Shown here piece after piece: positions 1-64,000 of a stretch of DNA of 64,000 nt (positions are counted from its first letter, which is position 1; the number at the start of each line of letters is the position of its first letter). The notes beneath the pieces are model-generated. The model had not been told where the DNA came from, did no database searches, and saw only the letters and a list, made by a program, of their open reading frames with translations. The stretch is taken from positions 26,034-90,033 of IMG/VR virus record IMGVR_UViG_2645727714_000001. One strand, given 5' to 3'. The position numbers and the translations under genes were made by a program. Source of the DNA: a virus (Duplodnaviria > Caudoviricetes).

Positions 1-288
1 ATGAGCCTGCGGACCTGCTTCCAGGGCCTGCGCATGGTTGCCAGGGTCGACGACGGCGGATCGTCGTTCGACGACCAGGACCTGCCGGTCGCCAGCGACC
101 GGGTGCTCGACCCGCTGCCGCCCGCGGCCCCAGGCGACCCGGACACGCTGCTGGAGGTCCGGGTGCTCCTGCCCGAGCGCGATCGCGAGGGAGCGCAGCT
201 CCTGGAGGACGCGCTGAGGGCCAGGCCCGGGGACTGGGTGATGCACTCCCGGAGGGTCCCAGGCTCTGGTCCGGCGGAGCGGTCATGA
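1..288 (+). CDS. hypothetical protein
   Basis: ORF with ATGA overlap to the next gene. Confidence 0.55.
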   Translation: MSLRTCFQGLRMVARVDDGGSSFDDQDLPVASDRVLDPLPPAAPGDPDTLLEVRVLLPERDREGAQLLEDALRARPGDWVMHSRRVPGSGPAERS

Positions 289-551
289 ACCTGCTCGCCC
301 GCATCCAGAAGGTGCTCGACCCGCGCTGCGACCACATCGACTGTGGTGAGCCGTTGCGTGGCGACCGCCTGACGCTTCCGGTACGGCTCTCCGACAGGGC
401 CGCGGATGTGCTGGGCCGCCGCCATGTCGAGTTCCACGCCGACTGTGCCAACAGCAGCCACCTGCTGGCCGGTGGCGACGAGTCGTGGCAGGTCGACCAG
501 GACGCCGTCAACCGGGCCCTCGGCCTGGTGCCACCAGTGGGGCCGTCATGA
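285..551 (+). CDS. hypothetical protein (Cys/His-containing)
   Basis: ATGA overlaps at both ends. Confidence 0.6.
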   Translation: MNLLARIQKVLDPRCDHIDCGEPLRGDRLTLPVRLSDRAADVLGRRHVEFHADCANSSHLLAGGDESWQVDQDAVNRALGLVPPVGPS

Positions 552-832
552 CCTTCCATCCATTCTCCGGCCTGTTCGCGCCTGGTGAGGGTCCGGGTCT
601 GCATGGCGGCGTCGATGACGGTGTCTGCGCGTACGAGCATTCCGGTCGGTGGCGCTCGACGTCCTGCCGTTCGACCGACACAGTCGCCGTCGTGGCGGGC
701 GCCGGACCCCAAGGCGACGAGCCACTGCTGTGCAGGGATCACGTCGATGCGTGGGCTCAGACCCCTGAAGCGCGGGATGGCTTTCACAGGATCCACGAGT
801 TCGAACTCAAAACGTCCGCGGAGGATGGATGA
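548..832 (+). CDS. small putative Zn-binding protein, paralog A
   Basis: ATG at 548 overlaps the upstream stop; C..GRWR..CRS..EP.LC..H..WAQTP motif shared with the next ORF. Confidence 0.65.
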   Translation: MTFHPFSGLFAPGEGPGLHGGVDDGVCAYEHSGRWRSTSCRSTDTVAVVAGAGPQGDEPLLCRDHVDAWAQTPEARDGFHRIHEFELKTSAEDG

Positions 833-1137
833 CCGACGCCATGAGGTTCCATCCGATCGCCGGACTGCGGCGGTCGGGCGAGGGGCCCAACCTGAGCGAA
901 GACGCAGGCGATGCCTGCGCTTTCGAGGATCACGGCCGGTGGCGGACTACTCGATGCCGCTCGGCCGATGTCACCTCTGCCGTGGAGGGGTTTTCCCTCT
1001 ACGGGGAGCCGTATCTGTGCGCTCCGCACGCCGAGCAGTGGGCGCAGACTCCTGGCGTGCAGGCGGGGTGCCAAGCCATCTATCCGCTGTACCAACGCGG
1101 AGGGCCGCCGATTGACCTGGCGGGAGGCCGATCATGA
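829..1137 (+). CDS. small putative Zn-binding protein, paralog B
   Basis: GGAGG RBS, ATGA overlap, same motif as 548-832. Confidence 0.65.
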   Translation: MTDAMRFHPIAGLRRSGEGPNLSEDAGDACAFEDHGRWRTTRCRSADVTSAVEGFSLYGEPYLCAPHAEQWAQTPGVQAGCQAIYPLYQRGGPPIDLAGGRS

Positions 1138-1451
1138 ACCGCAGCCCAGGGTGGGCCGATCTGGGGCCGGATGCCCCCGACACCGAGGACGCCTACGGCG
1201 CGGTGTTCGGCATGCACCCGACACCCGGTCTGGTCGCTTACGACCTCCAGGGCGGTGGCTCCGACGGCGAGCCGCTCGCTCTGGTCGTGGGGAACGCGGG
1301 GCCCGGCGAGGGCTACGAGGCCCTGCCCGGGTTCGACCAGAGCTGGACCGTCACCCCCCAGAAGCGCGCGGCGGAGGGTGGCCCGCACGAGCCGGACTCC
1401 GAGGCCGACGACTGGGCTCCGGCCTCCGTCTACTACCGATACCTCCTCTGA
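1134..1451 (+). CDS. hypothetical acidic protein
   Basis: GGAGG RBS, ATGA overlap, followed by a hairpin. Confidence 0.6.
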   Translation: MNRSPGWADLGPDAPDTEDAYGAVFGMHPTPGLVAYDLQGGGSDGEPLALVVGNAGPGEGYEALPGFDQSWTVTPQKRAAEGGPHEPDSEADDWAPASVYYRYLL

Positions 1452-1456
1452 CGAGA

Positions 1457-1486
1457 CGGGCGGCCGGTCCCGCACCCGGCCGCCCG
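1457..1486 (+). terminator. GC-rich hairpin, putative terminator
   Basis: CGGGCGGCCGG ... CCGGCCGCCCG immediately after the stop codon. Confidence 0.5.
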
Positions 1487-1547
1487 CTCGCAGTCCACCC
1501 CCACCCTCGCCCGCACTCGGGGCGGACCCCACCATCAAGGACACTTC

Positions 1548-1673
1548 ATGATCAACACATTCGCGGCGGCCGTGGTCGCCATGCTCGCCACCGATGTCTC
1601 ACCCGCCGCTGGAATGATCGCCGCCGGACTGGCCTTCGTGGCCGTCCCGCTGCTGCGCGGGCGGTTCCGGTGA
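1548..1673 (+). CDS. 41-aa hydrophobic membrane peptide
   Basis: AAGGA RBS; MINTFAAAVVAMLATDVSPAAGMIAAGLAFVAVPLLRGRFR; GTGA overlap with the next ORF. Confidence 0.55.
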   Translation: MINTFAAAVVAMLATDVSPAAGMIAAGLAFVAVPLLRGRFR

Positions 1674-1987
1674 CCCCCGACTGGAGGAACACCGCCACTC
1701 GCGTCGGGCTCGGCGCGCTCGCCCCGTTTGTCTCTCCGGTTCTGCCGGAGGGGAACGACAGTGAGGTGCGCGAGCAGATCAGCTCCATCGCCCGCGACGG
1801 CGACAACCGCCTGCTGCCGGTGGTGGCCGGTGCCGCCGCGCTCGGCGCCCTGCGGACCCGGCGCGATCAACTCGCCCTGGAAGCCGGGCCGGAACGCCTT
1901 GCGCTCGAAGCCGGCCCCACGCCCCTGGAGCTGGAGTCCAGCGACGGGTGGACCCCTGACATGGACCCCGATCTGGGCTGGGCTTGA
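1670..1987 (+). CDS. hypothetical protein
   Basis: GTG start overlapping the upstream stop; protein-like C-terminal part of ORF 911-1987. Confidence 0.55.
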   Translation: MTPDWRNTATRVGLGALAPFVSPVLPEGNDSEVREQISSIARDGDNRLLPVVAGAAALGALRTRRDQLALEAGPERLALEAGPTPLELESSDGWTPDMDPDLGWA

Positions 1988-2052
1988 TGACCTCGCCCGA
2001 GGAGCTGCCCAGAGAGTGGGACCTCGTCGCCCGCGAAGGCGACGACCTTTAG

Positions 2053-2592
2053 ATGGACACGACCTTTGCCGTCCTGGGCGCGCTCCTCGGAACCGTCCAG
2101 GATCTGGCCCACCTGGACGTGACCGTCGGGTCCGTCCTGCTGGCTGCGGCTCTGGTGGCGGTGCCCGCTGGGCACGTTGACCGCTGGGTCGAGCGCAAGC
2201 GGTTCCGGGTGACCATGTGGCGCCACGGCTACAGCCGGCACCGCGAGTACGTGCGCGGGAGCGAGTGGAAGGATCGGCGGCGCCGGTACCTGCGCGAGCA
2301 CGACCCGGCCGAGTGCCGGCTGTGCGCGCGATCCTGGGAGCCGAAGTGGCCGCTGCACCACAAGAGCTACGAGCGCGCCGGTGGAGGCCAGGAGTTGGAC
2401 CGCGACCTGATCCCGGTGTGCGAGCGGTGCCACAGCTTCATTCACAGCCTCGACCACAAGCGTGGGCCGCTGCGCCGGCTCGGATTCTCGCTGCGGCTGA
2501 CCACCTGGGTGGCGATCGGACTGTGGCTGCCGGTGCGCCTGGCGCGCCGCACGGCCTCGCCGTCCGCGCCCACGGGGCAGGGCGAGCGCTGA
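2053..2592 (+). CDS. HNH endonuclease-like protein with hydrophobic termini
   Basis: EY.RG.EW...R...CRLC...HHKSY...DLIPVCERCH HNH signature. Confidence 0.75.
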   Translation: MDTTFAVLGALLGTVQDLAHLDVTVGSVLLAAALVAVPAGHVDRWVERKRFRVTMWRHGYSRHREYVRGSEWKDRRRRYLREHDPAECRLCARSWEPKWPLHHKSYERAGGGQELDRDLIPVCERCHSFIHSLDHKRGPLRRLGFSLRLTTWVAIGLWLPVRLARRTASPSAPTGQGER

Positions 2593-2708
2593 TGCCCGCG
2601 GAGGTGCCGCCGACCGGCGCCCGGGGCTTGCGCGTCGCCTCGGGCCCGGTACCGATAGCGTCGAAGCGTGACCTACACAGTGACTACAGCCGCAAGGGGG
2701 GCGAGGCG

Positions 2709-3089
2709 ATGACACCCGGCTCCATCGCCTCCGGCCCAGGGGAGCCCACCGAGCGGCCCGGAGTCACACCCACGGCCCGCGTACACCGCGGCCAGTTCGT
2801 CGAGCCTGTGGACGCCTGGGTCACGGCCGGGCCTGACCAGTGGTGGCGCATCCCCCTGGTGGATGTTCCCCCGCCGGCCCCCTCCGGGACGAAGAACAGC
2901 CCGGAGCGCAAGAGGGCCCTTACCCGCATCCGCAACGCTTGGGCGCGTGAGGTCAAGCGCCGCGTCGAGGCCGGGCAGATCAACGGCGAGTTCGTCTCGA
3001 TGACCGTGATGGCCGAGGGCCAGGAGTGGTTCTACTGGGGCCCGGCCGCCCCGGGCGAGCAGGCCCCCATCGGCGATCCCGAGGAATAG
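2709..3089 (+). CDS. hypothetical protein
   Basis: GAGG RBS before ATG; plausible protein composition. Confidence 0.5.
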   Translation: MTPGSIASGPGEPTERPGVTPTARVHRGQFVEPVDAWVTAGPDQWWRIPLVDVPPPAPSGTKNSPERKRALTRIRNAWAREVKRRVEAGQINGEFVSMTVMAEGQEWFYWGPAAPGEQAPIGDPEE

Positions 3090-3155
3090 CTCCACACCTG
3101 CATCTCGGGCGCGCCTGACGGAGTGTGACGAGATCTCTCGCTAGCCTCGCTGTCC

Positions 3156-4133
3156 GTGAGGGTGTTCGGGTGGGCGGCAGACGCCAGTGCGTGCGGCTAC
3201 TACCGGCTCGGCCTGCCGATTGACGCGCTCCGCTCCCGCGGCCACGAGGCACTGGTATCCACGGTGCTGCCCGAGGAGTGGGCGGACGCGGACATCATCG
3301 TCGGCCAGCGGGTGTGCCTCCCGGGCCCGTCGGCAACCTGGCAGCGCCTGGCCAGCGAGGGGCGGGCGCTGGTCTACGAGATCGACGACGACCTGTTCGA
3401 CCTGCACCCCACCAACCCAGCCCGCCAGGTCTTCGCGGACGCTGAGGTCCAGCGGCGCATCCGCGAGAACGCCGCCGCGGCCTCTCTCGTCACCGTGACC
3501 ACCGAGGCGCTGGCCGCGGTGATGCGTGAGATCAATCCGCGTGTGGCCGTGTTGCCCAACGCCATCCCCGGCTGGCTACTGGAGCGCACTCGCCCGCACC
3601 GAGAGCGGCTCACGATCGGCTGGGCCGGCTCGGCCACTCACCACGCGGATGTCGCTGAGGTCGCCGGTCACCTGCGCCGCTTCCTGGCTCGCCACCCCGA
3701 CGTGGCTATGCACCTGATGGGCACGGACTACACCGCCGCGCTCGGCCTGCCGACGGACCGCGTCCGCTACACCCCGTGGGCCATCGACGTCGCGGCCTAC
3801 CTGCGGATGGTGGACTTCGACATCGGCCTGGCTCCGCTGGCGCCGCATGCGTTCAACCGCTCGAAGTCAGCACTGCGCCCGCTCGAGCTGGGCGCCCTCG
3901 GCATCCCCGTGGTGGCAAGCGAGTACGGACCGTACGAGCGGTTCGTGCGCCACGGCGAGACAGGCTTCCTGGTGCGCCGTGACCACGAGTGGTCCACCCA
4001 CCTGCGGACCCTCGCGGCCGACGCCGAACTGCGCGAGCAGATGGGCACCAAGGCCCGCGCCCTGGCCGCCGAGCACGCGATCGAGGCCACCGTCGGTGCG
4101 TGGGAGGAGGCCTACCGTGCCCTACTCCAGTGA
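3156..4133 (+). CDS. glycosyltransferase (GT-B, family 4-like)
   Basis: CGYYR, YEIDDD, IGWAGS..H, DIGLAPL...FNRSKS.L+.LE...LGIPVVAS motifs; TAGCCT -10-like hexamer 8 nt before the GTG (leaderless?). Confidence 0.85.
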   Translation: MRVFGWAADASACGYYRLGLPIDALRSRGHEALVSTVLPEEWADADIIVGQRVCLPGPSATWQRLASEGRALVYEIDDDLFDLHPTNPARQVFADAEVQRRIRENAAAASLVTVTTEALAAVMREINPRVAVLPNAIPGWLLERTRPHRERLTIGWAGSATHHADVAEVAGHLRRFLARHPDVAMHLMGTDYTAALGLPTDRVRYTPWAIDVAAYLRMVDFDIGLAPLAPHAFNRSKSALRPLELGALGIPVVASEYGPYERFVRHGETGFLVRRDHEWSTHLRTLAADAELREQMGTKARALAAEHAIEATVGAWEEAYRALLQ

Positions 4134-4650
4134 ATGCGGGAAGGCCTGGATCACGTCCTGGCTGGCCGAGCTGGCCCCGGCCAGCGTGCTGGACATCGGC
4201 GCCGGCGCCGGCGGCTACGCGCGGATCTGCCGGCAGGCCTGCCCGGCCGCGCGCCTGACCGCGGTGGAGATCTGGGAGCCCTACGTGGCCCGGTTCGGCC
4301 TGGCCAGCCTGTACGACGAGGTGCTCGTCGGCGACGCGCGCACGCTGGCCCTGCCCGCGGTGGACGTCGTGATCCTCGGGGACGTCCTGGAGCACATGAT
4401 CGCCGCCGAGGCCGTGGAGCTGTGGGCCCGCGCCCGCGCGGCATCCCGGCTCGGGGTACTGGCCTCGCTGCCCGTGGTGCCGTACCCGCAGGGCGCGGTC
4501 GAAGGCAACCCGCACGAGGAACACAGGGAGACCTGGAGCCATGCCCGCGTGCTGGCCCGCCTGCCCGGGGTGGTGGCCAGCGACGTCGACGGCGACATCG
4601 GCGTGTACCTGGCCAGCCCGACCGAGGTGTCCGCGTGCCCCGCCGCCTAG
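4117..4650 (+). CDS. class I SAM-dependent methyltransferase
   Basis: VLDIGAGAG motif I, VEIW, GDVLEH; GTG start after GGAGGAGG. Confidence 0.85.
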   Translation: MPYSSECGKAWITSWLAELAPASVLDIGAGAGGYARICRQACPAARLTAVEIWEPYVARFGLASLYDEVLVGDARTLALPAVDVVILGDVLEHMIAAEAVELWARARAASRLGVLASLPVVPYPQGAVEGNPHEEHRETWSHARVLARLPGVVASDVDGDIGVYLASPTEVSACPAA

Positions 4651-4922
4651 GACCGATCGGCCGCCAGATCGACCCGATTCCCTCGAGCGTGCGGTTCACC
4701 CTCTCGCCGACCGCGGACCGGGACGCCTACCGCGCCGCGCTGCACATTGGCTGCGCTGTTGTCGGCCTCGGTGCGAGCCGTGACGAGCTCGCCGAGATGA
4801 TCGAGGCGGTCGGCCTGGAGCGGAGCGCGCTGGTGCACGGCCGGGGCGAGGAACGTGCCGCGCGGGCCGGCTCCAGCCCGCTACCGCCGGCCGGCGACCA
4901 CCGGCGCAGCGGCGGCCAGTAG
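4635..4922 (+). CDS. hypothetical protein
   Basis: GAGG RBS and GTG overlapping the methyltransferase 3' end. Confidence 0.5.
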   Translation: MPRRLGPIGRQIDPIPSSVRFTLSPTADRDAYRAALHIGCAVVGLGASRDELAEMIEAVGLERSALVHGRGEERAARAGSSPLPPAGDHRRSGGQ

Positions 4923-5312
4923 GCGCAGCGCCTGCACCGCGGGCTGGCCGTAGCCGGCAACCCGGGCGTACCAGTAGTACGTCTCCTCTGTGCTCATCCC
5001 CGCGATGCCCTGGGCGATCCGCTCGGCCTGCGCGGCGCCGGTGACCTGGGTGGCCAGTACCAGCGCGAGCCGCACCCCGGCCTCCTCCTCCAGCGGGATA
5101 GGGGTGGGGGTGCGCGAGCCCAGCACACTGGCCGGGTGCCCGCTGGCCCGCACGGCGGTGTGGATCGCCTCTCGGGCGCCCCGCGCCAGCGCCTTGCTGT
5201 CGGCGGCCAGGCGCAGACCCCTCCAGCCCGGCCCGTCCGCGCCGCGCAGCTCGGCGCTGGACAGCGCGCCGCCGATCCAGCGGGCGGCCAGAGTGAAGGT
5301 GCGCGCGGTCAT
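4881..5312 (-). CDS. DUF7680-like protein (small partner protein of DUF499/DUF1156-type loci)
   Basis: LEEEAGVRLAL...RIAQGIAGMSTEETYYWYA...ALRLL pattern recognised from memory; GGAGAG RBS. Confidence 0.6.
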   Translation of the reverse strand: MTARTFTLAARWIGGALSSAELRGADGPGWRGLRLAADSKALARGAREAIHTAVRASGHPASVLGSRTPTPIPLEEEAGVRLALVLATQVTGAAQAERIAQGIAGMSTEETYYWYARVAGYGQPAVQALRLLAAAAPVVAGRR

Positions 5313-5363
5313 GTCTGCTCTCCTCGCGGACGGGTTCCCCTACCGGACGGCTGTGATCAGGAG

Positions 5364-5394
5364 TCGGCCGCGCGCTAGGACGACGCGCGGCCGA
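5364..5394 (-). terminator. hairpin, putative terminator or processing stem
   Basis: TCGGCCGCGCG / CGCGCGGCCGA 11-bp stem. Confidence 0.45.
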
Positions 5395-5406
5395 GCCGCT
5401 TCAGCG

Positions 5407-5574
5407 TCAGACCCACTTCTGTCCAGGGATCTCCAGGAACGTCTGGACGTCGTTCTCGTCGCGGACCTCGAAGGCCTCCGCTCCGGTCTCGCGCCCGTAG
5501 GCGATGGCCTCCCCCTCGGTCGGGAAGTCCGCGGGCTGGTGGCCGTTGGGGTAGCAGGTGTAGGTGCGCTCCAT
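5407..5574 (-). CDS. hypothetical small protein
   Basis: AAAGGAG RBS; MERTYTCYPNGHQPADF... Confidence 0.65.
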   Translation of the reverse strand: MERTYTCYPNGHQPADFPTEGEAIAYGRETGAEAFEVRDENDVQTFLEIPGQKWV

Positions 5575-5622
5575 GGCGATCTCCTTTGCGTGCGGTTCAG
5601 GCGGCGGCAATCCGGGCGTGGG

Positions 5623-5919
5623 TTAGCAGAGCGGTCCGAGGTACCGGCCGTTCACGATTACGTTGGCGAAGCGCGTGCGGCCGTTCTCCGCCCAGTGCTC
5701 GGCGACGATGGCCCACGTCTCACGGGCCATGGCCCGCTCGTCCTCCGGGGTCGACATGCGGTCGACGCGAACAAGCAGCGTGGAGCACTGCGACGCGCGC
5801 TGGCTGGTCACGCTGATCACAGCCCCGGACAGGACGGAGCCCGCGACCTGACGGGCGCGGAGTGCGGTGCGGATCTTCTTCGCGGCGGTGGCGACGGCGG
5901 AGAGGGTTCGAGTGGTCAT
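5623..5919 (-). CDS. hypothetical protein
   Basis: GGAG RBS, clean ORF. Confidence 0.65.
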   Translation of the reverse strand: MTTRTLSAVATAAKKIRTALRARQVAGSVLSGAVISVTSQRASQCSTLLVRVDRMSTPEDERAMARETWAIVAEHWAENGRTRFANVIVNGRYLGPLC

Positions 5920-5985
5920 GGCGTGCTCCGTTCTCAGGCGGCGGCATCAGGCTTGGCAGGCGGGCGAGTGTCGAGATCGGCGAGG

Positions 5986-6025
5986 CCGCCCGCTGGCCGC
6001 CCGGAGGCGGGCGGCCAGCGGGCGG
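5986..6025 (-). terminator. perfect 18-bp hairpin
   Basis: CCGCCCGCTGGCCGCCCG-GAGG-CGGGCGGCCAGCGGGCGG directly after the 6028 stop. Confidence 0.65.
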
Positions 6026-6027
6026 AT

Positions 6028-6750
6028 TCAGGGCCGGCTGATGCCGTAGTCCCGGCGGCACCGGGCGGCGACCTTCTTGGCGCGCTGGGCGCGTTCGATG
6101 TCCGGCGTCGTGCCGTTCCGGTGCGAGATGGCCGCCAGGAACTGGTCCACGTACCAAGTCGCCTCGTCGACCAGGCCGGTGCCGCGGTAGCCGTATTCGC
6201 AGGCCATCAGGTACGCGGCTTGGTCGACGTAGTAGGCCTCCGCAGTCCGCACCGTGCGGATCACGGAGCCTCGAGGCTCCTCAAGGAGCGGCTCGCCCGC
6301 CGGGGTCGTGATCGCGCTGGCCTCCGCCTTGGCCCTTCGTGCCTTCGCGGCGTCCTCTCGGGCAGTGCGCGCGGCTTCCTCGGCGCGCTCCTCGTCGGTC
6401 TTGATCTGCGTCGGCCGTCGGCGGACCTCCACGGGGGCCTCCGGGAAGCAGACCGTGCAGGCCCGCTCTCCGGCCAGTTCGACAACCTCGCGCCGGGCCT
6501 TACCGGACAGGGCGGGGAGGAACACCTTCTGGGTGGTGGGGTAGCAGGTGTGGCAGGCGGTGCTGCTGTGGACATGGCCGCCGGGGACCACCCAGTAGCG
6601 GGTCCACGGGTCACGCCGGTACTGGTCGTCGATGGCCCGCTCGCGGCGCTTGAGCCGATCGAGCTCGGCCCGGAGGCGATCGGCCGTCCGCTGGATGCCG
6701 ACCAGTTCGGTGTCGATCTCGGTCGGCGTGGCGAGAGCATTCGTGGTCAC
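6028..6750 (-). CDS. conserved actinophage-type hypothetical protein (coiled coil plus H/C metal motif)
   Basis: WTRYWVVPGGHVHSSTACHTC...ACTVCFPEAP. Confidence 0.7.
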   Translation of the reverse strand: MTTNALATPTEIDTELVGIQRTADRLRAELDRLKRRERAIDDQYRRDPWTRYWVVPGGHVHSSTACHTCYPTTQKVFLPALSGKARREVVELAGERACTVCFPEAPVEVRRRPTQIKTDEERAEEAARTAREDAAKARRAKAEASAITTPAGEPLLEEPRGSVIRTVRTAEAYYVDQAAYLMACEYGYRGTGLVDEATWYVDQFLAAISHRNGTTPDIERAQRAKKVAARCRRDYGISRP

Positions 6751-6777
6751 GGTTCGGTCCCCTTCCGGGAGCGAGGG

Positions 6778-7146
6778 TCAGGCGGCGGCAGTGACAGCGC
6801 GGACGGCCTCGCCAGCCGAGGTGGACATCAGCCAGGCGACGGCAGTGTGGTAGCACCGGCGGCCGTGCTGCCCGGCGGTGCAGTCGCAGTGGGTCGCGGA
6901 GGCTCGGTAGATGGAGCCGGCGCTGCCGACGACGGCGAAGATCTTGTTGTCTCCCATGCCTGGCAGGTGGACGACCCCGCCCAGCTCGATGACCTCGATG
7001 GCCCTCTCCACCTGGCTGGCGGAGTAGCCGGCGGCCGTGAGGGCGGCGCGGCAGGCGCAGGCCGGGCCATAGCCGGCGGCGCGCGAGGCCTCCGTGTGGA
7101 GCGGGCGGTTGCACCCCTTGCAGCGGATGGTCTCCTGGGTGATCAC
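6778..7146 (-). CDS. zinc-finger protein (DUF6011-like N-terminus plus SWIM-like finger)
   Basis: CKGCNRPL...SRAAGYGPAC and CDC..GQHGRRCYH. Confidence 0.7.
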   Translation of the reverse strand: MITQETIRCKGCNRPLHTEASRAAGYGPACACRAALTAAGYSASQVERAIEVIELGGVVHLPGMGDNKIFAVVGSAGSIYRASATHCDCTAGQHGRRCYHTAVAWLMSTSAGEAVRAVTAAA

Positions 7147-7180
7147 GCGACCTCCAGCCTCTCTGACCTGCGGCGACCTC

Positions 7181-7259
7181 TAAATTGTAAATGGCCATGT
7201 GACAAAACGTCAAATAAAGATGTGATGTTCTGTCACATGGCCATGTTAAGATCGTGCGC
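7181..7259. promoter_or_regulatory. divergent promoter region with paired operators
   Basis: AT-rich; perfect 14-bp inverted repeat at 7191-7204 / 7231-7244; two TGTGA-N7-TCA(A/C)A palindromes; TACAAT (-) and TAAGAT (+) -10-like hexamers. Confidence 0.75.
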
Positions 7260-7571
7260 ATGGCAGGAGACGAGAGCGAGCTGGCCGCACTGGTGGCGGC
7301 TGTCAACGCCGCGCGTGAGCGCGAGAAGCAGGTGCGCGACGCCGCGCACCTGGACTACTGCCGGGCGATCCGCTCGCTGGTGAAGTACGAGGAGGACGCG
7401 CACGGCAAACACGGAGCCCAGCGTCGGGTGGGGCGCCACCTGAACATGTCCGCCCAGAACGTCGGGACGATGTTGGACCAGCTCTACAGGGCCGAGACTG
7501 GCCAGGAGCGCCCCAAGAAGCCGCGCGCCGCGCGAGCCGCGGCGACAGGGGGAGCGGCGAGCGATGCGTAG
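7260..7571 (+). CDS. putative HTH DNA-binding regulator
   Basis: AQRRVGRHLNMSAQNVGTML is helix-turn-helix-like; first gene after the operator. Confidence 0.55.
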   Translation: MAGDESELAALVAAVNAAREREKQVRDAAHLDYCRAIRSLVKYEEDAHGKHGAQRRVGRHLNMSAQNVGTMLDQLYRAETGQERPKKPRAARAAATGGAASDA

Positions 7572-7809
7572 GTCTTCGCTCACCGCCGAGGACCTGGAGC
7601 GCGCGAACCAGATCCGAGATCTCTTCACGCGAGCGAGCCGCACGACGGACACGCCGCCCGCGGTCCAGGCCGCAATGGAGGACGCGGTGCGCGGCAACCA
7701 CGGGCTCATCCAGTCGCACGGCCCGCTCATCGCGGCCGAGACACTCGTCGAGGTGGCGTTCCTTGCCGGCTACGCCGCGGGCGCGGCCGGACTGGATCTA
7801 GGGGCCTAG
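7564..7809 (+). CDS. hypothetical protein
   Basis: overlapping ORF with RBS. Confidence 0.55.
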   Translation: MRRSSLTAEDLERANQIRDLFTRASRTTDTPPAVQAAMEDAVRGNHGLIQSHGPLIAAETLVEVAFLAGYAAGAAGLDLGA

Positions 7810-7813
7810 GGAA

Positions 7814-8131
7814 ATGATCGACAACAGCTATCTCACCGACATGCCTCGCTGGCCGCAGGAGGTCAGTGAATGGCAGAACTGCGCCACCCCCAACCTGGAA
7901 AGCGGCTCCCTGGCGGAGGGGGACCGCGTCCGGCCGGCGGACGACAGGATGAGCCCGGACCATGAGGGCGGGGAAATCGAGGAACGCCTCGTTCTACGCG
8001 GAGTTTGGCACGGTCGGGTGAAGTGGGACTCCGGCCAGAAGGACGATGTCCCGCTCTACGCGCTGAATGTCGATCGGGTGCGAGTACGAGGTGCGGTGCC
8101 GCGAGAGGACTCCGAGGGCGCGTCGTGCTGA
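7814..8131 (+). CDS. hypothetical protein (SH3-like beta segment)
   Basis: GDRVR...GEI...RVKWDSG pattern. Confidence 0.5.
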   Translation: MIDNSYLTDMPRWPQEVSEWQNCATPNLESGSLAEGDRVRPADDRMSPDHEGGEIEERLVLRGVWHGRVKWDSGQKDDVPLYALNVDRVRVRGAVPREDSEGASC

Positions 8132-8295
8132 CCACCTTGGCGGCCGTGCTGTTGGCAGCCTGCATGGCCGCCTTGACCCTGATCGTCACGGGCGTCATCG
8201 ATACCGACGGCGGCACGTTCGTCGGCCTGTGCGCGTCCACCGCCGCGCTGGCGCTCGCCCTCACCGTCCGGATCGTGAGCGCCGGCCGGCGCTGA
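8125..8295 (+). CDS. small two-TM membrane protein
   Basis: two hydrophobic segments. Confidence 0.55.
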   Translation: MLTTLAAVLLAACMAALTLIVTGVIDTDGGTFVGLCASTAALALALTVRIVSAGRR

Positions 8296-8304
8296 GGAGG
8301 CATC

Positions 8305-8544
8305 GTGATGAACGAGATCATCGGACGCCAGGATCGTGCGCCACGCCTGGGCCTGTTCTTCGACGGCGCCCTCGTGGGAACCGCCGCCTCCGATGACACC
8401 TACGGCCACGAGGCGCAGCGCGCGGCAGCGGTCGAGCTCGGTGTCGACCCCGGACGCATCGAGGTACTGGGGGTCTGCCCCGACCACCCGGAAGCCTCGG
8501 CCGTTGACTGCCCCGACCACCCGGACCCGGGCTGGCCAGACTAG
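8305..8544 (+). CDS. hypothetical protein
   Basis: GAGGAGG RBS; CPDH repeated twice. Confidence 0.6.
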   Translation: MMNEIIGRQDRAPRLGLFFDGALVGTAASDDTYGHEAQRAAAVELGVDPGRIEVLGVCPDHPEASAVDCPDHPDPGWPD

Positions 8545-9122
8545 GCCACCGCGAGCCAGTAGAACGTCCGCGCCCCCGCGGACACGTTGGCCCCGTCCCG
8601 GCGTTGCACGACGAACGCGAAGTCCGTAGTGGTCATGTTGCCCACCGAGAACGTCGGCGCGGCCAGGTCCAGCAGCGGGCCGGACACGAATGCCGCGCTT
8701 GGCGCCACGGGGAACGCGGCCGGGAACGTGACGGTCACGGTGAGGCTGTTCGTGCCGCCCGGGAACGTGCCCACTACGCTGCCGCGCTGGCCGGTCAGGG
8801 CCGGCACCCCGGTCGCGGTGGGATCGGTAACCGCGCCGGTGACCACGTAGGAGTCCCCGGCCGGCGCCAGCACCACCCGGTCGCCCGCCACCGGGGCGTA
8901 CGGGCGCAGGTATGGGTACGGGCCGGTGGCCACCGCGTCCCCGTCCACCAGCACCAGCGGGTCACCGCCGGTGTAGCCGGGGTCCACCGTGCCGTACCGG
9001 GGGTACAGCGTCCGCCCGGACTGCACCCGCGCCGTCCGCAGCTCGAGCGCGGCCATCCGGTGCTTCAGGTCCGCGATCGTGGCCGCGAACCGGACCTCCA
9101 GCGACGGCAGGTAGCGGCTCAT
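8541..9122 (-). CDS. minor tail protein (C-terminal H-type-lectin/gp53-like beta domain)
   Basis: MSRYLPSLEVRF..; Y.PVAGDRV; TVTFPAAFPVAP...YWLAVA; last gene of the tail cluster. Confidence 0.7.
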   Translation of the reverse strand: MSRYLPSLEVRFAATIADLKHRMAALELRTARVQSGRTLYPRYGTVDPGYTGGDPLVLVDGDAVATGPYPYLRPYAPVAGDRVVLAPAGDSYVVTGAVTDPTATGVPALTGQRGSVVGTFPGGTNSLTVTVTFPAAFPVAPSAAFVSGPLLDLAAPTFSVGNMTTTDFAFVVQRRDGANVSAGARTFYWLAVA

Positions 9123-10267
9123 GGCACCAGCCCCAGGTGGATGTCGCCGAGCTTGAGGGAAACCTCGGCCCCCCGGTCCGCGCCGGGCGGAGTGGCCGTC
9201 CAGCCCACCAGCCGCACCAGCGCTACCAGTCCGGGCCGCCCACCGCCGGGGGAGGGGTGCAGCTCGGAGGTGACCGACAGCCACAACGTGGAGCCCAGGT
9301 CCAGGTCGGCCAGCGCGGGCATCGCGTCCCCGGCCAGCTTGACCTCCGGGATGGCCGTGCAGCCGCACCGGGAGGCCACCGTGGTGTCCGCGTAGGTGTC
9401 CACCTCGGCCTGGCCGGTGACGGTGCCGGAAAGGGAGACGGTCTCCTCCAGCAGCGGGTAGCCGGCAGCCAGGTCCTCGGTGCTCACCCCGTGTCCGGAT
9501 GTCGATATCCACGCCTCCTGGCTGCCGGAGTCCGCCGACGCGGTGGCCGTGGCCCGTACGTCGTTGGCCGACTCGCCTCCGGTGCGCGGGTAGGCGTAGT
9601 CGGTCACGTTGCCCGGGTAGGTCAGCGTCAGCCCGCTCTCCTGCGCGCCGCGGCCCACCCGCGGCTGCCCCAGCACCAGGCGCACCGAGCCGCCCGCGGT
9701 GGGGTGATAGGTGGGCGCGAAGTCGAACTCGAGGTCCGCGGTGGCGGCCAGCTCCTGGAGCGCGGCCAGCACCTTCTTGCTGTCGGACCCGGCGTACTGC
9801 ACGGAGGCGGTGACCGTGGAGGCCTCGGTGGTCAGCTCCAGCGCGGCCACTCGCCCGGAAGGCCCCTTGCCGGTGGTGGCGTAGGTGACCAGCGCGCGGG
9901 CGATGTCGAACGGGTCCACGTTCGTGTACGCGAGGTCCTCGCGGATCTCTCGGCGCGCGAACAGGGAGTGCATCGTCTTGGCCTGGATGGGCAGCTGCCC
10001 GGAGCCGATGGAGCTGTGCGGCCAGTCCCACACGAGCCCGGCCCACACCGGCTCGGCGCCCTCGCTCACCCACAGCAGCGTGCGCCGCGGCTCCAGCGCG
10101 GCCAGCAGCGGCCCGTTGGCCGCCGGGACCCGGCGCAGGTCCAGCGTGGCCGACAGGTCGCCAGCCTCGCCCAGCGTCCGGGAGAAGCTGTCCACGTCCA
10201 GCGGCAGCCAGTCCGCCAGCACGTCCCCGGTGAGCAGGTGGGTGGACCAGTAGCGCAGCTGCCGCAT
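9119..10267 (-). CDS. minor tail / baseplate hub protein (ReqiPepy6 gp37-like)
   Basis: position downstream of Dit; PVWAGLVW, YPGNV..Y, GYPLLE motifs. Confidence 0.75.
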   Translation of the reverse strand: MRQLRYWSTHLLTGDVLADWLPLDVDSFSRTLGEAGDLSATLDLRRVPAANGPLLAALEPRRTLLWVSEGAEPVWAGLVWDWPHSSIGSGQLPIQAKTMHSLFARREIREDLAYTNVDPFDIARALVTYATTGKGPSGRVAALELTTEASTVTASVQYAGSDSKKVLAALQELAATADLEFDFAPTYHPTAGGSVRLVLGQPRVGRGAQESGLTLTYPGNVTDYAYPRTGGESANDVRATATASADSGSQEAWISTSGHGVSTEDLAAGYPLLEETVSLSGTVTGQAEVDTYADTTVASRCGCTAIPEVKLAGDAMPALADLDLGSTLWLSVTSELHPSPGGGRPGLVALVRLVGWTATPPGADRGAEVSLKLGDIHLGLVP

Positions 10268-11301
10268 CAGAACTCGATCGTCCACACGTCGGACGTGAAC
10301 CGACTGAAGATCACGTTCCCGCCCGAGCTGGCCCCGTTGCCTGCGGTGATCCGCACCGGGATGTTGCCAGCCGGCGCCCCCCAGATGGCCAGCACGTCGA
10401 TCGGTGCCGCGCCGGAGGTCGACACACCCTCGTTCTGCGCGAGCCGTCGCACAGTGCCCACCGGGTTCTCAATCTGGAGTGCCGCGAAGGCCGTGCTGCC
10501 CAGCCAGCGCGTCCAGACCCGGGCCTTGACCACCACCAGGCACGGCCGGGTCGGGTTGACGGTGGTGTAGTCGATGTACGTGCCCGAGGCGCCGGGCGCC
10601 CGGGTGACATCGGCCGCGAAGTCGTACATGTAGTTGGTCACCCCCGGCGCGCGGGCCAGCATCTCCCAGGCCGCCCCGGTGTAGGCCCGCAGCGCCCGGG
10701 TGTCGGTGTCGTACCGCAGCAGCCCCGCGAACGCGGACAGCGCGTCCGTGGACAGCGCCGGCACCACCCCGCCGGCCGGCACCGCGAACACCCGTAGATC
10801 CGTGATGTTGCCGGCGACGATGGAGGAGGTCCCGGCATTGACCCGCACCCGGGCCAGCCGCAGCGCGTTGGCCGGCACACTGGGGTCCACGGGCGACGAG
10901 GCCGCCGTCCCCTGGACCACCTCGACACGCCCGTACGAGCTCGCGGAACCCACGTCGGAGACGTAGGCCACCACCAGGTCGTTACGCGGCAGCGAAGCGT
11001 GCGCGGCGTTGGTGTTGACGCCGGCCGCCGCGGACAGCCCAAGCCGGTACACTCCCTGATCCGCGGACTGCGTGCCCTGAACCGAGGCGAAGCCCGCCGC
11101 GACGGTCAGGTTCAGCCCGCCGGCCGCGGAGACCTTCAGCGGGTCACCTGCCCCCGGTGTCACCCCGGAGCGGACCACGATCGGCCCGGAACCGCCCGCC
11201 AGCGGCATCGCGCCCGCGCCGTCGAGCTGCCGCAGCTCCTTGGCGTCGAAGGCGACTCCGTCCAGCCAGGTGGGGTTGATGGTGGTCACGAAGGTGGCCA
11301 C
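10267..11301 (-). CDS. minor tail protein
   Basis: PRNDLVVA...GTAASSP..P.VP..ALRLARVRV..ITDLR motif typical of actinophage tails. Confidence 0.75.
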   Translation of the reverse strand: MATFVTTINPTWLDGVAFDAKELRQLDGAGAMPLAGGSGPIVVRSGVTPGAGDPLKVSAAGGLNLTVAAGFASVQGTQSADQGVYRLGLSAAAGVNTNAAHASLPRNDLVVAYVSDVGSASSYGRVEVVQGTAASSPVDPSVPANALRLARVRVNAGTSSIVAGNITDLRVFAVPAGGVVPALSTDALSAFAGLLRYDTDTRALRAYTGAAWEMLARAPGVTNYMYDFAADVTRAPGASGTYIDYTTVNPTRPCLVVVKARVWTRWLGSTAFAALQIENPVGTVRRLAQNEGVSTSGAAPIDVLAIWGAPAGNIPVRITAGNGASSGGNVIFSRFTSDVWTIEF

Positions 11302-11311
11302 GGCTCTCCTC

Positions 11312-12163
11312 TCAGATCCAAGCGTCGCGCCAGGTCACGGTCATCACGGCGGTGCCATCACTGGCTCCGTCCAGGCGCAGTGAGTTCTCGCCCGGGGACA
11401 GCACCCACCACCCGGACAGCGGGCTGGCCGCGCGGAATGCCCCGTTGTAGGTGGCCTGGCGCAGGTCCAGGTCCAGCACCAGCACGTCCCCGGCAACCAG
11501 CTCCAGCCCGGGGAAGCTCACCTGCGCCCCGCTGCCCAGATGGGTGATGGCCGGCGAGGCGATGGCACCGGTCAGCGTGACCACCGGCCGGCTCTCGAAC
11601 GTGCCCGCGTTGACCACCGTCACCGAACCGCCAGGCGGGGCCTCGGCGAAGGTGAACGGCGGCGTGATTGGCAGCGAGATGCCCGCCGCGGAGACTGTGT
11701 TGACCGCGGGGATGGACGTCTCGTGCAGCTCGGCGCCGTACCAGCGCGGGTCCGGCGCCACCAGGCCGATCTCGAAGTCGGCCGAGGTCAGCGTCGGGCA
11801 GACCTCGGCCAGCGAGCCCGAGCGGCGCACCTGGCACTGCTTGGGCACCGGCTCGTCGTACCGCAGCGTGGTCAGCGCGTTGACCGGGACCGCCCCGCGC
11901 ATCCGGGCCCGCGCGGCGTCCCGCGCGGACTGCGAGGGGGCGTCAGCGCTCACCCGCAGCGTCAGCGTGCGCGGGGCGTAGTACTGCGGCCCGGCCCACC
12001 CGCCGTGGTCCCCGGAGCGCTGCGCCACCGTGCCCGCGGTCGCCGGCCCGTCCCAGGCGTTGAGCCCCTGCCAGGTCCAGGCCACCCCGGCCTCGTCCAC
12101 GAGCCCGAACTCCAGCGCGCCCAGCGCCCCGGTCCAGTAGCCGCACCCTGCCTGCGCCGACAT
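11312..12163 (-). CDS. distal tail (Dit-like) protein
   Basis: directly downstream of the tape measure; LVAPDPRWYG, VVNAGT, WWVLSPGEN. Confidence 0.8.
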   Translation of the reverse strand: MSAQAGCGYWTGALGALEFGLVDEAGVAWTWQGLNAWDGPATAGTVAQRSGDHGGWAGPQYYAPRTLTLRVSADAPSQSARDAARARMRGAVPVNALTTLRYDEPVPKQCQVRRSGSLAEVCPTLTSADFEIGLVAPDPRWYGAELHETSIPAVNTVSAAGISLPITPPFTFAEAPPGGSVTVVNAGTFESRPVVTLTGAIASPAITHLGSGAQVSFPGLELVAGDVLVLDLDLRQATYNGAFRAASPLSGWWVLSPGENSLRLDGASDGTAVMTVTWRDAWI

Positions 12164-15100
12164 CAGGCCACCGCCAGGGCCAGCTTGCGCTGCATCTCCG
12201 CCAGCATCTCCGGCGTCGACATCGAGCGGTCCAGGTGGAAGTGATTCGTGATCGTCTTCCCGCCGCCGGCTTCGTGGTTGGGGGTCACCCGGGCGCGGGG
12301 CGCCCCGCGGCCGAGCAGCATCAGCTCCGGCCCGTCCTCGCCGACCCAGAACGGCACCCCGTGCGGGGGCAGGCCACCCCGCGCGTAGCCGCCTGGCCGG
12401 GCCCACGCCGACAGCGAGCCGTAGCGGGCGAGCGTGTAGCGGATCGAGGCGTAGATGTTGGCTAGCGGGTCCGTGCTCACGCCGTACAGGAACGGCCCCT
12501 TGTCGCGGAACTGGCCGGCATACGCCTCGAAGGTCGAGCGGATGAGCTGCATCGGGCCAACGCTGGGGTGCCCCTGCTGCCAGTTGATGTCCCAGCGGTT
12601 GACCGCCTGGGTGTTGCCGCCGGACTCCTGGTTCATGCGCTGCAGCAGCAACGTGATCCAGCTTGCAGGCTGCCCGGCCAGCGAGAGCGCCTGGAGCGCG
12701 ACTCCGCGCCACTGCTCCGCGCCGCCGCCCGGCCCGGGTCCGACGGACTCGCCCTCCTTGCCGCGGACCCACTCCAGCAGCTTGTCGAAGGGCGACTGGA
12801 CGAGCCGGCCCAGCGCGCCCTTCAGGTCGGTGCCGGTGCCCAGCGTGGCGTTGATCGCCGCGCGCAGCGGGGACAGCGCAAGCTCGAACCCGCGGGCGAT
12901 GCCCTCCCGGGCCAGGTCCTCGACCTTGTCCACCACCCGGCCGCCGGTGGCGTCCCAGGCTGCGCCCAGCCCGCCGGTGATGGCCCCGCCGATGCCCATG
13001 GCTGCCCCGCGCGCCTGCCCGCCGCCGCCGAACAGGCGCCGCAGCGCGAACATCGCCTTGTGGCCGCCGGCGTTCGCCACCTCCTGGGCGGTCCAGACGT
13101 GCTCATTGAACATCAGGCGCCGCAGCACGCTGTCCTTGCCCGGAGTCCCCTCCAGGATCGGCCCGCCGCGCGCTAGGCCCGGCACCTTCAGCTCCGGCAT
13201 GTCCGGCACCCCGGGGATGCGCCCGACGATGTTGTTCCATGCCTTGCGGATGCCCGAGTTGTAGACCGTGTTCACGACGAAGCGCACCGGTGCGGCGGCG
13301 ACCTCGCGCAGCCCGTCCCAGATCGTGCGGATGCCCCCCACGGTGGTCGAGAAGATCGTCTTGATGCCGCCGAGCGCCGTGCCCACCGCGCCGGAGACCA
13401 GACCGAAGATTCGTGTCGTGGTCGCCCTGATCGCGTCGAGGGCGCCGGACCAGTCGCCGCGGAAGATCGCTGACCAGAACGAGAACAGGCCGCGGATCAC
13501 CTCGAATCCGACCCGGAAGGGCAGGGTGAACCACGTCCACCAGACCTTGACGTTCGTCAAGATCGCGCCGAGCCCGATGTCGATTGCGCCACGCCAGATG
13601 GCCAGGCCGCCCCGCACGATCGACGAGACGAAGTCGAAGCTGCCCCGCCAGATCCCGACGAAGAAGCCGCCGAACGCAGCCGCCGCCGAGCCGACGGCGC
13701 GGAACACGCCCATGGTGTCCGACCCGAAGCCGACGAACCAGCGGCCCACGGCCTGCGCGGTATTACCCACCCAGCGCAAGGCGCCGTCGACGATCCGGCG
13801 GAAGGACTCGCTGTGGGTATAGGCGTACGCGAACGCGGCGGCCAGAGCGATGATCGTCGTGATGACGATGCCGATGACGTTGGCACGCATCGCCGCGTTC
13901 ACGCCCATGATCCCGCCGCGCATCAGCGCCAGCCCGCCGGTCACCGCCCGGGTGGCCGCGCCCATCAGCAGGGTGCGGGTCTGCCAGATCCACTGCGCGG
14001 TCGTCACCGCGGTGACCGCCCCGCGGTAGGCGTACCAGGCCGCGGTCCCGGCCAGCACCGCCACCACGAGCGTGTTGATCAAGGTTCGGTTGCGCTCGTA
14101 GATGCCGAGCGCCCCGCTCACCACCGCGACCACCGCGGCGATCGTCACCTTGATCGGCGCCATCGCGTGTGAGGCGCCCGCGAACACCGGCGAGATCCCG
14201 TTGCCGAAGCGGATCAGCGCAGGCACCGCCGTGCCGCCGAGGTAGTCGATCAGGTCGGCCTTGATCGTCCGGATGAAGCCGGACAGCCGCTGCTGCGGAG
14301 TGGAGTAAAGAGCCTCCCCGGCCCGCGCCGTCGAGCCGGCCAGGTTGGCCACCCCAGTAGCGCTAGTGGACATCGCGGCCATCACCTTCGGCCCGAGGTC
14401 CTCGGCCTGGGTCCCGAAGAGGTCCACCAGCGCGGTGTTGTAGGCCACCGGATCCTTGATCCCGCCCAGGGCCTTCGCCGTCTCGGAGAAGGCGTCCCGC
14501 GCGGAGGCGCCCCCGGCCGCGATGCGCCGCGCCATCGTGTCCGCGTCCAGCCCGGCCAGCCGGAACCCCTCGGCGGAGGTCTCCGACCCGTCGATGGCCC
14601 GGATGGAGAACTCCTTGAGCGCGTCCGCGGCGATGTCGCTGTTGTGGGCCCCGGCGGCCATCGCCGCGTCGATCAGTGAGAGCGACTGCGGGCCCGTCAG
14701 CCCGAGCTTGACGAACTGCCCGCTGTACTCGTTGAGCGTGTCGATCCAGTCGTCGCCGAGGTTCAGCCCGGACTGGAAGCCCGTGGTGATCACGTCGAAG
14801 GCGGATGTCATGTCCGGTACCAGGCCGGACTTGACCATGGTCGAGGCCGCCCGCAGGGTCTCGGGCACCTCGACGCCGAAGACGTCGCGGATGGTCAGCG
14901 CGCCCTGGGTGGCCTTGCCCAGTTCGGCCTTCGAGACGGCACCGAACCCGCCCATGGACTGGGCGATCTGGCCGACCGTGTTCTGGACGTCGGCCAGGGA
15001 CTCACCGAAGTTGTTCCTGAAGACCTGCTGGGCCACGGACCCGGCGGCCTGAGCCTCCTTGGCGGTGGCGCCGAAGGCGGCCTGAAGCTGGGCCTGGCCG

Positions 15101-15417
15101 GTGGTGGCCGAGTCGAAGGCGCTCTTGAGGGTGGCGCCCACCACGCCGGCGATCACCGTGCCCATGCCGACCAGGCCGACCTTCAGCCCGGCGGTGAGCC
15201 GCTGGCCGATCCGCCGTCCACCGCCCTCGCCCTCGGCCTCACCCTGGCGGCCGGCGTCGCGGACCTGGCGCCGCACCTCGCCCGGGTCCACCTGCACCGG
15301 GATGCGCACCGGCTCCATGCGCCCGAGCCGGGACGACAGCTCCCGGGCGAAGCCGCCCGTCTCGGGCAGGACCGTGACGTGCCCACGAGCGATCTCGAAG
15401 CCGGCGGCAGTGGACAC
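12163..15417 (-). CDS. tape measure protein with C-terminal lytic transglycosylase (SLT) domain
   Basis: 1084 aa, Ala/Gly-rich with aromatic repeats; QESGGN..A.N.WD.N...G.PS.G.MQ motif. Confidence 0.92.
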   Translation of the reverse strand: MSTAAGFEIARGHVTVLPETGGFARELSSRLGRMEPVRIPVQVDPGEVRRQVRDAGRQGEAEGEGGGRRIGQRLTAGLKVGLVGMGTVIAGVVGATLKSAFDSATTGQAQLQAAFGATAKEAQAAGSVAQQVFRNNFGESLADVQNTVGQIAQSMGGFGAVSKAELGKATQGALTIRDVFGVEVPETLRAASTMVKSGLVPDMTSAFDVITTGFQSGLNLGDDWIDTLNEYSGQFVKLGLTGPQSLSLIDAAMAAGAHNSDIAADALKEFSIRAIDGSETSAEGFRLAGLDADTMARRIAAGGASARDAFSETAKALGGIKDPVAYNTALVDLFGTQAEDLGPKVMAAMSTSATGVANLAGSTARAGEALYSTPQQRLSGFIRTIKADLIDYLGGTAVPALIRFGNGISPVFAGASHAMAPIKVTIAAVVAVVSGALGIYERNRTLINTLVVAVLAGTAAWYAYRGAVTAVTTAQWIWQTRTLLMGAATRAVTGGLALMRGGIMGVNAAMRANVIGIVITTIIALAAAFAYAYTHSESFRRIVDGALRWVGNTAQAVGRWFVGFGSDTMGVFRAVGSAAAAFGGFFVGIWRGSFDFVSSIVRGGLAIWRGAIDIGLGAILTNVKVWWTWFTLPFRVGFEVIRGLFSFWSAIFRGDWSGALDAIRATTTRIFGLVSGAVGTALGGIKTIFSTTVGGIRTIWDGLREVAAAPVRFVVNTVYNSGIRKAWNNIVGRIPGVPDMPELKVPGLARGGPILEGTPGKDSVLRRLMFNEHVWTAQEVANAGGHKAMFALRRLFGGGGQARGAAMGIGGAITGGLGAAWDATGGRVVDKVEDLAREGIARGFELALSPLRAAINATLGTGTDLKGALGRLVQSPFDKLLEWVRGKEGESVGPGPGGGAEQWRGVALQALSLAGQPASWITLLLQRMNQESGGNTQAVNRWDINWQQGHPSVGPMQLIRSTFEAYAGQFRDKGPFLYGVSTDPLANIYASIRYTLARYGSLSAWARPGGYARGGLPPHGVPFWVGEDGPELMLLGRGAPRARVTPNHEAGGGKTITNHFHLDRSMSTPEMLAEMQRKLALAVA

Positions 15418-15420
15418 GCG

Positions 15421-15765
15421 CTACCCCCGGCCCCACTCGATCAGCCCGGCGAACCGGGAGGAGTGGCGCAGCTCCTCGTCGCCGACCCGCTCCGGCGCCC
15501 CGGCACTCGAGTCCGACCGGCCCGCCACCCGCGGGTCGCACGGGGAAGAGGAGTGCCGCTGGTGCTCCAGCGCGAGCTCCTCGGCGCGCATCCTCATCAC
15601 TCCTCGGTAGGCCGCGAGCCGCCAGGCCAGGCGGAAGAACCGCGGCCCGGACAGCGCGTACATGTCCTCGATGCGGTGGATGGCGGAGAGATCGGACTCG
15701 ATGTCGGCCAGGTGGTCCAGCACCCAGATCACCTGCTCGATGCGGGGCCGGGTCAGCCTTTTCCC
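15421..15765 (-). CDS. tail assembly chaperone GT extension (-1 frameshift product)
   Basis: the -1 frame reads GKRLTRPRIEQVIWVLDHLADIESDLSAIHRI... from the slippery site. Confidence 0.8.
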   Translation of the reverse strand, partial: GKRLTRPRIEQVIWVLDHLADIESDLSAIHRIEDMYALSGPRFFRLAWRLAAYRGVMRMRAEELALEHQRHSSSPCDPRVAGRSDSSAGAPERVGDEELRHSSRFAGLIEWGRG

Positions 15766-16244
15766 TGCTCCAGGCTCCCGAGGACGACCTTCTGCGCGGT
15801 GCTCAGGATCCGGTCGAGCTGCTCCTGCTTGAGCGGGTCGTGCTCCATCAGCGCGCGGTAGCCGTCCTCGCCGACCATCCGCTCCAGCAGCATCTGGTCG
15901 GCCACCCCCTCGCCGTGGTGGCGGGCCTCCCACAGGTACAGCAGGGCGACGTTGACCTTGGGCGCATCCGGGATGGTGTAGACCTTGCCGTGTAGCCGAA
16001 ACAGCTCCACCACCCCTGGCGGCGTGGTGGGCGGGGGCTCGGCGTCAAAGTCGACCACCACCCCGTTGACCGCGGCCGTCGTGGCGTTGCTCGGGCCGAC
16101 CAGCGGTGCCGGGGGAGCGGACGCCGTGGCCGGCGCGGGCTGCGGCCACGGCGCCACCGGGCCCTGCGGCGGGTACGGGCTGTGCGGCGCCGCGGGCACG
16201 TGCAGGGCGTAAGGGTTCGCGCCGAGCTCGGCGGGCGCGGTCAT
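15753..16244 (-). CDS. tail assembly chaperone G
   Basis: position and slippery site. Confidence 0.8.
   Translation of the reverse strand: MTAPAELGANPYALHVPAAPHSPYPPQGPVAPWPQPAPATASAPPAPLVGPSNATTAAVNGVVVDFDAEPPPTTPPGVVELFRLHGKVYTIPDAPKVNVALLYLWEARHHGEGVADQMLLERMVGEDGYRALMEHDPLKQEQLDRILSTAQKVVLGSLEQGKG
15759..15765 (-). other. programmed -1 ribosomal frameshift site GGGAAAA
   Basis: CAG GGA AAA GGC TGA at the end of the chaperone G gene; canonical position between major tail and tape measure. Confidence 0.85.
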
Positions 16245-16804
16245 GCGGTCGCGTCCACGATGCGGAAGGGCGGCACCGAGGCCGACACGTAGTGGGCCGC
16301 GAAGGTGACCGGCAGCAGGGTCTGGTCACCTTTCTTGTACGCCATGCCGACGTCCTCCACGGACAGCGTGCGGCGTACGAACACCCGACGCCGGTACCCC
16401 TTCGGTGCGATCCCGTCGAAGATCAGTGCCGTGTAGCTCGGCTGAGTGGCGCTGGTGTCGTTCGGCGGCGACCAGGCCGCGAAGCCGGCGCCCGTACTGG
16501 TGGCCGTGGCGTTGTTCAGCGAGGTGGCGAGGTTCTCCAGAGTGGCCTCGGCGAGGTTGGTCTTGATCGTGGCCTCGCGCTTGGTCAGCCGGCGGCCCGG
16601 GATGTCGACGACCTGGTCCACCTCCAGCTCCGAGTAGGTCTGGGAGATCGTCATCGTGACGCCGTCCTGAGTGCCGCCGACGTCCGTCCAGCCCGACGGC
16701 GCGGGGGTGGCATTGACCTGGGTGTCGGACGGCTCGGCGGTACCGAACGCGCCTCGATAGAGGGTCCCCGGACCCTGGATCAGGTTGGAAACATCGACCG
16801 GCAC
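16241..16804 (-). CDS. major tail tube protein
   Basis: NLIQGPG.LY..W.DVGGTQDGV...VDQ...LAEATLENL. Confidence 0.85.
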   Translation of the reverse strand: MPVDVSNLIQGPGTLYRGAFGTAEPSDTQVNATPAPSGWTDVGGTQDGVTMTISQTYSELEVDQVVDIPGRRLTKREATIKTNLAEATLENLATSLNNATATSTGAGFAAWSPPNDTSATQPSYTALIFDGIAPKGYRRRVFVRRTLSVEDVGMAYKKGDQTLLPVTFAAHYVSASVPPFRIVDATA

Positions 16805-16968
16805 TACTCCGCCCTCCCGCTGTCCGACCCACGCCGGGCCATCTTCGGTGCCTGCTCCTCGCGTCCGTCCTCCACGAGCAGCCCCTCGTGCCGCAGCAGG
16901 CTGTACTCGGTGTCATCCACCTCGATCTCCTCGTCCGGGCGGATAGTCGTGCGCACGGTGTGGGTCAC
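16804..16968 (-). CDS. small hypothetical virion-region protein
   Basis: AGGAGG RBS; VRTTIRPDEEIEVDDTEY..L. Confidence 0.55.
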   Translation of the reverse strand: MTHTVRTTIRPDEEIEVDDTEYSLLRHEGLLVEDGREEQAPKMARRGSDSGRAE

Positions 16969-17186
16969 CGGTAGTCCTCCTTGCGCAGGGGAAAGCGAAC
17001 GGCCGCCATGCCCGGGTGCACCGACAGCGGCATCGAGGTAGCGACGAGGTCCGTCGGGCAGGGCACCACTCGGCTGGCCGGGAACAGGAACTCCAGCTCG
17101 GCCCGGTCTCCGTGCACGATCGCCCGGCCCTGGTAGCTCAGGACCTCGCCGGAGCGAGCGCCCACCAACGCCCACAGCGCGGTCAC
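16965..17186 (-). CDS. hypothetical protein
   Basis: GTGA overlaps at both ends. Confidence 0.55.
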   Translation of the reverse strand: MTALWALVGARSGEVLSYQGRAIVHGDRAELEFLFPASRVVPCPTDLVATSMPLSVHPGMAAVRFPLRKEDYR

Positions 17187-17647
17187 GGCCGCACCCCCGA
17201 CGCATCCGTCCAAGGCAACGCGAGGTCCAGGTCGTACCGGGCGTAACCGGCCTCGTCGTCGGGCACCCGGCGCGGCTCGGTGAGTACGTAGGCCTCCAGT
17301 ACCCGGGCCCGCAGCCCGCCGACGGGCAGTTCCACCACGCGCCCGGCCGCGCCCCAGGTGCCGGCCCGCACCGCCTCGGCCAGCGAGTTGGCCTTGCCCC
17401 ACGGCGGCTTGCCGCTGGTGCGCGGCGCGCACGCCCAGCAGCTCACCGCAACCACCGGCGCACGCACGGGAAGGTGCGGGTTGGGGGAGCCGCCCACCAC
17501 GGCCACCTGCACGAACCCGGTGGAAGCCCAGGCGGCGGTGTCCGTCGGCAGGGTGGTGGCCACCTGCTGTGCCGGCACCTCCGGCACGGTGCGCAGCCAG
17601 GCCACGGCCACCAGGTCGGTGGTGGCGACGACGGCCGGCGCGGTCAC
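17183..17647 (-). CDS. tail terminator / completion protein
   Basis: position; PRRVPDDEAGYARY motif. Confidence 0.7.
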   Translation of the reverse strand: MTAPAVVATTDLVAVAWLRTVPEVPAQQVATTLPTDTAAWASTGFVQVAVVGGSPNPHLPVRAPVVAVSCWACAPRTSGKPPWGKANSLAEAVRAGTWGAAGRVVELPVGGLRARVLEAYVLTEPRRVPDDEAGYARYDLDLALPWTDASGVRP

Positions 17648-17940
17648 GGGGTGCGCCGCCGCATCAGCGCTGGGCGCAGGTAGGGCTGCGCGCGCGTCCG
17701 GGACGTGCCGCGCTCCACCAGCTCGCCGTAGTCCGTGGCCCCGCGCGGGCCCACCCGCAGCTCCAGGCCGTGGGCCTCGGCGCCCAGGTCGCGGTACAGG
17801 TCCCCGGTGTCCACGGGCACCGCGCGCCGCGCGTCGGCCAGGATCGCCGGGCCCAGGGTCTGGCGGTGGAAGCGCTCGACGTTCGGGGTGAGGTCGCGCA
17901 GCCAGGTGGGGAACATCTCCACCCTCACCACGTCTGCCAT
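17644..17940 (-). CDS. HK97 gp10-like neck protein
   Basis: PVDTGDL...VERGTSRTRAQPYLRPAL. Confidence 0.8.
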   Translation of the reverse strand: MADVVRVEMFPTWLRDLTPNVERFHRQTLGPAILADARRAVPVDTGDLYRDLGAEAHGLELRVGPRGATDYGELVERGTSRTRAQPYLRPALMRRRTP

Positions 17941-17987
17941 CGTCCCCACCTCCTCGACGGAGGCGGCCCGCGGCGGGGGAGGCCGGT

Positions 17988-18329
17988 CTACCCGGTGGGA
18001 GTCACCCGGCGCAGGTCGCACACCACGTCAGCCGCATGCACCAGGTCAGTGGATGTGACGACGTCAACGACTACATATCGTGTTCCAGACGCTACATCAC
18101 GTATCCGATCGCCGCTAGAGAGTGAGACTCCCGGCCTAAACCTCCCCCGGGCCCGGCGCACCGTGCGCGGCTTGCCGGTGGCTCGGTCCCAGGTGGTGCG
18201 GGAGGTCTCCGTGATCACCGCCGGCAGCCCCCGATACGCCAGCACGTCCGCGTCCGCGGCGTCCCCGTAGGCGTCCGGCAACTCTCCGCGCAGCACGTCC
18301 ACCCGGTGCGTGGCCACGAACGCGCTCAC
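17988..18329 (-). CDS. head-to-tail stopper / closure protein
   Basis: DAYGD..., GDRIRD...Y.V; position. Confidence 0.65.
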   Translation of the reverse strand: MSAFVATHRVDVLRGELPDAYGDAADADVLAYRGLPAVITETSRTTWDRATGKPRTVRRARGRFRPGVSLSSGDRIRDVASGTRYVVVDVVTSTDLVHAADVVCDLRRVTPTG

Positions 18330-18778
18330 AGCGGAGTCCAGGTCTCGTCGTCGTGGTCGCGAACCTCGGTCCGCCGGGCCAGCGCGTCCCGCACGTCCGG
18401 TGGCACCTCGCCCTGGCCCTCACCAGCCACCCGCGCCGACCGCATCCGCCGCCACGACAGCCGGCGCAGCGCCCGGTCCGCCAGCGGGGCCAGTAGCCAG
18501 GCATCCGCGCTGGCCGGGGCGGCCCGCAGCCCGTCCTGGTCCAGGCTGGTCACGTCCGTGCGACTGAACACGTCCACCTGCGAGGCCATCCACGCGGCCT
18601 GGTAGGCCACCGCCATCCGCAGGTGCCGCACGTCCCGGGGCCGCACGGCGAGATCCGCCGCCGCCTCCTCGGTGGTGCCGGAGTAGAGGTCGATCACCGC
18701 CTGCGCCTGCGTGAGTTGGCCGTCCGTCACGGTCACCCCGGTGATCTGCTCGGTGTAGCTCGCCTCGGCCCACGGCAT
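18326..18778 (-). CDS. head-to-tail adaptor
   Basis: AVAYQAAW...LAPLA.RALRRLSW; position. Confidence 0.7.
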   Translation of the reverse strand: MPWAEASYTEQITGVTVTDGQLTQAQAVIDLYSGTTEEAAADLAVRPRDVRHLRMAVAYQAAWMASQVDVFSRTDVTSLDQDGLRAAPASADAWLLAPLADRALRRLSWRRMRSARVAGEGQGEVPPDVRDALARRTEVRDHDDETWTPL

Positions 18779-18779
18779 C

Positions 18780-19106
18780 TCAGATCACCCGCACCCGTCC
18801 GCTCGAGCGGCGCACCGGCCGCTCCTGCATGCCTCCGCTGGCCCGCACCCACACGTCATAGGTGCCGCGGGGCAGGGGCACCGCCCCCTCTGGCCCGACC
18901 AGTACCCGCGCGTGCCACAGGCCCAGGGCGCGCTCCCACTGCGCTGTCACCCACGCCTCGGGCGCTGGCACGGACCCGGGTCGGACGAACGCCAGCTCCG
19001 CGGCGATCCCGCGCGCCACCGGGTCCACGTCCACCCCGTCCGCCGTCATCACCCACGGCACCAGCACGTATTCGAGACTGTCCGCGGCCAACTCCAGCGG
19101 CTGCAT
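18780..19106 (-). CDS. BppU-like Ig-fold structural protein
   Basis: W.TAQW...ARVLVGP.G...GTYDVWVR..ERPV. Confidence 0.55.
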   Translation of the reverse strand: MQPLELAADSLEYVLVPWVMTADGVDVDPVARGIAAELAFVRPGSVPAPEAWVTAQWERALGLWHARVLVGPEGAVPLPRGTYDVWVRASGGMQERPVRRSSGRVRVI

Positions 19107-19117
19107 GCCCCCTCCGC

Positions 19118-20935
19118 TCAGGTCCACGGCGCACCCACCTGGCAGTGCGTCCAGAGCCAGCCCGTCCACAGCTCGACGTCGCCGGTGATCTCACCCTCGG
19201 CGGCCACCAGCACGGCAACGGCTCCGGCCTCCTCCGCCAGCGCCACCGCGCCCGCGCCGGACAGCGTGTCCGCGGCGCTGGCCGGGCCGGTCAGGTCCAG
19301 ACGGACGTCCAGGTCCGCCAGCACCGCGGCGCCCTCGGCCGCGTCATCGAGCGCCGCTGTGGCGCCGGCGGCCTCGCCGAACTCGACTAGGCCCGCCTCG
19401 GCGAGCGCCGCATCCACGGCCGCGCCGAGCTCCTGCCCGGCGACCCCGGCGTCGTCGAGCCCGGCGCTCGCACCTGCGGCCAGTCCGGCATCACCACCGG
19501 CCAGGTCCTCCAGCCTCACGGCCACCCCGTATGTCAGCCCGTCCGCCCCGACGCCAGCGTCGACCAGGGCCCCGGACGTCACCACCGCGAGCAGGTCCGT
19601 CCCGACCCCAGAATCGAGCAGCGAGGGCTGCCCCTCCTCCGAGACCACCAGCCCGTCCGCCCCCACGGCCCCGTCGCCGAGGCTCGCCCCGACCGAGGCA
19701 GTGGCGCTGTCCGCCCCGCTGCCCGCCTCGGGTAGCGGAGTGCCCACCGCGACGGTGAGCACCTGCGTGCCCGCGCCCCCGTCGGACAGTGCGCGGGGCT
19801 GGCCTGTCACCAGCGTGTCCGCGGCCGTCGCGGCGTCGGCGAGGCCGGGTGCCCCGGTGACGGCGACCGTGTCCTCGGCAATGCCCGCCTGGGTGAACCC
19901 TGCGACCTCTGCCGCCCCCAGGGCCTCTTCCGCGCCGGACCCATGATCAGCCAGGGCCAGCTGCTGCCAGGCGCTGAGGACCTCGACCACGCCTGCCTGC
20001 TCGGCCAGCGACACCTGCGCGGAGGCGGCGAGCGCCTCACCGCCAGCACCGGCGTCGGGCAGGTCCGAGCCCACCTGCCGAGTAAGCGCGTCCGTGGCGG
20101 CGGTCGCGTCCACGATGCCGCCCTGGCCGGCGACCGCCACCGCCTCGACTGACTGCCCGGCCTCCGCGGCTGGCGCGGTCCCCGCGGCGCCGAGGGTCTC
20201 GGCGGCCAGGGCGGCATCGACGGGGGTCACCTGCCCGGAGGCCGACAGTTCCTCACCAACTGCCCCGGCGTCCGCGATTCCGATCGGCGTGCCCACGCGC
20301 AGCACGTCCACCGTGCCGCCGGAGTCGGAGGTACTGACGGCCTGGCCGGCCGCCGTCAGTACCTCGGCGCCGGCGGCAGTCTCGGTCAGCGCCACGACGA
20401 TTCCCGCCACGTCCTGACCGTCCGTGGCCACCGCCGCATCAGTCAGCGCGCCGAGCGCCGCCGGGGGCACGAACGTCTCGGTGCCCGCGCCGGACTCGCC
20501 CAGCGCCGCCGTACCCGATGCGGTCAGCGCATCGGCACCTGCCGCGTTCTCCGTGGTACCGGACCCGGCCAGTGCGGTGAGCGCGTCGACGGCCATGCCG
20601 GCATCGGCCACGGCCGCGGGGGAAGGCTGAGCCGACAGCGCCTCCCCGCCCGCAGCGGCCTCGACCAGCCCGGCGCCGGCGGCAACGCCCGCTGCCTGGG
20701 TGCCGGTCCCGGCGTCGACGCTCGAGCAGTCCACCGCCGCGGTCAGGGCCCCTCCCGCCGTCGCGGCGTCGGCCGCGCTGGCCGTGATGTCCGCGGTCAG
20801 GACCTCGCCAGCGCTGGCCGGCTGAGACATGCCGGCGGCCACGACCACGGCCAGGACATCCGAGCCGGCACCTGTGTCCACCAGGCTCACGGCCACCTGC
20901 TGGAACTGCCAGCGCGGCATCAGCGGGAAGGGCAC
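19118..20935 (-). CDS. Ala/Gly/acidic 18-aa repeat protein, putative fibre
   Basis: about 30 imperfect repeats of [DE]-x-[GA]-x-[GA]-x-[DE]-x-L. Confidence 0.7.
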   Translation of the reverse strand: MPFPLMPRWQFQQVAVSLVDTGAGSDVLAVVVAAGMSQPASAGEVLTADITASAADAATAGGALTAAVDCSSVDAGTGTQAAGVAAGAGLVEAAAGGEALSAQPSPAAVADAGMAVDALTALAGSGTTENAAGADALTASGTAALGESGAGTETFVPPAALGALTDAAVATDGQDVAGIVVALTETAAGAEVLTAAGQAVSTSDSGGTVDVLRVGTPIGIADAGAVGEELSASGQVTPVDAALAAETLGAAGTAPAAEAGQSVEAVAVAGQGGIVDATAATDALTRQVGSDLPDAGAGGEALAASAQVSLAEQAGVVEVLSAWQQLALADHGSGAEEALGAAEVAGFTQAGIAEDTVAVTGAPGLADAATAADTLVTGQPRALSDGGAGTQVLTVAVGTPLPEAGSGADSATASVGASLGDGAVGADGLVVSEEGQPSLLDSGVGTDLLAVVTSGALVDAGVGADGLTYGVAVRLEDLAGGDAGLAAGASAGLDDAGVAGQELGAAVDAALAEAGLVEFGEAAGATAALDDAAEGAAVLADLDVRLDLTGPASAADTLSGAGAVALAEEAGAVAVLVAAEGEITGDVELWTGWLWTHCQVGAPWT

Positions 20936-20944
20936 AGCCGGCCC

Positions 20945-22423
20945 CTACCGCTGGTTGACCAGGATGCGCGATACCCGGATCTGCTTGGCCGAGGCGGCCA
21001 GCGTGGTCACACTCGCCTGGTAGCCGAGCTGGGTGAACGCGCTCGGGATGGTGACGCTGTGGGTCGCGACAAGGACGTCCCCGACCCAGAAGCGCACGAC
21101 GCTGGCGGCCCAGTTCAGCTCCGCGCGCAGCTCGTAGGTGGTCACCGCGGCGATCGCTGCGATGGTGACCGTGACGGTGGCGTTGGTGCCGTCGCAGGTA
21201 ACCGTGCGCCAGTAGGACGTGCCGTCGATCGCAGAGTCGTAACGGAAGTAGATCCCCGTGGCGGTCGACGCGCCGCTCGCGGCCGGGCCCGCGCCGCTGG
21301 AGCGGTCCGCGGTGACCAGGCCGACGACATAGCGAGTGCTGGCTACGGAGGTGTTGTCTGTCTGGATCTTGCCGTAGAAGTAGGGCAGCGAGCTGGTGCG
21401 CAGGTGGGTGTAGTTCGGGCTCGTGACCCCGCCGACGCTTCCCGCGGTCGCAGCCGTGGTGAACAGGGCGAAGTTGCTTTCGATGGTGTCGGCGCCGCCC
21501 GCGGTCGCGGCGGTCAGCGTCGGCGCCGGGCAGCCGATTGTCTGGAAGGTGGACGCGCCGCCGGAGGCATGGATGCCCCAGGTGATCCGCCTCGATGGCG
21601 CCCCGAGCTCCTCCTGGTGCCCCGAGGAGGTACGCAGCATGAGCCGCCCGGCCCGTGACCACAGCACCACGCCCGCACGGGTCGCGAATGCGTTCTCGGC
21701 CGTATGGGAGCCATCCGGGTTCGAGCTCGGCGGGGTGTCGGCGTCCCCCAGGGCCAGCACGTCGATCCCGCCGCCCGGGTCGCCCTGGGCCATCCGCACG
21801 CCGCCGTAGGAGTTCGCCGCGAACCGGCGGTCGAACACTCCGACGGCCGTGAACAGAAGGTCGTTCGGGTCAGCGGAGTACAGACCCGCGCCGCCGAATG
21901 GCGCGACGCCGAAGATGACCGCGCCCCGGAAGTCGCGCACGAGTAGCAGCTGGCGACTGGAGCCTTCTCGGCCTCGGATGACCACGCCATCCCTGGAGCC
22001 GTCCGGGAGTAGAAAATTCCAGACGCCCTCGTTCGAGCTCCCCGTGCCTCCCAGGACCCGCTGGACCGTGCCGCCGGAGACGTAGGTGCCCGACCCTGTG
22101 GCGGCCGAGAGGGTGAAGGCGGTGTTGCTAGTGATCGCGGCGATGGTGCGGACGCCGTTGACACCGGAGATGCCGGTGGCGCCCGAGATGGTCACCACGT
22201 CACCCGCGCCGTAGCCGTGGCTGGCGGACGTGGTGATCGTGACGGTGGAGGTTCCGGCGACTCCGGAGATTGCCAGAGGCGCCTCGCCGGAGATGATCGT
22301 TCCGTCCGCGAGCACCCCGGCGCGGGCTGCGATGTCCCCGGGCAGGCGCGTGTCCCATACGCGGGCGGTGATCGCGGAGGCCACCCGGCCGGCGAACGCG
22401 GTTACCGCGCGGGTCAGCGGCAT
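20945..22423 (-). CDS. fibre or receptor-binding-like structural protein
   Basis: VTITTSASHGYGAGDVVTISG...NG..TI...F beta module and a Thr/Gly-rich C-terminal beta-sandwich-like region. Confidence 0.6.
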   Translation of the reverse strand: MPLTRAVTAFAGRVASAITARVWDTRLPGDIAARAGVLADGTIISGEAPLAISGVAGTSTVTITTSASHGYGAGDVVTISGATGISGVNGVRTIAAITSNTAFTLSAATGSGTYVSGGTVQRVLGGTGSSNEGVWNFLLPDGSRDGVVIRGREGSSRQLLLVRDFRGAVIFGVAPFGGAGLYSADPNDLLFTAVGVFDRRFAANSYGGVRMAQGDPGGGIDVLALGDADTPPSSNPDGSHTAENAFATRAGVVLWSRAGRLMLRTSSGHQEELGAPSRRITWGIHASGGASTFQTIGCPAPTLTAATAGGADTIESNFALFTTAATAGSVGGVTSPNYTHLRTSSLPYFYGKIQTDNTSVASTRYVVGLVTADRSSGAGPAASGASTATGIYFRYDSAIDGTSYWRTVTCDGTNATVTVTIAAIAAVTTYELRAELNWAASVVRFWVGDVLVATHSVTIPSAFTQLGYQASVTTLAASAKQIRVSRILVNQR

Positions 22424-22424
22424 C

Positions 22425-22865
22425 TCAGGTCCACTCGGCGACTCGCGCCGCCCCGTCGGCCGCGGACCAGATCCCCGAGACGATCCCGGTGTACCGGGCG
22501 GGCAGCTCGTAGTAGTCCCCGGGGCCGAGCGCGACCGTGTAGGACGTGGCCGTCACGGTGCCGGCGCCCACCCGCAGGTAGAGCGTGGCGGTGGACTCGT
22601 TGGTGATCGCGGCCCCGATGCGGGCGGTGTTGGCCGCCAGGACGGTGACCGCACTGGCGGAGGCGGCGACGTTGGTGTGCGTGCCGGTGCTGGCGGCCCG
22701 CTCGCGCACCGCGAGGTTGCCCGCGGCGTCCACCCCGGCTACGCGCCCCGGGGTGATCCCGTCTCCGAGGGTGACGGTCTGCTGGAGCTCGCCGCCGACA
22801 TCCTGGGCGTCGAGGGTCTTGGTGGTGTCGGCGGCGTCCTTCGCGCTGATGTTGGAGTCGGCCAT
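22425..22865 (-). CDS. putative virion decoration protein
   Basis: VLAANTAR....ITN....LYL..G...Y.VAL.PG.YYE...YTG..SGIW. Confidence 0.55.
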   Translation of the reverse strand: MADSNISAKDAADTTKTLDAQDVGGELQQTVTLGDGITPGRVAGVDAAGNLAVRERAASTGTHTNVAASASAVTVLAANTARIGAAITNESTATLYLRVGAGTVTATSYTVALGPGDYYELPARYTGIVSGIWSAADGAARVAEWT

Positions 22866-22875
22866 GCCGCCCCCG

Positions 22876-23526
22876 CTACGTGAAGCTGAGAGTCGCGGTG
22901 GCGGTCCAGGTCTGCCCGGCGGCCTTGGTGCCCTGGGCGATCGACGTGGCGTGGTTGAGCAGCGGCGCGGTCACCGTCGCGCCGGACGCGGTGCCGGCAT
23001 CCAGGCCCATCTCGTTCCACGCGAAGTTGCCGTCGGAGCCGCCGAACACGGCCACGTAGGTCAACGTCTTGGGCACGGTGCCGCCCACCGTCGGTCCGCC
23101 TGTGCTTGCGGTGACGAGCTGGAACCAGCGGTTGGCCGCGCCCGAGGCCGCCGCGAGGTCGGTGTCCGCGGCCACCGCCGGCACCGAGCCCCCGCCCGCC
23201 GTCACGGTGCCGTTGCCCACCCCGATGCGCGTGTGAGTGTTGTCGTAGGCCTGCCCGCCCAGGCCGCCAGCCAGGTTGAGCAGCCTGGTCCACCCGGCGG
23301 TGCACAACACGTTGCCCAGGTGCTCGGTCACCGCGTACGGCGCCACCCGCAGGCGCGCGAAGTCCCGGTCCGTCGGCGCCCGGTCCAGCCGGAGCGTCGC
23401 CCACCGGGTGGCGTCCGCGCCCCAGCGCTCGACCCGCCACAGCGTGGTGGCCCGCCCATCACCGGGGAGGGGGATGCCGGCACCGGCCGCCAGCGCGCCG
23501 CCGGCGTGACCGTGATCGAGGGTCAC
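22876..23526 (-). CDS. putative virion structural protein
   Basis: IGVGNG...A.DTDL...F....NFAWNEMG...LLNH motif typical of fibre-base proteins. Confidence 0.6.
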   Translation of the reverse strand: MTLDHGHAGGALAAGAGIPLPGDGRATTLWRVERWGADATRWATLRLDRAPTDRDFARLRVAPYAVTEHLGNVLCTAGWTRLLNLAGGLGGQAYDNTHTRIGVGNGTVTAGGGSVPAVAADTDLAAASGAANRWFQLVTASTGGPTVGGTVPKTLTYVAVFGGSDGNFAWNEMGLDAGTASGATVTAPLLNHATSIAQGTKAAGQTWTATATLSFT

Positions 23527-23867
23527 GACTGCTCCACTTCGGCCTGGGCGGCCTCGCGCGGGTCCGCGAGCTCCACCGGCACCGCGTAGGTGAGCACGGT
23601 GTGCCGGCCGTCCCGGTGCGGTTCCTCGCTGACCAGGCGGGCCTCCCCGGCCGGGCGCAGCCCGGCGAAAACGGCCTCATGCGTGGTGCCGGCCTGGTTG
23701 GGGCCGTGGTCGAAGCCCTCGCCGTAGGAGCGGGCGTCCACCACGAACTGCCGGCGGAACTCCCGAGCCTGCCCGGCCCGTTCGGGCTCGTCCCGTCCCC
23801 GGCGGGCGATCACCTGCTCGGCGCTCTCGCCGCGAGGGGTCTCGGCGCTGGCCTGCCGGGTGGCCAT
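23523..23867 (-). CDS. hypothetical protein downstream of capsid
   Basis: TGATG coupling to the capsid gene. Confidence 0.6.
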   Translation of the reverse strand: MATRQASAETPRGESAEQVIARRGRDEPERAGQAREFRRQFVVDARSYGEGFDHGPNQAGTTHEAVFAGLRPAGEARLVSEEPHRDGRHTVLTYAVPVELADPREAAQAEVEQS

Positions 23868-24781
23868 CAGCGGGTGTCTTCCATGATCGCGAAAGCGCCC
23901 GGGTGGCCGATCGTGAACCCGCGCCGTGAGCGCATCTTCAGGATCGACTCGTCGGACAGGAAGCCGATGCCGGTGTCGCCGGACACCATCCGGGACTCCG
24001 GCCCCGAGCGCATGCCCAGCTTGAGCATGGTCCGGTTGCCCACGATCATCAGCGGGTTGCCGCCAGGCCGGGCGGTGTTGATCGCCGAGGTCCGCGCGCC
24101 CATGCTCCAACGCACCGGCAGCTCGAACAGCGTGTCCGGGGTGCCCTCGCGGCCACTGATGAAGATCGGACGGCCGGAGTCGTCCTTGATGCCGCGGAAG
24201 TTCTTCCGAAAGGTCGGGTGCGCGAGCACGAGGACCTCGTCCTCGGCCCAGTAGTCCGAGTTCTCCACCAGGTTGACCGTTTCGGACAGCGCGTCGTACG
24301 AGGGACCGCCGCTCCCGGTCGCGGTGTAGTTGCTGTTGGCCACGTAGCCGACGTCCGGGTCATCGGTGCGGATCGCCCGGTAGACGCTGGTGAACAGGAC
24401 CGTGGTCCCGTTCTCCGCGCCGGTGCAGCCCAGGGTGGAGTTATCCAGGTACTTGGCGTACGAGGTCGCCCAGTCCCGCTGCTTGACCTGGATGATCGCC
24501 ACGGGGGAGTCCGCGAGGTCCTCATCCGCGATGCGGATGGCCTTGCCCATCTTGCGGGCGGTCAGCAGCACCTCGTCGTTGAGCGAGACGTCCTCGCCGT
24601 AGGTCTGCCCCTTGCCGACGCCCTCGACCTCCACGCCGCCGGAGCGGGGGATGGTGCGGGTGTCGGTGCCCATCGGGACGCGCAGCGCCACGTCCTCGAC
24701 CACGGACATCTGGCGGATGCGCTGGATGACATCGGAGTCCTGCTCCTCCGGAATCCAGTCGTCGAAGATCGTGCGAGCCAC
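23867..24781 (-). CDS. major capsid protein (HK97 fold)
   Basis: WIPEE..., KDDSGRPIF, LFELPV, RRGF.IGHP.AFA; GAAAGG RBS. Confidence 0.9.
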   Translation of the reverse strand: MARTIFDDWIPEEQDSDVIQRIRQMSVVEDVALRVPMGTDTRTIPRSGGVEVEGVGKGQTYGEDVSLNDEVLLTARKMGKAIRIADEDLADSPVAIIQVKQRDWATSYAKYLDNSTLGCTGAENGTTVLFTSVYRAIRTDDPDVGYVANSNYTATGSGGPSYDALSETVNLVENSDYWAEDEVLVLAHPTFRKNFRGIKDDSGRPIFISGREGTPDTLFELPVRWSMGARTSAINTARPGGNPLMIVGNRTMLKLGMRSGPESRMVSGDTGIGFLSDESILKMRSRRGFTIGHPGAFAIMEDTR

Positions 24782-25037
24782 GGCGGGCGCCTTTCGGTGC
24801 GGATGGGTGAGTGATTCGCCCATCCGGGCGTCCTGCCGTGCGCTCCACCTGGAGCCGTGGTGCCGGTGCCTCCGCTCGCCGCGCTCATCCGGGCGCCAGC
24901 GAGACGTGCCGTCGATCCGTCACGGATCTGGCGGTGATGCTAACTCTCTGTTGCGGCCCTGTCGAGGTAGTGGAAGGTGTGCGGGGCGGGTGTGACCCAA
25001 TGGTGACGACGTGCACCAAGTGTGGCAATCTGGGTGC

Positions 25038-26177
25038 ATGGCGGATGTCGATCGGGGGACTCGGTTCCAGGGCGCGAACCGGTTCACCGGCGAGGAGGTG
25101 GCGGAGCTTGCCACCGCCTACCCGAATCTCGCTGACACTCGTCGCTTGCTCGATAGGGCTGGATTTCATTTCCCCGATCTCCCGCAAGTTTGGCAGATTT
25201 GGTTTGAAGTGATTGCCGGTGTCGAAGATGGCACATTGAGAGACGGGAGGGAAAAGATTCTTGGAGTGGCACATCAAGAATTTCCCGAAAATCCCGTCTT
25301 TCGGCGCGGAACCCTTTTGAGTAAACTTGGTACTCAAGGCGTAAACCTGGTTGATTCAAATGTTTTCATGGAGGTGGCGACCTCTCCTTTCGCGGAGCTG
25401 GCGAATCTTTGGAGTGCCTCCCATTTTGCGTGGCAAAATAGACCGCAGGAAACGGAAGCCCCGCTCCATCGGAGGCGTATCGAGGCGTTCGTGCTCAGGA
25501 ATCCGGGTCTTGGCTCTGGGCCGGTTTCGGTCGTTATTTGGGGCGGAGATACGGGTGCACGGGAGAGTCCGCCGAGCGATCCGCCGCCCCCGCGAGGAAA
25601 CGTGGGGGGGCGGCGCGCTAGGCGCGCTTCGTTTGAATTTGAAAGTGATTACCGCCATCGGCTACCGCTGGAATTGCAACTCCTGCGGGCTCAGGTCGCA
25701 AGGGAACGTGCGCTTCTCGGTAAGCTTTCTGAGGAACGCCAGAGGCTCGCAGCGCAGCTGGCCGGAGAGGGTGAGCTGCTCGCTGAGATATCCAGAGAGC
25801 GGCAGCGCATCCAGCTCCTATCTGCCGACGAGGCGGGGCGGTATTCACCTACCTCGAGTGTCGACGAAATTGGGTCGACTGATAATCCGTCGAATGCGGA
25901 CGGTCAACGGGATTCGCTCGGGCCCGCATCGCCGCAAGGAGGCTTTTTCAAAAAGATCCTCGGTTCGGCGCTCCGTGCTTTGCGTTTCTCTCTCCCAGTC
26001 AGGCCACAGCCTCCTACGCTGCCGCGCGAGCCTGATCAAGGCGAGGTTTCGGCTAACCTCCATGCAATTCTAACTAAGATCGAAAACGAACTTGACGGTC
26101 AGTTCCAACGCTTCGGTGAGCTCGTGGCCGAGGAGTCTTCCTACACTACTACGAGTCATGAGGATCCAAGACGGTGA
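25038..26177 (+). CDS. EAD1-like (effector-associated domain) plus coiled-coil protein, moron
   Basis: ELATAYP...RRLLDRAGF....P..W.EV...VEDG....GR.KIL..A..EFPENPVF resembles actinobacterial EAD1; low GC; antisense to the late operon. Confidence 0.65.
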   Translation: MADVDRGTRFQGANRFTGEEVAELATAYPNLADTRRLLDRAGFHFPDLPQVWQIWFEVIAGVEDGTLRDGREKILGVAHQEFPENPVFRRGTLLSKLGTQGVNLVDSNVFMEVATSPFAELANLWSASHFAWQNRPQETEAPLHRRRIEAFVLRNPGLGSGPVSVVIWGGDTGARESPPSDPPPPRGNVGGRRARRASFEFESDYRHRLPLELQLLRAQVARERALLGKLSEERQRLAAQLAGEGELLAEISRERQRIQLLSADEAGRYSPTSSVDEIGSTDNPSNADGQRDSLGPASPQGGFFKKILGSALRALRFSLPVRPQPPTLPREPDQGEVSANLHAILTKIENELDGQFQRFGELVAEESSYTTTSHEDPRR

Positions 26178-26662
26178 CCGCCTCCCATGAGACATCGACC
26201 GCCACCGTCCCGGGTCTGGATTCGCTCGATGTCGGAAGACTCTATGACGCCAGCCTTATTGAGAGGCTCAGTCGCAAGGACCCTGAGGTTCGCGCGTTCG
26301 TCATGGAGCGCATGAAGGCCGAGCACGACAGCCTCATCGAACAGCGCCGCGAGCGGACCCGCCGGGCAGGCAGTGAGGCGAGTCACCGGTACCGGCAAGC
26401 CTGGGCGGAGATAGGTGTTCGTGTAGCCGGGATCGGCTTAGGCTTCGCTGCCGTCATAAATCTCTCGGCGCTCGCCAAGCACTACAGCGACATCGGCCAA
26501 GCCGGCTACGGCGTCCTCATCGTCACGAGCGGCGCCGTGGCGATCGCCGGCATCTTCGTCCTCGGCAAGTTCGTCGGCCGCATGCCGCGAGTTCCGATCA
26601 ACACACAGAGTCCGCCGCCGGTCGACCCCAGCGCCAACGGAGGCGGCCCGGCCGCACCCTGA
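26174..26662 (+). CDS. two-TM membrane protein, moron partner
   Basis: GTGA coupling; two hydrophobic helices; one TTA codon at 26438. Confidence 0.7.
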   Translation: MTASHETSTATVPGLDSLDVGRLYDASLIERLSRKDPEVRAFVMERMKAEHDSLIEQRRERTRRAGSEASHRYRQAWAEIGVRVAGIGLGFAAVINLSALAKHYSDIGQAGYGVLIVTSGAVAIAGIFVLGKFVGRMPRVPINTQSPPPVDPSANGGGPAAP

Positions 26663-26677
26663 GCGACCGGGCCGCCG
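26643..26677. terminator. hairpin between the convergent moron and scaffold genes
   Basis: GGCGGCCCGG ... CCGGGCCGCC. Confidence 0.5.
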
Positions 26678-26680
26678 CCC

Positions 26681-27388
26681 TCAGCCCAGCAGCGCGGCCA
26701 GTCGCTCGGCCGAGGTCTTGGCCTTGGCCGGCTCGGGCTTGCGGTCTGCGGCGTCGGCCTTCGGTCGCTTCGCCGGCTCCGGCTTGGGCCTGGGGAAGAA
26801 CTCCGGGTAGTCGGCCTTGATCGCCTCCACCTGGTCAGCCAGGCCGGTCACCTCCCCGTCCACGTCCACCTCGATGCTGTCCTGGTCCAGCAGGCGGTAC
26901 AGCCGCGCGAACTTGCCCTCCGACGGCTTGCCGTTCTCGTCGATCAGCGCGGCATTCGCGTCGTGGAACGCGGCCTTGGCCGCGGAGCGGACGATGATCG
27001 GCTTGTAGCGCCCCTCGGTCTCCTTCGCGGACTCCTCCTGGGCCTCCCTCAGGGCCTTGTCGTGGTCACTCTCGCCCTTGCGCTTGTCCGCGGCCACCTG
27101 CTCCTTGAGCTTGCGCAGATCGGTGCGGTAGCGGCGTGCCTCCTCCCGAGTGCGGGCCAGGGAGTCCCGCAGGGTGCGCAGTTCGGACGCGCTCGGCCGG
27201 TCCTCGTCGCCGTTGTCGTCCGCGTCCTTGCTGGCGTTCTCGTCGGCGTCCGCGTCGCGGTCGTCGTCCCCGCCGCCGGACTTCGGGTCGGTCCTGCTCT
27301 CCTCCTTGCTGCCGACCTTGCCCTCCTCAGCGCCGGCGTCGTCGGTGTCGTCGTCCTCCGGCTCGGGCCGGGCGTCCTCGTCTGCCAT
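26681..27388 (-). CDS. capsid scaffolding protein
   Basis: acidic N-terminus, coiled coil EARRYR, GL..QVEAIKADYPEFF. Confidence 0.85.
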   Translation of the reverse strand: MADEDARPEPEDDDTDDAGAEEGKVGSKEESRTDPKSGGGDDDRDADADENASKDADDNGDEDRPSASELRTLRDSLARTREEARRYRTDLRKLKEQVAADKRKGESDHDKALREAQEESAKETEGRYKPIIVRSAAKAAFHDANAALIDENGKPSEGKFARLYRLLDQDSIEVDVDGEVTGLADQVEAIKADYPEFFPRPKPEPAKRPKADAADRKPEPAKAKTSAERLAALLG

Positions 27389-27430
27389 CGCGTGCTCCTC
27401 TCATGTCGGTCGCGCCCAACGGGCGGGTGG

Positions 27431-28435
27431 TCAGCGGGTTGCTACGGGGACCTGCCGGCCCGGGAAGTGGCCCTCGCGTACGGCGCGGGCAGCCACCTGA
27501 CGCACCGAGGCCGGGGCGCCGGCGGGGGAGATCGTGGCCAGCAGCCTGTCGGCCGCGCGCACCCGTGCGGCGCCTGACTCGCTCGGCAGGGACCAGCCGC
27601 GCAACACCGAGCGCACCGCCTCCCGGCGTAGTGCCGCCGCCCAGTCCGCGTCCCGGTCCGGCGCGTACGGGATGGTGTGGCACCGGCACCGGGGATGGCG
27701 AGGTGCTCCCTTGAGGGCGCCCGCCACCTTCGGTGCGGTGTCGCCGTAGGTGGCGGTCTTGCTCCAGGTGCCGTCCGCGTCGCACACCACTCCGGCCAGG
27801 CGCGTGCAGGCCAGGCAGGCGTCCCGCTCGGCCACCCACACCCGGCGCATCCCGGCGGCCTGGCTGACCTCGGCCACGGCATCGTCCACCGCGGAGACCA
27901 CCACCACGGCGGTGTGCGTCTCCAGCCGGGTGACCGCGCGGCGGGCCTGCCCGAGTGCCATTTCCAGCGCGGAGTACCCGGAGGCCCGCACCAGCTCGGG
28001 CCGCAGCAGGGCCAGCGCGGCCACCTGCTGCTCGCCCACCATCGCGGCCACGGGAGCCAGCGCGGCCCGCGCGCCGGGGGTAGCACCCCCAGGCGCCGGC
28101 ACGGGGGGATCAGCGCCTGGAGGTAGCTGCTCACGAGCCTGCCGCACCCCGAGCGCGCGAGCACGCACCAACGCGGCCGACAGTGCCCGTGTCGCGATAT
28201 CGGCGGCACCGGCGAACGCTCCGGCCAGCGCGGTACGCAGCGAGGACAGCAGCCCGACCACCCCGGGGCCGGCCGGGGCCTCCAGCGCGCCGAACGCGCG
28301 CAGCCACCCGCGGGCCGCCACCGTGGCCCACCCAGCCAATCCCGCGGCCAGCTCACCGGCGACGGCCTCGGTGGTGGCGTCCACCAGCTTGCCCATCTCA
28401 TGCGCCGCGGCGTCCAGCGCCTCCTGGTCAGGCAC
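27431..28435 (-). CDS. minor head protein (MuF-like)
   Basis: WVAERDACLAC...PRHPRCRC. Confidence 0.8.
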   Translation of the reverse strand: MPDQEALDAAAHEMGKLVDATTEAVAGELAAGLAGWATVAARGWLRAFGALEAPAGPGVVGLLSSLRTALAGAFAGAADIATRALSAALVRARALGVRQAREQLPPGADPPVPAPGGATPGARAALAPVAAMVGEQQVAALALLRPELVRASGYSALEMALGQARRAVTRLETHTAVVVVSAVDDAVAEVSQAAGMRRVWVAERDACLACTRLAGVVCDADGTWSKTATYGDTAPKVAGALKGAPRHPRCRCHTIPYAPDRDADWAAALRREAVRSVLRGWSLPSESGAARVRAADRLLATISPAGAPASVRQVAARAVREGHFPGRQVPVATR

Positions 28436-29876
28436 TGGCGTCCTCGTCCGGGGCGTCGATCAGGGCGCTTACCGCGCGCTCCACCTGCTCCGCGCTGATC
28501 ACGTTGAGGGCCACCCCGGCCCCGAGGGACTGCACGGCCTGCCCGAGCTTGACCAGCAGGTCGACCTTCGGCTTGATCTCGTCGCCGCGGTGGTAGCCCC
28601 AGGCCTCCACCTGCTCCGCGGAGTAGCCGGACTCCAGCAGGGCCTGCCGGGTGGGAACCCCGGCGTCGATCTTGGCCTGGATGGCGTTCCAGCCCTCCAG
28701 GTCGTCAATGCTGCGCACCGGCGCCCACGCCGGCCGGATCTCCACCTCCTCGCCCAGGCCCGCCGCGCGGGCCGCGCAGCGCCAGGCGGCTTCGTGGGTG
28801 TCGCCGAAGCCGGCGAGGCGGTCCTCGACCTTCTTGTCCAGCGGCGCCTCGGCCGCGCGCAGGCTCTCCCCGCTGGGCGCGTCCCCGGAGATCTCGAAGA
28901 AGTGCGCCGGGGTGGCGGTGGTGGCCCCCATCCACTGCACCATCGCCGTGGCCGGGTCGAGGAACGCCGCGACATTGGCGGCCTGGAACTCGCCCACCTT
29001 GTCCACGTTGCGCAGCCACCACAGCTCCCCAGGCCCAGCACGCAGGGTGGACCGCTCTGCCGTGGGGGCCTGGGTCTCGTCCTCCTCGTCGAAGCCGCCC
29101 GGGTCGTCCGCGTCGCCGCCGGCTACGGCGTAGCGCTGCGGGAAGCCCTGGAAGTCGATCGAGGACATCAGGGTGGCCACCAGCTTGGTGATCGCGTTCT
29201 GCGGCCCGTAGGCGTTGGCGTGCTCGGGCACCCCGTAGGGCCGGGCGGTGCGCAGGTGAAACACCGGCACCTCGCCGAGCTCGTGCTCGACCTCGTGGTC
29301 GTCATCCTCCCCGTAGGGCTCCCAGTCGCTGTCCACCTCGCCGCGCTGCCTGGGCTGCTCCACCAGCACCCACCGCTCCACCCGGTCCGGGTAGTAGAGC
29401 GTGGAGCGCAGCCGGCCCGAGGCGGGCAGCCACAGCTTCGCGCCGTAGCGGACCTTCCGCGGGTCCTCGTCGTCATAGAACGCCCGGGTGGTCAACGGGG
29501 AGTTGTGGAACACGTCCACGTCCCCGTCCCTTTCCCCGGGCCACACCAGCAGGTAGGCGTCCCCGTACACCTCTGCGTCCCGGTGCGCGTCGGCCACCTC
29601 CGCCCGCATCCGGTTGCGGCGCCACTGCGCGGCCAGCCAGTCGGCCGCCGCCTTGTCCGGGGAGGTCAGGCCCAGCAGGCGCAGCCGCTCCAGCACGGCG
29701 TCCACCGGCCGGCAGGCAAGGTTGATCTTGTAGTGGGCGCCGGTGGCCTGGAGCTTCTTGCGGATGGCCGGTGAGGCGAACACCTCGTCCACCTGCCCCC
29801 GGTAGTAGGCCATCGCCTCTTCGTAGCCGGGCCGGGCCTCCCGGATCGCGCACACCGCCGCGGTCAGGTCCGACAC
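28428..29876 (-). CDS. portal protein (SPP1 gp6-like)
   Basis: YYRG, A.VYGDAY.LVW, VPVFH, FPQRY, SGESLR. Confidence 0.9.
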   Translation of the reverse strand: MSDLTAAVCAIREARPGYEEAMAYYRGQVDEVFASPAIRKKLQATGAHYKINLACRPVDAVLERLRLLGLTSPDKAAADWLAAQWRRNRMRAEVADAHRDAEVYGDAYLLVWPGERDGDVDVFHNSPLTTRAFYDDEDPRKVRYGAKLWLPASGRLRSTLYYPDRVERWVLVEQPRQRGEVDSDWEPYGEDDDHEVEHELGEVPVFHLRTARPYGVPEHANAYGPQNAITKLVATLMSSIDFQGFPQRYAVAGGDADDPGGFDEEDETQAPTAERSTLRAGPGELWWLRNVDKVGEFQAANVAAFLDPATAMVQWMGATTATPAHFFEISGDAPSGESLRAAEAPLDKKVEDRLAGFGDTHEAAWRCAARAAGLGEEVEIRPAWAPVRSIDDLEGWNAIQAKIDAGVPTRQALLESGYSAEQVEAWGYHRGDEIKPKVDLLVKLGQAVQSLGAGVALNVISAEQVERAVSALIDAPDEDASA

Positions 29877-29883
29877 GTCGCCC

Positions 29884-30147
29884 TCACGAGTCCCACCCGG
29901 CTCCGGGCGCCAGCCGGTCCGCGCTGGAGCGGGCGGCGTACTCCGTCCGGGCGCCGCGGCGTGCCCAGTCCGGCACCGGAACCCCCGGCGCGGCCTCGGT
30001 GTGCCGAGTCGAGCCAAGGTCGGCCCCGCACACGCAGTTGCCGGCGCCGCTGGTGACGTCCCGGGCATAGACGTGCGGGCGCCCGTACGCGCCGGGCCCC
30101 GGGCCGACCGTGCCCTCGAAGCCGGGCACCTCCCGCTCCGATGTCAC
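29884..30147 (-). CDS. hypothetical protein (H/C motif)
   Basis: PHVYARD..SGAGNCVCG...H. Confidence 0.5.
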   Translation of the reverse strand: MTSEREVPGFEGTVGPGPGAYGRPHVYARDVTSGAGNCVCGADLGSTRHTEAAPGVPVPDWARRGARTEYAARSSADRLAPGAGWDS

Positions 30148-30362
30148 GAGTCACCGTCCAGGTGCTCGATCTCGGCGTTGGCGTACTCCTCCGCGTACAC
30201 GTGATCCGGGCTCTCGCCGCCCGCGCACCGGCGCAGCATTCGCAGCAGGTCCTCGCCGGAGATCACGTGCCAGCCCAGAGAGCCCGCGGGGGCGTCCGCG
30301 TCCGGGAGCTGCTGCGCGGGCAGGTCCACCGCGCGCTCGGCTCCCCGAGCCAGTCCAACCAC
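30144..30362 (-). CDS. hypothetical protein (start uncertain)
   Basis: GTGA overlap with the downstream ORF. Confidence 0.45.
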   Translation of the reverse strand: MVGLARGAERAVDLPAQQLPDADAPAGSLGWHVISGEDLLRMLRRCAGGESPDHVYAEEYANAEIEHLDGDS

Positions 30363-30583
30363 ACCACGCGGGTGGCCCCGCCGTGGCCGTGGATGGCCCG
30401 GACCTGCTCCATGCTGGCGTAGATCCCGGTGGAGCGGTGTTCCCCGTGCCAGTGCAGCGCGGCCACCCCGTCGTCCCAGCAGGTGCCCTGTGCCACCTCC
30501 CCGAGGCCGGACACCCCGGAGATGTCCCGGTCGCGCACCAGCAGGAACCGCCGGGGGAGCGCGGCGCTCCCGGTCCTCGTCAC
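30263..30583 (-). CDS. conserved phage hypothetical protein
   Basis: RRF.L.R..DISGVSG.G.VAQG...IHGHGGATRVVW motif; AGGAGG RBS. Confidence 0.65.
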   Translation of the reverse strand: MTRTGSAALPRRFLLVRDRDISGVSGLGEVAQGTCWDDGVAALHWHGEHRSTGIYASMEQVRAIHGHGGATRVVWLDWLGEPSARWTCPRSSSRTRTPPRALWAGT

Positions 30584-30849
30584 GCCTCCTCCTGCTCGGT
30601 GCATACCCGCAGCGCCTCGTGCAGCAGGCCGCGGAGCTGCCACAGCGGCATCTGCTCGTCGCGGCAGTGGATCTGCACCATGGCCAGCGGCCCTACCCCG
30701 TCCACCCGCGTCCACGCGGAGACCGCCACCCAGTGGGTCAGCACCCCGCCCGCCACGTACGGGACGGCGTCCGGGTTCTGCTCGGCCTGCGCCGCCAGGT
30801 CCGCGGTCAGTGCGTCCTCGATGGCCGCAGCTGGCATCGATAGGCTCAC
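30580..30849 (-). CDS. hypothetical protein
   Basis: GAGGAG RBS. Confidence 0.55.
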   Translation of the reverse strand: MSLSMPAAAIEDALTADLAAQAEQNPDAVPYVAGGVLTHWVAVSAWTRVDGVGPLAMVQIHCRDEQMPLWQLRGLLHEALRVCTEQEEA

Positions 30850-30860
30850 GAGTTCTCCTC

Positions 30861-32417
30861 TCAGGCGTAGGTGCTGGCCGAGCCGGACGGCCCGCTCGGC
30901 TTCTTTCGATCAAGGAAGAACCAGACTCCGGTCCCGGTGGCATCGACCACGTCGTCCGTCAGGCCGCGCGGGTAGGCGAGCATCTCCGTCTCCGCCGCGG
31001 GCAGCCGCCGGGCGTGCACCACCTCGGGCAGGCCGTCCGCGCACCGGCGCTGGTAGTGGTTCAGCGTCCGGGCCGCGCGGAAGTCCTTCGGCTCGGACTG
31101 GTGCACAGTGATCACCCGCACCGGCAGGTCGTGCAGGATTTCCAGCCAGGCCTCGCCGCCCTGGTTGGTCTCGATCAGCACCGCGCCCACCTCCGGGTGC
31201 CGCGCGAGCACGCCCAGCACAGTGGTGCGCAGGTCCGCGGGGGGCAGGCGCAGCGAGGCGGCGTAGCGCACCACGCACCGGCGGATCTTCGGCGCCGGCC
31301 GGGCCAGCCCCACCACCGCCAGGCCGTAGGGGTGGGAGGCGGTCTTGGAGGTGGTGGCCGGGTCGATCGAGAGCAGCGCCCGCACCAGCGGCGGGTCCGC
31401 GTAGACGATGTCCCCCGGCCCCCAGTAGTCCCCGTCCAGCGAGACGGGCTGGTTGGCGAAGTTCTTGGCGTACGAGCGCGTGTGCTCGATGGACTCCAGG
31501 TAGGCCAGCGTCCACTTGCCCGGCCAGCACGAGCGGCGCGTGCCGTCTCCCCGGTCCACGATCGGCGCGAAGTGGTGCACCGCGAACCGCTCGGCCGCGA
31601 GCCGTTCGTCCAGCTCCGCCTCGGGCTCGGTGATGGTCCGCACGAGCTGGTGGATGATCGATCCGGCCATCACCACCGTGCCCACCACGACCACCCGCGC
31701 GAAGGCGTTGAGCGGCAGGATCGCGTCCACGATCGCGACCAGGCGCTTGCTGGCCTGGTACGCGCTGTACGTGCCCTCGTGGGGCTCGACGTCGTCCAGC
31801 ACGAGCAGGTCTGGCCGCAGCGCGCCCACCTTCATGCCGAGCACGCCCGCGTCGATGCCTCGCGCGGCGAACACGAAGCCGCCGCGCTGCTGGATCATGT
31901 GCTGGGTGTCGGCCACGGTGGTGCCTCGGGGCCGCGTGGCCGGGGCGCACAGGTCCGGGTAGTCCTGCCGCAGCAGCGTGTTGGTCTCCAGCTCCCGGCG
32001 GAAGGTGTCCAGGTGCTGCTCGGCCTGCACCCCGGCATCGGCGAACGCGGCGATGAACCGCACCCACCCGTGCGCGGCGGCCCACAGCGGCAGGATCAGG
32101 AACAGGAGAGTGGTCTTGCCCGCGTTGCGCGGGGCCACCCAGACGTCCCGGTGCTCCGCTGGGCTGGACGGCGGCAGTGCCCACGTGCGCGCGTGCCGGA
32201 ACAGCGCGAGGTGGAAGTCGGCGAACGTGATCTCCCCGTTGGTCTCGTCCCCGCGCAGGTGGTGCGGGCAGTACAGCAGCGCGAAGAGAAGGGGCGAGAG
32301 GCGTGTGAGCGTGCGTCGCCCCTCCGGGCTGGCCAGCAGCCGCTCGTCGAACGTGGCGAGCCACCCCTCCAGGTCGAACGTCTCCGCGTCCGCGTCCGGG
32401 CTGTACGGGTCTGCCAC
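30861..32417 (-). CDS. terL: terminase large subunit
   Basis: Walker A APRNAGKTT, Walker B LLVLDD, nuclease IDPA...IETNQGG...DDVVDA. Confidence 0.9.
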   Translation of the reverse strand: MADPYSPDADAETFDLEGWLATFDERLLASPEGRRTLTRLSPLLFALLYCPHHLRGDETNGEITFADFHLALFRHARTWALPPSSPAEHRDVWVAPRNAGKTTLLFLILPLWAAAHGWVRFIAAFADAGVQAEQHLDTFRRELETNTLLRQDYPDLCAPATRPRGTTVADTQHMIQQRGGFVFAARGIDAGVLGMKVGALRPDLLVLDDVEPHEGTYSAYQASKRLVAIVDAILPLNAFARVVVVGTVVMAGSIIHQLVRTITEPEAELDERLAAERFAVHHFAPIVDRGDGTRRSCWPGKWTLAYLESIEHTRSYAKNFANQPVSLDGDYWGPGDIVYADPPLVRALLSIDPATTSKTASHPYGLAVVGLARPAPKIRRCVVRYAASLRLPPADLRTTVLGVLARHPEVGAVLIETNQGGEAWLEILHDLPVRVITVHQSEPKDFRAARTLNHYQRRCADGLPEVVHARRLPAAETEMLAYPRGLTDDVVDATGTGVWFFLDRKKPSGPSGSASTYA

Positions 32418-32440
32418 CCGCGGGCGCTCCAGCAGGGCGG

Positions 32441-32599
32441 TCAGCGCGCCTTCCCCTTCCCCTTGCTCTTCTTGATCGCGACGAGCTGCTTCACCGCGGC
32501 GGCACGGGAGGAGTGGTCGGCCTTCTTGCCGGCAGTCTCGCCGGTGCCCTTCTTCACCACCCGGTGCTTGCCGCCGCGTTTGGAGATCCGGTACGGCAC
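32441..32599 (-). CDS. small Lys-rich basic protein
   Basis: MPYRISKRGGKHRVVKKGTGE...HSSRAAAVKQLVAI. Confidence 0.6.
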   Translation of the reverse strand: MPYRISKRGGKHRVVKKGTGETAGKKADHSSRAAAVKQLVAIKKSKGKGKAR

Positions 32600-32601
32600 G
32601 G

Positions 32602-33180
32602 CTACCCCTTCCCGCGCTCGGCGCTCTGGTGGTCCTCGTCCCTCCACTGCCGTGGCGTGCTGTCCGCGTGGTGCTCGCACAGCAGCAGCGCCCCCCGGCG
32701 GGCGTCCGACTCGTAGGCGCCGCGGCGTACCCCCGCCACGAATGCCAGGGCCGCCGGCTGCTCGCACCAGCCGAGACCACACCGGTACGACGCTGGCGCC
32801 GGGGAGGCCTGCCATCCCATGCGCCACGACCAACGCACCCACAGGCCGGTCCGGCTGGGCCCGCCGGAGTCAGGGTCTGGGACGAACCGGACCATGCCCT
32901 CGGCGAGAGACTGCTCACCCTGGAGGTCCGGCACCTCCGGGAGGAAGAGGTACTCGGTCGCGGCCCGGCCGCCGAGCTCGGGCGGATAGCAGCCCGGGTC
33001 GACCGGTGGCAGGTCCGGGCTCTCCACCAGCACCAGCAGCGCCATCCGCATGAAGTCGGCCGACACCCCGGCCACCCGCATGCCGGCGGGCAAGGTCAGA
33101 AGCTGGGCGATCGTGTCCTCGTCGAGAGTGATCACGGCCCGGCCCGGACGCTCCTCCAGCTCGGTGTCCCGCTCACCCAT
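32602..33180 (-). CDS. hypothetical protein (C-terminal Cys/His motif)
   Basis: ORF between terS and terL with RBS. Confidence 0.55.
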   Translation of the reverse strand: MGERDTELEERPGRAVITLDEDTIAQLLTLPAGMRVAGVSADFMRMALLVLVESPDLPPVDPGCYPPELGGRAATEYLFLPEVPDLQGEQSLAEGMVRFVPDPDSGGPSRTGLWVRWSWRMGWQASPAPASYRCGLGWCEQPAALAFVAGVRRGAYESDARRGALLLCEHHADSTPRQWRDEDHQSAERGKG

Positions 33181-33637
33181 CGGCGCGCCCTTCCTGGGTG
33201 CCCTGGCGCAGCGCCTCCTCCTCGACCGCGGTCCGCGCCTTGGCCTCACGAATCAGCGCGGCCAGCTCGATGTCGGCCGGGTCCACGCGGGTGACCTGCA
33301 CGTCCACCTGCCCGCGCTCGCCCCACCGCTGGGTGTGCCGGCGAGACAGCCAACCCATCGCCGCGCGCCAGTCCCCCTCGGCCGCCGCTCGTTGGACCAC
33401 CGTCAGCGCGCGGATCACAGCCTTGGCCTCGGCCTGCTCGTATTCGGCGACGAAGCGGGCGTGCGCGGTGTCCTCCTGACCCTCCGCGAGGTCCCGGCGG
33501 CCGGCGCGCAGCCAGCCCAGCAGCGTGTTCTCCGCGACCCCGGCGAAGCGCGCGGCCTCCACCTGGTAGGCGCCGATGCCGATGGCGTCGCAGATCCGGG
33601 CCTGGACCTCCGGGGTGAGCCCACTGGGCCGGGCCAT
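33173..33637 (-). CDS. terS: terminase small subunit (HTH)
   Basis: ARPSGLTPE...AARFAGV...W...A.AKA....DWRAA.GWL.RR...WG. Confidence 0.8.
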   Translation of the reverse strand: MARPSGLTPEVQARICDAIGIGAYQVEAARFAGVAENTLLGWLRAGRRDLAEGQEDTAHARFVAEYEQAEAKAVIRALTVVQRAAAEGDWRAAMGWLSRRHTQRWGERGQVDVQVTRVDPADIELAALIREAKARTAVEEEALRQGTQEGRADG

Positions 33638-34236
33638 CAGCCACCCCCGCCGATCAGCCCGCCGGCTCGCGCCGAGGCCCGGTGTTCGTCCAGCACCGTG
33701 CGCGCGTCCGTGCTCTGCGGAGTCCAGCGACCCTGCCAGGAGGCGGTCATGGTGAGCGCGGCAGGCTGTCGGATGCCGCGCACCGCCATGCACCCGTGGT
33801 GCGCGGTGATCACGCATCCGGCCCCCACCGGATCCAGCGCGCCGGACACCGCGGCGGCCACCTGGTAGGTGAGGGTCTCCTGCACCTGGAGCCGGCGCGC
33901 GGAGTCCTCCACCACCCGCGCGAGCTTGGACAGCCCCACCAAGCGGCCCTGCTCCCCGGGCCGGTAGGCGACGGTGGCGGTGCCGGTGATGGGCAGCAGA
34001 TGGTGCGCGCAGGTGGTGGTCACGCGGATGCCGGACACCACCACCAGGTCGCCGGACGGCGGGCCAGTGAAGGTGGTGGCCAGGTGCCGCGCCGGGTCCT
34101 CGCCGTAGCCGGACAGCCGCTCCGCCCACGCGCGCGCCACTCGCCCGGGGGTGTCCCGGGTGTGGTCGTCCGCCTGTACCCCGAAGGCATCCAGCAGCTC
34201 GGCCACCGCCGCGGCGGCCCTGTCCAGGTCCATCAC
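33637..34236 (-). CDS. folE: GTP cyclohydrolase I
   Basis: TPGRVA, CAHHLLP, GLSKLAR, RLQVQE, HGCMAVRG. Confidence 0.93.
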   Translation of the reverse strand: MMDLDRAAAAVAELLDAFGVQADDHTRDTPGRVARAWAERLSGYGEDPARHLATTFTGPPSGDLVVVSGIRVTTTCAHHLLPITGTATVAYRPGEQGRLVGLSKLARVVEDSARRLQVQETLTYQVAAAVSGALDPVGAGCVITAHHGCMAVRGIRQPAALTMTASWQGRWTPQSTDARTVLDEHRASARAGGLIGGGG

Positions 34237-34958
34237 CGGCCCCTTTCGTCGCCCCAGGCCAGGACGTGCAGGCGGTGGGTGGCGTTGAGGCCGTGCTCGG
34301 TGGCGGCCTGGGCCACCACGGGCCAGGTGGCGTCAAGCTCCGCCCGCGTGGTCCCGCGCGGCATCACCCACACCCGCACGCCGGGCCAGCGTGTGCGGGA
34401 GGCCAGTGCGGCGGCCTGGGCCACCTCGGCCTCGTCCGCGCACACCACCTTCAGGTGCACCCCGGTGCCCTCCCAGGCCAGCGCTGGCCAGTCCGGGTGC
34501 AGGGCGGGGTCCTGGTGGCCGCGGTGCGGGCCGGCGCTGGGCAGCTTGGGGGAGACCACCCAGGCGGTCACGGAGGCCAGGCTGACCTCGTTGGGGCCGC
34601 GGGTGCCGTTGGTCTCCACGTGGATGGTGTGGCCGCGGTCGCGCAGCAGGTCCAGCAACCGAGCCCACGCGGGGGAGTCCTGATGCAGCAGTGGCTCCCC
34701 ACCGGTGATCACTACAATCGGCGTGCCCGCCTGCGCCGCCAGCGCCTCGGGTGAGGTGGGGGTGAGTTCCACCCGCAGGTCATAGCGCGACCCGTCCCAG
34801 GTGTACGCGGTGTCACACCAGGCGCACGAAAGATCGCATCCGCCGAGGCGGATGAACGTGGCCAGTCGGCCCGCGTGCGGCCCCTCTCCTTGCAGGGTTG
34901 GGCCGAAGACCTCTGACACCGGCAGGGTGGCCCCGCCGGCCCGCACCAGGGCCGTCAC
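34233..34958 (-). CDS. queE: 7-carboxy-7-deazaguanine synthase (radical SAM)
   Basis: TLQGEG, RLGGCDLSCAWCDT, TGGEP, ETNG, SPK, RLH. Confidence 0.93.
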   Translation of the reverse strand: MTALVRAGGATLPVSEVFGPTLQGEGPHAGRLATFIRLGGCDLSCAWCDTAYTWDGSRYDLRVELTPTSPEALAAQAGTPIVVITGGEPLLHQDSPAWARLLDLLRDRGHTIHVETNGTRGPNEVSLASVTAWVVSPKLPSAGPHRGHQDPALHPDWPALAWEGTGVHLKVVCADEAEVAQAAALASRTRWPGVRVWVMPRGTTRAELDATWPVVAQAATEHGLNATHRLHVLAWGDERGR

Positions 34959-35326
34959 GAGGTCTCCCGCCAGGTCGCCCAGGTCTTGGGCGTCTCGGAC
35001 ACCGCCACCGACACGGAGACCCCTTTGGGGATCTCCACCAGCCGGGGCACCAGGTTGGCCAGGAACCGGGCGAGGTTCTCCGCGGTCGGGTTGAACTCCA
35101 GCTCGTCGTTGAGGTGCCTGTGGTCCAGCACTCCGTCGATCCAGCGCTTCACCGGGGCCAGCGCGCCGTAGTCCACGACGAATCCGACCGTGTCCAGCTT
35201 CTCGGCGGACAGGATCACCCGCGCGACGTAGTTGTGGCCATGCAGTCGGGCGCACTGGTGCCCATCGGGCAGCCCCTCCAGCACGTGCGAGGCCGAGAAG
35301 GGGAAGTCCTTGCTGATCTCATACAT
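34955..35326 (-). CDS. queD: 6-carboxy-5,6,7,8-tetrahydropterin synthase
   Basis: FSASH, CARLHGHNY, DH..LN, PTAEN, ETP. Confidence 0.93.
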   Translation of the reverse strand: MYEISKDFPFSASHVLEGLPDGHQCARLHGHNYVARVILSAEKLDTVGFVVDYGALAPVKRWIDGVLDHRHLNDELEFNPTAENLARFLANLVPRLVEIPKGVSVSVAVSETPKTWATWRETS

Positions 35327-35327
35327 G

Positions 35328-36029
35328 TCATCTCCCCTCGGCGGCACCGACGGCACTGCGCCAAAAGTTGGGGTCGGCGTACTCCGTGGGGTCGAGCACG
35401 CCCGCGAGGTGGAGAGCCTCGGCGCGCTCGACGCAGGTTCCGCACCGGCCACAGTGCCGCTCGCCGCCCTCGTAGCAGGACCAGGTCAGCGCGACGGGAA
35501 GCCCGACCAAGCCGGCGATCCGGGCGATGTCAGCCTTGGAGGTGTGCACGTACGGTGCCTCGACGGTGACCGCACTGTCGGTGCCCCGCTGCGTAGCCTC
35601 GCTCGCCGCGGCGATGAACTCGGGCCGGCAGTCCGGGTAGATCGGATGGTCCCCAGTGTGGACGGCCGTCAGCACTCGGTCGCACCCGTGCGCCAGCGCG
35701 ACGCCTGCGGCGGCCATGAGCAGGGTTGCGTTGCGGTTCGGCACCACCGTCGCCCGCATCGACTCCGCGGCGTAGTGCCCGTTCGGCACGCCCACCGCCG
35801 GGTCGGTCAGCGCGGAGCCGACCAGCAGCGAGCCCCAGGCAGTCAGATCGAGCACGAGGTGGGGCACCGCGTAGTGCGCGGCGACCTCGGCGGCGGCACG
35901 CAGCTCCCGAGCGTGGCGCTGTCCGTAGTCGACCGACAGCGCCAGTCGCGCGGTGTTCTCCTTCGCCCGTTCGGCGAGCAGGGTGGAGGAGTCCAGCCCC
36001 CCGGACAGCAGGACAAGGTCACGCGGCAT
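35328..36029 (-). CDS. queC: 7-cyano-7-deazaguanine (preQ0) synthase
   Basis: SGGLDS, YGQRH, VPNRN, YPDCR, TWSCY, CGRCGTC. Confidence 0.95.
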   Translation of the reverse strand: MPRDLVLLSGGLDSSTLLAERAKENTARLALSVDYGQRHARELRAAAEVAAHYAVPHLVLDLTAWGSLLVGSALTDPAVGVPNGHYAAESMRATVVPNRNATLLMAAAGVALAHGCDRVLTAVHTGDHPIYPDCRPEFIAAASEATQRGTDSAVTVEAPYVHTSKADIARIAGLVGLPVALTWSCYEGGERHCGRCGTCVERAEALHLAGVLDPTEYADPNFWRSAVGAAEGR

Positions 36030-37020
36030 CGGTGAGGCCCCTTCGGCGGCAGACGTGGCGACTTCCCCAGCGCCGCCAGATCGGTGGGTTCCAGGGAGCG
36101 ACGCGGGCGGGGTCCTGTCCGAGAAGCGGCAGGGCACCCAGTCCGGCGCCGACGGGACGTCGCCCGTGCAGGTGAGCGTCGGCGGCGCTTGCGCCCTCGT
36201 AGTCGTTACCCGACACCGAGCTGAACAGGTGCGGTCCGCTGTTCGTGAACCGGACAGGTGGAGGGACAGGGATCCATTGGCGCAAGGCCTCGTCGGCGGC
36301 GGCATAGGAGAGACTCATCGCCTTCATCAGGTCCTGGCGCCCGCCGGCCTTGCTGGGGAGGCGCCCGGCTCGGACCAGCGGGGCTAGGTCGATCTCGTGT
36401 TCCATGAGGTGCCGATGGGCGCGAAGTATCGCCGCATGGTCGGCTACGGTCACTTGGCGTACGTCGCGTCCGTCGAAGTAGGCAATCCCGCCATAGCGGA
36501 ACTGCACTGAGATATTGGAAGCGTCCGCGGAGTATGGCCGAGCCCTACGCAGGACGCTCAGCGCCCCAACACCGAGGGCGTGGATGCCTCCGCCGAGACG
36601 TTCGGCTCGACGCTGGAGCATCCCGACCCGCGCCGTCTGTGCCTCGCCGGGCATGCCGACCAGCCCTCCGACACAGACGTAACCGACCTCGCGCACCATT
36701 GCGTCGAACTCGGCGAGAGAGTCGCCGCGAGTGAACACCGGCATAACCGGAAGTCCGCGGTCGTGCAGCTTACGGGTGTTGGCCCGGGTGGCCGCGGGGT
36801 CGCCGATGACGTCGAGGGTGATTGCGTGGTCCCAGTGGCCGCGCCACCGCTCCAGGTACCACGCATACGCCCCCAGTTCAATCGGACGACCGCTGCTGTG
36901 AGCAGTGAAGGCGCCTGAGTCGATCATCATCTGACCGCACACGAGGTTCGTCCGAACGGCAGCGAGGTCGACGCTGGCGTTGAGCGCGTACGACAACAGC
37001 AGGTTGACGGACACGCTCAC
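36019..37020 (-). CDS. dpdA: DpdA-like DNA deazaguanine transglycosylase (TGT fold)
   Basis: IDSGAF, LDVIGD, PVF, YVCVGGLV, IHALG, YSADAS; adjacent to queC. Confidence 0.8.
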   Translation of the reverse strand: MSVSVNLLLSYALNASVDLAAVRTNLVCGQMMIDSGAFTAHSSGRPIELGAYAWYLERWRGHWDHAITLDVIGDPAATRANTRKLHDRGLPVMPVFTRGDSLAEFDAMVREVGYVCVGGLVGMPGEAQTARVGMLQRRAERLGGGIHALGVGALSVLRRARPYSADASNISVQFRYGGIAYFDGRDVRQVTVADHAAILRAHRHLMEHEIDLAPLVRAGRLPSKAGGRQDLMKAMSLSYAAADEALRQWIPVPPPVRFTNSGPHLFSSVSGNDYEGASAADAHLHGRRPVGAGLGALPLLGQDPARVAPWNPPIWRRWGSRHVCRRRGLTDAA

Positions 37021-37751
37021 GTCCCGGCCAGGTCCAGCAGCACCCCGACGCGAGCCGCGTCGTCCGCACCGTCCACCGAGCGCCAACGTGCATACAACTC
37101 GTGGGAGACCTGCGCGCGAATGACCGGCCAGGCCGCGCGGTCGGTGTCGTCGAGAACGGCCTGGTCCGCCTCGTCCCCGGAGATCGCAGGGGATTCGCCC
37201 CCATCCATCCCGGCCCCGGATGGCCCAGGAACAGCGCACAACGCCACGAGCGCGTCGAAGTGGGTGTCGTCCCATCCGGCGAGCCGGCGCAGTTCGGCGT
37301 CCGCGGAGTCGAGATCGGCCAGCAGTCCGGTGAGCGCAGGCTCGTCCCACCCGCCGCGCGTGGTCGCCTCGTTCAGCGCGACGCCGAGCGCCTCGGCCTC
37401 GGCATCCGAGCGGGACGACCAGCCGTGCTCCACCGGCATCCGCCAGGTGCCGTCCTCCCCGCGCACGATGCCGTCCGGGGGGTCCTGGCCTTCGGCCTCC
37501 ATCGCGCGCAGGGACTCCAGCCGCCCATGGCCGGCGATGATCCGCCCGGTGCGGCCGTCGTGCACTGCGGAGCCAGCGAACCCGAACCGCGTGATCAGGG
37601 CCTTGATGTGGTCGAGGTCGTGGGCCTTGGCGTTGCGCTCGGCCTCACGCACCTCACCCAGCGGCACGTAGGCGATCCATCGGGGTGAGCCGCCCGCGCC
37701 CGCACTCAGCCCCGTTTCGGGTGCCTGCGGACCGCTATCAGCTCTCGCCAT
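37017..37751 (-). CDS. ParB/Sulfiredoxin-like N-terminal domain protein
   Basis: RNAKAH...I.RFGF...IIAGHGRL...LNE....GWD; first gene of the late region. Confidence 0.8.
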   Translation of the reverse strand: MARADSGPQAPETGLSAGAGGSPRWIAYVPLGEVREAERNAKAHDLDHIKALITRFGFAGSAVHDGRTGRIIAGHGRLESLRAMEAEGQDPPDGIVRGEDGTWRMPVEHGWSSRSDAEAEALGVALNEATTRGGWDEPALTGLLADLDSADAELRRLAGWDDTHFDALVALCAVPGPSGAGMDGGESPAISGDEADQAVLDDTDRAAWPVIRAQVSHELYARWRSVDGADDAARVGVLLDLAGT

Positions 37752-37835
37752 GTCTCTGCCTACTTCCCTCGCGGCGGATGACAGCGCAGTGTAATGCTAT
37801 GAGTACGGACGGGTGTCGAAGGTAGGGGGCTCGCC
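37752..37835. promoter_or_regulatory. putative divergent promoter region (late operon vs lysis cassette)
   Basis: short intergenic gap between divergent genes with AT-rich core GTGTAATGCTATGAGTA. Confidence 0.5.
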
Positions 37836-38093
37836 ATGTCGGGACGGGCGCAGGCGGCCGTGGCTGCGGTGGTGTTCACGGGGGCGGTCGCTCTCGCGGT
37901 GGTTGTGCTCGTGCGGGACGGTGACCTGAACTCGGTGGCCACCGCGGTCGGCATTGCCACCGCGGCGATCGGCACTGTGCTGGCCCTACTGCGAAGCGAG
38001 CGAGCCAGCGCCGAGGCGCGTGAGGTCCGCGAGATCCTGCCCATCCCGCCGCGCGACGTCTCGCTGGAGCGCGGCGACCAGCCGGATGCGTAG
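37836..38093 (+). CDS. two-TM membrane protein (holin-like candidate)
   Basis: two hydrophobic helices; first gene of the lysis cassette. Confidence 0.55.
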   Translation: MSGRAQAAVAAVVFTGAVALAVVVLVRDGDLNSVATAVGIATAAIGTVLALLRSERASAEAREVREILPIPPRDVSLERGDQPDA

Positions 38094-38096
38094 CCG

Positions 38097-38417
38097 GTGC
38101 GCGCGGGCGAGCTGGTGGCCTACGCGATGTCCGGCGGGCTTGGTACTTCCCCGCTGCTGTTCGCGCTGACCACCGGCGGTGGGGACGGCGTGGGCGTGGG
38201 GACGGTGACCCAGCTCGGGGTGACCGGGGCGCTCGCGGCTGGGCTCGTGACGTTCGCCCGCACCGTGTACGCCCGCGAGGTGCGCCGAGCGGACGAGACC
38301 GCGGCGGAGCTGCGCACGCTCAACACCAAGGTGATGGAGGAGTACGCGCGGACGCTGGCCGAGGCCAACCGAGCTCTGTCCGACGCCGCCGCGACGCTGG
38401 CCAGGAGGTCGCCGTGA
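38097..38417 (+). CDS. membrane protein with coiled coil (lysis accessory)
   Basis: TM followed by YAREVRRAD...; typical of actinophage lysis cassettes. Confidence 0.55.
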   Translation: MRAGELVAYAMSGGLGTSPLLFALTTGGGDGVGVGTVTQLGVTGALAAGLVTFARTVYAREVRRADETAAELRTLNTKVMEEYARTLAEANRALSDAAATLARRSP

Positions 38418-38587
38418 GCGATGAGCCGGAACGCATCTCCGCCACCACGGCGGCCAGCCTGGCGCGCCTGGACGCCCTGCTGATCCAGGTCCAGTCCGCC
38501 GTGGACGCCGTACGGGTCGAGATCGAGCGGGTGGCCCCGCCCGGCCGCACCAAGGAGGGAATCGGCGATGGCCTCACCGCCCCATGA
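38414..38587 (+). CDS. small coiled-coil protein
   Basis: AGGAGG RBS, GTGA overlap. Confidence 0.5.
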   Translation: MSDEPERISATTAASLARLDALLIQVQSAVDAVRVEIERVAPPGRTKEGIGDGLTAP

Positions 38588-39047
38588 GCAGCCAAGGCCC
38601 CTGGTCGAGTCCGTCAATGACCTGAGCCGCCAACTGGTGGGGGTGCGTGCCACCCTCACCCTCACCAACAACGTCCAGCAGGGCCGACTCGCCGTCCTGC
38701 GCCGCCTGGCCCTGGTTGCCACAGGCTCCGCCGCCCTGGCCACGGCCGGCGCCGTCGCCGCGCTGGTGCTGCTCCTTGGCGCGATAGGGGACCTGCGCGA
38801 TCAGCAGGACGTCCTGGATGCCAAGACCACGGCCGACTGCGCGTTCCACCGGGAGGTCGCTGCCCTGCCCGATCTGGTGCGCTCCGTCCCGCGCTCGCCG
38901 GGGTCAATGCCGCCCACCGTCGGGCCGGTGACCTCCGCGCTGGGCCGGGAGTCCGCCAACGCCTACAGACTCGCCGGCTGCCCCGAGGTCTTCGGAGCGC
39001 TGCCAACCCACGCCTCGTCGAGACCCTCCGGGAGTCCTCGTGGCTGA
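38568..39047 (+). CDS. single-TM membrane protein (lysis accessory)
   Basis: AAGGAGG RBS; TM plus two Cys. Confidence 0.55.
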   Translation: MASPPHEQPRPLVESVNDLSRQLVGVRATLTLTNNVQQGRLAVLRRLALVATGSAALATAGAVAALVLLLGAIGDLRDQQDVLDAKTTADCAFHREVAALPDLVRSVPRSPGSMPPTVGPVTSALGRESANAYRLAGCPEVFGALPTHASSRPSGSPRG

Positions 39048-39924
39048 ATGGCCCTACATCCCTGCCCGCTGGCAGCCCTCACGCTCCGGCCAGTCCGTGA
39101 TCTGGGTGGTACTGCACAGCATGGAGGCCCCGCTGCGCGCCGGCACCGCCGCCAGCGTGGGCCGCTACTTCCAGGGCGTCGAGCGGTACGCCTCCACCCA
39201 CGTCGGCGTCGACCCGGGCGGCATCGTGCGCTACGTCCCGGATGCCTCGGGCTGCTACGGCGCGGAGCGCAACTCCAACAGGCGCGGCTGGCACATCGAG
39301 CAGGCCGGGTACGCGCGGTTCGCCGCGGAGTGGCACAGCCCGGATGGGCTGGCGATGCTGGACCGCTCGGCCGAGGCCGCGGCGTACGCCGCGCGGCAGT
39401 TCAACATCCCCGCGCGGATGCTGGCGGACCGCGAGGTGGCCGCGTACGCGCCCGGGTTCGTCCACCACGCCCAGCTCGCCCGGGTGTTCGGAGTGGCGGC
39501 CGGCCACACCGATCCCGGACTCAACTTCCCCTACGGCGAGCTGCTGACACGGGTGCGTGCCCGGCTTGGCCAGCCGTCGCTGGCCCCGGTGCCGGACCCG
39601 GCCCGCGCGGACAACCGCTTCCGCAGACTTCCCACGCTGCGCGCTGGCGCCCGGGACGACGCTGCCCGGGTGGCCGCGGCGCGGGCGAAGGGCGGCACGG
39701 TGCTCGATGCCGGTGTCCCGGTGCTCACCCTCCAGAGCGCGCTCAACGAGGCGATGGGCGCCAAGCTGGGCGGTGACGGGGTTTACGGCGACTTCACCGA
39801 GGACGCGGTCCGCCGCTTCCAGCAGTGGTGGCGTGGCAACGGGCTCGACCTGACCGTCGACGGCATCTGCGGCCCAGCCACCTGGTCCCAGCTCGACGTG
39901 GTGGCCGACCTCCAGGGGCGTTAG
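39040..39924 (+). CDS. endolysin: N-acetylmuramoyl-L-alanine amidase plus peptidoglycan-binding domain
   Basis: VVLHSME, STH, IEQ, HTDPG..FP; C-terminal LQ..LN..DG.YG..T..AV..FQ..L.VDG..GP.TW. Confidence 0.9.
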   Translation: MAEWPYIPARWQPSRSGQSVIWVVLHSMEAPLRAGTAASVGRYFQGVERYASTHVGVDPGGIVRYVPDASGCYGAERNSNRRGWHIEQAGYARFAAEWHSPDGLAMLDRSAEAAAYAARQFNIPARMLADREVAAYAPGFVHHAQLARVFGVAAGHTDPGLNFPYGELLTRVRARLGQPSLAPVPDPARADNRFRRLPTLRAGARDDAARVAAARAKGGTVLDAGVPVLTLQSALNEAMGAKLGGDGVYGDFTEDAVRRFQQWWRGNGLDLTVDGICGPATWSQLDVVADLQGR

Positions 39925-40133
39925 CCCTCGCGCTCGCTGGCTCGCCGCGCCATCCCGCGGGGCCGCCAGTACGACACGACCCACAGGAAGGCGACTAGCA
40001 AGGCAGCCAGGACCACGGCCATGGACACGTTCGCGGCGACAGCGCCGAAGGCGCCCAGGTTGGCCGCAGCCGAAATGGCGACGTAGACCGACAGCACGAG
40101 AATGATCAGGCTTCTGCGGCGACGGTTGCTCAT
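39921..40133 (-). CDS. small two-TM membrane protein
   Basis: basic N-terminus and two TMs; convergent with the endolysin. Confidence 0.6.
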   Translation of the reverse strand: MSNRRRRSLIILVLSVYVAISAAANLGAFGAVAANVSMAVVLAALLVAFLWVVSYWRPRGMARRASEREG

Positions 40134-40270
40134 GAGGACCCTGCCCGGGGTGAGGGATCGAACGCCCACGCGGGCGCGCTGATCCGCTCACGATACGTGG
40201 GCATATCCTCTCGTTCCGCTGCAGGGTCGCCGTGCACTGCCCGGCCGGTCACGCAGGACTGACGGTGGCC

Positions 40271-41326
40271 CTACGCGACACCCCAAAGCCGCGCGTACTC
40301 CGCCGAGGCCTTCGGGTTGCGCTTGGAGGTCAGCGACGAGCCCACGTTGGCCGGGTCGTCCTCGGAGAAGTACATCTCCCCGACGAAATCGAGGTCCGTC
40401 CGCGCGGCGCACCCCTCGAAGAAGCCGCGCATGCCCCGGATGAAGAACGCGCTGTCGCCGCCGCCCTTGTCGCCGCCAGCGTTCGGGGCGTTCTTGATCC
40501 CCCACTCCTGGAGCATGAAGCCCTTGCGGTGCTCGGCGGCGATGTTGGCCCACCACCGCGCCCCGCCGGCCTTGTCCAGCTCGCGGGCGAGCTCGGCGTC
40601 GGTGCGCGCGGGCGCGTAGTGGTCGTAGGCGTCCACGCCGATGACGTCCACCACGTCATCGCCCGGGTAGGCGTCCAGCGGGTTGTGGCTCGGCGGGTTC
40701 TGCGAGTAACCCTTGTTGGCGATCAGCGCGAACCGGGCCTTGCTGCCTGTCTCGCGCACCAGGACGCGCACCCGGCGCCAGGCGTCGCGGAACTTCCGCG
40801 CGTCGGCCGCGGAGTGGTGGAACCAGTCGCCGTTGTACTCCCAGGCCAGCGGCACGATCATCGGCGCGAACCCGGCGGCCTCCCGCGCCACCATCGCCTG
40901 GCCCATCGCGCGGATGTCCGCGTCGTAGCGGCCGGAAAGCACCTCGTCGGCCGTCACCGCGTTCTTCCCGGAGGTGACGTTCTGCCGCTCGGGGCCGAAG
41001 GACTGAGCCAGCACGAGGGTCATGCCCTTGTCCGTGAACGTGGTGGTGTTGATCAGGTGGGCCGAGCGCCACATCGTGGCCGCGTCCTTCTCGCGGTCGG
41101 AGTAGACCAGCCACATCCCGGGCCGGAACCCGAAGCGCCGGGCCCACTCGTCCGGCCCGGCCTGGGTGTAGTTGTTGCCCGCCAGGTAGGCGCCGGACAG
41201 CCACGTGCTCGCGGCCGGCGGCGGGGTCGACCCGCGCTCCACCGCGGTCAGCCGCTTCTCGATGTCGTCCATGCGGTCCAGCAGGACCTCGTGGTCCGTG
41301 AGCGTCGGTACGTTCACCCCGGTCAT
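40271..41326 (-). CDS. glycoside hydrolase family 26-like
   Basis: LAWEYNGDWF (acid/base), YPGDDVVDVIGVDAYD, MLQEWG (nucleophile); AAGGGGAG RBS. Confidence 0.85.
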   Translation of the reverse strand: MTGVNVPTLTDHEVLLDRMDDIEKRLTAVERGSTPPPAASTWLSGAYLAGNNYTQAGPDEWARRFGFRPGMWLVYSDREKDAATMWRSAHLINTTTFTDKGMTLVLAQSFGPERQNVTSGKNAVTADEVLSGRYDADIRAMGQAMVAREAAGFAPMIVPLAWEYNGDWFHHSAADARKFRDAWRRVRVLVRETGSKARFALIANKGYSQNPPSHNPLDAYPGDDVVDVIGVDAYDHYAPARTDAELARELDKAGGARWWANIAAEHRKGFMLQEWGIKNAPNAGGDKGGGDSAFFIRGMRGFFEGCAARTDLDFVGEMYFSEDDPANVGSSLTSKRNPKASAEYARLWGVA

Positions 41327-41434
41327 CTCGCTCCCCTTGCCGCAGGTACTCCCCGTAGACCACCGATACCTCTCTGGCGTCATAGATGCACCCTGTGTAG
41401 CGTGTCGTGGCGGTGGTTGTGGCTGGGAGGCCAT

Positions 41435-41466
41435 GGGCGGAGAGCGGCTTACGTCGCTCTCCGCCC
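41435..41466. terminator. 14-bp hairpin
   Basis: GGGCGGAGAGCGGC-TTAC-GTCGCTCTCCGCCC. Confidence 0.55.
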
Positions 41467-41524
41467 TGCCGCATCTGGGCCCCGGTGATCGCCGCCGAGG
41501 GTGCCGAGGGTGGCGAGGTCTGGA

Positions 41525-41570
41525 ACACGCCGAGACCCCCGGCCGGTGCGGCACGGGGGTCTCGGCGTGT
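41525..41570 (-). terminator. 17-bp hairpin ending the leftward early operon
   Basis: ACACGCCGAGACCCCCG / CGGGGGTCTCGGCGTGT right after the 41576 stop. Confidence 0.7.
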
Positions 41571-41575
41571 GAGGG

Positions 41576-41746
41576 CTACGAGCGGTGTGCCCTCACGGCT
41601 CGGTCGAGTTCCTTCGCGGTCACATGCCACCCGGCCGCGTAGTACCAGGTTGCCCTCAGCTCGCTGTTGGCGATCCAGTCGATGATGACTCTCGGTTTGA
41701 CGCCAGCCCGCCTGGCTGCTGCGTAAAGCCCCAGTTCCTGACTCAT
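41576..41746 (-). CDS. MerR/Xis-like HTH protein
   Basis: AAARRAGVKPRVIIDWI...LRA.....WHV. Confidence 0.65.
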   Translation of the reverse strand: MSQELGLYAAARRAGVKPRVIIDWIANSELRATWYYAAGWHVTAKELDRAVRAHRS

Positions 41747-41920
41747 CTCAACCCCCCGGAATCGATGGGTACCTGTGCGTGGTAAAGGAGCTTCCGCGCA
41801 GGTCAGGGTCCTGTCGAGGGGTGACCACGGGTTGTTGTCCGATCGTTGCCGTGCGACAAACGCGGGTAGTCCGAACGAGTCGGGTGACAAGGCCCCGTTC
41901 GGACCAGGGTTGATCGCCCG

Positions 41921-43135
41921 TCAGGCCTGGTCCGCGGGTGCGCCGATGGCGGCGACGGAGAGCGCCGCTTCGAGGGCGGCCCGCATCCGTGGGTCCTCGT
42001 CGGCGCGTACCATTCCGCGCGACGCAGGGGTTCGCAGGTGCGCGTCGTGGCCGGCGCGAACCATGGCCGCGGTGACCACAGGGATCGGCGTGCCGGCGGC
42101 GAGAACGAACGTGGCGCACCTCCAACGGTCGACGTGCACGCCCCGGTGCAGATGCTCGCACCGGCCACACGTCGCGCACGGCGGATCGAGATGGGGCCCA
42201 TCGGTCGGACCATCCCATCCGGGACAGGTGCCGGGATGCGCCCACGGGCCCCCGGCGCACTCCAGACAGAAGGCGTGCCTACGGCCATGGAACCAGTCGT
42301 CCTTGGCGCGTTCCAGGTCCACTGGGACGCCAGTTGCCGTTGGCTGGGAGGTGGCCGGCGTGCCGGCGGCGCGTGCCCAAGGGCAGGGCCACCGCACGTA
42401 GTCGCACATCACGTCCGAGCAGCGGCGGCAGACGGTGACAGAGTCGCCGACCGCGGTGGCGTTGGGGATGACCTCGGGCTGGTGCTCGTAGTTTGGCGCA
42501 CCGGTGGCGTCGAGGGCGGCGAGTGTCGCGCACCGGAGGCCCGTCCCATCGGGGTGGAATCGGGTCCGCGCGCCATCCGGCGTGTAGCAAAGATGATCGC
42601 CGACATGGAGAACTCTCACCGCGCGCTCCCGCGCCTCACCGGACTCGGCGCGTTCCGTCATTGCCTGGAGTTCGACGCGCAGCGCGTGCTCGTCGTCCAG
42701 TAGGACGCCGCTCTTGCGCTGCCAGCGGGCGCAGAGCTTCTCCAGTTCGGTGATCCGTTTGCGGAGCCCGTCGATCACGCCCTGCGGGCAACGGGCGGCG
42801 TGGGCGCCGCGGGGTTGGTCGCAGGTGCGGCAGGTCTGGGTCGCGGCGCTCCCGTCCGCACCGGTCGGCTCGGCCTCCTCGCCGGACATCACGCACGGCC
42901 CGATGATCCGCACCTCGCATTCGGACGTGCCGAGGAGGCGATCCACCGTGGTGTCGAGCGCGGCGGCGAAGCGAACCAGGTCCTCCAGGGAGAGCGGCTG
43001 CTCGCCGTCGAGAACGAGCGCGAGGTCGTCCACGGTCATCTCCATGGCTGCGGCGAGCTGGTGCTGGTCGAGCGAGCTGGCGACCCACGCCGCCCGCAGG
43101 TTGTCGACGATCTGGTCGTGCTCAGGGGCTGGCAC
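41921..43135 (-). CDS. XRE-type HTH protein with multiple Cys/His clusters
   Basis: QHQLAAAMEM....L.LEDLVRFAAALDTTVDRLLG; CxxC motifs downstream. Confidence 0.65.
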   Translation of the reverse strand: MPAPEHDQIVDNLRAAWVASSLDQHQLAAAMEMTVDDLALVLDGEQPLSLEDLVRFAAALDTTVDRLLGTSECEVRIIGPCVMSGEEAEPTGADGSAATQTCRTCDQPRGAHAARCPQGVIDGLRKRITELEKLCARWQRKSGVLLDDEHALRVELQAMTERAESGEARERAVRVLHVGDHLCYTPDGARTRFHPDGTGLRCATLAALDATGAPNYEHQPEVIPNATAVGDSVTVCRRCSDVMCDYVRWPCPWARAAGTPATSQPTATGVPVDLERAKDDWFHGRRHAFCLECAGGPWAHPGTCPGWDGPTDGPHLDPPCATCGRCEHLHRGVHVDRWRCATFVLAAGTPIPVVTAAMVRAGHDAHLRTPASRGMVRADEDPRMRAALEAALSVAAIGAPADQA

Positions 43136-43553
43136 GGTGGACCTCCCTCGTGGGCCAGATCGGTCCCATCGCGTCCCCGGCGTAGCGGGGGACGAGGTGG
43201 ACGTGGAGGTGGAACATGGTCTGCGTGGCCGCCTCGCCAGTGGACTGGATGATGTTGATGCCGTCCGGCCGCAGCTCCTGGCGAAGCTTGCCGGCCACCA
43301 GGTGGACCACACCCATCAGCCCCTGCCAGGTCGAGCGGTCGACGTCCCAGATGCCCTCGTGGTGCCGGTTCGGAACCACGAGGGTGTGGCCGCGGGTGGC
43401 CGGATTGAGCGGTGTGAACGCGACGGACCCGGCGTAGCGGCGCAGGGCCTGCGCCTGGGCGCGGCCGGTGGCGATGTCGCAGAACGGGCAGGGTTCAGGC
43501 GCCACTGGGGGACTCCTCGTGGTGGTTGGTGCGGCACTCGGGACCAGAGACAT
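43122..43553 (-). CDS. HIT family hydrolase
   Basis: CPFC, GHTLVVP, HLHVHLVPR. Confidence 0.9.
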   Translation of the reverse strand: MSLVPSAAPTTTRSPPVAPEPCPFCDIATGRAQAQALRRYAGSVAFTPLNPATRGHTLVVPNRHHEGIWDVDRSTWQGLMGVVHLVAGKLRQELRPDGINIIQSTGEAATQTMFHLHVHLVPRYAGDAMGPIWPTREVHRASP

Positions 43554-43794
43554 GGTCGCCGCCCTTAGCCGGGGCGGACCGGGGAGTCAGGCCGCCCCAC
43601 TGATCCACCGCGTAGCCGCGCTCCGTTCGGGCACCGTCGCGCACGTCGTAGCGTGGGTCCCCGCTCCACCCGCAGTAGCAGGCCCACGGGCCGTAGATGG
43701 TCCCGATGCCGACGTCGGCCTCGTCGCGGCTGCACTGATCGCCGCAGCTCGGGCAGACCTGACCCGTCTCGGCGGTGATCGCCCGCTCAGACAC
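43495..43794 (-). CDS. zinc-ribbon hypothetical protein
   Basis: CPSCG...DVGIG..YGPW.C.CGW. Confidence 0.55.
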   Translation of the reverse strand: MSERAITAETGQVCPSCGDQCSRDEADVGIGTIYGPWACYCGWSGDPRYDVRDGARTERGYAVDQWGGLTPRSAPAKGGDHVSGPECRTNHHEESPSGA

Positions 43795-44125
43795 TGTCCT
43801 GCTCCTCGGCGGCGGCCGTGCCGGGCACCCGGTAGTGCGAGGCAAAGAGGCGCTCGACTTCCTCCGTGCCCGGCCAGCCGCACCTGCCGCATGGCAGCTC
43901 CGCGTGGATCACCGGGCAGTCCATCCACGCGCGCTCGGGCTCGGCCCCACTCGCGGCCATGGCGGCCGTGTCGGTTTCGTCGACCACGTGGTGGGTGACC
44001 TCGAACCCGGCAGCGGAGAGGAGTGCGCGTAGCAGCGTCACGCTCCCGGGCTCGGCGGTCGTGAGGTCGATCTCGGCAGTCGACCCACCAGGGGTGGCCG
44101 CGCGGATCCGGTGGCGCTCAGGCAT
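43787..44125 (-). CDS. hypothetical protein
   Basis: coupled ORF with CGRCG. Confidence 0.5.
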   Translation of the reverse strand: MPERHRIRAATPGGSTAEIDLTTAEPGSVTLLRALLSAAGFEVTHHVVDETDTAAMAASGAEPERAWMDCPVIHAELPCGRCGWPGTEEVERLFASHYRVPGTAAAEEQDSV

Positions 44126-44346
44126 CAGGTGAACCTCAGATCGGCCTCGGCCGCGTCGTCGCAGGGCACGCAGTCCGGGCCGCACTGACCGGCGACGTGC
44201 AGCGCATCCTCGACGCTGGCCTCTTGTGCCTCGCCATCCATCACGGCGCGATCCCACCCGCAGTCGTCGCACAGGTCATCGGTCGGGTCGGCACGGAGCG
44301 GTAGCTCGTCCCCGCAGGCGTCGCAGAAGCGGCGGGGTTCACGCAT
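44125..44346 (-). CDS. Cys-rich acidic hypothetical protein
   Basis: several CxxC pairs. Confidence 0.5.
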   Translation of the reverse strand: MREPRRFCDACGDELPLRADPTDDLCDDCGWDRAVMDGEAQEASVEDALHVAGQCGPDCVPCDDAAEADLRFT

Positions 44347-44794
44347 CACGCACTCCCTCACCGGTCGCGGTGTGGCGGCAGGAGCACGGCTCGTCCTCGC
44401 CGTCGTGGGTCGGCACCACGCCGGACCCGTTGCAGCGGTGGCAGCCCTCGGCGCCGAGCTCGGCTGGGGCGGGCTCCAGCGGCACCAGCGACGTCCTGAT
44501 CAGGGACTCCATGTGGATGATCTCCCAGGTGTCGTACCGAGCCCTCTCGGGATCGGCGCGCAGCTCGGCGATCTGGGCTCGGGCCTCATCGGGGGAGCCG
44601 ACGGGCGCGAAGGCGCACGACGAGCCGGCCCGCTCGCCGACGGTCTCCGTGCCCTGAACCCGCCACCAGCGCAGCGGGCCGAACGTGCCGAGCGTCCCCG
44701 GCCTGACGTAGTGGTCCGCCCCGGGCTCGCCCCAGATCTCGATGTCGCGGGCGACGGTGCCCGGCGGCGTGGACTCAGGCATCGGTCTGGTCAC
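44339..44794 (-). CDS. hypothetical protein (DnaJ-like CxxCxGxG tail)
   Basis: CHRCNGSG...CSC. Confidence 0.5.
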   Translation of the reverse strand: MTRPMPESTPPGTVARDIEIWGEPGADHYVRPGTLGTFGPLRWWRVQGTETVGERAGSSCAFAPVGSPDEARAQIAELRADPERARYDTWEIIHMESLIRTSLVPLEPAPAELGAEGCHRCNGSGVVPTHDGEDEPCSCRHTATGEGVRDA

Positions 44795-44796
44795 TG

Positions 44797-44988
44797 TCAG
44801 CCATGCCGCCGCCCCACGATCTCGGATGCGATGGTGCCGAGATTCCCAGCAAGGGCCTGGACGGCGTCGAGCTGAAAGTCGTCCAGGGCGTCCAGGGCGT
44901 CCCAGGCGGCGTCCTCTTTCTCGGCCCAGAGCAGTCCGATGGCGCGAGCCATGGTCGCCCGGGTGGCCGGCGTCGCGTCCCGGGTCAC
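44797..44988 (-). CDS. hypothetical protein
   Basis: GTGA overlap with the upstream gene. Confidence 0.45.
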   Translation of the reverse strand: MTRDATPATRATMARAIGLLWAEKEDAAWDALDALDDFQLDAVQALAGNLGTIASEIVGRRHG

Positions 44989-45470
44989 CAGAGGTCCCTC
45001 GTGGTCCGTACGCGCGAGAGCCTCGTGGCCACCAGCGCAGCCAGCCACAGCATCCCGGCGTGTGCGGCCTGGTCGCCGCGGTTGAGGCCCGGCTTCCACG
45101 GCATGCCGGGCACGCTGGTGGTGATGGTCATCTCGGCGAATGCCGGACTTCCGGTGACGGCCATGAGGCGCCGGATAGGCCAGCGCCGGTCGATGAACCC
45201 GTGGCTCGCCGCTGAGACGACGAATCCAGCCAGAAGGCCCCGACCGGACACCGGCACGCGAGTCACACGCACCGTCGCCCCGACCATGGCGGCCATCACC
45301 GCGTGATAGGCGGCGACGTGCCGCAGGTTCGCACACCAGCCCTCGGCGCCTGGCTTGTCCTTGCGGCCAGCCTGGTTGTCGGTCTGGCCCAGTAGGTTGT
45401 CGGCGACCTCGTGGGCGGCGAGGGCGGCGGCGAGGAGAGTCGGGAAGGCTGCGGACCGGTCGGTCTTCAC
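44985..45470 (-). CDS. DUF3307-like membrane protein
   Basis: HEVAD...Q, H...Y, SH..IDRRW, DQ..H. Confidence 0.7.
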   Translation of the reverse strand: MKTDRSAAFPTLLAAALAAHEVADNLLGQTDNQAGRKDKPGAEGWCANLRHVAAYHAVMAAMVGATVRVTRVPVSGRGLLAGFVVSAASHGFIDRRWPIRRLMAVTGSPAFAEMTITTSVPGMPWKPGLNRGDQAAHAGMLWLAALVATRLSRVRTTRDLW

Positions 45471-45748
45471 CGCTCCTCCCGCTTGTCGAGGCGCCGACCG
45501 AGCACGCGGCAGCGCTCGCAGGGGTCGCCAAGCTCGGGCGGCGCGGCGTCGGCCAGGCAGGTGCAGGGGAGCTTCTCCACGTAGCTGGCGAGGCGCTCGA
45601 TGGCCTCGCTGACGATGGAGACCTCCGCGAAGTCGCTGTCCGGCGGGTTGAGGCGGTCGATCACAAGATCGGCCACCATCCGGTACTCGCAGATGTCGAT
45701 GCCGCCGGGCTCGCAGGTGCAGACCTCGTCCGGGTCGTGGCCCATCAT
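45467..45748 (-). CDS. Cys-rich hypothetical protein
   Basis: coupled ORF. Confidence 0.5.
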   Translation of the reverse strand: MMGHDPDEVCTCEPGGIDICEYRMVADLVIDRLNPPDSDFAEVSIVSEAIERLASYVEKLPCTCLADAAPPELGDPCERCRVLGRRLDKREER

Positions 45749-45906
45749 TCGGGTCCTTCCTCGTCCCAGGGGATTCCAGGGATCTGCTGGGACCAGGCGG
45801 TGTCAGCGTCCGGGTCCCAGTCAGGCTCCTGTGATCGCGGCGCCGTGGTCCTGGCGTGGAGTTCGGGCCAGTCGAGACCCTCGTCGGGGCCGAACAGGAT
45901 GGGCAT
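45745..45906 (-). CDS. small acidic Trp/Pro-rich protein
   Basis: MPILFGPDEGLDWPELH...; overlaps both neighbours; below the ORF-track cutoff. Confidence 0.45.
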   Translation of the reverse strand: MPILFGPDEGLDWPELHARTTAPRSQEPDWDPDADTAWSQQIPGIPWDEEGPE

Positions 45907-46262
45907 CACACGCCCCCAGCCAGGTCGTCGGCCTCCAGCAGTTCCAGCAGCCGCTCGGCCGCGGGCCGCCGCAGCAGAATCTCTCCGCCGGAGACCGACA
46001 GGTCGTCGGCTTCCACGTCAGGAATCAGTCCGCGGAACCGCCCGGCGATGCCGCGCATGGTCTCGTTCTCGACGCGCTCGGCGGCCTCGCGGTCCCTCCA
46101 GGCAGCCATGGAGGCATCGGACCGGCGCCGGCCTGCCAGGTGCGGCCCACACAGCCCAGCCTCGCGCTGCTCGTCGGTCTTCAGCGTGCGACCGCAGGCC
46201 CGGCCGCCCCACGAACCGCCCGGCGGGTGCACCGTGGCCGGGCAGGTATCTGCGGCGCTCAC
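45906..46262 (-). CDS. hypothetical protein
   Basis: GAGGAG RBS; C...C...CGPH. Confidence 0.55.
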   Translation of the reverse strand: MSAADTCPATVHPPGGSWGGRACGRTLKTDEQREAGLCGPHLAGRRRSDASMAAWRDREAAERVENETMRGIAGRFRGLIPDVEADDLSVSGGEILLRRPAAERLLELLEADDLAGGV

Positions 46263-46447
46263 TGGAACTCCTCCGGGCGCGGCGAGAGCAGACGGCGGGC
46301 CGCCGCGAGGGGCGTGTCGACCGCGTCCGCCAGCGTGCGGGCGACGTCGCCCATGTGCTGGCGGTAGTGCCCCTGGAAGTTCTCGTAGGTGACCTCGGGG
46401 GTCTCCTCGGGCTCCGCCGGCTCGCCGGTGGCAATGGCTGTGATCAT
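46259..46447 (-). CDS. hypothetical protein
   Basis: GGAGG RBS. Confidence 0.5.
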   Translation of the reverse strand: MITAIATGEPAEPEETPEVTYENFQGHYRQHMGDVARTLADAVDTPLAAARRLLSPRPEEFQ

Positions 46448-46450
46448 GTG

Positions 46451-46795
46451 TCAGTCCTCCGTGGGTTCGGGGTAGAAGCGGGCGACGGCCTCGGGGTAGG
46501 TCAGCCCGCCCTCGCGCACCGAGGCGGCGAACTCCCCGGCGCGCTCGTCCTCGGCCTGGTCCTCCGGTAAGACGGGGAAGTCCCGGACGGCGCGGGCGGT
46601 GTGGTAACTGGCCCACCAGGTGGGGCCGTTCGAGCCGCCCTCGAACAGGGGCCGGTCGCGCTGGATCTCGTACTCCCAGGAGCCACCGTGGGGCTCGGCC
46701 CCGAGCACGGTGGCCGTGCCGCGCATGGCCTCCGGGTACTGCTGCGCGCGCCAGTGGTACACCCGGGCGCCGGGCGGGAGCGGGTGATCAGTCAC
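46451..46795 (-). CDS. hypothetical protein
   Basis: coupled ORF. Confidence 0.55.
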   Translation of the reverse strand: MTDHPLPPGARVYHWRAQQYPEAMRGTATVLGAEPHGGSWEYEIQRDRPLFEGGSNGPTWWASYHTARAVRDFPVLPEDQAEDERAGEFAASVREGGLTYPEAVARFYPEPTED

Positions 46796-47052
46796 CGCAC
46801 ACCCCAGTTCGGGCCGTTGTGGTCGGGAACGTTCTCCACTTCGAGCCGCTCGATGAGGAGGTTCCGGAGATCGCCGACAACGGCAATCGGGTCGCCGTCC
46901 CGGGCGGTCTGCGCGGCGTAGGTGTCGAGGTGGTCGAGGACGGCATTGAGGGCGCCGCCCATCTGCTCGGCGCTGGGCTCAACGACTCCGTGGTCGTCGG
47001 CGGACTCGTAGATCAGCTCGGCGATCCGTCCGCGAATCGGATCGTCAGTCAT
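46792..47052 (-). CDS. hypothetical protein
   Basis: coupled ORF. Confidence 0.55.
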   Translation of the reverse strand: MTDDPIRGRIAELIYESADDHGVVEPSAEQMGGALNAVLDHLDTYAAQTARDGDPIAVVGDLRNLLIERLEVENVPDHNGPNWGVR

Positions 47053-47374
47053 CGTCGCCCCGGGCGAGCAGCTCGTCGACCTGCGCGTCGACGAAGTCCC
47101 GGGTGGCCTGCACCGACTCCGAGCGGCGCCGAGCGATGATCACGTCCGGCTCGGCGAGCAGCCGGTTCCGGGTCGGCGTCGGGTCACCGTCCAGCGGAGT
47201 GGCCTGGCGGACCGCCCAGGCAAGGTCTTCCTCGAAGTCCTCCATGTCGCCAGGGCTGATCTGGTTCTCGCGGAACTCCTCCAGAGCCCGCTGGTAATCG
47301 CCCTCCGCCGCGAGGGCGCCCAGCCAGCCCATGGGTGAGAAGTCGGGGGCGCTCGGGTCGCTGATCTGGGTCAT
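47045..47374 (-). CDS. acidic hypothetical protein
   Basis: GAGGAG RBS. Confidence 0.55.
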   Translation of the reverse strand: MTQISDPSAPDFSPMGWLGALAAEGDYQRALEEFRENQISPGDMEDFEEDLAWAVRQATPLDGDPTPTRNRLLAEPDVIIARRRSESVQATRDFVDAQVDELLARGDDD

Positions 47375-47703
47375 GAGATCTCCTCGGCTCCGTCAGCAGC
47401 GACGCCGACGCAGGCCTGCATGTCGTTGTCGAGGACGCGGCGCCACGCCGCGGTCGGGGTGAGCCCTTCGGCGCGAGCCGCCACGCGGACCCGGGCGGCA
47501 CGCCACAGGTCGGGTTCGTCGATGTACTCCGGGAGGCCGCGGCGGTGGCGAAAGTCGAACAGCGCCCACGAGTAGGCGCTCATCAGGTTGGGCTCGTCAT
47601 CGGTGCGGGCGGCACGTTCGGCTTCGGTGTCGGTGACCGCACGGAGGTCCACGACAACGTCCGCGCTCATGTAGACCGCGCCGCAGCCCGGCTCGGCAGT
47701 CAT
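47371..47703 (-). CDS. hypothetical protein
   Basis: ATGA overlaps. Confidence 0.55.
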   Translation of the reverse strand: MTAEPGCGAVYMSADVVVDLRAVTDTEAERAARTDDEPNLMSAYSWALFDFRHRRGLPEYIDEPDLWRAARVRVAARAEGLTPTAAWRRVLDNDMQACVGVAADGAEEIS

Positions 47704-48302
47704 CCCACGCCGCCAGCCGCCGCCAGCGCGGCGCTGTAGGCGGGCGAGGTCTGGCGCACGACCCCACGGCGCCGGTCCTCCTCGACCAGCGCGCCGTAGT
47801 AGAGCCGCTCGACCTCGTCCATGCCGAGCCGGTCCACTGCGAAGTCCCAGTACCGCGCCACGATGACCGCGTGCCGGCAGGCCAGCTCCGGCGGCAGCGC
47901 CACCAGGCGGGAGTCATCCAGGTAGCGGGCCGGGTAGTGCTCGCGGGCGTAGCCGGCACCCTCCCAGCGCCGCTTCCAGACGTGCAGCAGGGCCGCGCCC
48001 TTGTCCAGGTCGTGCAGCTCATCCCATGCGGGCAGGTCGGAGACCCGCCGCGGGTCGAACAGGGCGTTGAGGCGCTCGCGCTCGCCGTTGGTCAGACGGG
48101 CGTCGAAGCCGTTGGGCCAGGTCAGTTGCAACGCACCCCAGTAGGCGCGCTCCACCCGGCCGCAGTTGCGCCCGTGCTCGTCGGCCACGGTGGCCAGCGC
48201 CTCGCGGGTGGTGCCCGTCAGGTGCTCGACCGGGGTCACAGGGGCTGGCGTCACCAGCAGGGTGCGGCCCCGGTCCAGGGCGAAGGTCAGCGGTTCGGTC
48301 AT
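47700..48302 (-). CDS. hypothetical protein
   Basis: ATGA overlaps. Confidence 0.6.
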   Translation of the reverse strand: MTEPLTFALDRGRTLLVTPAPVTPVEHLTGTTREALATVADEHGRNCGRVERAYWGALQLTWPNGFDARLTNGERERLNALFDPRRVSDLPAWDELHDLDKGAALLHVWKRRWEGAGYAREHYPARYLDDSRLVALPPELACRHAVIVARYWDFAVDRLGMDEVERLYYGALVEEDRRRGVVRQTSPAYSAALAAAGGVG

Positions 48303-48529
48303 CGGGTCGTTCCCTCGGCGGTGAAGTTCCGGGTCAGCCAGTCGTCGTAGTCGTGCTCGCGAAAGACCGGCAGGTGATTGGCCTCGTGCACGGCGAGCAG
48401 CACCTCGATGGGCACCGCGTCCAACTCCTCGCTGTCCGGCAGCGGCACGCCGGAGCCGGTCAGCAGGTTCGGGTGCGCGCGGGCCAGGTGGGCGATCAGT
48501 GCCTCGCGGTCGACGTCGGGATTGGCCAT
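48299..48529 (-). CDS. hypothetical protein
   Basis: coupled ORF. Confidence 0.5.
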   Translation of the reverse strand: MANPDVDREALIAHLARAHPNLLTGSGVPLPDSEELDAVPIEVLLAVHEANHLPVFREHDYDDWLTRNFTAEGTTR

Positions 48530-48876
48530 CACCAGTCGCCCAGCCGCGTGTGGTGTTGGCAGTCGTTCCGGCTCTCGATCTCGGCGGGCTCCATCGCCCG
48601 CACGTTCACGATTGCCGTGAGATCGACCTCGACGGTCGCGTCTGGGTATTCGAGGCCAAAGGACTCGGTCTCGCCTCCAGCAGCCAGGACGGCGCACCGC
48701 CAGCATCGAGAAATCCCATGATCGGGATCGGGGTACTGGTTTCTCGGATCGTCGTCCGAACAGGAGGACCGGTCGTGTTCCCGAATCTCGTTCGCTACGA
48801 GCCGTCCGATTTCCGTGGCGAGGTCGTTGGCGCGCCCGGCCCAGTCGCCAACCGAGAACGTTGTCTTCTTGAACAC
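48529..48876 (-). CDS. hypothetical protein (H/C motif, lower GC)
   Basis: EHDRSSCSD...CWRC; GGAG RBS. Confidence 0.55.
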   Translation of the reverse strand: MFKKTTFSVGDWAGRANDLATEIGRLVANEIREHDRSSCSDDDPRNQYPDPDHGISRCWRCAVLAAGGETESFGLEYPDATVEVDLTAIVNVRAMEPAEIESRNDCQHHTRLGDW

Positions 48877-48886
48877 AGGATCTCCG

Positions 48887-49039
48887 TTAGATGTCGTGGC
48901 GGACGGCCCCGAGCTGCCACCAGGAGGTGCAACTCAGGCTCAAGGCGATGGTCTTGACCAGGTGCGCGACCAGTGCGGCAGGGTCGACGACGGCGCTCAC
49001 CGGCGTCCGCGTGCCCTTGACGCCGTAGAAGCGGCTCAC
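48887..49039 (-). CDS. hypothetical small protein
   Basis: GTGA overlap. Confidence 0.35.
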   Translation of the reverse strand: MSRFYGVKGTRTPVSAVVDPAALVAHLVKTIALSLSCTSWWQLGAVRHDI

Positions 49040-49335
49040 GGCTGCACCCGCTCGGCGTTGTCCGGCAGCTGGTCGGCGTACTCGTCCGGGATGGCGCCCT
49101 GGTGCCAGAGGTTGGCGGTGTGGAACAGCTCGCCGCCCTCGTCGAGGCGGAAGGCGAAGGGGTGGCCGCCGAAGCCCGGCAGCGGGTCGCCCTCGGGGCC
49201 GACCACGTAGTGCTCCCCGCCTGAGCGGATGACCTGCTGACCCTTGTCCGTGCGATCTCCGTTCGCGTGCCAGGCGATCTTTTCGTCCCAGAACTGCGCG
49301 ACGAAGGGATCGAGCCCGTTCGCCATCGTCACCAC
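49036..49335 (-). CDS. conserved phage hypothetical protein
   Basis: G.HY.VG...GFGG..F...T.NLWHQG.IP......PDNA. Confidence 0.65.
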   Translation of the reverse strand: MVTMANGLDPFVAQFWDEKIAWHANGDRTDKGQQVIRSGGEHYVVGPEGDPLPGFGGHPFAFRLDEGGELFHTANLWHQGAIPDEYADQLPDNAERVQP

Positions 49336-49601
49336 CCCCGCTCGCGGAAGCGGCGGAGCTGCACGCGCAGCGCGTCATCCGCACTGCCGGCCGCGGAGTC
49401 GGAGACCACCTGCGGGGTGAACGCCTGCGCGCCCGCCTGATAGTGGCCGGTGATCTCGTAGTGGTGGCCGGGGCCAAAGGCGTCGGGAACGCGCTCGGCG
49501 CGCAGGGTGACGTGGTGCGGCACGGCCAGCAGGTGCACGCGGGTGGCGGTGTCGGTCGACCCGGCGGTCTCGTCCGCCGGGTCGGTGGTGGTCTGGTCCA
49601 T
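49329..49601 (-). CDS. hypothetical protein
   Basis: GAGAGG RBS. Confidence 0.5.
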   Translation of the reverse strand: MDQTTTDPADETAGSTDTATRVHLLAVPHHVTLRAERVPDAFGPGHHYEITGHYQAGAQAFTPQVVSDSAAGSADDALRVQLRRFRERGW

Positions 49602-49684
49602 GCGGTACCTCTCGGTGGATGGTGTGGGGTGGTGTTTCGAGAGAGGCAGAGAGGTCCCCGGGCATGCGAAAGCCCAGGGACTCG

Positions 49685-49993
49685 TCACCCCCCGCCAGGC
49701 CAGCCGGCCCGGCAGTAGTGGCGCTCGTCGTCGCGGTCGGCGGCCTCGCCGAGCACCCGCGCCCGGTCGAGCACGTCCATGCCTTCCAGGCGAGCGAGCA
49801 CCAAGGTGGCCGCGTCCCACAGCGCGCCGCCGCGCTCCACCTCGCCGGCGTCCCCCAGCTCGGCCGCGCGGTCGAGCATGTCGACGGCCACCTCCTCGGG
49901 GCCGCCAGAGTCCGGGTCGGAGCCCAGGCGCAGCACGGCCACCAGCCCGGCCTGCACGCCGACAGCAGCGATATCGAGGTCAGGCACGGCCAC
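49685..49993 (-). CDS. hypothetical protein
   Basis: followed by a hairpin at about 49654-49681. Confidence 0.5.
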   Translation of the reverse strand: MAVPDLDIAAVGVQAGLVAVLRLGSDPDSGGPEEVAVDMLDRAAELGDAGEVERGGALWDAATLVLARLEGMDVLDRARVLGEAADRDDERHYCRAGWPGGG

Positions 49994-50912
49994 CCTCAGG
50001 GAGGTTCGCGGCGGCGTGCTCGGCGGCGGTGCGGTGGCCGGTCACCTTGTCGTAGGGGATGGGGACAGGCGCGAGGTTCGGGCTGTCCGGGTTGCGGAGG
50101 CTCACGGACTTCGTGTTGACCCGCAACACCCGGTGCCAGCGGGAGCCGCCGCACTGGATGTAGTCGCCCTTGGCAAAGTCGGTGGGCCGCCAGACCTTCT
50201 TGCCAGCTGCCTCTGCGGCGGCAACGTGGGCCTTCCAGTGGGCGATCTGCTCGTCAAGCTGGGCGAGCTTCGCTGTGATGCGCGGATAGGCCGGGGAGTC
50301 CTCCGAGAACCGGTCGAGGTCGCGCGCCAGGCGGCGGCGTTCGGCCTCCAGCCGGTCAATGCGGCGCAGGGTGACGTAGACGTTCTCCCGGTACTGCTGG
50401 GAGATCTCGGCGGACTGCGCGCGCCCCTCCCAATGGGTGGCCTTGCGGCCCTCCTCCACGGCCTTGTCCCAGCCGCGGTCGATGCGGGCGAGTACCCTCC
50501 TGTGCCCGGCCTCGGAGTGATGGCCGACGAGCACCGGCTGGCCGAACGGGATGTGCTTCTGGATCTCGCGGGCGCCCGCCTCGGCGGCTGCCGAGCGCTT
50601 GGCGGCGTTCTGCGCGTACCCGGCGAACCGGCCCGCGCGGGAATCGGCCCGCTCCGCGCGCTCAGCCTCCACCTCGGCGGTGGGGCGCGGGGTGTCGTCC
50701 ACCTCCACGGCCACCTCGAAGCCTGCGGCACGCAGAGCCTTCGCGGCGGCCTCGATGCGCCAGGAGGACATCCGGTCCCGGCTCCCACGGATGCGCCAGG
50801 CGCCGTACCGGAACCAGAAGCCGTTGGCCTTGAGGACGTCCCCAGCGCCGTCGCCCTTGCTGGTGCCCTCGGCGACGGTGCCCTCGGCGTGAGTGTGCGA
50901 GATCGTGATCAT
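49980..50912 (-). CDS. DUF3560 domain protein
   Basis: IPFGQPVLVGHHSE..HRR signature. Confidence 0.85.
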   Translation of the reverse strand: MITISHTHAEGTVAEGTSKGDGAGDVLKANGFWFRYGAWRIRGSRDRMSSWRIEAAAKALRAAGFEVAVEVDDTPRPTAEVEAERAERADSRAGRFAGYAQNAAKRSAAAEAGAREIQKHIPFGQPVLVGHHSEAGHRRVLARIDRGWDKAVEEGRKATHWEGRAQSAEISQQYRENVYVTLRRIDRLEAERRRLARDLDRFSEDSPAYPRITAKLAQLDEQIAHWKAHVAAAEAAGKKVWRPTDFAKGDYIQCGGSRWHRVLRVNTKSVSLRNPDSPNLAPVPIPYDKVTGHRTAAEHAAANLPEGGRA

Positions 50913-51244
50913 TCGGCGCCGTCCGGCATGAACTGGTCGTAGAGGCCCTCCAGGACTCCGTAGAGGGCCTCGTCGGACCCGTCGGTCTGCTCCCGGCGGT
51001 CGTACTCGGTGAAGAGGACCTCCCGGGTCCCGTTGACGTCCAGGCCGTGGCAGTCGGCGCCGTCGAGGTAGGCGCAACCGGTGCCGACGCTGGCGCCGTC
51101 ACGCACCGGCCGGCGGGCGTGCACCTCAACCCCGGTGAGCTGGTTGAACGTGACGGCCCCCTCGGGGCCAGAGACGAGGTGGACGGGGAAGCTTCCGGCG
51201 CTGATCGCCGGGTGCTGGCGGCGGGTGCGGGTGAGGTCGGACAT
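50909..51244 (-). CDS. hypothetical protein
   Basis: GVEVH...CAYLDG..C. Confidence 0.55.
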   Translation of the reverse strand: MSDLTRTRRQHPAISAGSFPVHLVSGPEGAVTFNQLTGVEVHARRPVRDGASVGTGCAYLDGADCHGLDVNGTREVLFTEYDRREQTDGSDEALYGVLEGLYDQFMPDGAE

Positions 51245-51675
51245 CAGGCGTCGCCTCCTTCGAGGACGGGCGTCTGTGGCATGGGGGAGAGGTCGTCCAC
51301 CACCCGCTCGACGGCGGTCATCAGCCGGACCATCTGGCCGGCCTGCTCCTGATCCCCGGCGGTGTGGGCCTCGCGCAGGAGGCTCAGGTATGCGCGGTTC
51401 GCGCTGAACCCGCGCTGCGAGGCGTCCTGACGACTCGTGACCGGGCCGAGGTCGGCGGTCAGTGCCTCCCGGACGTTGACCAGGTCGGTGGCGGTGGGCT
51501 CCAGATCGGTCTCGCTTACGACCAGGCGGGTGCGCAGAGCGTCAGAAAGCAGGCCGATCCGGCTGCGCAGCTCCCAGACGTCCGCGTTGTACTGAGCGTC
51601 CGGGCCCTCGGAGTCGGTCGGCTGCCCGGCAGCGTCCAGCAGTTCGGCGAAACCGCCGCGGGTCGGCCCGCTCAC
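51244..51675 (-). CDS. hypothetical protein
   Basis: coupled ORF. Confidence 0.55.
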   Translation of the reverse strand: MSGPTRGGFAELLDAAGQPTDSEGPDAQYNADVWELRSRIGLLSDALRTRLVVSETDLEPTATDLVNVREALTADLGPVTSRQDASQRGFSANRAYLSLLREAHTAGDQEQAGQMVRLMTAVERVVDDLSPMPQTPVLEGGDA

Positions 51676-51968
51676 GCCACGTCGTCCGTCCGGGCGATGA
51701 ACCCCTCGATCAGCTCCTCGGTCACCTCGTTGACGGCGGTCATCTCGCGAGTGACTCTGACGATCTCGTCTAGGTCGCCACGCAGGACTGCCCGGCGAAG
51801 CGCACCGAGGTCAGAGCTGTGGGCCCCAAGGGCGCGGACGTACACCCCGTTGACATCGCGGATCGGGCCAGGCGCGCTCATGTGGCGAAAGGCGGCAGCC
51901 TTCTCTGCGGCGTTGGGCTCGATGTCGGCCTCGGTCGCAAGCCTCAGATTGGCGGCGAACGTGCTCAC
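51672..51968 (-). CDS. hypothetical protein
   Basis: coupled ORF. Confidence 0.55.
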   Translation of the reverse strand: MSTFAANLRLATEADIEPNAAEKAAAFRHMSAPGPIRDVNGVYVRALGAHSSDLGALRRAVLRGDLDEIVRVTREMTAVNEVTEELIEGFIARTDDVA

Positions 51969-52159
51969 AGCAGCTCCTGCGGAACTCGGATGATGCCGGC
52001 GGCGGTCAGCGCCAGTACCTGGCGGGCGGCAAGGGTGGTGGGCGCGGCGAGGGGCTCGGCGACGGTGCGGGGCCGGGTGTGCTGACCGACCCGGCGCATC
52101 CGGCGCGGCTTGCCCTGCGGGCGCATCGGCTCGTGGGCAGGGGAATCCTCGGTGAACAT
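51965..52159 (-). CDS. hypothetical protein
   Basis: GAGGAG RBS. Confidence 0.45.
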   Translation of the reverse strand: MFTEDSPAHEPMRPQGKPRRMRRVGQHTRPRTVAEPLAAPTTLAARQVLALTAAGIIRVPQELL

Positions 52160-52172
52160 GCGACTGCTCCTC

Positions 52173-52496
52173 TCAGGCGGCGGTGGCCAGCGCCGGGCTG
52201 GCAGCGACGGGCAGGACGGGAACGGCGGCGAGTGCGAGCTCGTAGCGGGCGGCCTCGACGGCGGCGAGCACCTCGTCGGCCTTCTCGGGCAGTTCGACGT
52301 AGGCCAGCTCGTCCTCGGCCGCGGCCAGCAGCTCGTCCAGGTCGCCCTCGTCGGGGTTCTCGGCGGCGTAGGTGGCGAGCGCGTCCAGGCCGTCCACCAC
52401 CGCGTCCAACAGGGAGCCGTTGGCCATCTCGCCCCAGCCGGGGTGCCCCCAGCCCTCGTCCCAGCGGTCGTCGAGTGTCACCGGGTCTCCCTTCAC
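52173..52496 (-). CDS. highly acidic protein, first gene of the leftward early operon
   Basis: Asp/Glu-rich; directly downstream of the promoter-like element. Confidence 0.6.
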   Translation of the reverse strand: MKGDPVTLDDRWDEGWGHPGWGEMANGSLLDAVVDGLDALATYAAENPDEGDLDELLAAAEDELAYVELPEKADEVLAAVEAARYELALAAVPVLPVAASPALATAA

Positions 52497-52520
52497 ACCC
52501 CGTGATCTCGGGGATCAAGC

Positions 52521-52556
52521 GCAGTATACGTCAGTGTAAAGAGAGAGACGGAGAGA
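52521..52556 (-). promoter_or_regulatory. leftward early promoter/operator (PL-like)
   Basis: 31/36 identical to the reverse complement of 54062-54097; TATACT -10-like hexamer. Confidence 0.75.
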
Positions 52557-52655
52557 TGAGAGAACTGGCGGGCGCGCCTCGCGCGGCATGAGAAAGGCCG
52601 CCGTGCCAGGCATTACTGCCCTGGCGCGGCGGCCGGATGGCGTGGGTTCCCTGGG

Positions 52656-52883
52656 TCAGGTGCGGTCGAGTGGTGGACAGGGCTCGTCGGATGGCTGGGC
52701 GCCAACCTTGCGCAGGGCCTGCGCCAGCAGGTCGCGGCGTACCTCGGCGCGCCGATCAGGCGTGAGGGAGTCCGCGGTGATGATTAGTGCCAGGGTCCGG
52801 CCGCCGTGGCGTGCGATCCGTACGTAGCCCTCAACCCCGGGCGGAAGGGTCGCCGATCCCCAAAGGCGCTCGACCATATCCAC
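52656..52883 (-). CDS. hypothetical protein in the immunity cassette
   Basis: ORF followed by a hairpin at about 52596-52634. Confidence 0.45.
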   Translation of the reverse strand: MDMVERLWGSATLPPGVEGYVRIARHGGRTLALIITADSLTPDRRAEVRRDLLAQALRKVGAQPSDEPCPPLDRT

Positions 52884-52995
52884 GGTCTGTAACCGTATCG
52901 TCGCTGAGAGCCACAGGTGGTCTCTCCATCCCTACGTTCGGACACGCCTGTCACAAAGGGTGACTGGTGACATCACAACTATCACCATGGGTTAG

Positions 52996-53283
52996 GTGCC
53001 CCTTGAATGCATCGTGACCGAGCGCCTGGATCTCGTGCAGGGTCTCCTCGCGGAGGACGACACCCTGGACCCCGAGCGATGGGGGCGAATGGAGGGATGG
53101 GCCGAGGCCCTGACCTGGATCTGCGGCCTGATCCGCGGCGCCGATCTCCCGGTGTCCGCGGAGATGAAGGGTGTGGCCCGAGCGGTCAGCCGCCCTGGCG
53201 ACGTTCCCAGTCCCGCAGCATCTCCTCCACGACCGCCGCGAGACGACCGCGATCCTCGGGTGACATCTGCGGCGCCACGGTAG
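52996..53283 (+). CDS. hypothetical protein convergent with the repressor
   Basis: protein-like N-terminal two-thirds; overlaps the repressor 3' end. Confidence 0.35.
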   Translation: MPLECIVTERLDLVQGLLAEDDTLDPERWGRMEGWAEALTWICGLIRGADLPVSAEMKGVARAVSRPGDVPSPAASPPRPPRDDRDPRVTSAAPR

Positions 53284-53935
53284 TGGCCCGGCCGGAGACC
53301 TGGTACCACTCCTCTACTGTCACCGCTGGCGGGGCCTGTGGGAACTCGAAGACCAGGCGCCGGTCGCTCTCGACAGGCTCGGGCTCCTGTCCATCCACTG
53401 CCACCCGCTGAGCTGACCCCGGCCGCCAGGCCATCGCCCCATCCACGTCCAGCAGTGCCTGCACGGTGGCGGACGGCAGGGAGCCGCGGTCCAGGGCGTC
53501 GAACAGGTCGTCCGCGCTGGGCAGTGCGGGCAGCAGGCCCTCCGTTAGCGCGGTCCAGATCCCCACGGGGATCTCGGTGGCGGGGTCGACCCCACGCTCG
53601 GCACACCGAGCCTCGATCTCGCGGCGGAGTCGGGCCGGCAGCTCCTCCAGCGGGGTGGGTTCCTCGCCGTGCACCGCCACCCGCAGGGCGGACCGGGGAG
53701 TCCACTCCATGCGCTTGCTCCACTTGGACAGGCCCGTCAGCAGGGCGGGTCGCCCGTCGCGGAGGCTGTAGAGAGTCGAGCTGGTCCCTCCGGCGCCGGC
53801 CAGCCACCCGCGCTGAATGCGCCGGTGCTCCACGGCCTCGTACAGGGCTTGCGACTGATCCGGCGTCGTGACCGCGCGCCCGCGCCCGTCGACGGGCGTC
53901 GGGCCCGGCTCGTCGTGTCCCACTGCCATGGTCAC
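53186..53935 (-). CDS. putative immunity repressor with internal duplication
   Basis: AVEHRR..RG....GGTS.STL...W.P.SA.RVAV.G.EP.P.E twice; divergent from a Cro-like HTH. Confidence 0.6.
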   Translation of the reverse strand: MTMAVGHDEPGPTPVDGRGRAVTTPDQSQALYEAVEHRRIQRGWLAGAGGTSSTLYSLRDGRPALLTGLSKWSKRMEWTPRSALRVAVHGEEPTPLEELPARLRREIEARCAERGVDPATEIPVGIWTALTEGLLPALPSADDLFDALDRGSLPSATVQALLDVDGAMAWRPGSAQRVAVDGQEPEPVESDRRLVFEFPQAPPAVTVEEWYQVSGRATTVAPQMSPEDRGRLAAVVEEMLRDWERRQGG

Positions 53936-54061
53936 AGCATCCCATCCCGCCTCGACAGTCGGCCGTGCAACACCGTCATCTTCCCGGACATCGCGTCACA
54001 CCTCGGAACGTGACGCGCTCGTCGCTGTGTGAAGAGAGACTCGCTGCGATTCGCCCGCGGT

Positions 54062-54097
54062 TCTCTCTGTCTCTCTCTTCTAACTGACGTAGACTGC
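54062..54097 (+). promoter_or_regulatory. rightward early promoter/operator (PR-like)
   Basis: inverted copy of 52521-52556; TAGACT -10-like hexamer. Confidence 0.75.
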
Positions 54098-54137
54098 CGA
54101 TGACTGGCGGTGCGACGGTGATGGGAGGAGATATGCG

Positions 54138-54413
54138 GTGATCGGAAGAGGGAAGCGCCCGAGTCCTGCCGGCCCCGATGGGCTGGACGGACTCTTCGGG
54201 CGGATCGACGCGCTTGCGGACGGAGCGGTGCTGACCGCCCCACAGGTGGCGGAGATCTTCGGTGTCAGGGACCGGACAGTAACCGCCTGGGCACGCGATG
54301 GCCAGCTCGCCGGGCTGTTCCACAGTCGCCGCGTCGGCTGGCGCTTCACCCCGGCGGACCTGCGGACGTTCGCGAAGCGCCACTACCACCAGGCCGCGCC
54401 CGCGGCTGCATGA
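54138..54413 (+). CDS. MerR/Xis-like (HTH_17) protein in the Cro position
   Basis: LTAPQVAEIFGVRDRTVTAWARDGQL...GWRF. Confidence 0.8.
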   Translation: MIGRGKRPSPAGPDGLDGLFGRIDALADGAVLTAPQVAEIFGVRDRTVTAWARDGQLAGLFHSRRVGWRFTPADLRTFAKRHYHQAAPAAA

Positions 54414-54464
54414 CAGCGGCCGGGCGCGGGGGGTGACCAACCCGTACCCCGCAACCCGGCCGAG

Positions 54465-54704
54465 ATGTCTCACCTGAGAGGGAAGACCTTGACCAAGCAT
54501 TACACAGTGGCGCTCGCCCGAGAGCGCACCACCCGCGCCACCGAGTACGCCACCTGGGAGGGGAAGGCTGACGACCCCGCGCACGCCCAGGACCTGGCCG
54601 AGCACGCCAACCTCGCATGGGCATCGGGCGAGGACAAGATCGTCGAGGTTGGCCCCGCGCGGGCGATCGGCATCGGCGTCATCACCGAGCTGGCGGAGGC
54701 CTGA
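54465..54704 (+). CDS. hypothetical protein
   Basis: TGATG coupling to the next gene. Confidence 0.5.
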   Translation: MSHLRGKTLTKHYTVALARERTTRATEYATWEGKADDPAHAQDLAEHANLAWASGEDKIVEVGPARAIGIGVITELAEA

Positions 54705-55039
54705 TGACCGACCTCGCCAGGCGTATCGACGTCGCCGAGACGCTCTTCACCCACTGCACCGAGGCTGCCGCCCGAGCCGCAGGGAACCTCGCCGAACTCC
54801 TCACCGCGCGCGTCACCCTCGCCGTGCGCGACGCCTGGCCGCAGGCCACCGATGTCACGGTGGACTCCGACCACAACCTGCACGGCGTGTACGCCGAGGA
54901 CGAGAAGCTGGCCGACGACTGGCACCACCAGTTCGAGGGCGTCGCCGAGCAGGTCCGCGACGACCTGCTCCTCCTCGGCCAGACCGGCCAGTTCGCCGAG
55001 GACAACCGCGTCGTGAACCTCGGTGAGGCGGCCTCCTGA
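54704..55039 (+). CDS. hypothetical protein
   Basis: GGAGG RBS, coupled. Confidence 0.55.
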   Translation: MTDLARRIDVAETLFTHCTEAAARAAGNLAELLTARVTLAVRDAWPQATDVTVDSDHNLHGVYAEDEKLADDWHHQFEGVAEQVRDDLLLLGQTGQFAEDNRVVNLGEAAS

Positions 55040-55467
55040 TGTACGGACCGAGCTACTGGGCGGCCGGCATCACGGTCGGCGCCGACGAGCGCGCTGATGG
55101 AACTGTCCGCTGGGGCGCCTCTCTGGAGTTCCAGGACGACGGATTCGTTGACGCCGATGACCTGGACGCCGGCCAGGTCTCCACGGTGGGACGCCTCGGC
55201 ACTCGCTACTTCCTTGACAGCACCGAGGCCACCGACGGCCTCACCGCCGCGATCGACACGATCAAGGCCGACGCCGACCGGCTCGGCATCAAGTTCCGCT
55301 CGTCCCCGCATGGCGCTCCGCTGATCCACGTCAGGGGCGATGGCGAGTACGCCGACGAATGGCTCCCCGAGAACTGGCGCGGACGGCTCGCCGCGCAGGC
55401 CCGGCGGCTCGGGTGGCGCACCTACGGCGACCCCACCGGACAGAGCCGTGAGTGGGGTATCCGATGA
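55039..55467 (+). CDS. hypothetical protein
   Basis: coupled ORF. Confidence 0.6.
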   Translation: MYGPSYWAAGITVGADERADGTVRWGASLEFQDDGFVDADDLDAGQVSTVGRLGTRYFLDSTEATDGLTAAIDTIKADADRLGIKFRSSPHGAPLIHVRGDGEYADEWLPENWRGRLAAQARRLGWRTYGDPTGQSREWGIR

Positions 55468-55733
55468 CCACCTGGCGCTACAGCAAGATGCCGGCCGGCC
55501 AGCCCGTCGACGCTCGCGTCAACACGCTGTTCAATCTGGCGCGGATCGGCGACCTGTTCGAGCGACCCGCCGAGACCGCCGACGCCCGGCTGTGGGTCGT
55601 CACCCGCGATCCGGAGGCCGGCAGGCTCATCCTCCAGGTCGAACCGAAGCGCAACGGCATAAGAGTGGTCGACCTCCACGAGGTGCCGGCCGACATCATC
55701 CCGTTGCGTCGCGGGGGTGGTAGCCGTGGCTGA
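55464..55733 (+). CDS. hypothetical protein
   Basis: ATGA overlap. Confidence 0.5.
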   Translation: MTTWRYSKMPAGQPVDARVNTLFNLARIGDLFERPAETADARLWVVTRDPEAGRLILQVEPKRNGIRVVDLHEVPADIIPLRRGGGSRG

Positions 55734-56040
55734 CTCCTCCGCCCGAGCCGAGCGCCTCGTCGCGCTGCTGCACCACCGCCATCCGGACCGGGCCGCCGCG
55801 CTGGACCCACGAGGCATCCGCGCCGGCACCGCGAGCGACCCGGTGGGCCAGATCTATGGCCCTGCCGACCAGGCCGGCTACGACCGCGCCCTCCACGACC
55901 TCGGCATCCACACCGACCCGAGCGTCTACGGGCTGACGGCCCGCCACTCCACCGACACCCCGGACGGACTCGATAGAGCGTTGAGCGGGGCCGTCGAGGA
56001 CTTCCTGGCCCAGGGGCACCTGGAGGACTTCCATGACTGA
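55726..56040 (+). CDS. hypothetical protein
   Basis: overlapping ORF. Confidence 0.5.
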   Translation: MADSSARAERLVALLHHRHPDRAAALDPRGIRAGTASDPVGQIYGPADQAGYDRALHDLGIHTDPSVYGLTARHSTDTPDGLDRALSGAVEDFLAQGHLEDFHD

Positions 56041-56299
56041 TCAGTTCAACTTCGGAGAGCACCCACATCGTTACGGGATCGCCCGGCGTGGTCACGACGA
56101 CAGTTGGGCCGTCCTGAACGGCGGTACCGGTTGGGACACCGCCGAGGTCCTCAACCGCGACGGGCAGTGGGAGTGGGAACCTCGGCCGTCCGAGCGGACC
56201 GAGGACTTCGTCGCCCGCACCCGATTCCCGTTCGACGAGGCCAAGGCCCTCGTGGACGAACTGCTGGAGGATGACAGCAGCCAGGGCGGCAAGATATGA
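56033..56299 (+). CDS. conserved phage hypothetical protein
   Basis: WAV...LNRDGQWEWEPRPSERTEDF.ARTRF...EA. Confidence 0.65.
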   Translation: MTDQFNFGEHPHRYGIARRGHDDSWAVLNGGTGWDTAEVLNRDGQWEWEPRPSERTEDFVARTRFPFDEAKALVDELLEDDSSQGGKI

Positions 56300-56664
56300 G
56301 CGCCGCGCCGACCCGTCCCCACCTGGGCGAGATCGAGCACCGCCTGCTCGCCGGGCAGGCCACCACCGACGACGTGATCGACCTGATCGCCGAGGTGCGG
56401 CGGCTGCGCGGCGTCGAGGACTTCGCGGCCGGGATGCTGTTCGACTCGGTGGTCACCTTCGAGGGCTCCACCATGTCCCCCCTGGACCTGCTGGAGCAGT
56501 ACAACCCGCACCTGCGCCGCCGCTTGGCTGATCTGCGCCGGGCCGCCGCGTACACGCCGGAGCACGTGGACACCGCGCTCGCGCTGGTCCGCGCCAGCCG
56601 CGAGCCCGAGCCGGCGCGGACGGGCATCGCGCGCCGGTGGCGCCGGGGGGCTGGCCGTGACTGA
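56296..56664 (+). CDS. hypothetical protein
   Basis: ATGA overlap. Confidence 0.55.
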   Translation: MSAAPTRPHLGEIEHRLLAGQATTDDVIDLIAEVRRLRGVEDFAAGMLFDSVVTFEGSTMSPLDLLEQYNPHLRRRLADLRRAAAYTPEHVDTALALVRASREPEPARTGIARRWRRGAGRD

Positions 56665-56941
56665 CTTGACTCGGGTCGCACACCTCGCACTCGATGACGC
56701 GGTTGTCGCTGCGGAGCGCGTCCAGCGCGCCTACGAAGGCAAGGCCTGGGGCCGGGGTTCGGCGCCAGACCGCCACGACTCGCAAGTCCTCTTCGCGCTG
56801 ACGTGCCGCGACCTCGTCGCGTCCATCGACGCACTCCCGCCACACGAGCAGCCCGTCGGCTGGCAGATCGACTGGGAGACTGCCGCCCACTCCGACGCGT
56901 ACGGCGACGGAGTCTCCCCACGCGGCAGGGAGGTGCCGTGA
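56657..56941 (+). CDS. hypothetical protein, paralog of 58402-58659
   Basis: ALDD...RDLV..IDALPP.EQP.GW. Confidence 0.6.
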   Translation: MTDLTRVAHLALDDAVVAAERVQRAYEGKAWGRGSAPDRHDSQVLFALTCRDLVASIDALPPHEQPVGWQIDWETAAHSDAYGDGVSPRGREVP

Positions 56942-57669
56942 CCCCGGACCTGCCCGCGCCATGGCTGGCCCGGTTCGGGGTCGTCGACACCGAGACCACC
57001 GGGGTGGACGTCGAGACCGACCGCATCGTCCAGGCCGCCTGGGTGGAGATGGGGCCGGAGGGCCCCGTGGACACCCACTCCTGGCTGATCAATCCGGGGA
57101 AGGAGATCGGTCAAGGGGCGATCGACGTCCACGGGATCACCAACGAGCGCGCCCGAGCCGAGGGGGTCGAGCCAGCCGGCGCTGTTCTCCGGGTGGCCGA
57201 GCGCATCGAGAAGTTCCGCGCCGAAAGGCTGCCGGTGGTGGCGTTCAACGCCACCTTCGACCTGACCCTGACGGACCGGGAGATGCGCCGGCACCACGGC
57301 CGCGGGCTGGACCTCACCGGCATCCGGGTGATCGACCCGATGGTGCTGGACCGGGCCTGCGATATTCACCGCAACCACGTCAAGGGCGGCAAGCGCCGGC
57401 TCGGCGAGCTGGCCCGGCACTACGACGCGCGGCAGGTCGGAGCCCACGACGCGCTCGCCGACTGCCTGACCACCGCCCGGGTGCTGTGGCGCATCGCGCA
57501 GCGGTACCGGCACCTCCGCGAGATGGACCTTGACCAGCTCGTGGCCTTTCAGACCCAGGCCAACCTCGCCTGGGCGATCAACACCGAGTTGTACCTGAGC
57601 CGTCAGGGCCGACCCGATATCGAGATCGACGGCTCCTGGCCCTACAGACCGCTAAAGGACACGGCGTGA
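56938..57669 (+). CDS. DEDDh 3'-5' exonuclease (DnaQ-like)
   Basis: DTETTG, FNATFD, HDALADC. Confidence 0.9.
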   Translation: MTPDLPAPWLARFGVVDTETTGVDVETDRIVQAAWVEMGPEGPVDTHSWLINPGKEIGQGAIDVHGITNERARAEGVEPAGAVLRVAERIEKFRAERLPVVAFNATFDLTLTDREMRRHHGRGLDLTGIRVIDPMVLDRACDIHRNHVKGGKRRLGELARHYDARQVGAHDALADCLTTARVLWRIAQRYRHLREMDLDQLVAFQTQANLAWAINTELYLSRQGRPDIEIDGSWPYRPLKDTA

Positions 57670-58079
57670 GCATCCGCCGCCTGCTGACCTCGCGCGGCCC
57701 GAGTCTCGAGCGTCAGCAGACCATCGCCATCCACGAGGCCGGGCACGCGGTGGCCGCGCGCATGCTCGGCGCCACCGACATCGCGGTCAACGTGGGCCGG
57801 CGCGCGGGCGGCTTCTCGTTCACCTTCGACGGCTCGGCCTACGACGAGGCCGTGATCCTGCTGGCGGGCCACGAGGCCGAGGTGGCGCTAACCGGCGCCG
57901 ACTCCGGCGGGGCCAGCTATGACCTGAAGCAGGCCAGGAAGGTCCTGCGTTACCAGCTCGTCCCGCTGGCCAGCGCGGGGACCACTGCGGCCGAGCTGGT
58001 ACGCGGCGCCCGGCTGGACATCGAGGCCGAGGCGGCGCGGCTGCTGGACGGCGCCCTCATCGGACGGCGGGCGGCATGA
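57666..58079 (+). CDS. HExxH metallopeptidase-like (M41/M50-like) protein
   Basis: AIHEAGHAV...LAG..AE...GASYD. Confidence 0.7.
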   Translation: MSIRRLLTSRGPSLERQQTIAIHEAGHAVAARMLGATDIAVNVGRRAGGFSFTFDGSAYDEAVILLAGHEAEVALTGADSGGASYDLKQARKVLRYQLVPLASAGTTAAELVRGARLDIEAEAARLLDGALIGRRAA

Positions 58080-58405
58080 CCACCGTGACCCGTTCCCGCG
58101 CTCGCCGCTCCCACGCGGGCGCTGACACCAGCAACCCCCTGCGCCCGAAGGCGCTCAGCTACTACCGGGACATCCGCATCCTCATGGGCAAGATCCAATG
58201 GGGCACGGACCCCGAGCGCCCCGCGGTCGTCCGTGCCCGGATCTCCGCCGCCCCGAACGCCCCCGGCGTGTCGGAGTCGGGAGTGGTCGAGCTGAAGGAC
58301 GGCGTCTGGACCTGCACCCGTCACCCGAACGAGAACGCCTGCCCCTGCCGCCTGGCCGTCCAGATGGTCACCGGGTGGGAGCACCTCGGCGGGAGGGCGG
58401 CGTGA
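58076..58405 (+). CDS. SWIM-like zinc-finger protein
   Basis: WTCT....CPCRLAV. Confidence 0.5.
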   Translation: MTTVTRSRARRSHAGADTSNPLRPKALSYYRDIRILMGKIQWGTDPERPAVVRARISAAPNAPGVSESGVVELKDGVWTCTRHPNENACPCRLAVQMVTGWEHLGGRAA

Positions 58406-58659
58406 CACATCAGCCGCCGAGCGCCCTGCGCGTGGCGCTCGATGACCTCTACGTGGCTGGTTACGAAGTCGGTCGCGCACGGCGCGGCGAGGAGAACCCG
58501 CGACTGGGCCGGGTGCGGAGCCTGGCCGAGACCCAACTGGAACTCGCGCTCGACGCGCGTGACCTCGTCCGGATCGTCGACGCGCTGCCGCCGGACGAGC
58601 GGCCTTTCGGGTGGGACGTCCCTGACTTCCCGCCTGGCATCGAGAGCGAGCGGTCCTGA
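58402..58659 (+). CDS. hypothetical protein, paralog of 56657-56941
   Basis: ALDD...RDLVRIVDALPPDERPFGW. Confidence 0.6.
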   Translation: MTHQPPSALRVALDDLYVAGYEVGRARRGEENPRLGRVRSLAETQLELALDARDLVRIVDALPPDERPFGWDVPDFPPGIESERS

Positions 58660-58853
58660 TGCGCCCCGGTGGCCATTACGACCGCACGTCCTACAGGGAC
58701 TCCCGCCCCGGCCGGCATGCCACCAGGGCCACGGTGCTCGCCGACGCCCTGGGCGAGGCTGCTGACGAGATCGACGACCTCCCGGCTGCGGACCAATCCC
58801 TCGGCGCATTCGCCATCCCCCACGAGCTGGACGGAGCACCCGATGAGCGGTAG
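58659..58853 (+). CDS. hypothetical protein
   Basis: TGATG coupling. Confidence 0.45.
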   Translation: MRPGGHYDRTSYRDSRPGRHATRATVLADALGEAADEIDDLPAADQSLGAFAIPHELDGAPDER

Positions 58854-59343
58854 CGAGGTCATGACCCCCACGATCCGGTTCAAGCCGGGCACCAGCCAGG
58901 CCGGAGCGACCGGCTACGACGTCCCGAAGAGCACCCTGGACCCGCGTTATGCCGCCTGCTCGGATCACCACGTTGCCTGTGACTGCCGGGAGGCCGAGCA
59001 CGCGGAGACCGTCGCGGAGCTGATCGCCGAGTTGCAGGAGTACCGCAGGGTGTTCGAGGCGCTCTGGCTGGCAGCTCCCCATCAGGTGCTCAGGCAGGCC
59101 CAGATCGCCTGGACGGTGGCGCAGAACGGGAGCTATCCGCTGGCGCCGCGGTGGGCCCGGCAGGCTCGGGAAGGCGGCCACGACGCCCGGCAGGTGGGGC
59201 TACTGCGCATGGTCCACGACAAGAATCTCTCGCTCCAGGACGTACGCGAACTTGCTCACACCCTCCTGGGATTCGAGCCGGGCGAGGAAGGGACGCCACG
59301 GCTGAATGTCAGCGAGGAGATGGCTGCGGAGCCCCCGTTCTGA
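58843..59343 (+). CDS. hypothetical protein
   Basis: ACSDHHVACDCREAE. Confidence 0.55.
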   Translation: MSGSEVMTPTIRFKPGTSQAGATGYDVPKSTLDPRYAACSDHHVACDCREAEHAETVAELIAELQEYRRVFEALWLAAPHQVLRQAQIAWTVAQNGSYPLAPRWARQAREGGHDARQVGLLRMVHDKNLSLQDVRELAHTLLGFEPGEEGTPRLNVSEEMAAEPPF

Positions 59344-60398
59344 TGGGCGGTCGACGTAGCGACGAGCGCTGGTACAGGGCGTTCTGGGACTCAGGGCTCC
59401 TGCTGCCCTCGGTCACCACGATCATTGGCAGCGTCAGCGCCAAGGGCGGCATCCCGTACTGGCACGGCACCGAGGCCGCGCGGTACGCGGTCGAGCGCCA
59501 CGACGAGATCGCCGACCTGATCGCGCAGGGCGAGGAGAAGCGAGCCATCGCGCTGATCGCCGGGGCGCCGCGGCGCATCACGGCCGAGGCCTCCGAACTG
59601 GGCAAGCTGTTCCACCGAGTGGCCGACGCCAAGATCCGCAACCGGAACCTGCCCCTCACTGAGGATGAGGCCGAGGCGGTGGCCCCGTTCGAGGCCACGC
59701 TCGATCGGTTCATCGAGGAGATGCAGCCGACCTACCGCTGGACGGAGGCCACTCTCTACAACCGGCGCCTGCTCTACGCGGGCACCGGGGACTGCGGCCT
59801 GGAGCTCGGGGTGTCGCTCCCGGTGGTGATGCGCCGCAGGCTGGTTCACACCTTTCCGCCCGGCGAGCTGCTGATCGGGGACTACAAGAGCGGCAACGCC
59901 GTGTACGACGAGACCGGCGCGCAGCTCACCGGCTACGCCTCGTGCAGCCACATGAGTCTGCGTGACGCCACCAACACCATCGTCGAGATGCCCCGGGTGG
60001 CCGGCGGGGTGGTCATCCACATCCGCCCGGACGGCTACCGGGCCCACGGGGTGCTGATCACCCCGGAGATGCGCGCAGGGTGGGAGTACGCCCGGCGCTG
60101 GTTCGAGGTCCAGCGTGAAGTGGTGTCGGGCTCCGTCGGCCTAGGCGTGCGCGCAGGCGGCTTCCGCGTAGACGACTTCACCTCGATCGACATTCGGGTG
60201 CGTAACGCACTGGCCCTACGCGGCGTGTCCACGCTCGCGGACCTGGAGGCATTCGGCCCGGAGAAGCTCCTGGCCATCAAGCACGCCGGACCCGCCACGG
60301 TGGGAACCGCGCGGGAAATCCTGGCCATCGAGGGCAGGGAATGGCCCCTCGGGCCGGACGAGACCACGGAAACCACCCAGGAGAGGGGGGCCGCGTAA
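59343..60398 (+). CDS. Cas4/RecB-like PD-(D/E)xK exonuclease with C-terminal RNAP alpha-CTD-like domain
   Basis: PSVTTII, G..FH, E, YAGTGD, DYKSG, QL.GY; C-terminal IRVRNAL..RGV.TL.DL......LLAIKHAGPATV. Confidence 0.75.
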   Translation: MGGRRSDERWYRAFWDSGLLLPSVTTIIGSVSAKGGIPYWHGTEAARYAVERHDEIADLIAQGEEKRAIALIAGAPRRITAEASELGKLFHRVADAKIRNRNLPLTEDEAEAVAPFEATLDRFIEEMQPTYRWTEATLYNRRLLYAGTGDCGLELGVSLPVVMRRRLVHTFPPGELLIGDYKSGNAVYDETGAQLTGYASCSHMSLRDATNTIVEMPRVAGGVVIHIRPDGYRAHGVLITPEMRAGWEYARRWFEVQREVVSGSVGLGVRAGGFRVDDFTSIDIRVRNALALRGVSTLADLEAFGPEKLLAIKHAGPATVGTAREILAIEGREWPLGPDETTETTQERGAA

Positions 60399-61642
60399 TG
60401 GCGATCCTGTTGCCGGAGATTCTGAACATGCAGCAGCGAGGCGTGCTGGAAGGTCAGCTCCGTATTGGTACATCCAAGCCCGGGAAGAATGGCGGGAAGC
60501 AGCCCGTCAAGCTCAAGACCTGGCGCATTACCTCTCCCTCCAAGAAGTCCGTCGAGGCCGCCGCAGCGAAGTTCGGCGGAGAGGTGGTCCGGTGGGATGC
60601 TGACCAGGGCCTCCAGTGGGAGGTGATCACGCCGCTGGAGGCGCTGCCGGTGGACTTCGGCGGGGTCAGCGGCGCGGTGGACCAGTGGATGACCCACTTC
60701 GACCAGGGCATCCTGATGCGCCGCTGCACCGGGGGCGAGGGTGCGGTCAACGAGGTCTCCAGGCGTCCCTGCGAGTGCCAGGCGGCGGACCGCCTGCTGT
60801 GCAAGCCGGAGACGCAACTGCTGGTGCGGTTCCTGGACCTGCGCGGCATCGGGTGGTGGCGCTTCACCTCGCGCGGCAAGTTCGTGGCCGCAGGCTTCCC
60901 CGTCAAAGCCAACTGGCTGCGTAACGCGGCGGCCGAGCTGCGCAAGCGTGCCGAGAAGGAAGGAAAGGGCGGGGACTGGTTCCTGCCCGCGAAGTTGGTG
61001 ATCCGGGAGATGAAGCTGCCACCCAAGACGCCCGGCGGCCCGGGGCGGCGCTTCCCGGTGGTGGACATCGACATCGATGCGTCGGTTCTCCAGATCATGA
61101 TGGGGGAGGGCGGCGGCACCATCCAGGAGCTTGCCGCCGTGCGCCAGCAGGAGCGTCTCGCTCTCACCGCCGGCACCAGCGCGGGTCCGGCCGCACTACC
61201 CGCCGGCTCCGGCGGGGCCGCGTCGGTCCTGGCCTCGGCTCCGGCCAACGCGGTGCCCGAGCAGCAGGCCGCGCCCCTCCCGCCGCGCCAGGTCAGCCGA
61301 CCCGCACAGCAGGCTCGGCCGGCGGCACCCCCGGCGGATGACGCCGAGCGGGCCCGGCAGGCCGCGGAGTGGGCGCGGCGCCCCGACATCACACGCCAGA
61401 AGGTCCTGGACTTCCTGGAGAAGAACAAGGCCAACCCGGCGATGGACGAGTTCCTGCCGAGCGAAGGTGACGAGCCGGCCAGCACGCTGCGGGACTTCCT
61501 GGGCGACCGACTCCAGGAGCTGAGCGAGGGCGTCAAGGAGCGCCCGGACGGCTGGGACGAGGAGTTGGGCATGGCCGTCCCGGTGGACGCGGGCGTGTCG
61601 CCGGAGGAGATGGAACAACTGGCCGCGCAGGCCTCGCCGTGA
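60398..61642 (+). CDS. Gp3-like (recombination directionality factor-like) protein
   Basis: G.LRIG...P.KL.TWR.TS...RRC.G...PC.C....CKP.T.L. Confidence 0.7.
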   Translation: MAILLPEILNMQQRGVLEGQLRIGTSKPGKNGGKQPVKLKTWRITSPSKKSVEAAAAKFGGEVVRWDADQGLQWEVITPLEALPVDFGGVSGAVDQWMTHFDQGILMRRCTGGEGAVNEVSRRPCECQAADRLLCKPETQLLVRFLDLRGIGWWRFTSRGKFVAAGFPVKANWLRNAAAELRKRAEKEGKGGDWFLPAKLVIREMKLPPKTPGGPGRRFPVVDIDIDASVLQIMMGEGGGTIQELAAVRQQERLALTAGTSAGPAALPAGSGGAASVLASAPANAVPEQQAAPLPPRQVSRPAQQARPAAPPADDAERARQAAEWARRPDITRQKVLDFLEKNKANPAMDEFLPSEGDEPASTLRDFLGDRLQELSEGVKERPDGWDEELGMAVPVDAGVSPEEMEQLAAQASP

Positions 61643-62172
61643 CCAGCGAGACCGTGGACAGCCCGGCGTGCGCGAGTCACGTCGAGCTGTACGACCAGAT
61701 CACCGATCTGGGCGACCAGTCGCCGATGACCCTGCTAACCCGGGCGCGGCACGTCTGCGACGGCTGCCCGGCTGCGCTGGACTGCCTCGCCGGCGCGGTG
61801 GACCGAGGGGAGCAGTGGGGCATGTGGGGCGGCGTGGTAATGACCCCGCCCGCCGAGCCCACGCTGGACCAGCGGCTCGGGCTGCGTACCGGACTGGAGA
61901 TCGGGGACTTGGTGGAGGCAGTGGTCTCGGGCGAGCTGATCCGCCGTCACGAGGACCGGCGCGCCGCCTTGGCTCGGCTCTACCAGGAGGTGGAGATCGT
62001 GTCCCGGCGGCCGGAGTTCGCCTCCGTGGAGCACCCGCAGGCACCGATGATGGCGGCCCGTCGGCACCACGGCGTGTCAGACCCGCTCTGGCTGGCCACG
62101 GTGCGTGCCCGCGCTGTGGCCGCGGCAGGGTCGGCCGGGGCCCACGACGACGAGTTCGCCGCGGCGTCATGA
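61639..62172 (+). CDS. whiB: WhiB-family Fe-S transcription factor
   Basis: C...CDGCP...C...EQWGMWGG. Confidence 0.85.
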   Translation: MTSETVDSPACASHVELYDQITDLGDQSPMTLLTRARHVCDGCPAALDCLAGAVDRGEQWGMWGGVVMTPPAEPTLDQRLGLRTGLEIGDLVEAVVSGELIRRHEDRRAALARLYQEVEIVSRRPEFASVEHPQAPMMAARRHHGVSDPLWLATVRARAVAAAGSAGAHDDEFAAAS

Positions 62173-62327
62173 CCGAGCCCGAGCAGTGGGCGCTGGACTG
62201 GGCCGAGGACGGGACCGTGCTCGCGCGGACCGTCCCGGCCCGGCCGGACGGCCCCGAGCCCATCCCCCTCGTGGAGGCGCTGGGCGAGCTGTGTGACCAC
62301 CTGGATACGACAGGAGCGGAGAACTGA
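62169..62327 (+). CDS. hypothetical small protein
   Basis: ATGA and TGATG couplings. Confidence 0.5.
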   Translation: MTEPEQWALDWAEDGTVLARTVPARPDGPEPIPLVEALGELCDHLDTTGAEN

Positions 62328-62593
62328 TGGCCACACGTGCCGCCAACGTGGGGCAGGACCGGGTTCCGCCCGGCCTGGCCCGCATCCTGGCCCCACTGGA
62401 CGCCTATGACGGCGAGGAGCCGTTCGGTGCCGTGACGGCCGCGCGCCTGCTCGACGTGGAGCCGCGGACCGTGACCTCTTGGGCTACCGCCCGCCAGCTG
62501 TCGGGCCTGCTGCTGTCCCGGTCGATCGGGTGGCGCTTCACCGTGGTGGACCTGCGGGAGTTCCTCACCCGTCGCTACTACCGGGCAAACTAG
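62327..62593 (+). CDS. excisionase-like HTH_17 protein
   Basis: AARLLDVEPRTVTSWA...GWRF; immediately upstream of the integrase. Confidence 0.75.
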   Translation: MATRAANVGQDRVPPGLARILAPLDAYDGEEPFGAVTAARLLDVEPRTVTSWATARQLSGLLLSRSIGWRFTVVDLREFLTRRYYRAN

Positions 62594-62686
62594 CGGACCA
62601 GCTGGTGACCGTCACCGCGGGTCACCCTCCAACCGCGGGCGGGTGGCGTCGAGGTGGGCCGGCGTTGGTGCTTACATAGACCGACA

Positions 62687-64000
62687 ATGGCCTCCTTCGA
62701 AAAGCTGCCCGCCCGCTCGGGTGACGGCCTGCGCCGGATCCGGGTCAAGCTGGTTCGGGCCCACCATCGGGCGCCCACGGATCAGACCATGTGGCGCCCG
62801 ATCTTCGATACCAAGGCGGCGGCGCGGTCCTGGGTGGTCAAGGCCGAGAAGCACTTGGACTACGGCCATGTGCCGGACTGCCTGTGCGAGTCGATGTCCT
62901 CCGCGTGCACAGGCCTGACTACTCCGGCCCCGCCGGTCGAGCCGCCGAAGCCCGCGGCCGAGACGCTGACTCTGACCACCTGGCGCGAGCGGTGGTGGCC
63001 CACCTACTGCCGGTCGACCCGGAAAGCTGCGCGCAGCATCGAGGAGACGGACCGGCGCTGGCGGCTGCACCTCGAACCCCGATGGGGCGAGAGCCCTCTG
63101 GCCGCCTTCGACCGGCTCGACATCCAGGACTGGGTCGATGAGGAGCTCGCCGGATGGAAGGCACCCGGCACGGTCGAGCTGATTTACAAGGACCTCCAGC
63201 TCCTGTTGTCCGCGGCGGCGGACAACCGCCCTCCGATCCTGACCTACAACCCTTGCTACAAGATTCGGCTCCCCGAGGGGAATGGCGCCGAGGCTATTCA
63301 CACCGACACAGCCGGCATCGCGCGAATAGCCGATCGCTGTGACTTCTACCGGGACCTGGTGTGGTGCCTGTACGGCAGCGGATGGCGTTGGGCTGAGATG
63401 GCCGGGCTGCGTGACGATCTGGTCGTCACCGGCAATCGCGACGCCGACGACAACGGGCCGTGCATCGACCGCGAGGCCGGGGTGCTGCGCATTCACCCGG
63501 AGCTGGGTTGCCTGGTCGAATCGAGTGGGAGTCTGGCCTCGGGCCCTCCGAAGACCCGCGGGTCTGCGCGGACCACCCCTGTCCCGGAGTTCGTGTTCGA
63601 CATGATCGACGCGCGCTTGGACGTGATGCCGAAGAAGGGCGAGCGGGACTCGTTCGTCTGGCACGGCCCGCGCGGCGGACTGCTGCGGCGGTCCGGGTTC
63701 AACCGCCGGGTATGGCGGCCGGCATGTGACGGCCGCGAGGAGGAGCCGAAGCGGCGGGGAACGCCGGGGCGCCCAGCGTGGGATCCGCTTGTGCCTGGCA
63801 TGAAGGTCCACGGCATTCGCCATTCGCACAAGGCGGTACTGGAAGCGGCTGGCATTCCCGACTCGGCCATCGAGGCCCGCCTCGGCCACAGCCGTGGCGG
63901 TCGGGGCATTTCCGGGGTCTACTCCCACGTGCTGCCCGAGACCGAGGATCGGATCGTGAAGGTGCTCCAGTCCCGCTATGAGGCCGCGATCCTGCTCTGA
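62687..64000 (+). CDS. int: tyrosine integrase
   Basis: catalytic set intact: SGWRWAE (R), PKT (K), HGIRH, LGH, GVYSH (Y). Confidence 0.92.
   Translation: MASFEKLPARSGDGLRRIRVKLVRAHHRAPTDQTMWRPIFDTKAAARSWVVKAEKHLDYGHVPDCLCESMSSACTGLTTPAPPVEPPKPAAETLTLTTWRERWWPTYCRSTRKAARSIEETDRRWRLHLEPRWGESPLAAFDRLDIQDWVDEELAGWKAPGTVELIYKDLQLLLSAAADNRPPILTYNPCYKIRLPEGNGAEAIHTDTAGIARIADRCDFYRDLVWCLYGSGWRWAEMAGLRDDLVVTGNRDADDNGPCIDREAGVLRIHPELGCLVESSGSLASGPPKTRGSARTTPVPEFVFDMIDARLDVMPKKGERDSFVWHGPRGGLLRRSGFNRRVWRPACDGREEEPKRRGTPGRPAWDPLVPGMKVHGIRHSHKAVLEAAGIPDSAIEARLGHSRGGRGISGVYSHVLPETEDRIVKVLQSRYEAAILL

Follow-up and report, generated by a model that had tools for sequence, protein, structure and literature searches.

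Two overlapping genes for an EAD1-domain protein and a two-helix membrane protein, inserted between the capsid and scaffold genes of an actinomycete phage

Layout and composition of the insert

The window analyzed here is a stretch of 64 kb from a phage record of 90,033 bases. Within it, the major capsid and scaffold genes, both on the - strand, are separated by an insert of two overlapping genes on the + strand, referred to as ORF A and ORF B. The locus comprises the following features (the basis of each assignment is given in parentheses):

23867-24823, - strand: major capsid gene, flanking the insert (PF05065, E 2.1e-15)
24824-25037, no strand: spacer of 214 bp between the divergent starts of the capsid gene and ORF A (sequence)
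25038-26177, + strand: ORF A, 379 aa, with EAD1 near its N-terminus and an orphan region without enzyme domain behind it (ORF call, Pfam)
25080-25307, + strand: EAD1 domain, ORF A aa 15-90 (PF19955)
25314-25613, + strand: unassigned region, ORF A aa 93-192, with a Pro/Arg-rich linker at its end (composition, pLDDT <50)
25614-25841, + strand: predicted long helix, aa 193-268, coiled-coil-like, with a 21-residue internal repeat (single-sequence AF2)
25938-25997, + strand: basic amphipathic helix, aa 301-320, candidate for membrane binding (hydrophobic moment, AF2)
26010-26174, + strand: C-terminal helical module, aa 325-379 (match to the metagenomic protein P0007)
26174-26662, + strand: ORF B, 162 aa, two-TM hairpin protein (ORF call, hydropathy)
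26639-26679, no strand: GC-rich hairpin over the ORF B stop, candidate two-way terminator (folding)
26681-27388, - strand: scaffold gene, flanking the insert (PF06810, E 8.9e-14)

The capsid protein shares 58.9% identity with that of Streptomyces phage Zuko, and Streptomyces is inferred as the host genus from the closest phages. ORF A is taken to start at the ATG at 25038; an in-frame GTG is present at 25011. The GTG start of ORF B overlaps the TGA stop of ORF A in the sequence GTGA and is preceded, 9 nt upstream, by GAGGA, for which reason ORF A and ORF B are counted as coupled genes. The ORF calls, this overlap and the Pfam assignments of the flanks thus agree with the original prediction that two coupled genes on the opposite strand part scaffold from capsid. 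For DNA of this composition, the chance of a 380-codon open frame is ~9e-7, that of ORF B alone ~0.02.

The clearly lower GC content ascribed to the pair was confirmed: positions 24901-26500 have the lowest GC, and thereby form the deepest trough, of the window (minimum 0.535 vs. a window mean of 0.715, sd 0.034). By gene, ORF A has a GC content of 0.58 and ORF B one of 0.66, vs. 0.675-0.77 in the adjoining genes, and GC3 is 0.58 and 0.79, respectively, vs. 0.87-0.94. As for the TTA codons that had been listed among the atypical codons of the pair, a single one occurs in ORF B (26438-26440) and none in ORF A.

The spacer between the capsid gene and ORF A should hold the promoter of ORF A; a search for sigma-70-like sites gave none on the + strand and one on the - strand, at 24965-24937, which faces the capsid gene. 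The spacer also contains a perfect 15-bp palindrome, GATCCGTCACGGATC (24914-24928), which has no second copy in the 64-kb window and is therefore without support as a shared operator. At the other end of the insert, the hairpin lies where ORF B and the scaffold gene converge and has 17-nt arms that are 88% complementary, without a U tract; its folding energy is -36.7 kcal/mol on the + strand (z -2.5) and -48.6 kcal/mol on the - strand (z -3.1). The phage also encodes likely counter-defence genes, namely those for a NADAR-domain protein, an ArdC-N/IrrE-like protein and QueC.

Domains of ORF A and ORF B

The assignment of the ORF A N-terminus to EAD1 is borne out by HMM search: aa 15-90 match PF19955 with 47.8 bits (cut-off 24.2; E 2.1e-12) over profile positions 2-84 of 90. 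A six-frame search of the 90,033-base record with the same profile gave 50.9 bits for ORF A and no second match. ORF A retains each of the 11 columns that are invariant in an alignment of 16 EAD1 sequences, and its loop before the W helix is 6 residues shorter; the conserved columns comprise E/A/L in helices 1-2, P, W, G, GR, A, and a P.N motif ahead of the last helix. AF2 with this domain's alignment predicts five helices (pLDDT 88.3, pTM 0.78), i.e., a small, all-alpha, non-enzymatic domain at the terminus of the protein.

The term “Death-domain-like” is supported for this domain at the level of the fold only, by modest scores. In a wide VIA-align search, 41 of the 50 best rows were CARD, Death, DED or pyrin domains (Z 4.3-6.3), and the neighbors include vFLIP and cPOP1; the best row, 8jol_C, has Z 6.3 at an rmsd of 2.9 Å over 77 aligned residues, in a range (Z <8) that is common for helical bundles. 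Foldseek returned no match of the EAD1 model to the PDB at E <= 0.001. The wording chosen by Kaur et al. for EAD1 is “structural parallels”; in the passages concerned, the term homologues is reserved for bDLD1-3.

Among 1.84 billion representative proteins, the best EAD1 relatives share 35-46% identity with ORF A, and the nearest ones reside on actinomycete TIR/NTPase and CHAT-type proteins. This level of identity, together with the GC3 of ORF A, argues against the domain having been copied recently from a high-GC host. PF19955 was found in 12 of 201 sampled Streptomyces-genus genomes, so that a partner in the host is far from assured.

The remaining ~290 residues of ORF A are orphan. As originally predicted, no enzyme domain follows EAD1: neither in ORF A nor in ORF B was an enzyme family found with Pfam, NCBIfam, PADLOC or PHROGs. 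EAD1 was the sole Pfam family reported for ORF A at E up to 1 (with no DUF4747), and PADLOC-DB v2 returned 0 families for either protein at E <= 1. ORF A has no recognizable sensor and no TM helix. Residues 93-192 have no homologue among the 1.84 billion representatives, PDB sequence searches gave nothing meaningful, the single-sequence AF2 model of ORF A is poor (pLDDT 49.6, and <50 for aa 93-192), and the Atlas model, at a confidence of 0.49, has no usable neighbors. Single-sequence AF2 does predict one long helix (aa 193-268, pLDDT 82-89 over 220-260). The repetitive coiled coil proposed for this region is partly supported, namely by this helix, by a repeat with a 21-residue period (223-236 and 244-257, 8 of 14 positions identical) and by a steady heptad register over ~205-253, but a crude heptad test of 199-268 did no better than shuffles, as 351 of 2000 of these were equally good.

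Toward the C-terminus, aa 301-320 combine a hydrophobic moment of 0.53, among the highest in ORF A, with a net charge of +4, and AF2 predicts a helix over 301-317. The segment that follows, aa 325-379, is the sole part of ORF A outside EAD1 with a relative among the 1.84 billion representatives: it matches P0007, a protein of 59 aa from a metagenome contig of 1,793 bp (whole-library E 1.0e-5), in an alignment that extends to the C-terminus of both. The P0007 contig itself has no match in genome, viral or metagenome collections. A joint alignment of ORF A and P0007 found nothing in metagenomes and, in 401 Streptomyces-genus genomes, one match at chance level (per-genome E 0.0056).

In ORF B, hydropathy shows two hydrophobic segments (~aa 80-102 and 110-134), in line with the two TM helices that had been foreseen for the partner. 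The predicted layout is a charged, cytoplasmic N-terminal part, a TM hairpin and a Pro-rich tail. A role as holin was considered and rejected: the match to Phage_holin_3_6 is sub-threshold (E 0.025), a true DUF2335 protein scores alike through TM similarity, and a reverse-strand position between head genes is ill-suited to a holin.

Origin of the pair and candidate roles

The pair is a foreign insertion on the reverse strand, as had been proposed. In 20 of 20 related phages and viral contigs the insert is absent, there being neither room for it nor a homologue, and the distance between the MuF and capsid genes is 0.83-1.49 kb in relatives vs. 2.6 kb here. The scaffold-capsid spacer has no nucleotide match in Zuko, KimJongPhill or Rooney outside the start of the capsid coding sequence, and the boundaries of the insertion can therefore not be mapped. 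The pair is present only in this prophage and in one near-identical copy; over 3.5 kb the two differ at 7 positions, and at two of these the other record has N. In a word-indexed collection of 5.8 billion, ORF A finds itself alone, as does ORF B. With tblastn, ORF A has no match in 50,697 phage records or 72,556 plasmids, and ORF B none in the phage records (E <= 1) or plasmids (E <= 0.01). Patterns derived from ORF A retrieved the near-identical prophage alone from IMG/VR and nothing from genome contigs; a single pattern from a small EAD1 alignment retrieved the same prophage from IMG/VR, which is a weak test for EAD1 in other viruses. Since the pair has no independent relatives, co-conservation of the two genes cannot be demonstrated.

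Morons are autonomous cargo units within late operons. The absence of the insert from all 20 relatives, the GC trough, the terminal hairpin and the opposite orientation within the late operon suggest such an autonomous unit, for which no promoter-like site was seen on the + strand. In our leading, still tentative reading, a Zukovirus-like actinomycete prophage gained the pair by horizontal transfer as a self-contained cargo unit of two genes (moron) and, jointly with this, may express it as a membrane effector or exclusion module that is coupled through EAD1. The pair would be transcribed separately in the lysogen, opposite to the direction of the late operon, with ORF B made in a fixed ratio to ORF A through translational coupling. 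ORF A would serve as a non-enzymatic adaptor, consisting of an EAD1 dock, a self-associating long helix, an amphipathic helix and a conserved C-terminal helix. Its multimers might be tethered to the membrane by the latter two helices and by ORF B, such that the pair at the membrane would represent the effector or exclusion arm, while EAD1 could couple like-with-like to EAD1-bearing immune proteins, or to itself. Upon activation, ORF B would perturb the membrane and the superinfecting phage would be aborted, as with RexA/RexB or Sbash gp30/gp31.

The recruitment of extra effectors to a core system via EAD1, which follows the logic set out by Kaur et al., fits the effector reading, and the two-TM partner and the basic amphipathic helix speak for it, because a decoy would need no membrane partner. 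The following points count against it: there is no promoter-like site on the + strand, no PADLOC match, and neither sensor nor enzyme in ORF A; the phage record has no second EAD1, and the domain is sparse in sampled Streptomyces genomes; ORF B has 2 TM helices instead of 4, and ORF A lacks DUF4747; and the pair has no independent relatives. Moreover, the temperate state is given by the record, which carries its own label “provirus”, and no integrase was found among the phage ORFs scanned. We know of no Zukovirus relative that is temperate. A further reading, which is possible but doubtful, is that the phage joined a host-type EAD1 to a multimerizing helix and a membrane anchor, and that the product drags EAD1-wired immune proteins to the membrane or locks them there, as an exclusion weapon or as a jam; the pair would then bring a virus into the EAD adaptor network for the first time.

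The strongest competitor, though rather unlikely to be correct, is an anti-defence decoy or sink: a membrane-held multimer of ORF A would bind the EAD1 of host immune proteins, be they core scaffolds or TIR, caspase or CHAT effectors, and stop their assembly, thereby protecting the phage at infection or the prophage at induction. An adaptor without enzyme would suit this role, as would the apparently Death-like fold with vFLIP and cPOP1 among its structural neighbors, the location of the closest EAD1 relatives on immune-type actinomycete proteins and the likely counter-defence genes of the same phage; a precedent is described in pCARD of Acinetobacter phage 133 (PMC10312443). However, the 290 extra residues and the coupled membrane protein would be needless in a decoy, and the pair is found on the reverse strand inside the late operon, outside the early region. 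The divergence of the domain and the GC3 of ORF A, which speak against a recent copy of a host EAD1, and the sporadic occurrence of EAD1 in the likely host genus also weigh against a decoy.

An improbable alternative is that the pair constitutes a divergent form of a phage cassette known as small partner protein plus DUF2335 membrane protein. In this case a coiled coil and EAD1 would have been fused to the upstream partner, with EAD1 as a secondary add-on, and the role would be membrane-linked, as that of the cassette. In the Atlas feature search, the clusters closest to ORF B are “DUF2335” ones from actinomycetes (0.91-0.92; 188-199 of 256 features in common), and ORF B shares with true DUF2335 proteins, by hydropathy, the layout of a cytoplasmic helix, a TM hairpin with a short loop and a tail. 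The match of the last 55 residues of ORF A to a stand-alone protein call, through to the C-terminus, can be counted on the same side, since with 59 aa this protein is as small as the partners in such cassettes. A comparison of ORF B with 5 true DUF2335 proteins by hhalign gave a probability of 75% (E 2.5e-5), but the match is limited to the TM hairpin (aa 79-132), a region in which scores are inflated by hydrophobic composition. Furthermore, PF10097 did not match ORF B at E <= 1, whereas controls from two genomic loci (L027 and L028) reached 51.6 and 24.1 bits, and no PHROG matched ORF B below E 0.19. PF10097 is a model of 50 positions that includes the cytoplasmic motif PLPPP...PG.AER...HR, and the PLPPP...PG.AER motif is missing from ORF B in the alignment. 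At the sequence level, ORF B appears to resemble DUF2335, below the threshold of that family.

In 401 Streptomyces-genus genomes, weak matches to ORF B occur in 60 (best per-genome E 5.9e-5). Re-examination of 22 of these loci (L027-L048) by tblastn gave 6 at E <= 1, and only two of them, L032 and L030, are similar in architecture; neither has an ORF A-like gene upstream of its ORF B-like gene, which is a further point against the cassette. A recurrent class of weak matches covers ORF B aa 3-73, lies in frames of ~175-217 or ~1100 aa and has no tblastn match.

Finally, the pair could be recently acquired passenger DNA without current function, with frames intact only because the insertion is young, a view that accords with the two near-identical copies, which leave no time for selection to show, with codon usage not adapted to the host and with the missing + strand promoter, but is very improbable given the length of the ORF A frame, an intact EAD1 with all invariant columns kept, and the tidy GTGA overlap with its Shine-Dalgarno-like site and terminal hairpin. 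The EACC1-caspase “System 4” was ruled out, as ORF A has no TM helix and there is no caspase.

Significance and comparison with known systems

The original prediction knew of no description of this two-gene arrangement in a phage, and none was found in the literature searched; a phage-encoded Death-fold decoy, pCARD, is in print. According to a current proposal, EAD domains link effectors with the core components of elaborate immune and suicide systems of multicellular bacteria, and a phage-borne EAD1 protein means that this adaptor network extends to mobile elements. From the analysis as a whole, the pair probably feeds into, or jams, host immune signaling. The case is weakened by the fact that the pair is near-orphan and confined to one prophage lineage whose host is unseen. 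If ORF A binds host EAD1 proteins, the pair could provide a two-gene reagent to test the principle of coupling, and viral Death-fold interference, as exemplified by vFLIP, pyrin-only proteins and pCARD, would be extended to another adaptor family and to phages of actinomycetes. If the EAD1-locking reading is true, the pair would lend itself, as a small and tractable system, to a first experiment on the “like-binds-like” coupling of EADs. Should ORF B prove to be DUF2335-like, the fusion would yield a first functional hint for the DUF2335 prophage membrane cassette.

EAD1 is stated to “primarily recruit[s] other effectors”; the effector repertoire is widened by genes linked to EADs at other genomic sites, and the effector classes include coiled-coil or superstructure-forming and membrane-associated ones (Kaur et al., 2020, PMC7159879). 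The coupling of EADs is presented in these studies as a prediction (Kaur et al., 2020, PMC7159879; Kaur et al., 2021, PMC8195603). Like the EAD1 proteins of NTPase-centered conflict systems, ORF A has a domain above the cut-off that is terminal, small and all-helical, in an actinomycete setting and with a non-core fusion partner. Unlike these systems, which are chromosomal operons, ORF A is encoded by a prophage and the rest of the protein is orphan, and the 90-kb record contains no second EAD1, no NTPase/vWA/GAP1 core and no enzymatic effector. In the pair, the membrane protein with its two TM helices is encoded by the 3′ gene, and neither a caspase nor a cyclase is present.

With DUF2335 cassettes, the pair shares overlapping genes and, by prediction, a 3′ product with a cytoplasmic helical head, a TM hairpin and a tail. 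It differs from them in that the upstream gene encodes 379 aa with EAD1 instead of a small basic partner, and in that ORF B falls below the Pfam and PHROG models.

Lambda RexAB and gp30/31 of mycobacteriophage Sbash are prophage defence pairs of a soluble and a small membrane protein, described as having DUF4747 in the soluble partner and four TM helices in the membrane partner (Gentile et al., 2019, PMC6426596). In common with RexA/RexB and Sbash gp30/gp31, the pair is prophage-borne, the gene for a soluble protein is followed by that for a small membrane protein, and abortion via the membrane is proposed. In contrast to them, ORF A is devoid of DUF4747, ORF B has two TM helices where RexB and gp31 have four, the pair resides in the block of head genes and not in the immunity region, and there is no sequence similarity.

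On the side of interference, pCARD of Acinetobacter phage 133 lowered gasdermin cleavage and defence (Wein et al., 2023, preprint, PMC10312443), and vFLIPs and poxvirus pyrin-only proteins are the corresponding Death-fold interference proteins of eukaryotic viruses (cited in PMC10312443). Unlike pCARD, which is described as having “no other protein domains”, ORF A carries ~290 additional residues, including a helix of 76 residues, has a coupled membrane partner, and contains EAD1 instead of CARD. Like pCARD, the vFLIPs and the pyrin-only proteins, ORF A is a virus-encoded adaptor with an apparently Death-like fold and without an enzyme, which might plausibly block the like-with-like assembly of host proteins.

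A foreign gene pair in the head-gene block

Phage DNA makes up nearly the whole window, and the parent virus record (90,033 bases) is labelled as a provirus with an estimated completeness of 93%; the ORF A protein is also present on contigs of bacterial origin (565 kb and 1.42 Mb). The terminase, portal, MuF, scaffold, capsid, tail and tape measure genes are encoded on the − strand, and the nearest named phages, Zuko and KimJongPhill, infect Streptomyces and belong to Zukovirus; their capsids show 58-59% identity. ORF A and ORF B are located between scaffold and capsid on the opposite strand:

23867-24823, − strand: capsid gene, flanking the insert
25038-26177, + strand: ORF A, 379 aa
26174-26662, + strand: ORF B, 162 aa
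26639-26679, both strands: GC-rich hairpin spanning the ORF B stop
26681-27388, − strand: scaffold gene, flanking the insert

The two genes overlap in a GTGA, with GAGGA 9 nt upstream, and the hairpin folds with −36.7 kcal/mol on one strand and −48.6 kcal/mol on the other.

The insert is above chance and foreign. GC3 is 0.58 in ORF A and 0.79 in ORF B, compared to 0.87-0.94 in neighbouring genes; the deepest GC trough of the window lies at 24901-26500 (0.535; window mean 0.715, sd 0.034), and the probability of a 380-codon open frame arising by chance at this composition is ~9e-7. The only TTA codon of the pair is found in ORF B (26438-26440). When six head proteins were compared by tblastn against 23 loci, only three loci matched ORF A and ORF B: the record of the window itself and a near-identical IMG/VR record, represented by two cuts. 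The latter shows 7 differences over 3.5 kb, two of them N, and is not an independent witness. The remaining 20 loci (17 IMG/VR relatives plus Zuko, KimJongPhill and Rooney) gave no tblastn match to either protein, and in all 20 the distance between MuF and capsid is 0.83-1.49 kb, leaving room for the scaffold gene alone, compared to 2.6 kb here. Two milder GC dips, 7101-7500 (0.627) and 48501-49000 (0.632), are the sole other stretches of the window below 0.64.

A scan that captures Streptomyces promoters poorly found no sigma-70-like site on the + strand upstream of ORF A. The only such site in the region (24937-24965, − strand, TCGACA-17-TAGCAT) is directed at the capsid gene; together with the strong hairpin just past the scaffold stop, it suggests that scaffold and capsid may be transcribed separately as a result of the insertion. 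The divergent spacer between capsid and ORF A also contains a perfect 15-bp palindrome (24914-24928, GATCCGT-C-ACGGATC), which is not obviously a shared operator, since it occurs only once within the window.

Several other genes of the phage were noted. A QueC homologue (35328-36305, − strand; PF06508, E 8.5e-56) points to putative 7-deazaguanine modification of the phage DNA. The early region in L024, a locus outside the window, encodes NADAR-domain, NUDIX and IrrE/ArdC-N-like proteins (940-1599, + strand; 13883-14548, − strand; 16568-17590, − strand) with a possible role in counter-defence, as well as two DUF3987 primase/helicase-type genes. A 492-aa structural-region protein (20945-22423, − strand) matches the ubiquitin-E1 FCCH domain (PF16190, E 3.2e-8, aa 59-123), which is unexpected among phage head-tail genes. 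A Gp3-like recombination directionality factor is encoded at 60341-61642 on the + strand (PF18897, E 1.4e-19); among the ORFs scanned in the window, L024 and L025 (likewise outside the window), no integrase was found.

ORF A: an EAD1 domain and an orphan helical body

The EAD1 domain of the original prediction is borne out by a Pfam match (PF19955) at residues 15-90, which scores 47.8 bits at a cut-off of 24.2, and by an alignment of 16 EAD1 sequences, all 11 invariant columns of which are kept in ORF A. When 1.84 billion representative proteins were searched exhaustively with HMMER (E <= 0.001), 23 were returned, one of them ORF A itself; 21 matches are confined to EAD1 (31-46% identity, within query positions 6-92), and the relatives with names are a TIR protein from Frankia and CHAT/EAD1 proteins from Streptomyces. 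Modelled with the 16-sequence alignment, the domain forms a confident five-helix bundle (pLDDT 88.3). Foldseek gave no match in the PDB at E <= 0.001. In a second, Foldseek-independent search of 48,161 chains, Death-fold domains account for 41 of the best 50 rows, including the CARDs of CED-3/CED-4, Dronc, RIP2 and Apaf-1, the death domains of PIDD/RAIDD and MyD88, vFLIP, AIM2 pyrin and cPOP1; because their Z of only 4.3-6.3 is frequent among helical bundles, a Death-like fold is likely, not proven. The accessible text of Kaur et al. (2021; PMC8195603) describes "structural parallels" for EAD1 and claims homology for bDLD1-3 alone.

The rest of ORF A matches no family in Pfam, NCBIfam, PADLOC, PHROGs or the PDB. 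Single-sequence AlphaFold gave a poor overall model (pLDDT 49.6) with three predicted helices:

residues 193-268: long helix, pLDDT 82-89 over 220-260
residues 301-317: second helix
residues 334-374: third helix

The long helix contains a 21-residue repeat (8/14 identical) and a steady heptad register over ~205-253; in a crude heptad test it was not significant, with 351/2000 shuffles equally good. With its basic character (+4) and an amphipathicity that ranks with the highest in the protein, the stretch 301-320 is a candidate membrane-binding helix. The sole relative outside EAD1 in the HMMER search is P0007, a 59-aa protein from a 1,793-bp metagenome contig, which aligns over 55 residues with ORF A residues 325-379 through both C-termini (common ...EDP.R end) and may be either a stand-alone small protein or the tail of a longer miscalled gene.

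ORF B and the DUF2335 family

ORF B begins with a charged N-terminal part of ~78 residues; hydropathy then shows two hydrophobic segments (~80-102 and 110-134), separated by a loop of eight residues, and the tail is Pro-rich. Pfam yields nothing but sub-threshold matches (DUF2613, Phage_holin_3_6). In an Atlas feature search, ORF B lies next to clusters from actinomycetes whose name or partial annotation is DUF2335 (0.91-0.92), and five true members of that family share its layout. However, the hhalign match (75% probability) is restricted to the TM hairpin, the N-terminal motif of the family is absent, and the PF10097 model does not recognise ORF B as a member. PF10097 itself is scarce in actinomycetes (2/151 Streptomyces-genus genomes, 3/401 genomes of the phylum). 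Closer to ORF B are genes at two Streptomyces-genus loci, L032 (30% over 102 aa) and L030 (30% over 84 aa), neither of which has an ORF A-like neighbour. The best of these is:

L032, 1417-1779, + strand: ORF B-like gene, Streptomyces-genus genome

The GC content around it is low (0.648 for the locus). A gene for an unrelated 296-aa membrane protein precedes it and a histidine-kinase-like gene adjoins it, and it may represent another foreign islet.

Putative functions and known systems

According to Kaur et al. (2020; PMC7159879), the main role of EAD1, an adaptor, is to bring additional effectors to a core system by like-with-like binding, copies elsewhere in the genome widen the repertoire, and the effector classes include coiled-coil/superstructure-forming and membrane-associated proteins. 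We tentatively favour a putative EAD1-coupled membrane effector or exclusion module, in which the EAD1 of ORF A would couple the pair to EAD1-bearing immune proteins or to itself, ORF B would provide the membrane arm, and both would be produced in the lysogen. Consistent with such a module, the pair runs against the late operon and ends in a hairpin, its two genes are translationally coupled, and ORF A has an amphipathic helix and a TM partner. Somewhat less probably, ORF A is a decoy or sink, as its adaptor-only nature and the precedent of pCARD, a CARD-only protein of Acinetobacter phage 133 (PMC10312443), would suggest; a minimal decoy, however, leaves 290 residues and the membrane partner unexplained, and ORF A, with a GC3 of 0.58 and a best identity of 35-46%, was not copied recently from a high-GC host EAD1. 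It is rather unlikely that the ORF A tail and ORF B form a divergent cassette of the DUF2335 type, with EAD1 added by fusion. Least probable is that an insert with such an open frame is non-functional passenger DNA.

The central point is a putative host partner of ORF A: no second EAD1 was found in the 90,033-base phage record, and EAD1 was found in only 12/201 sampled genomes of the likely host genus, Streptomyces, a count that includes the centre genome, picked for having EAD1.

Among the best-ranked literature matches on EAD1 or effector-associated domains, only the two Aravind-group papers were relevant. The accessible main text of neither contains "phage-encoded", "prophage" occurs only in the reference list of one, and "decoy" denotes inactive host enzymes alone (PMC7159879, PMC8195603). 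What seems new here is that an EAD1 domain and an orphan helical body come together with a coupled membrane protein, and that the pair is inserted in reverse orientation among the head genes. The pair is no new kind of system, since phage Death-fold decoys such as pCARD are already in print. Pairs of a soluble and a small membrane protein are likewise an established form of prophage defence, exemplified by RexAB and Sbash gp30/31 (PMC6426596), which ORF A and ORF B resemble in this composition and in being prophage-borne.
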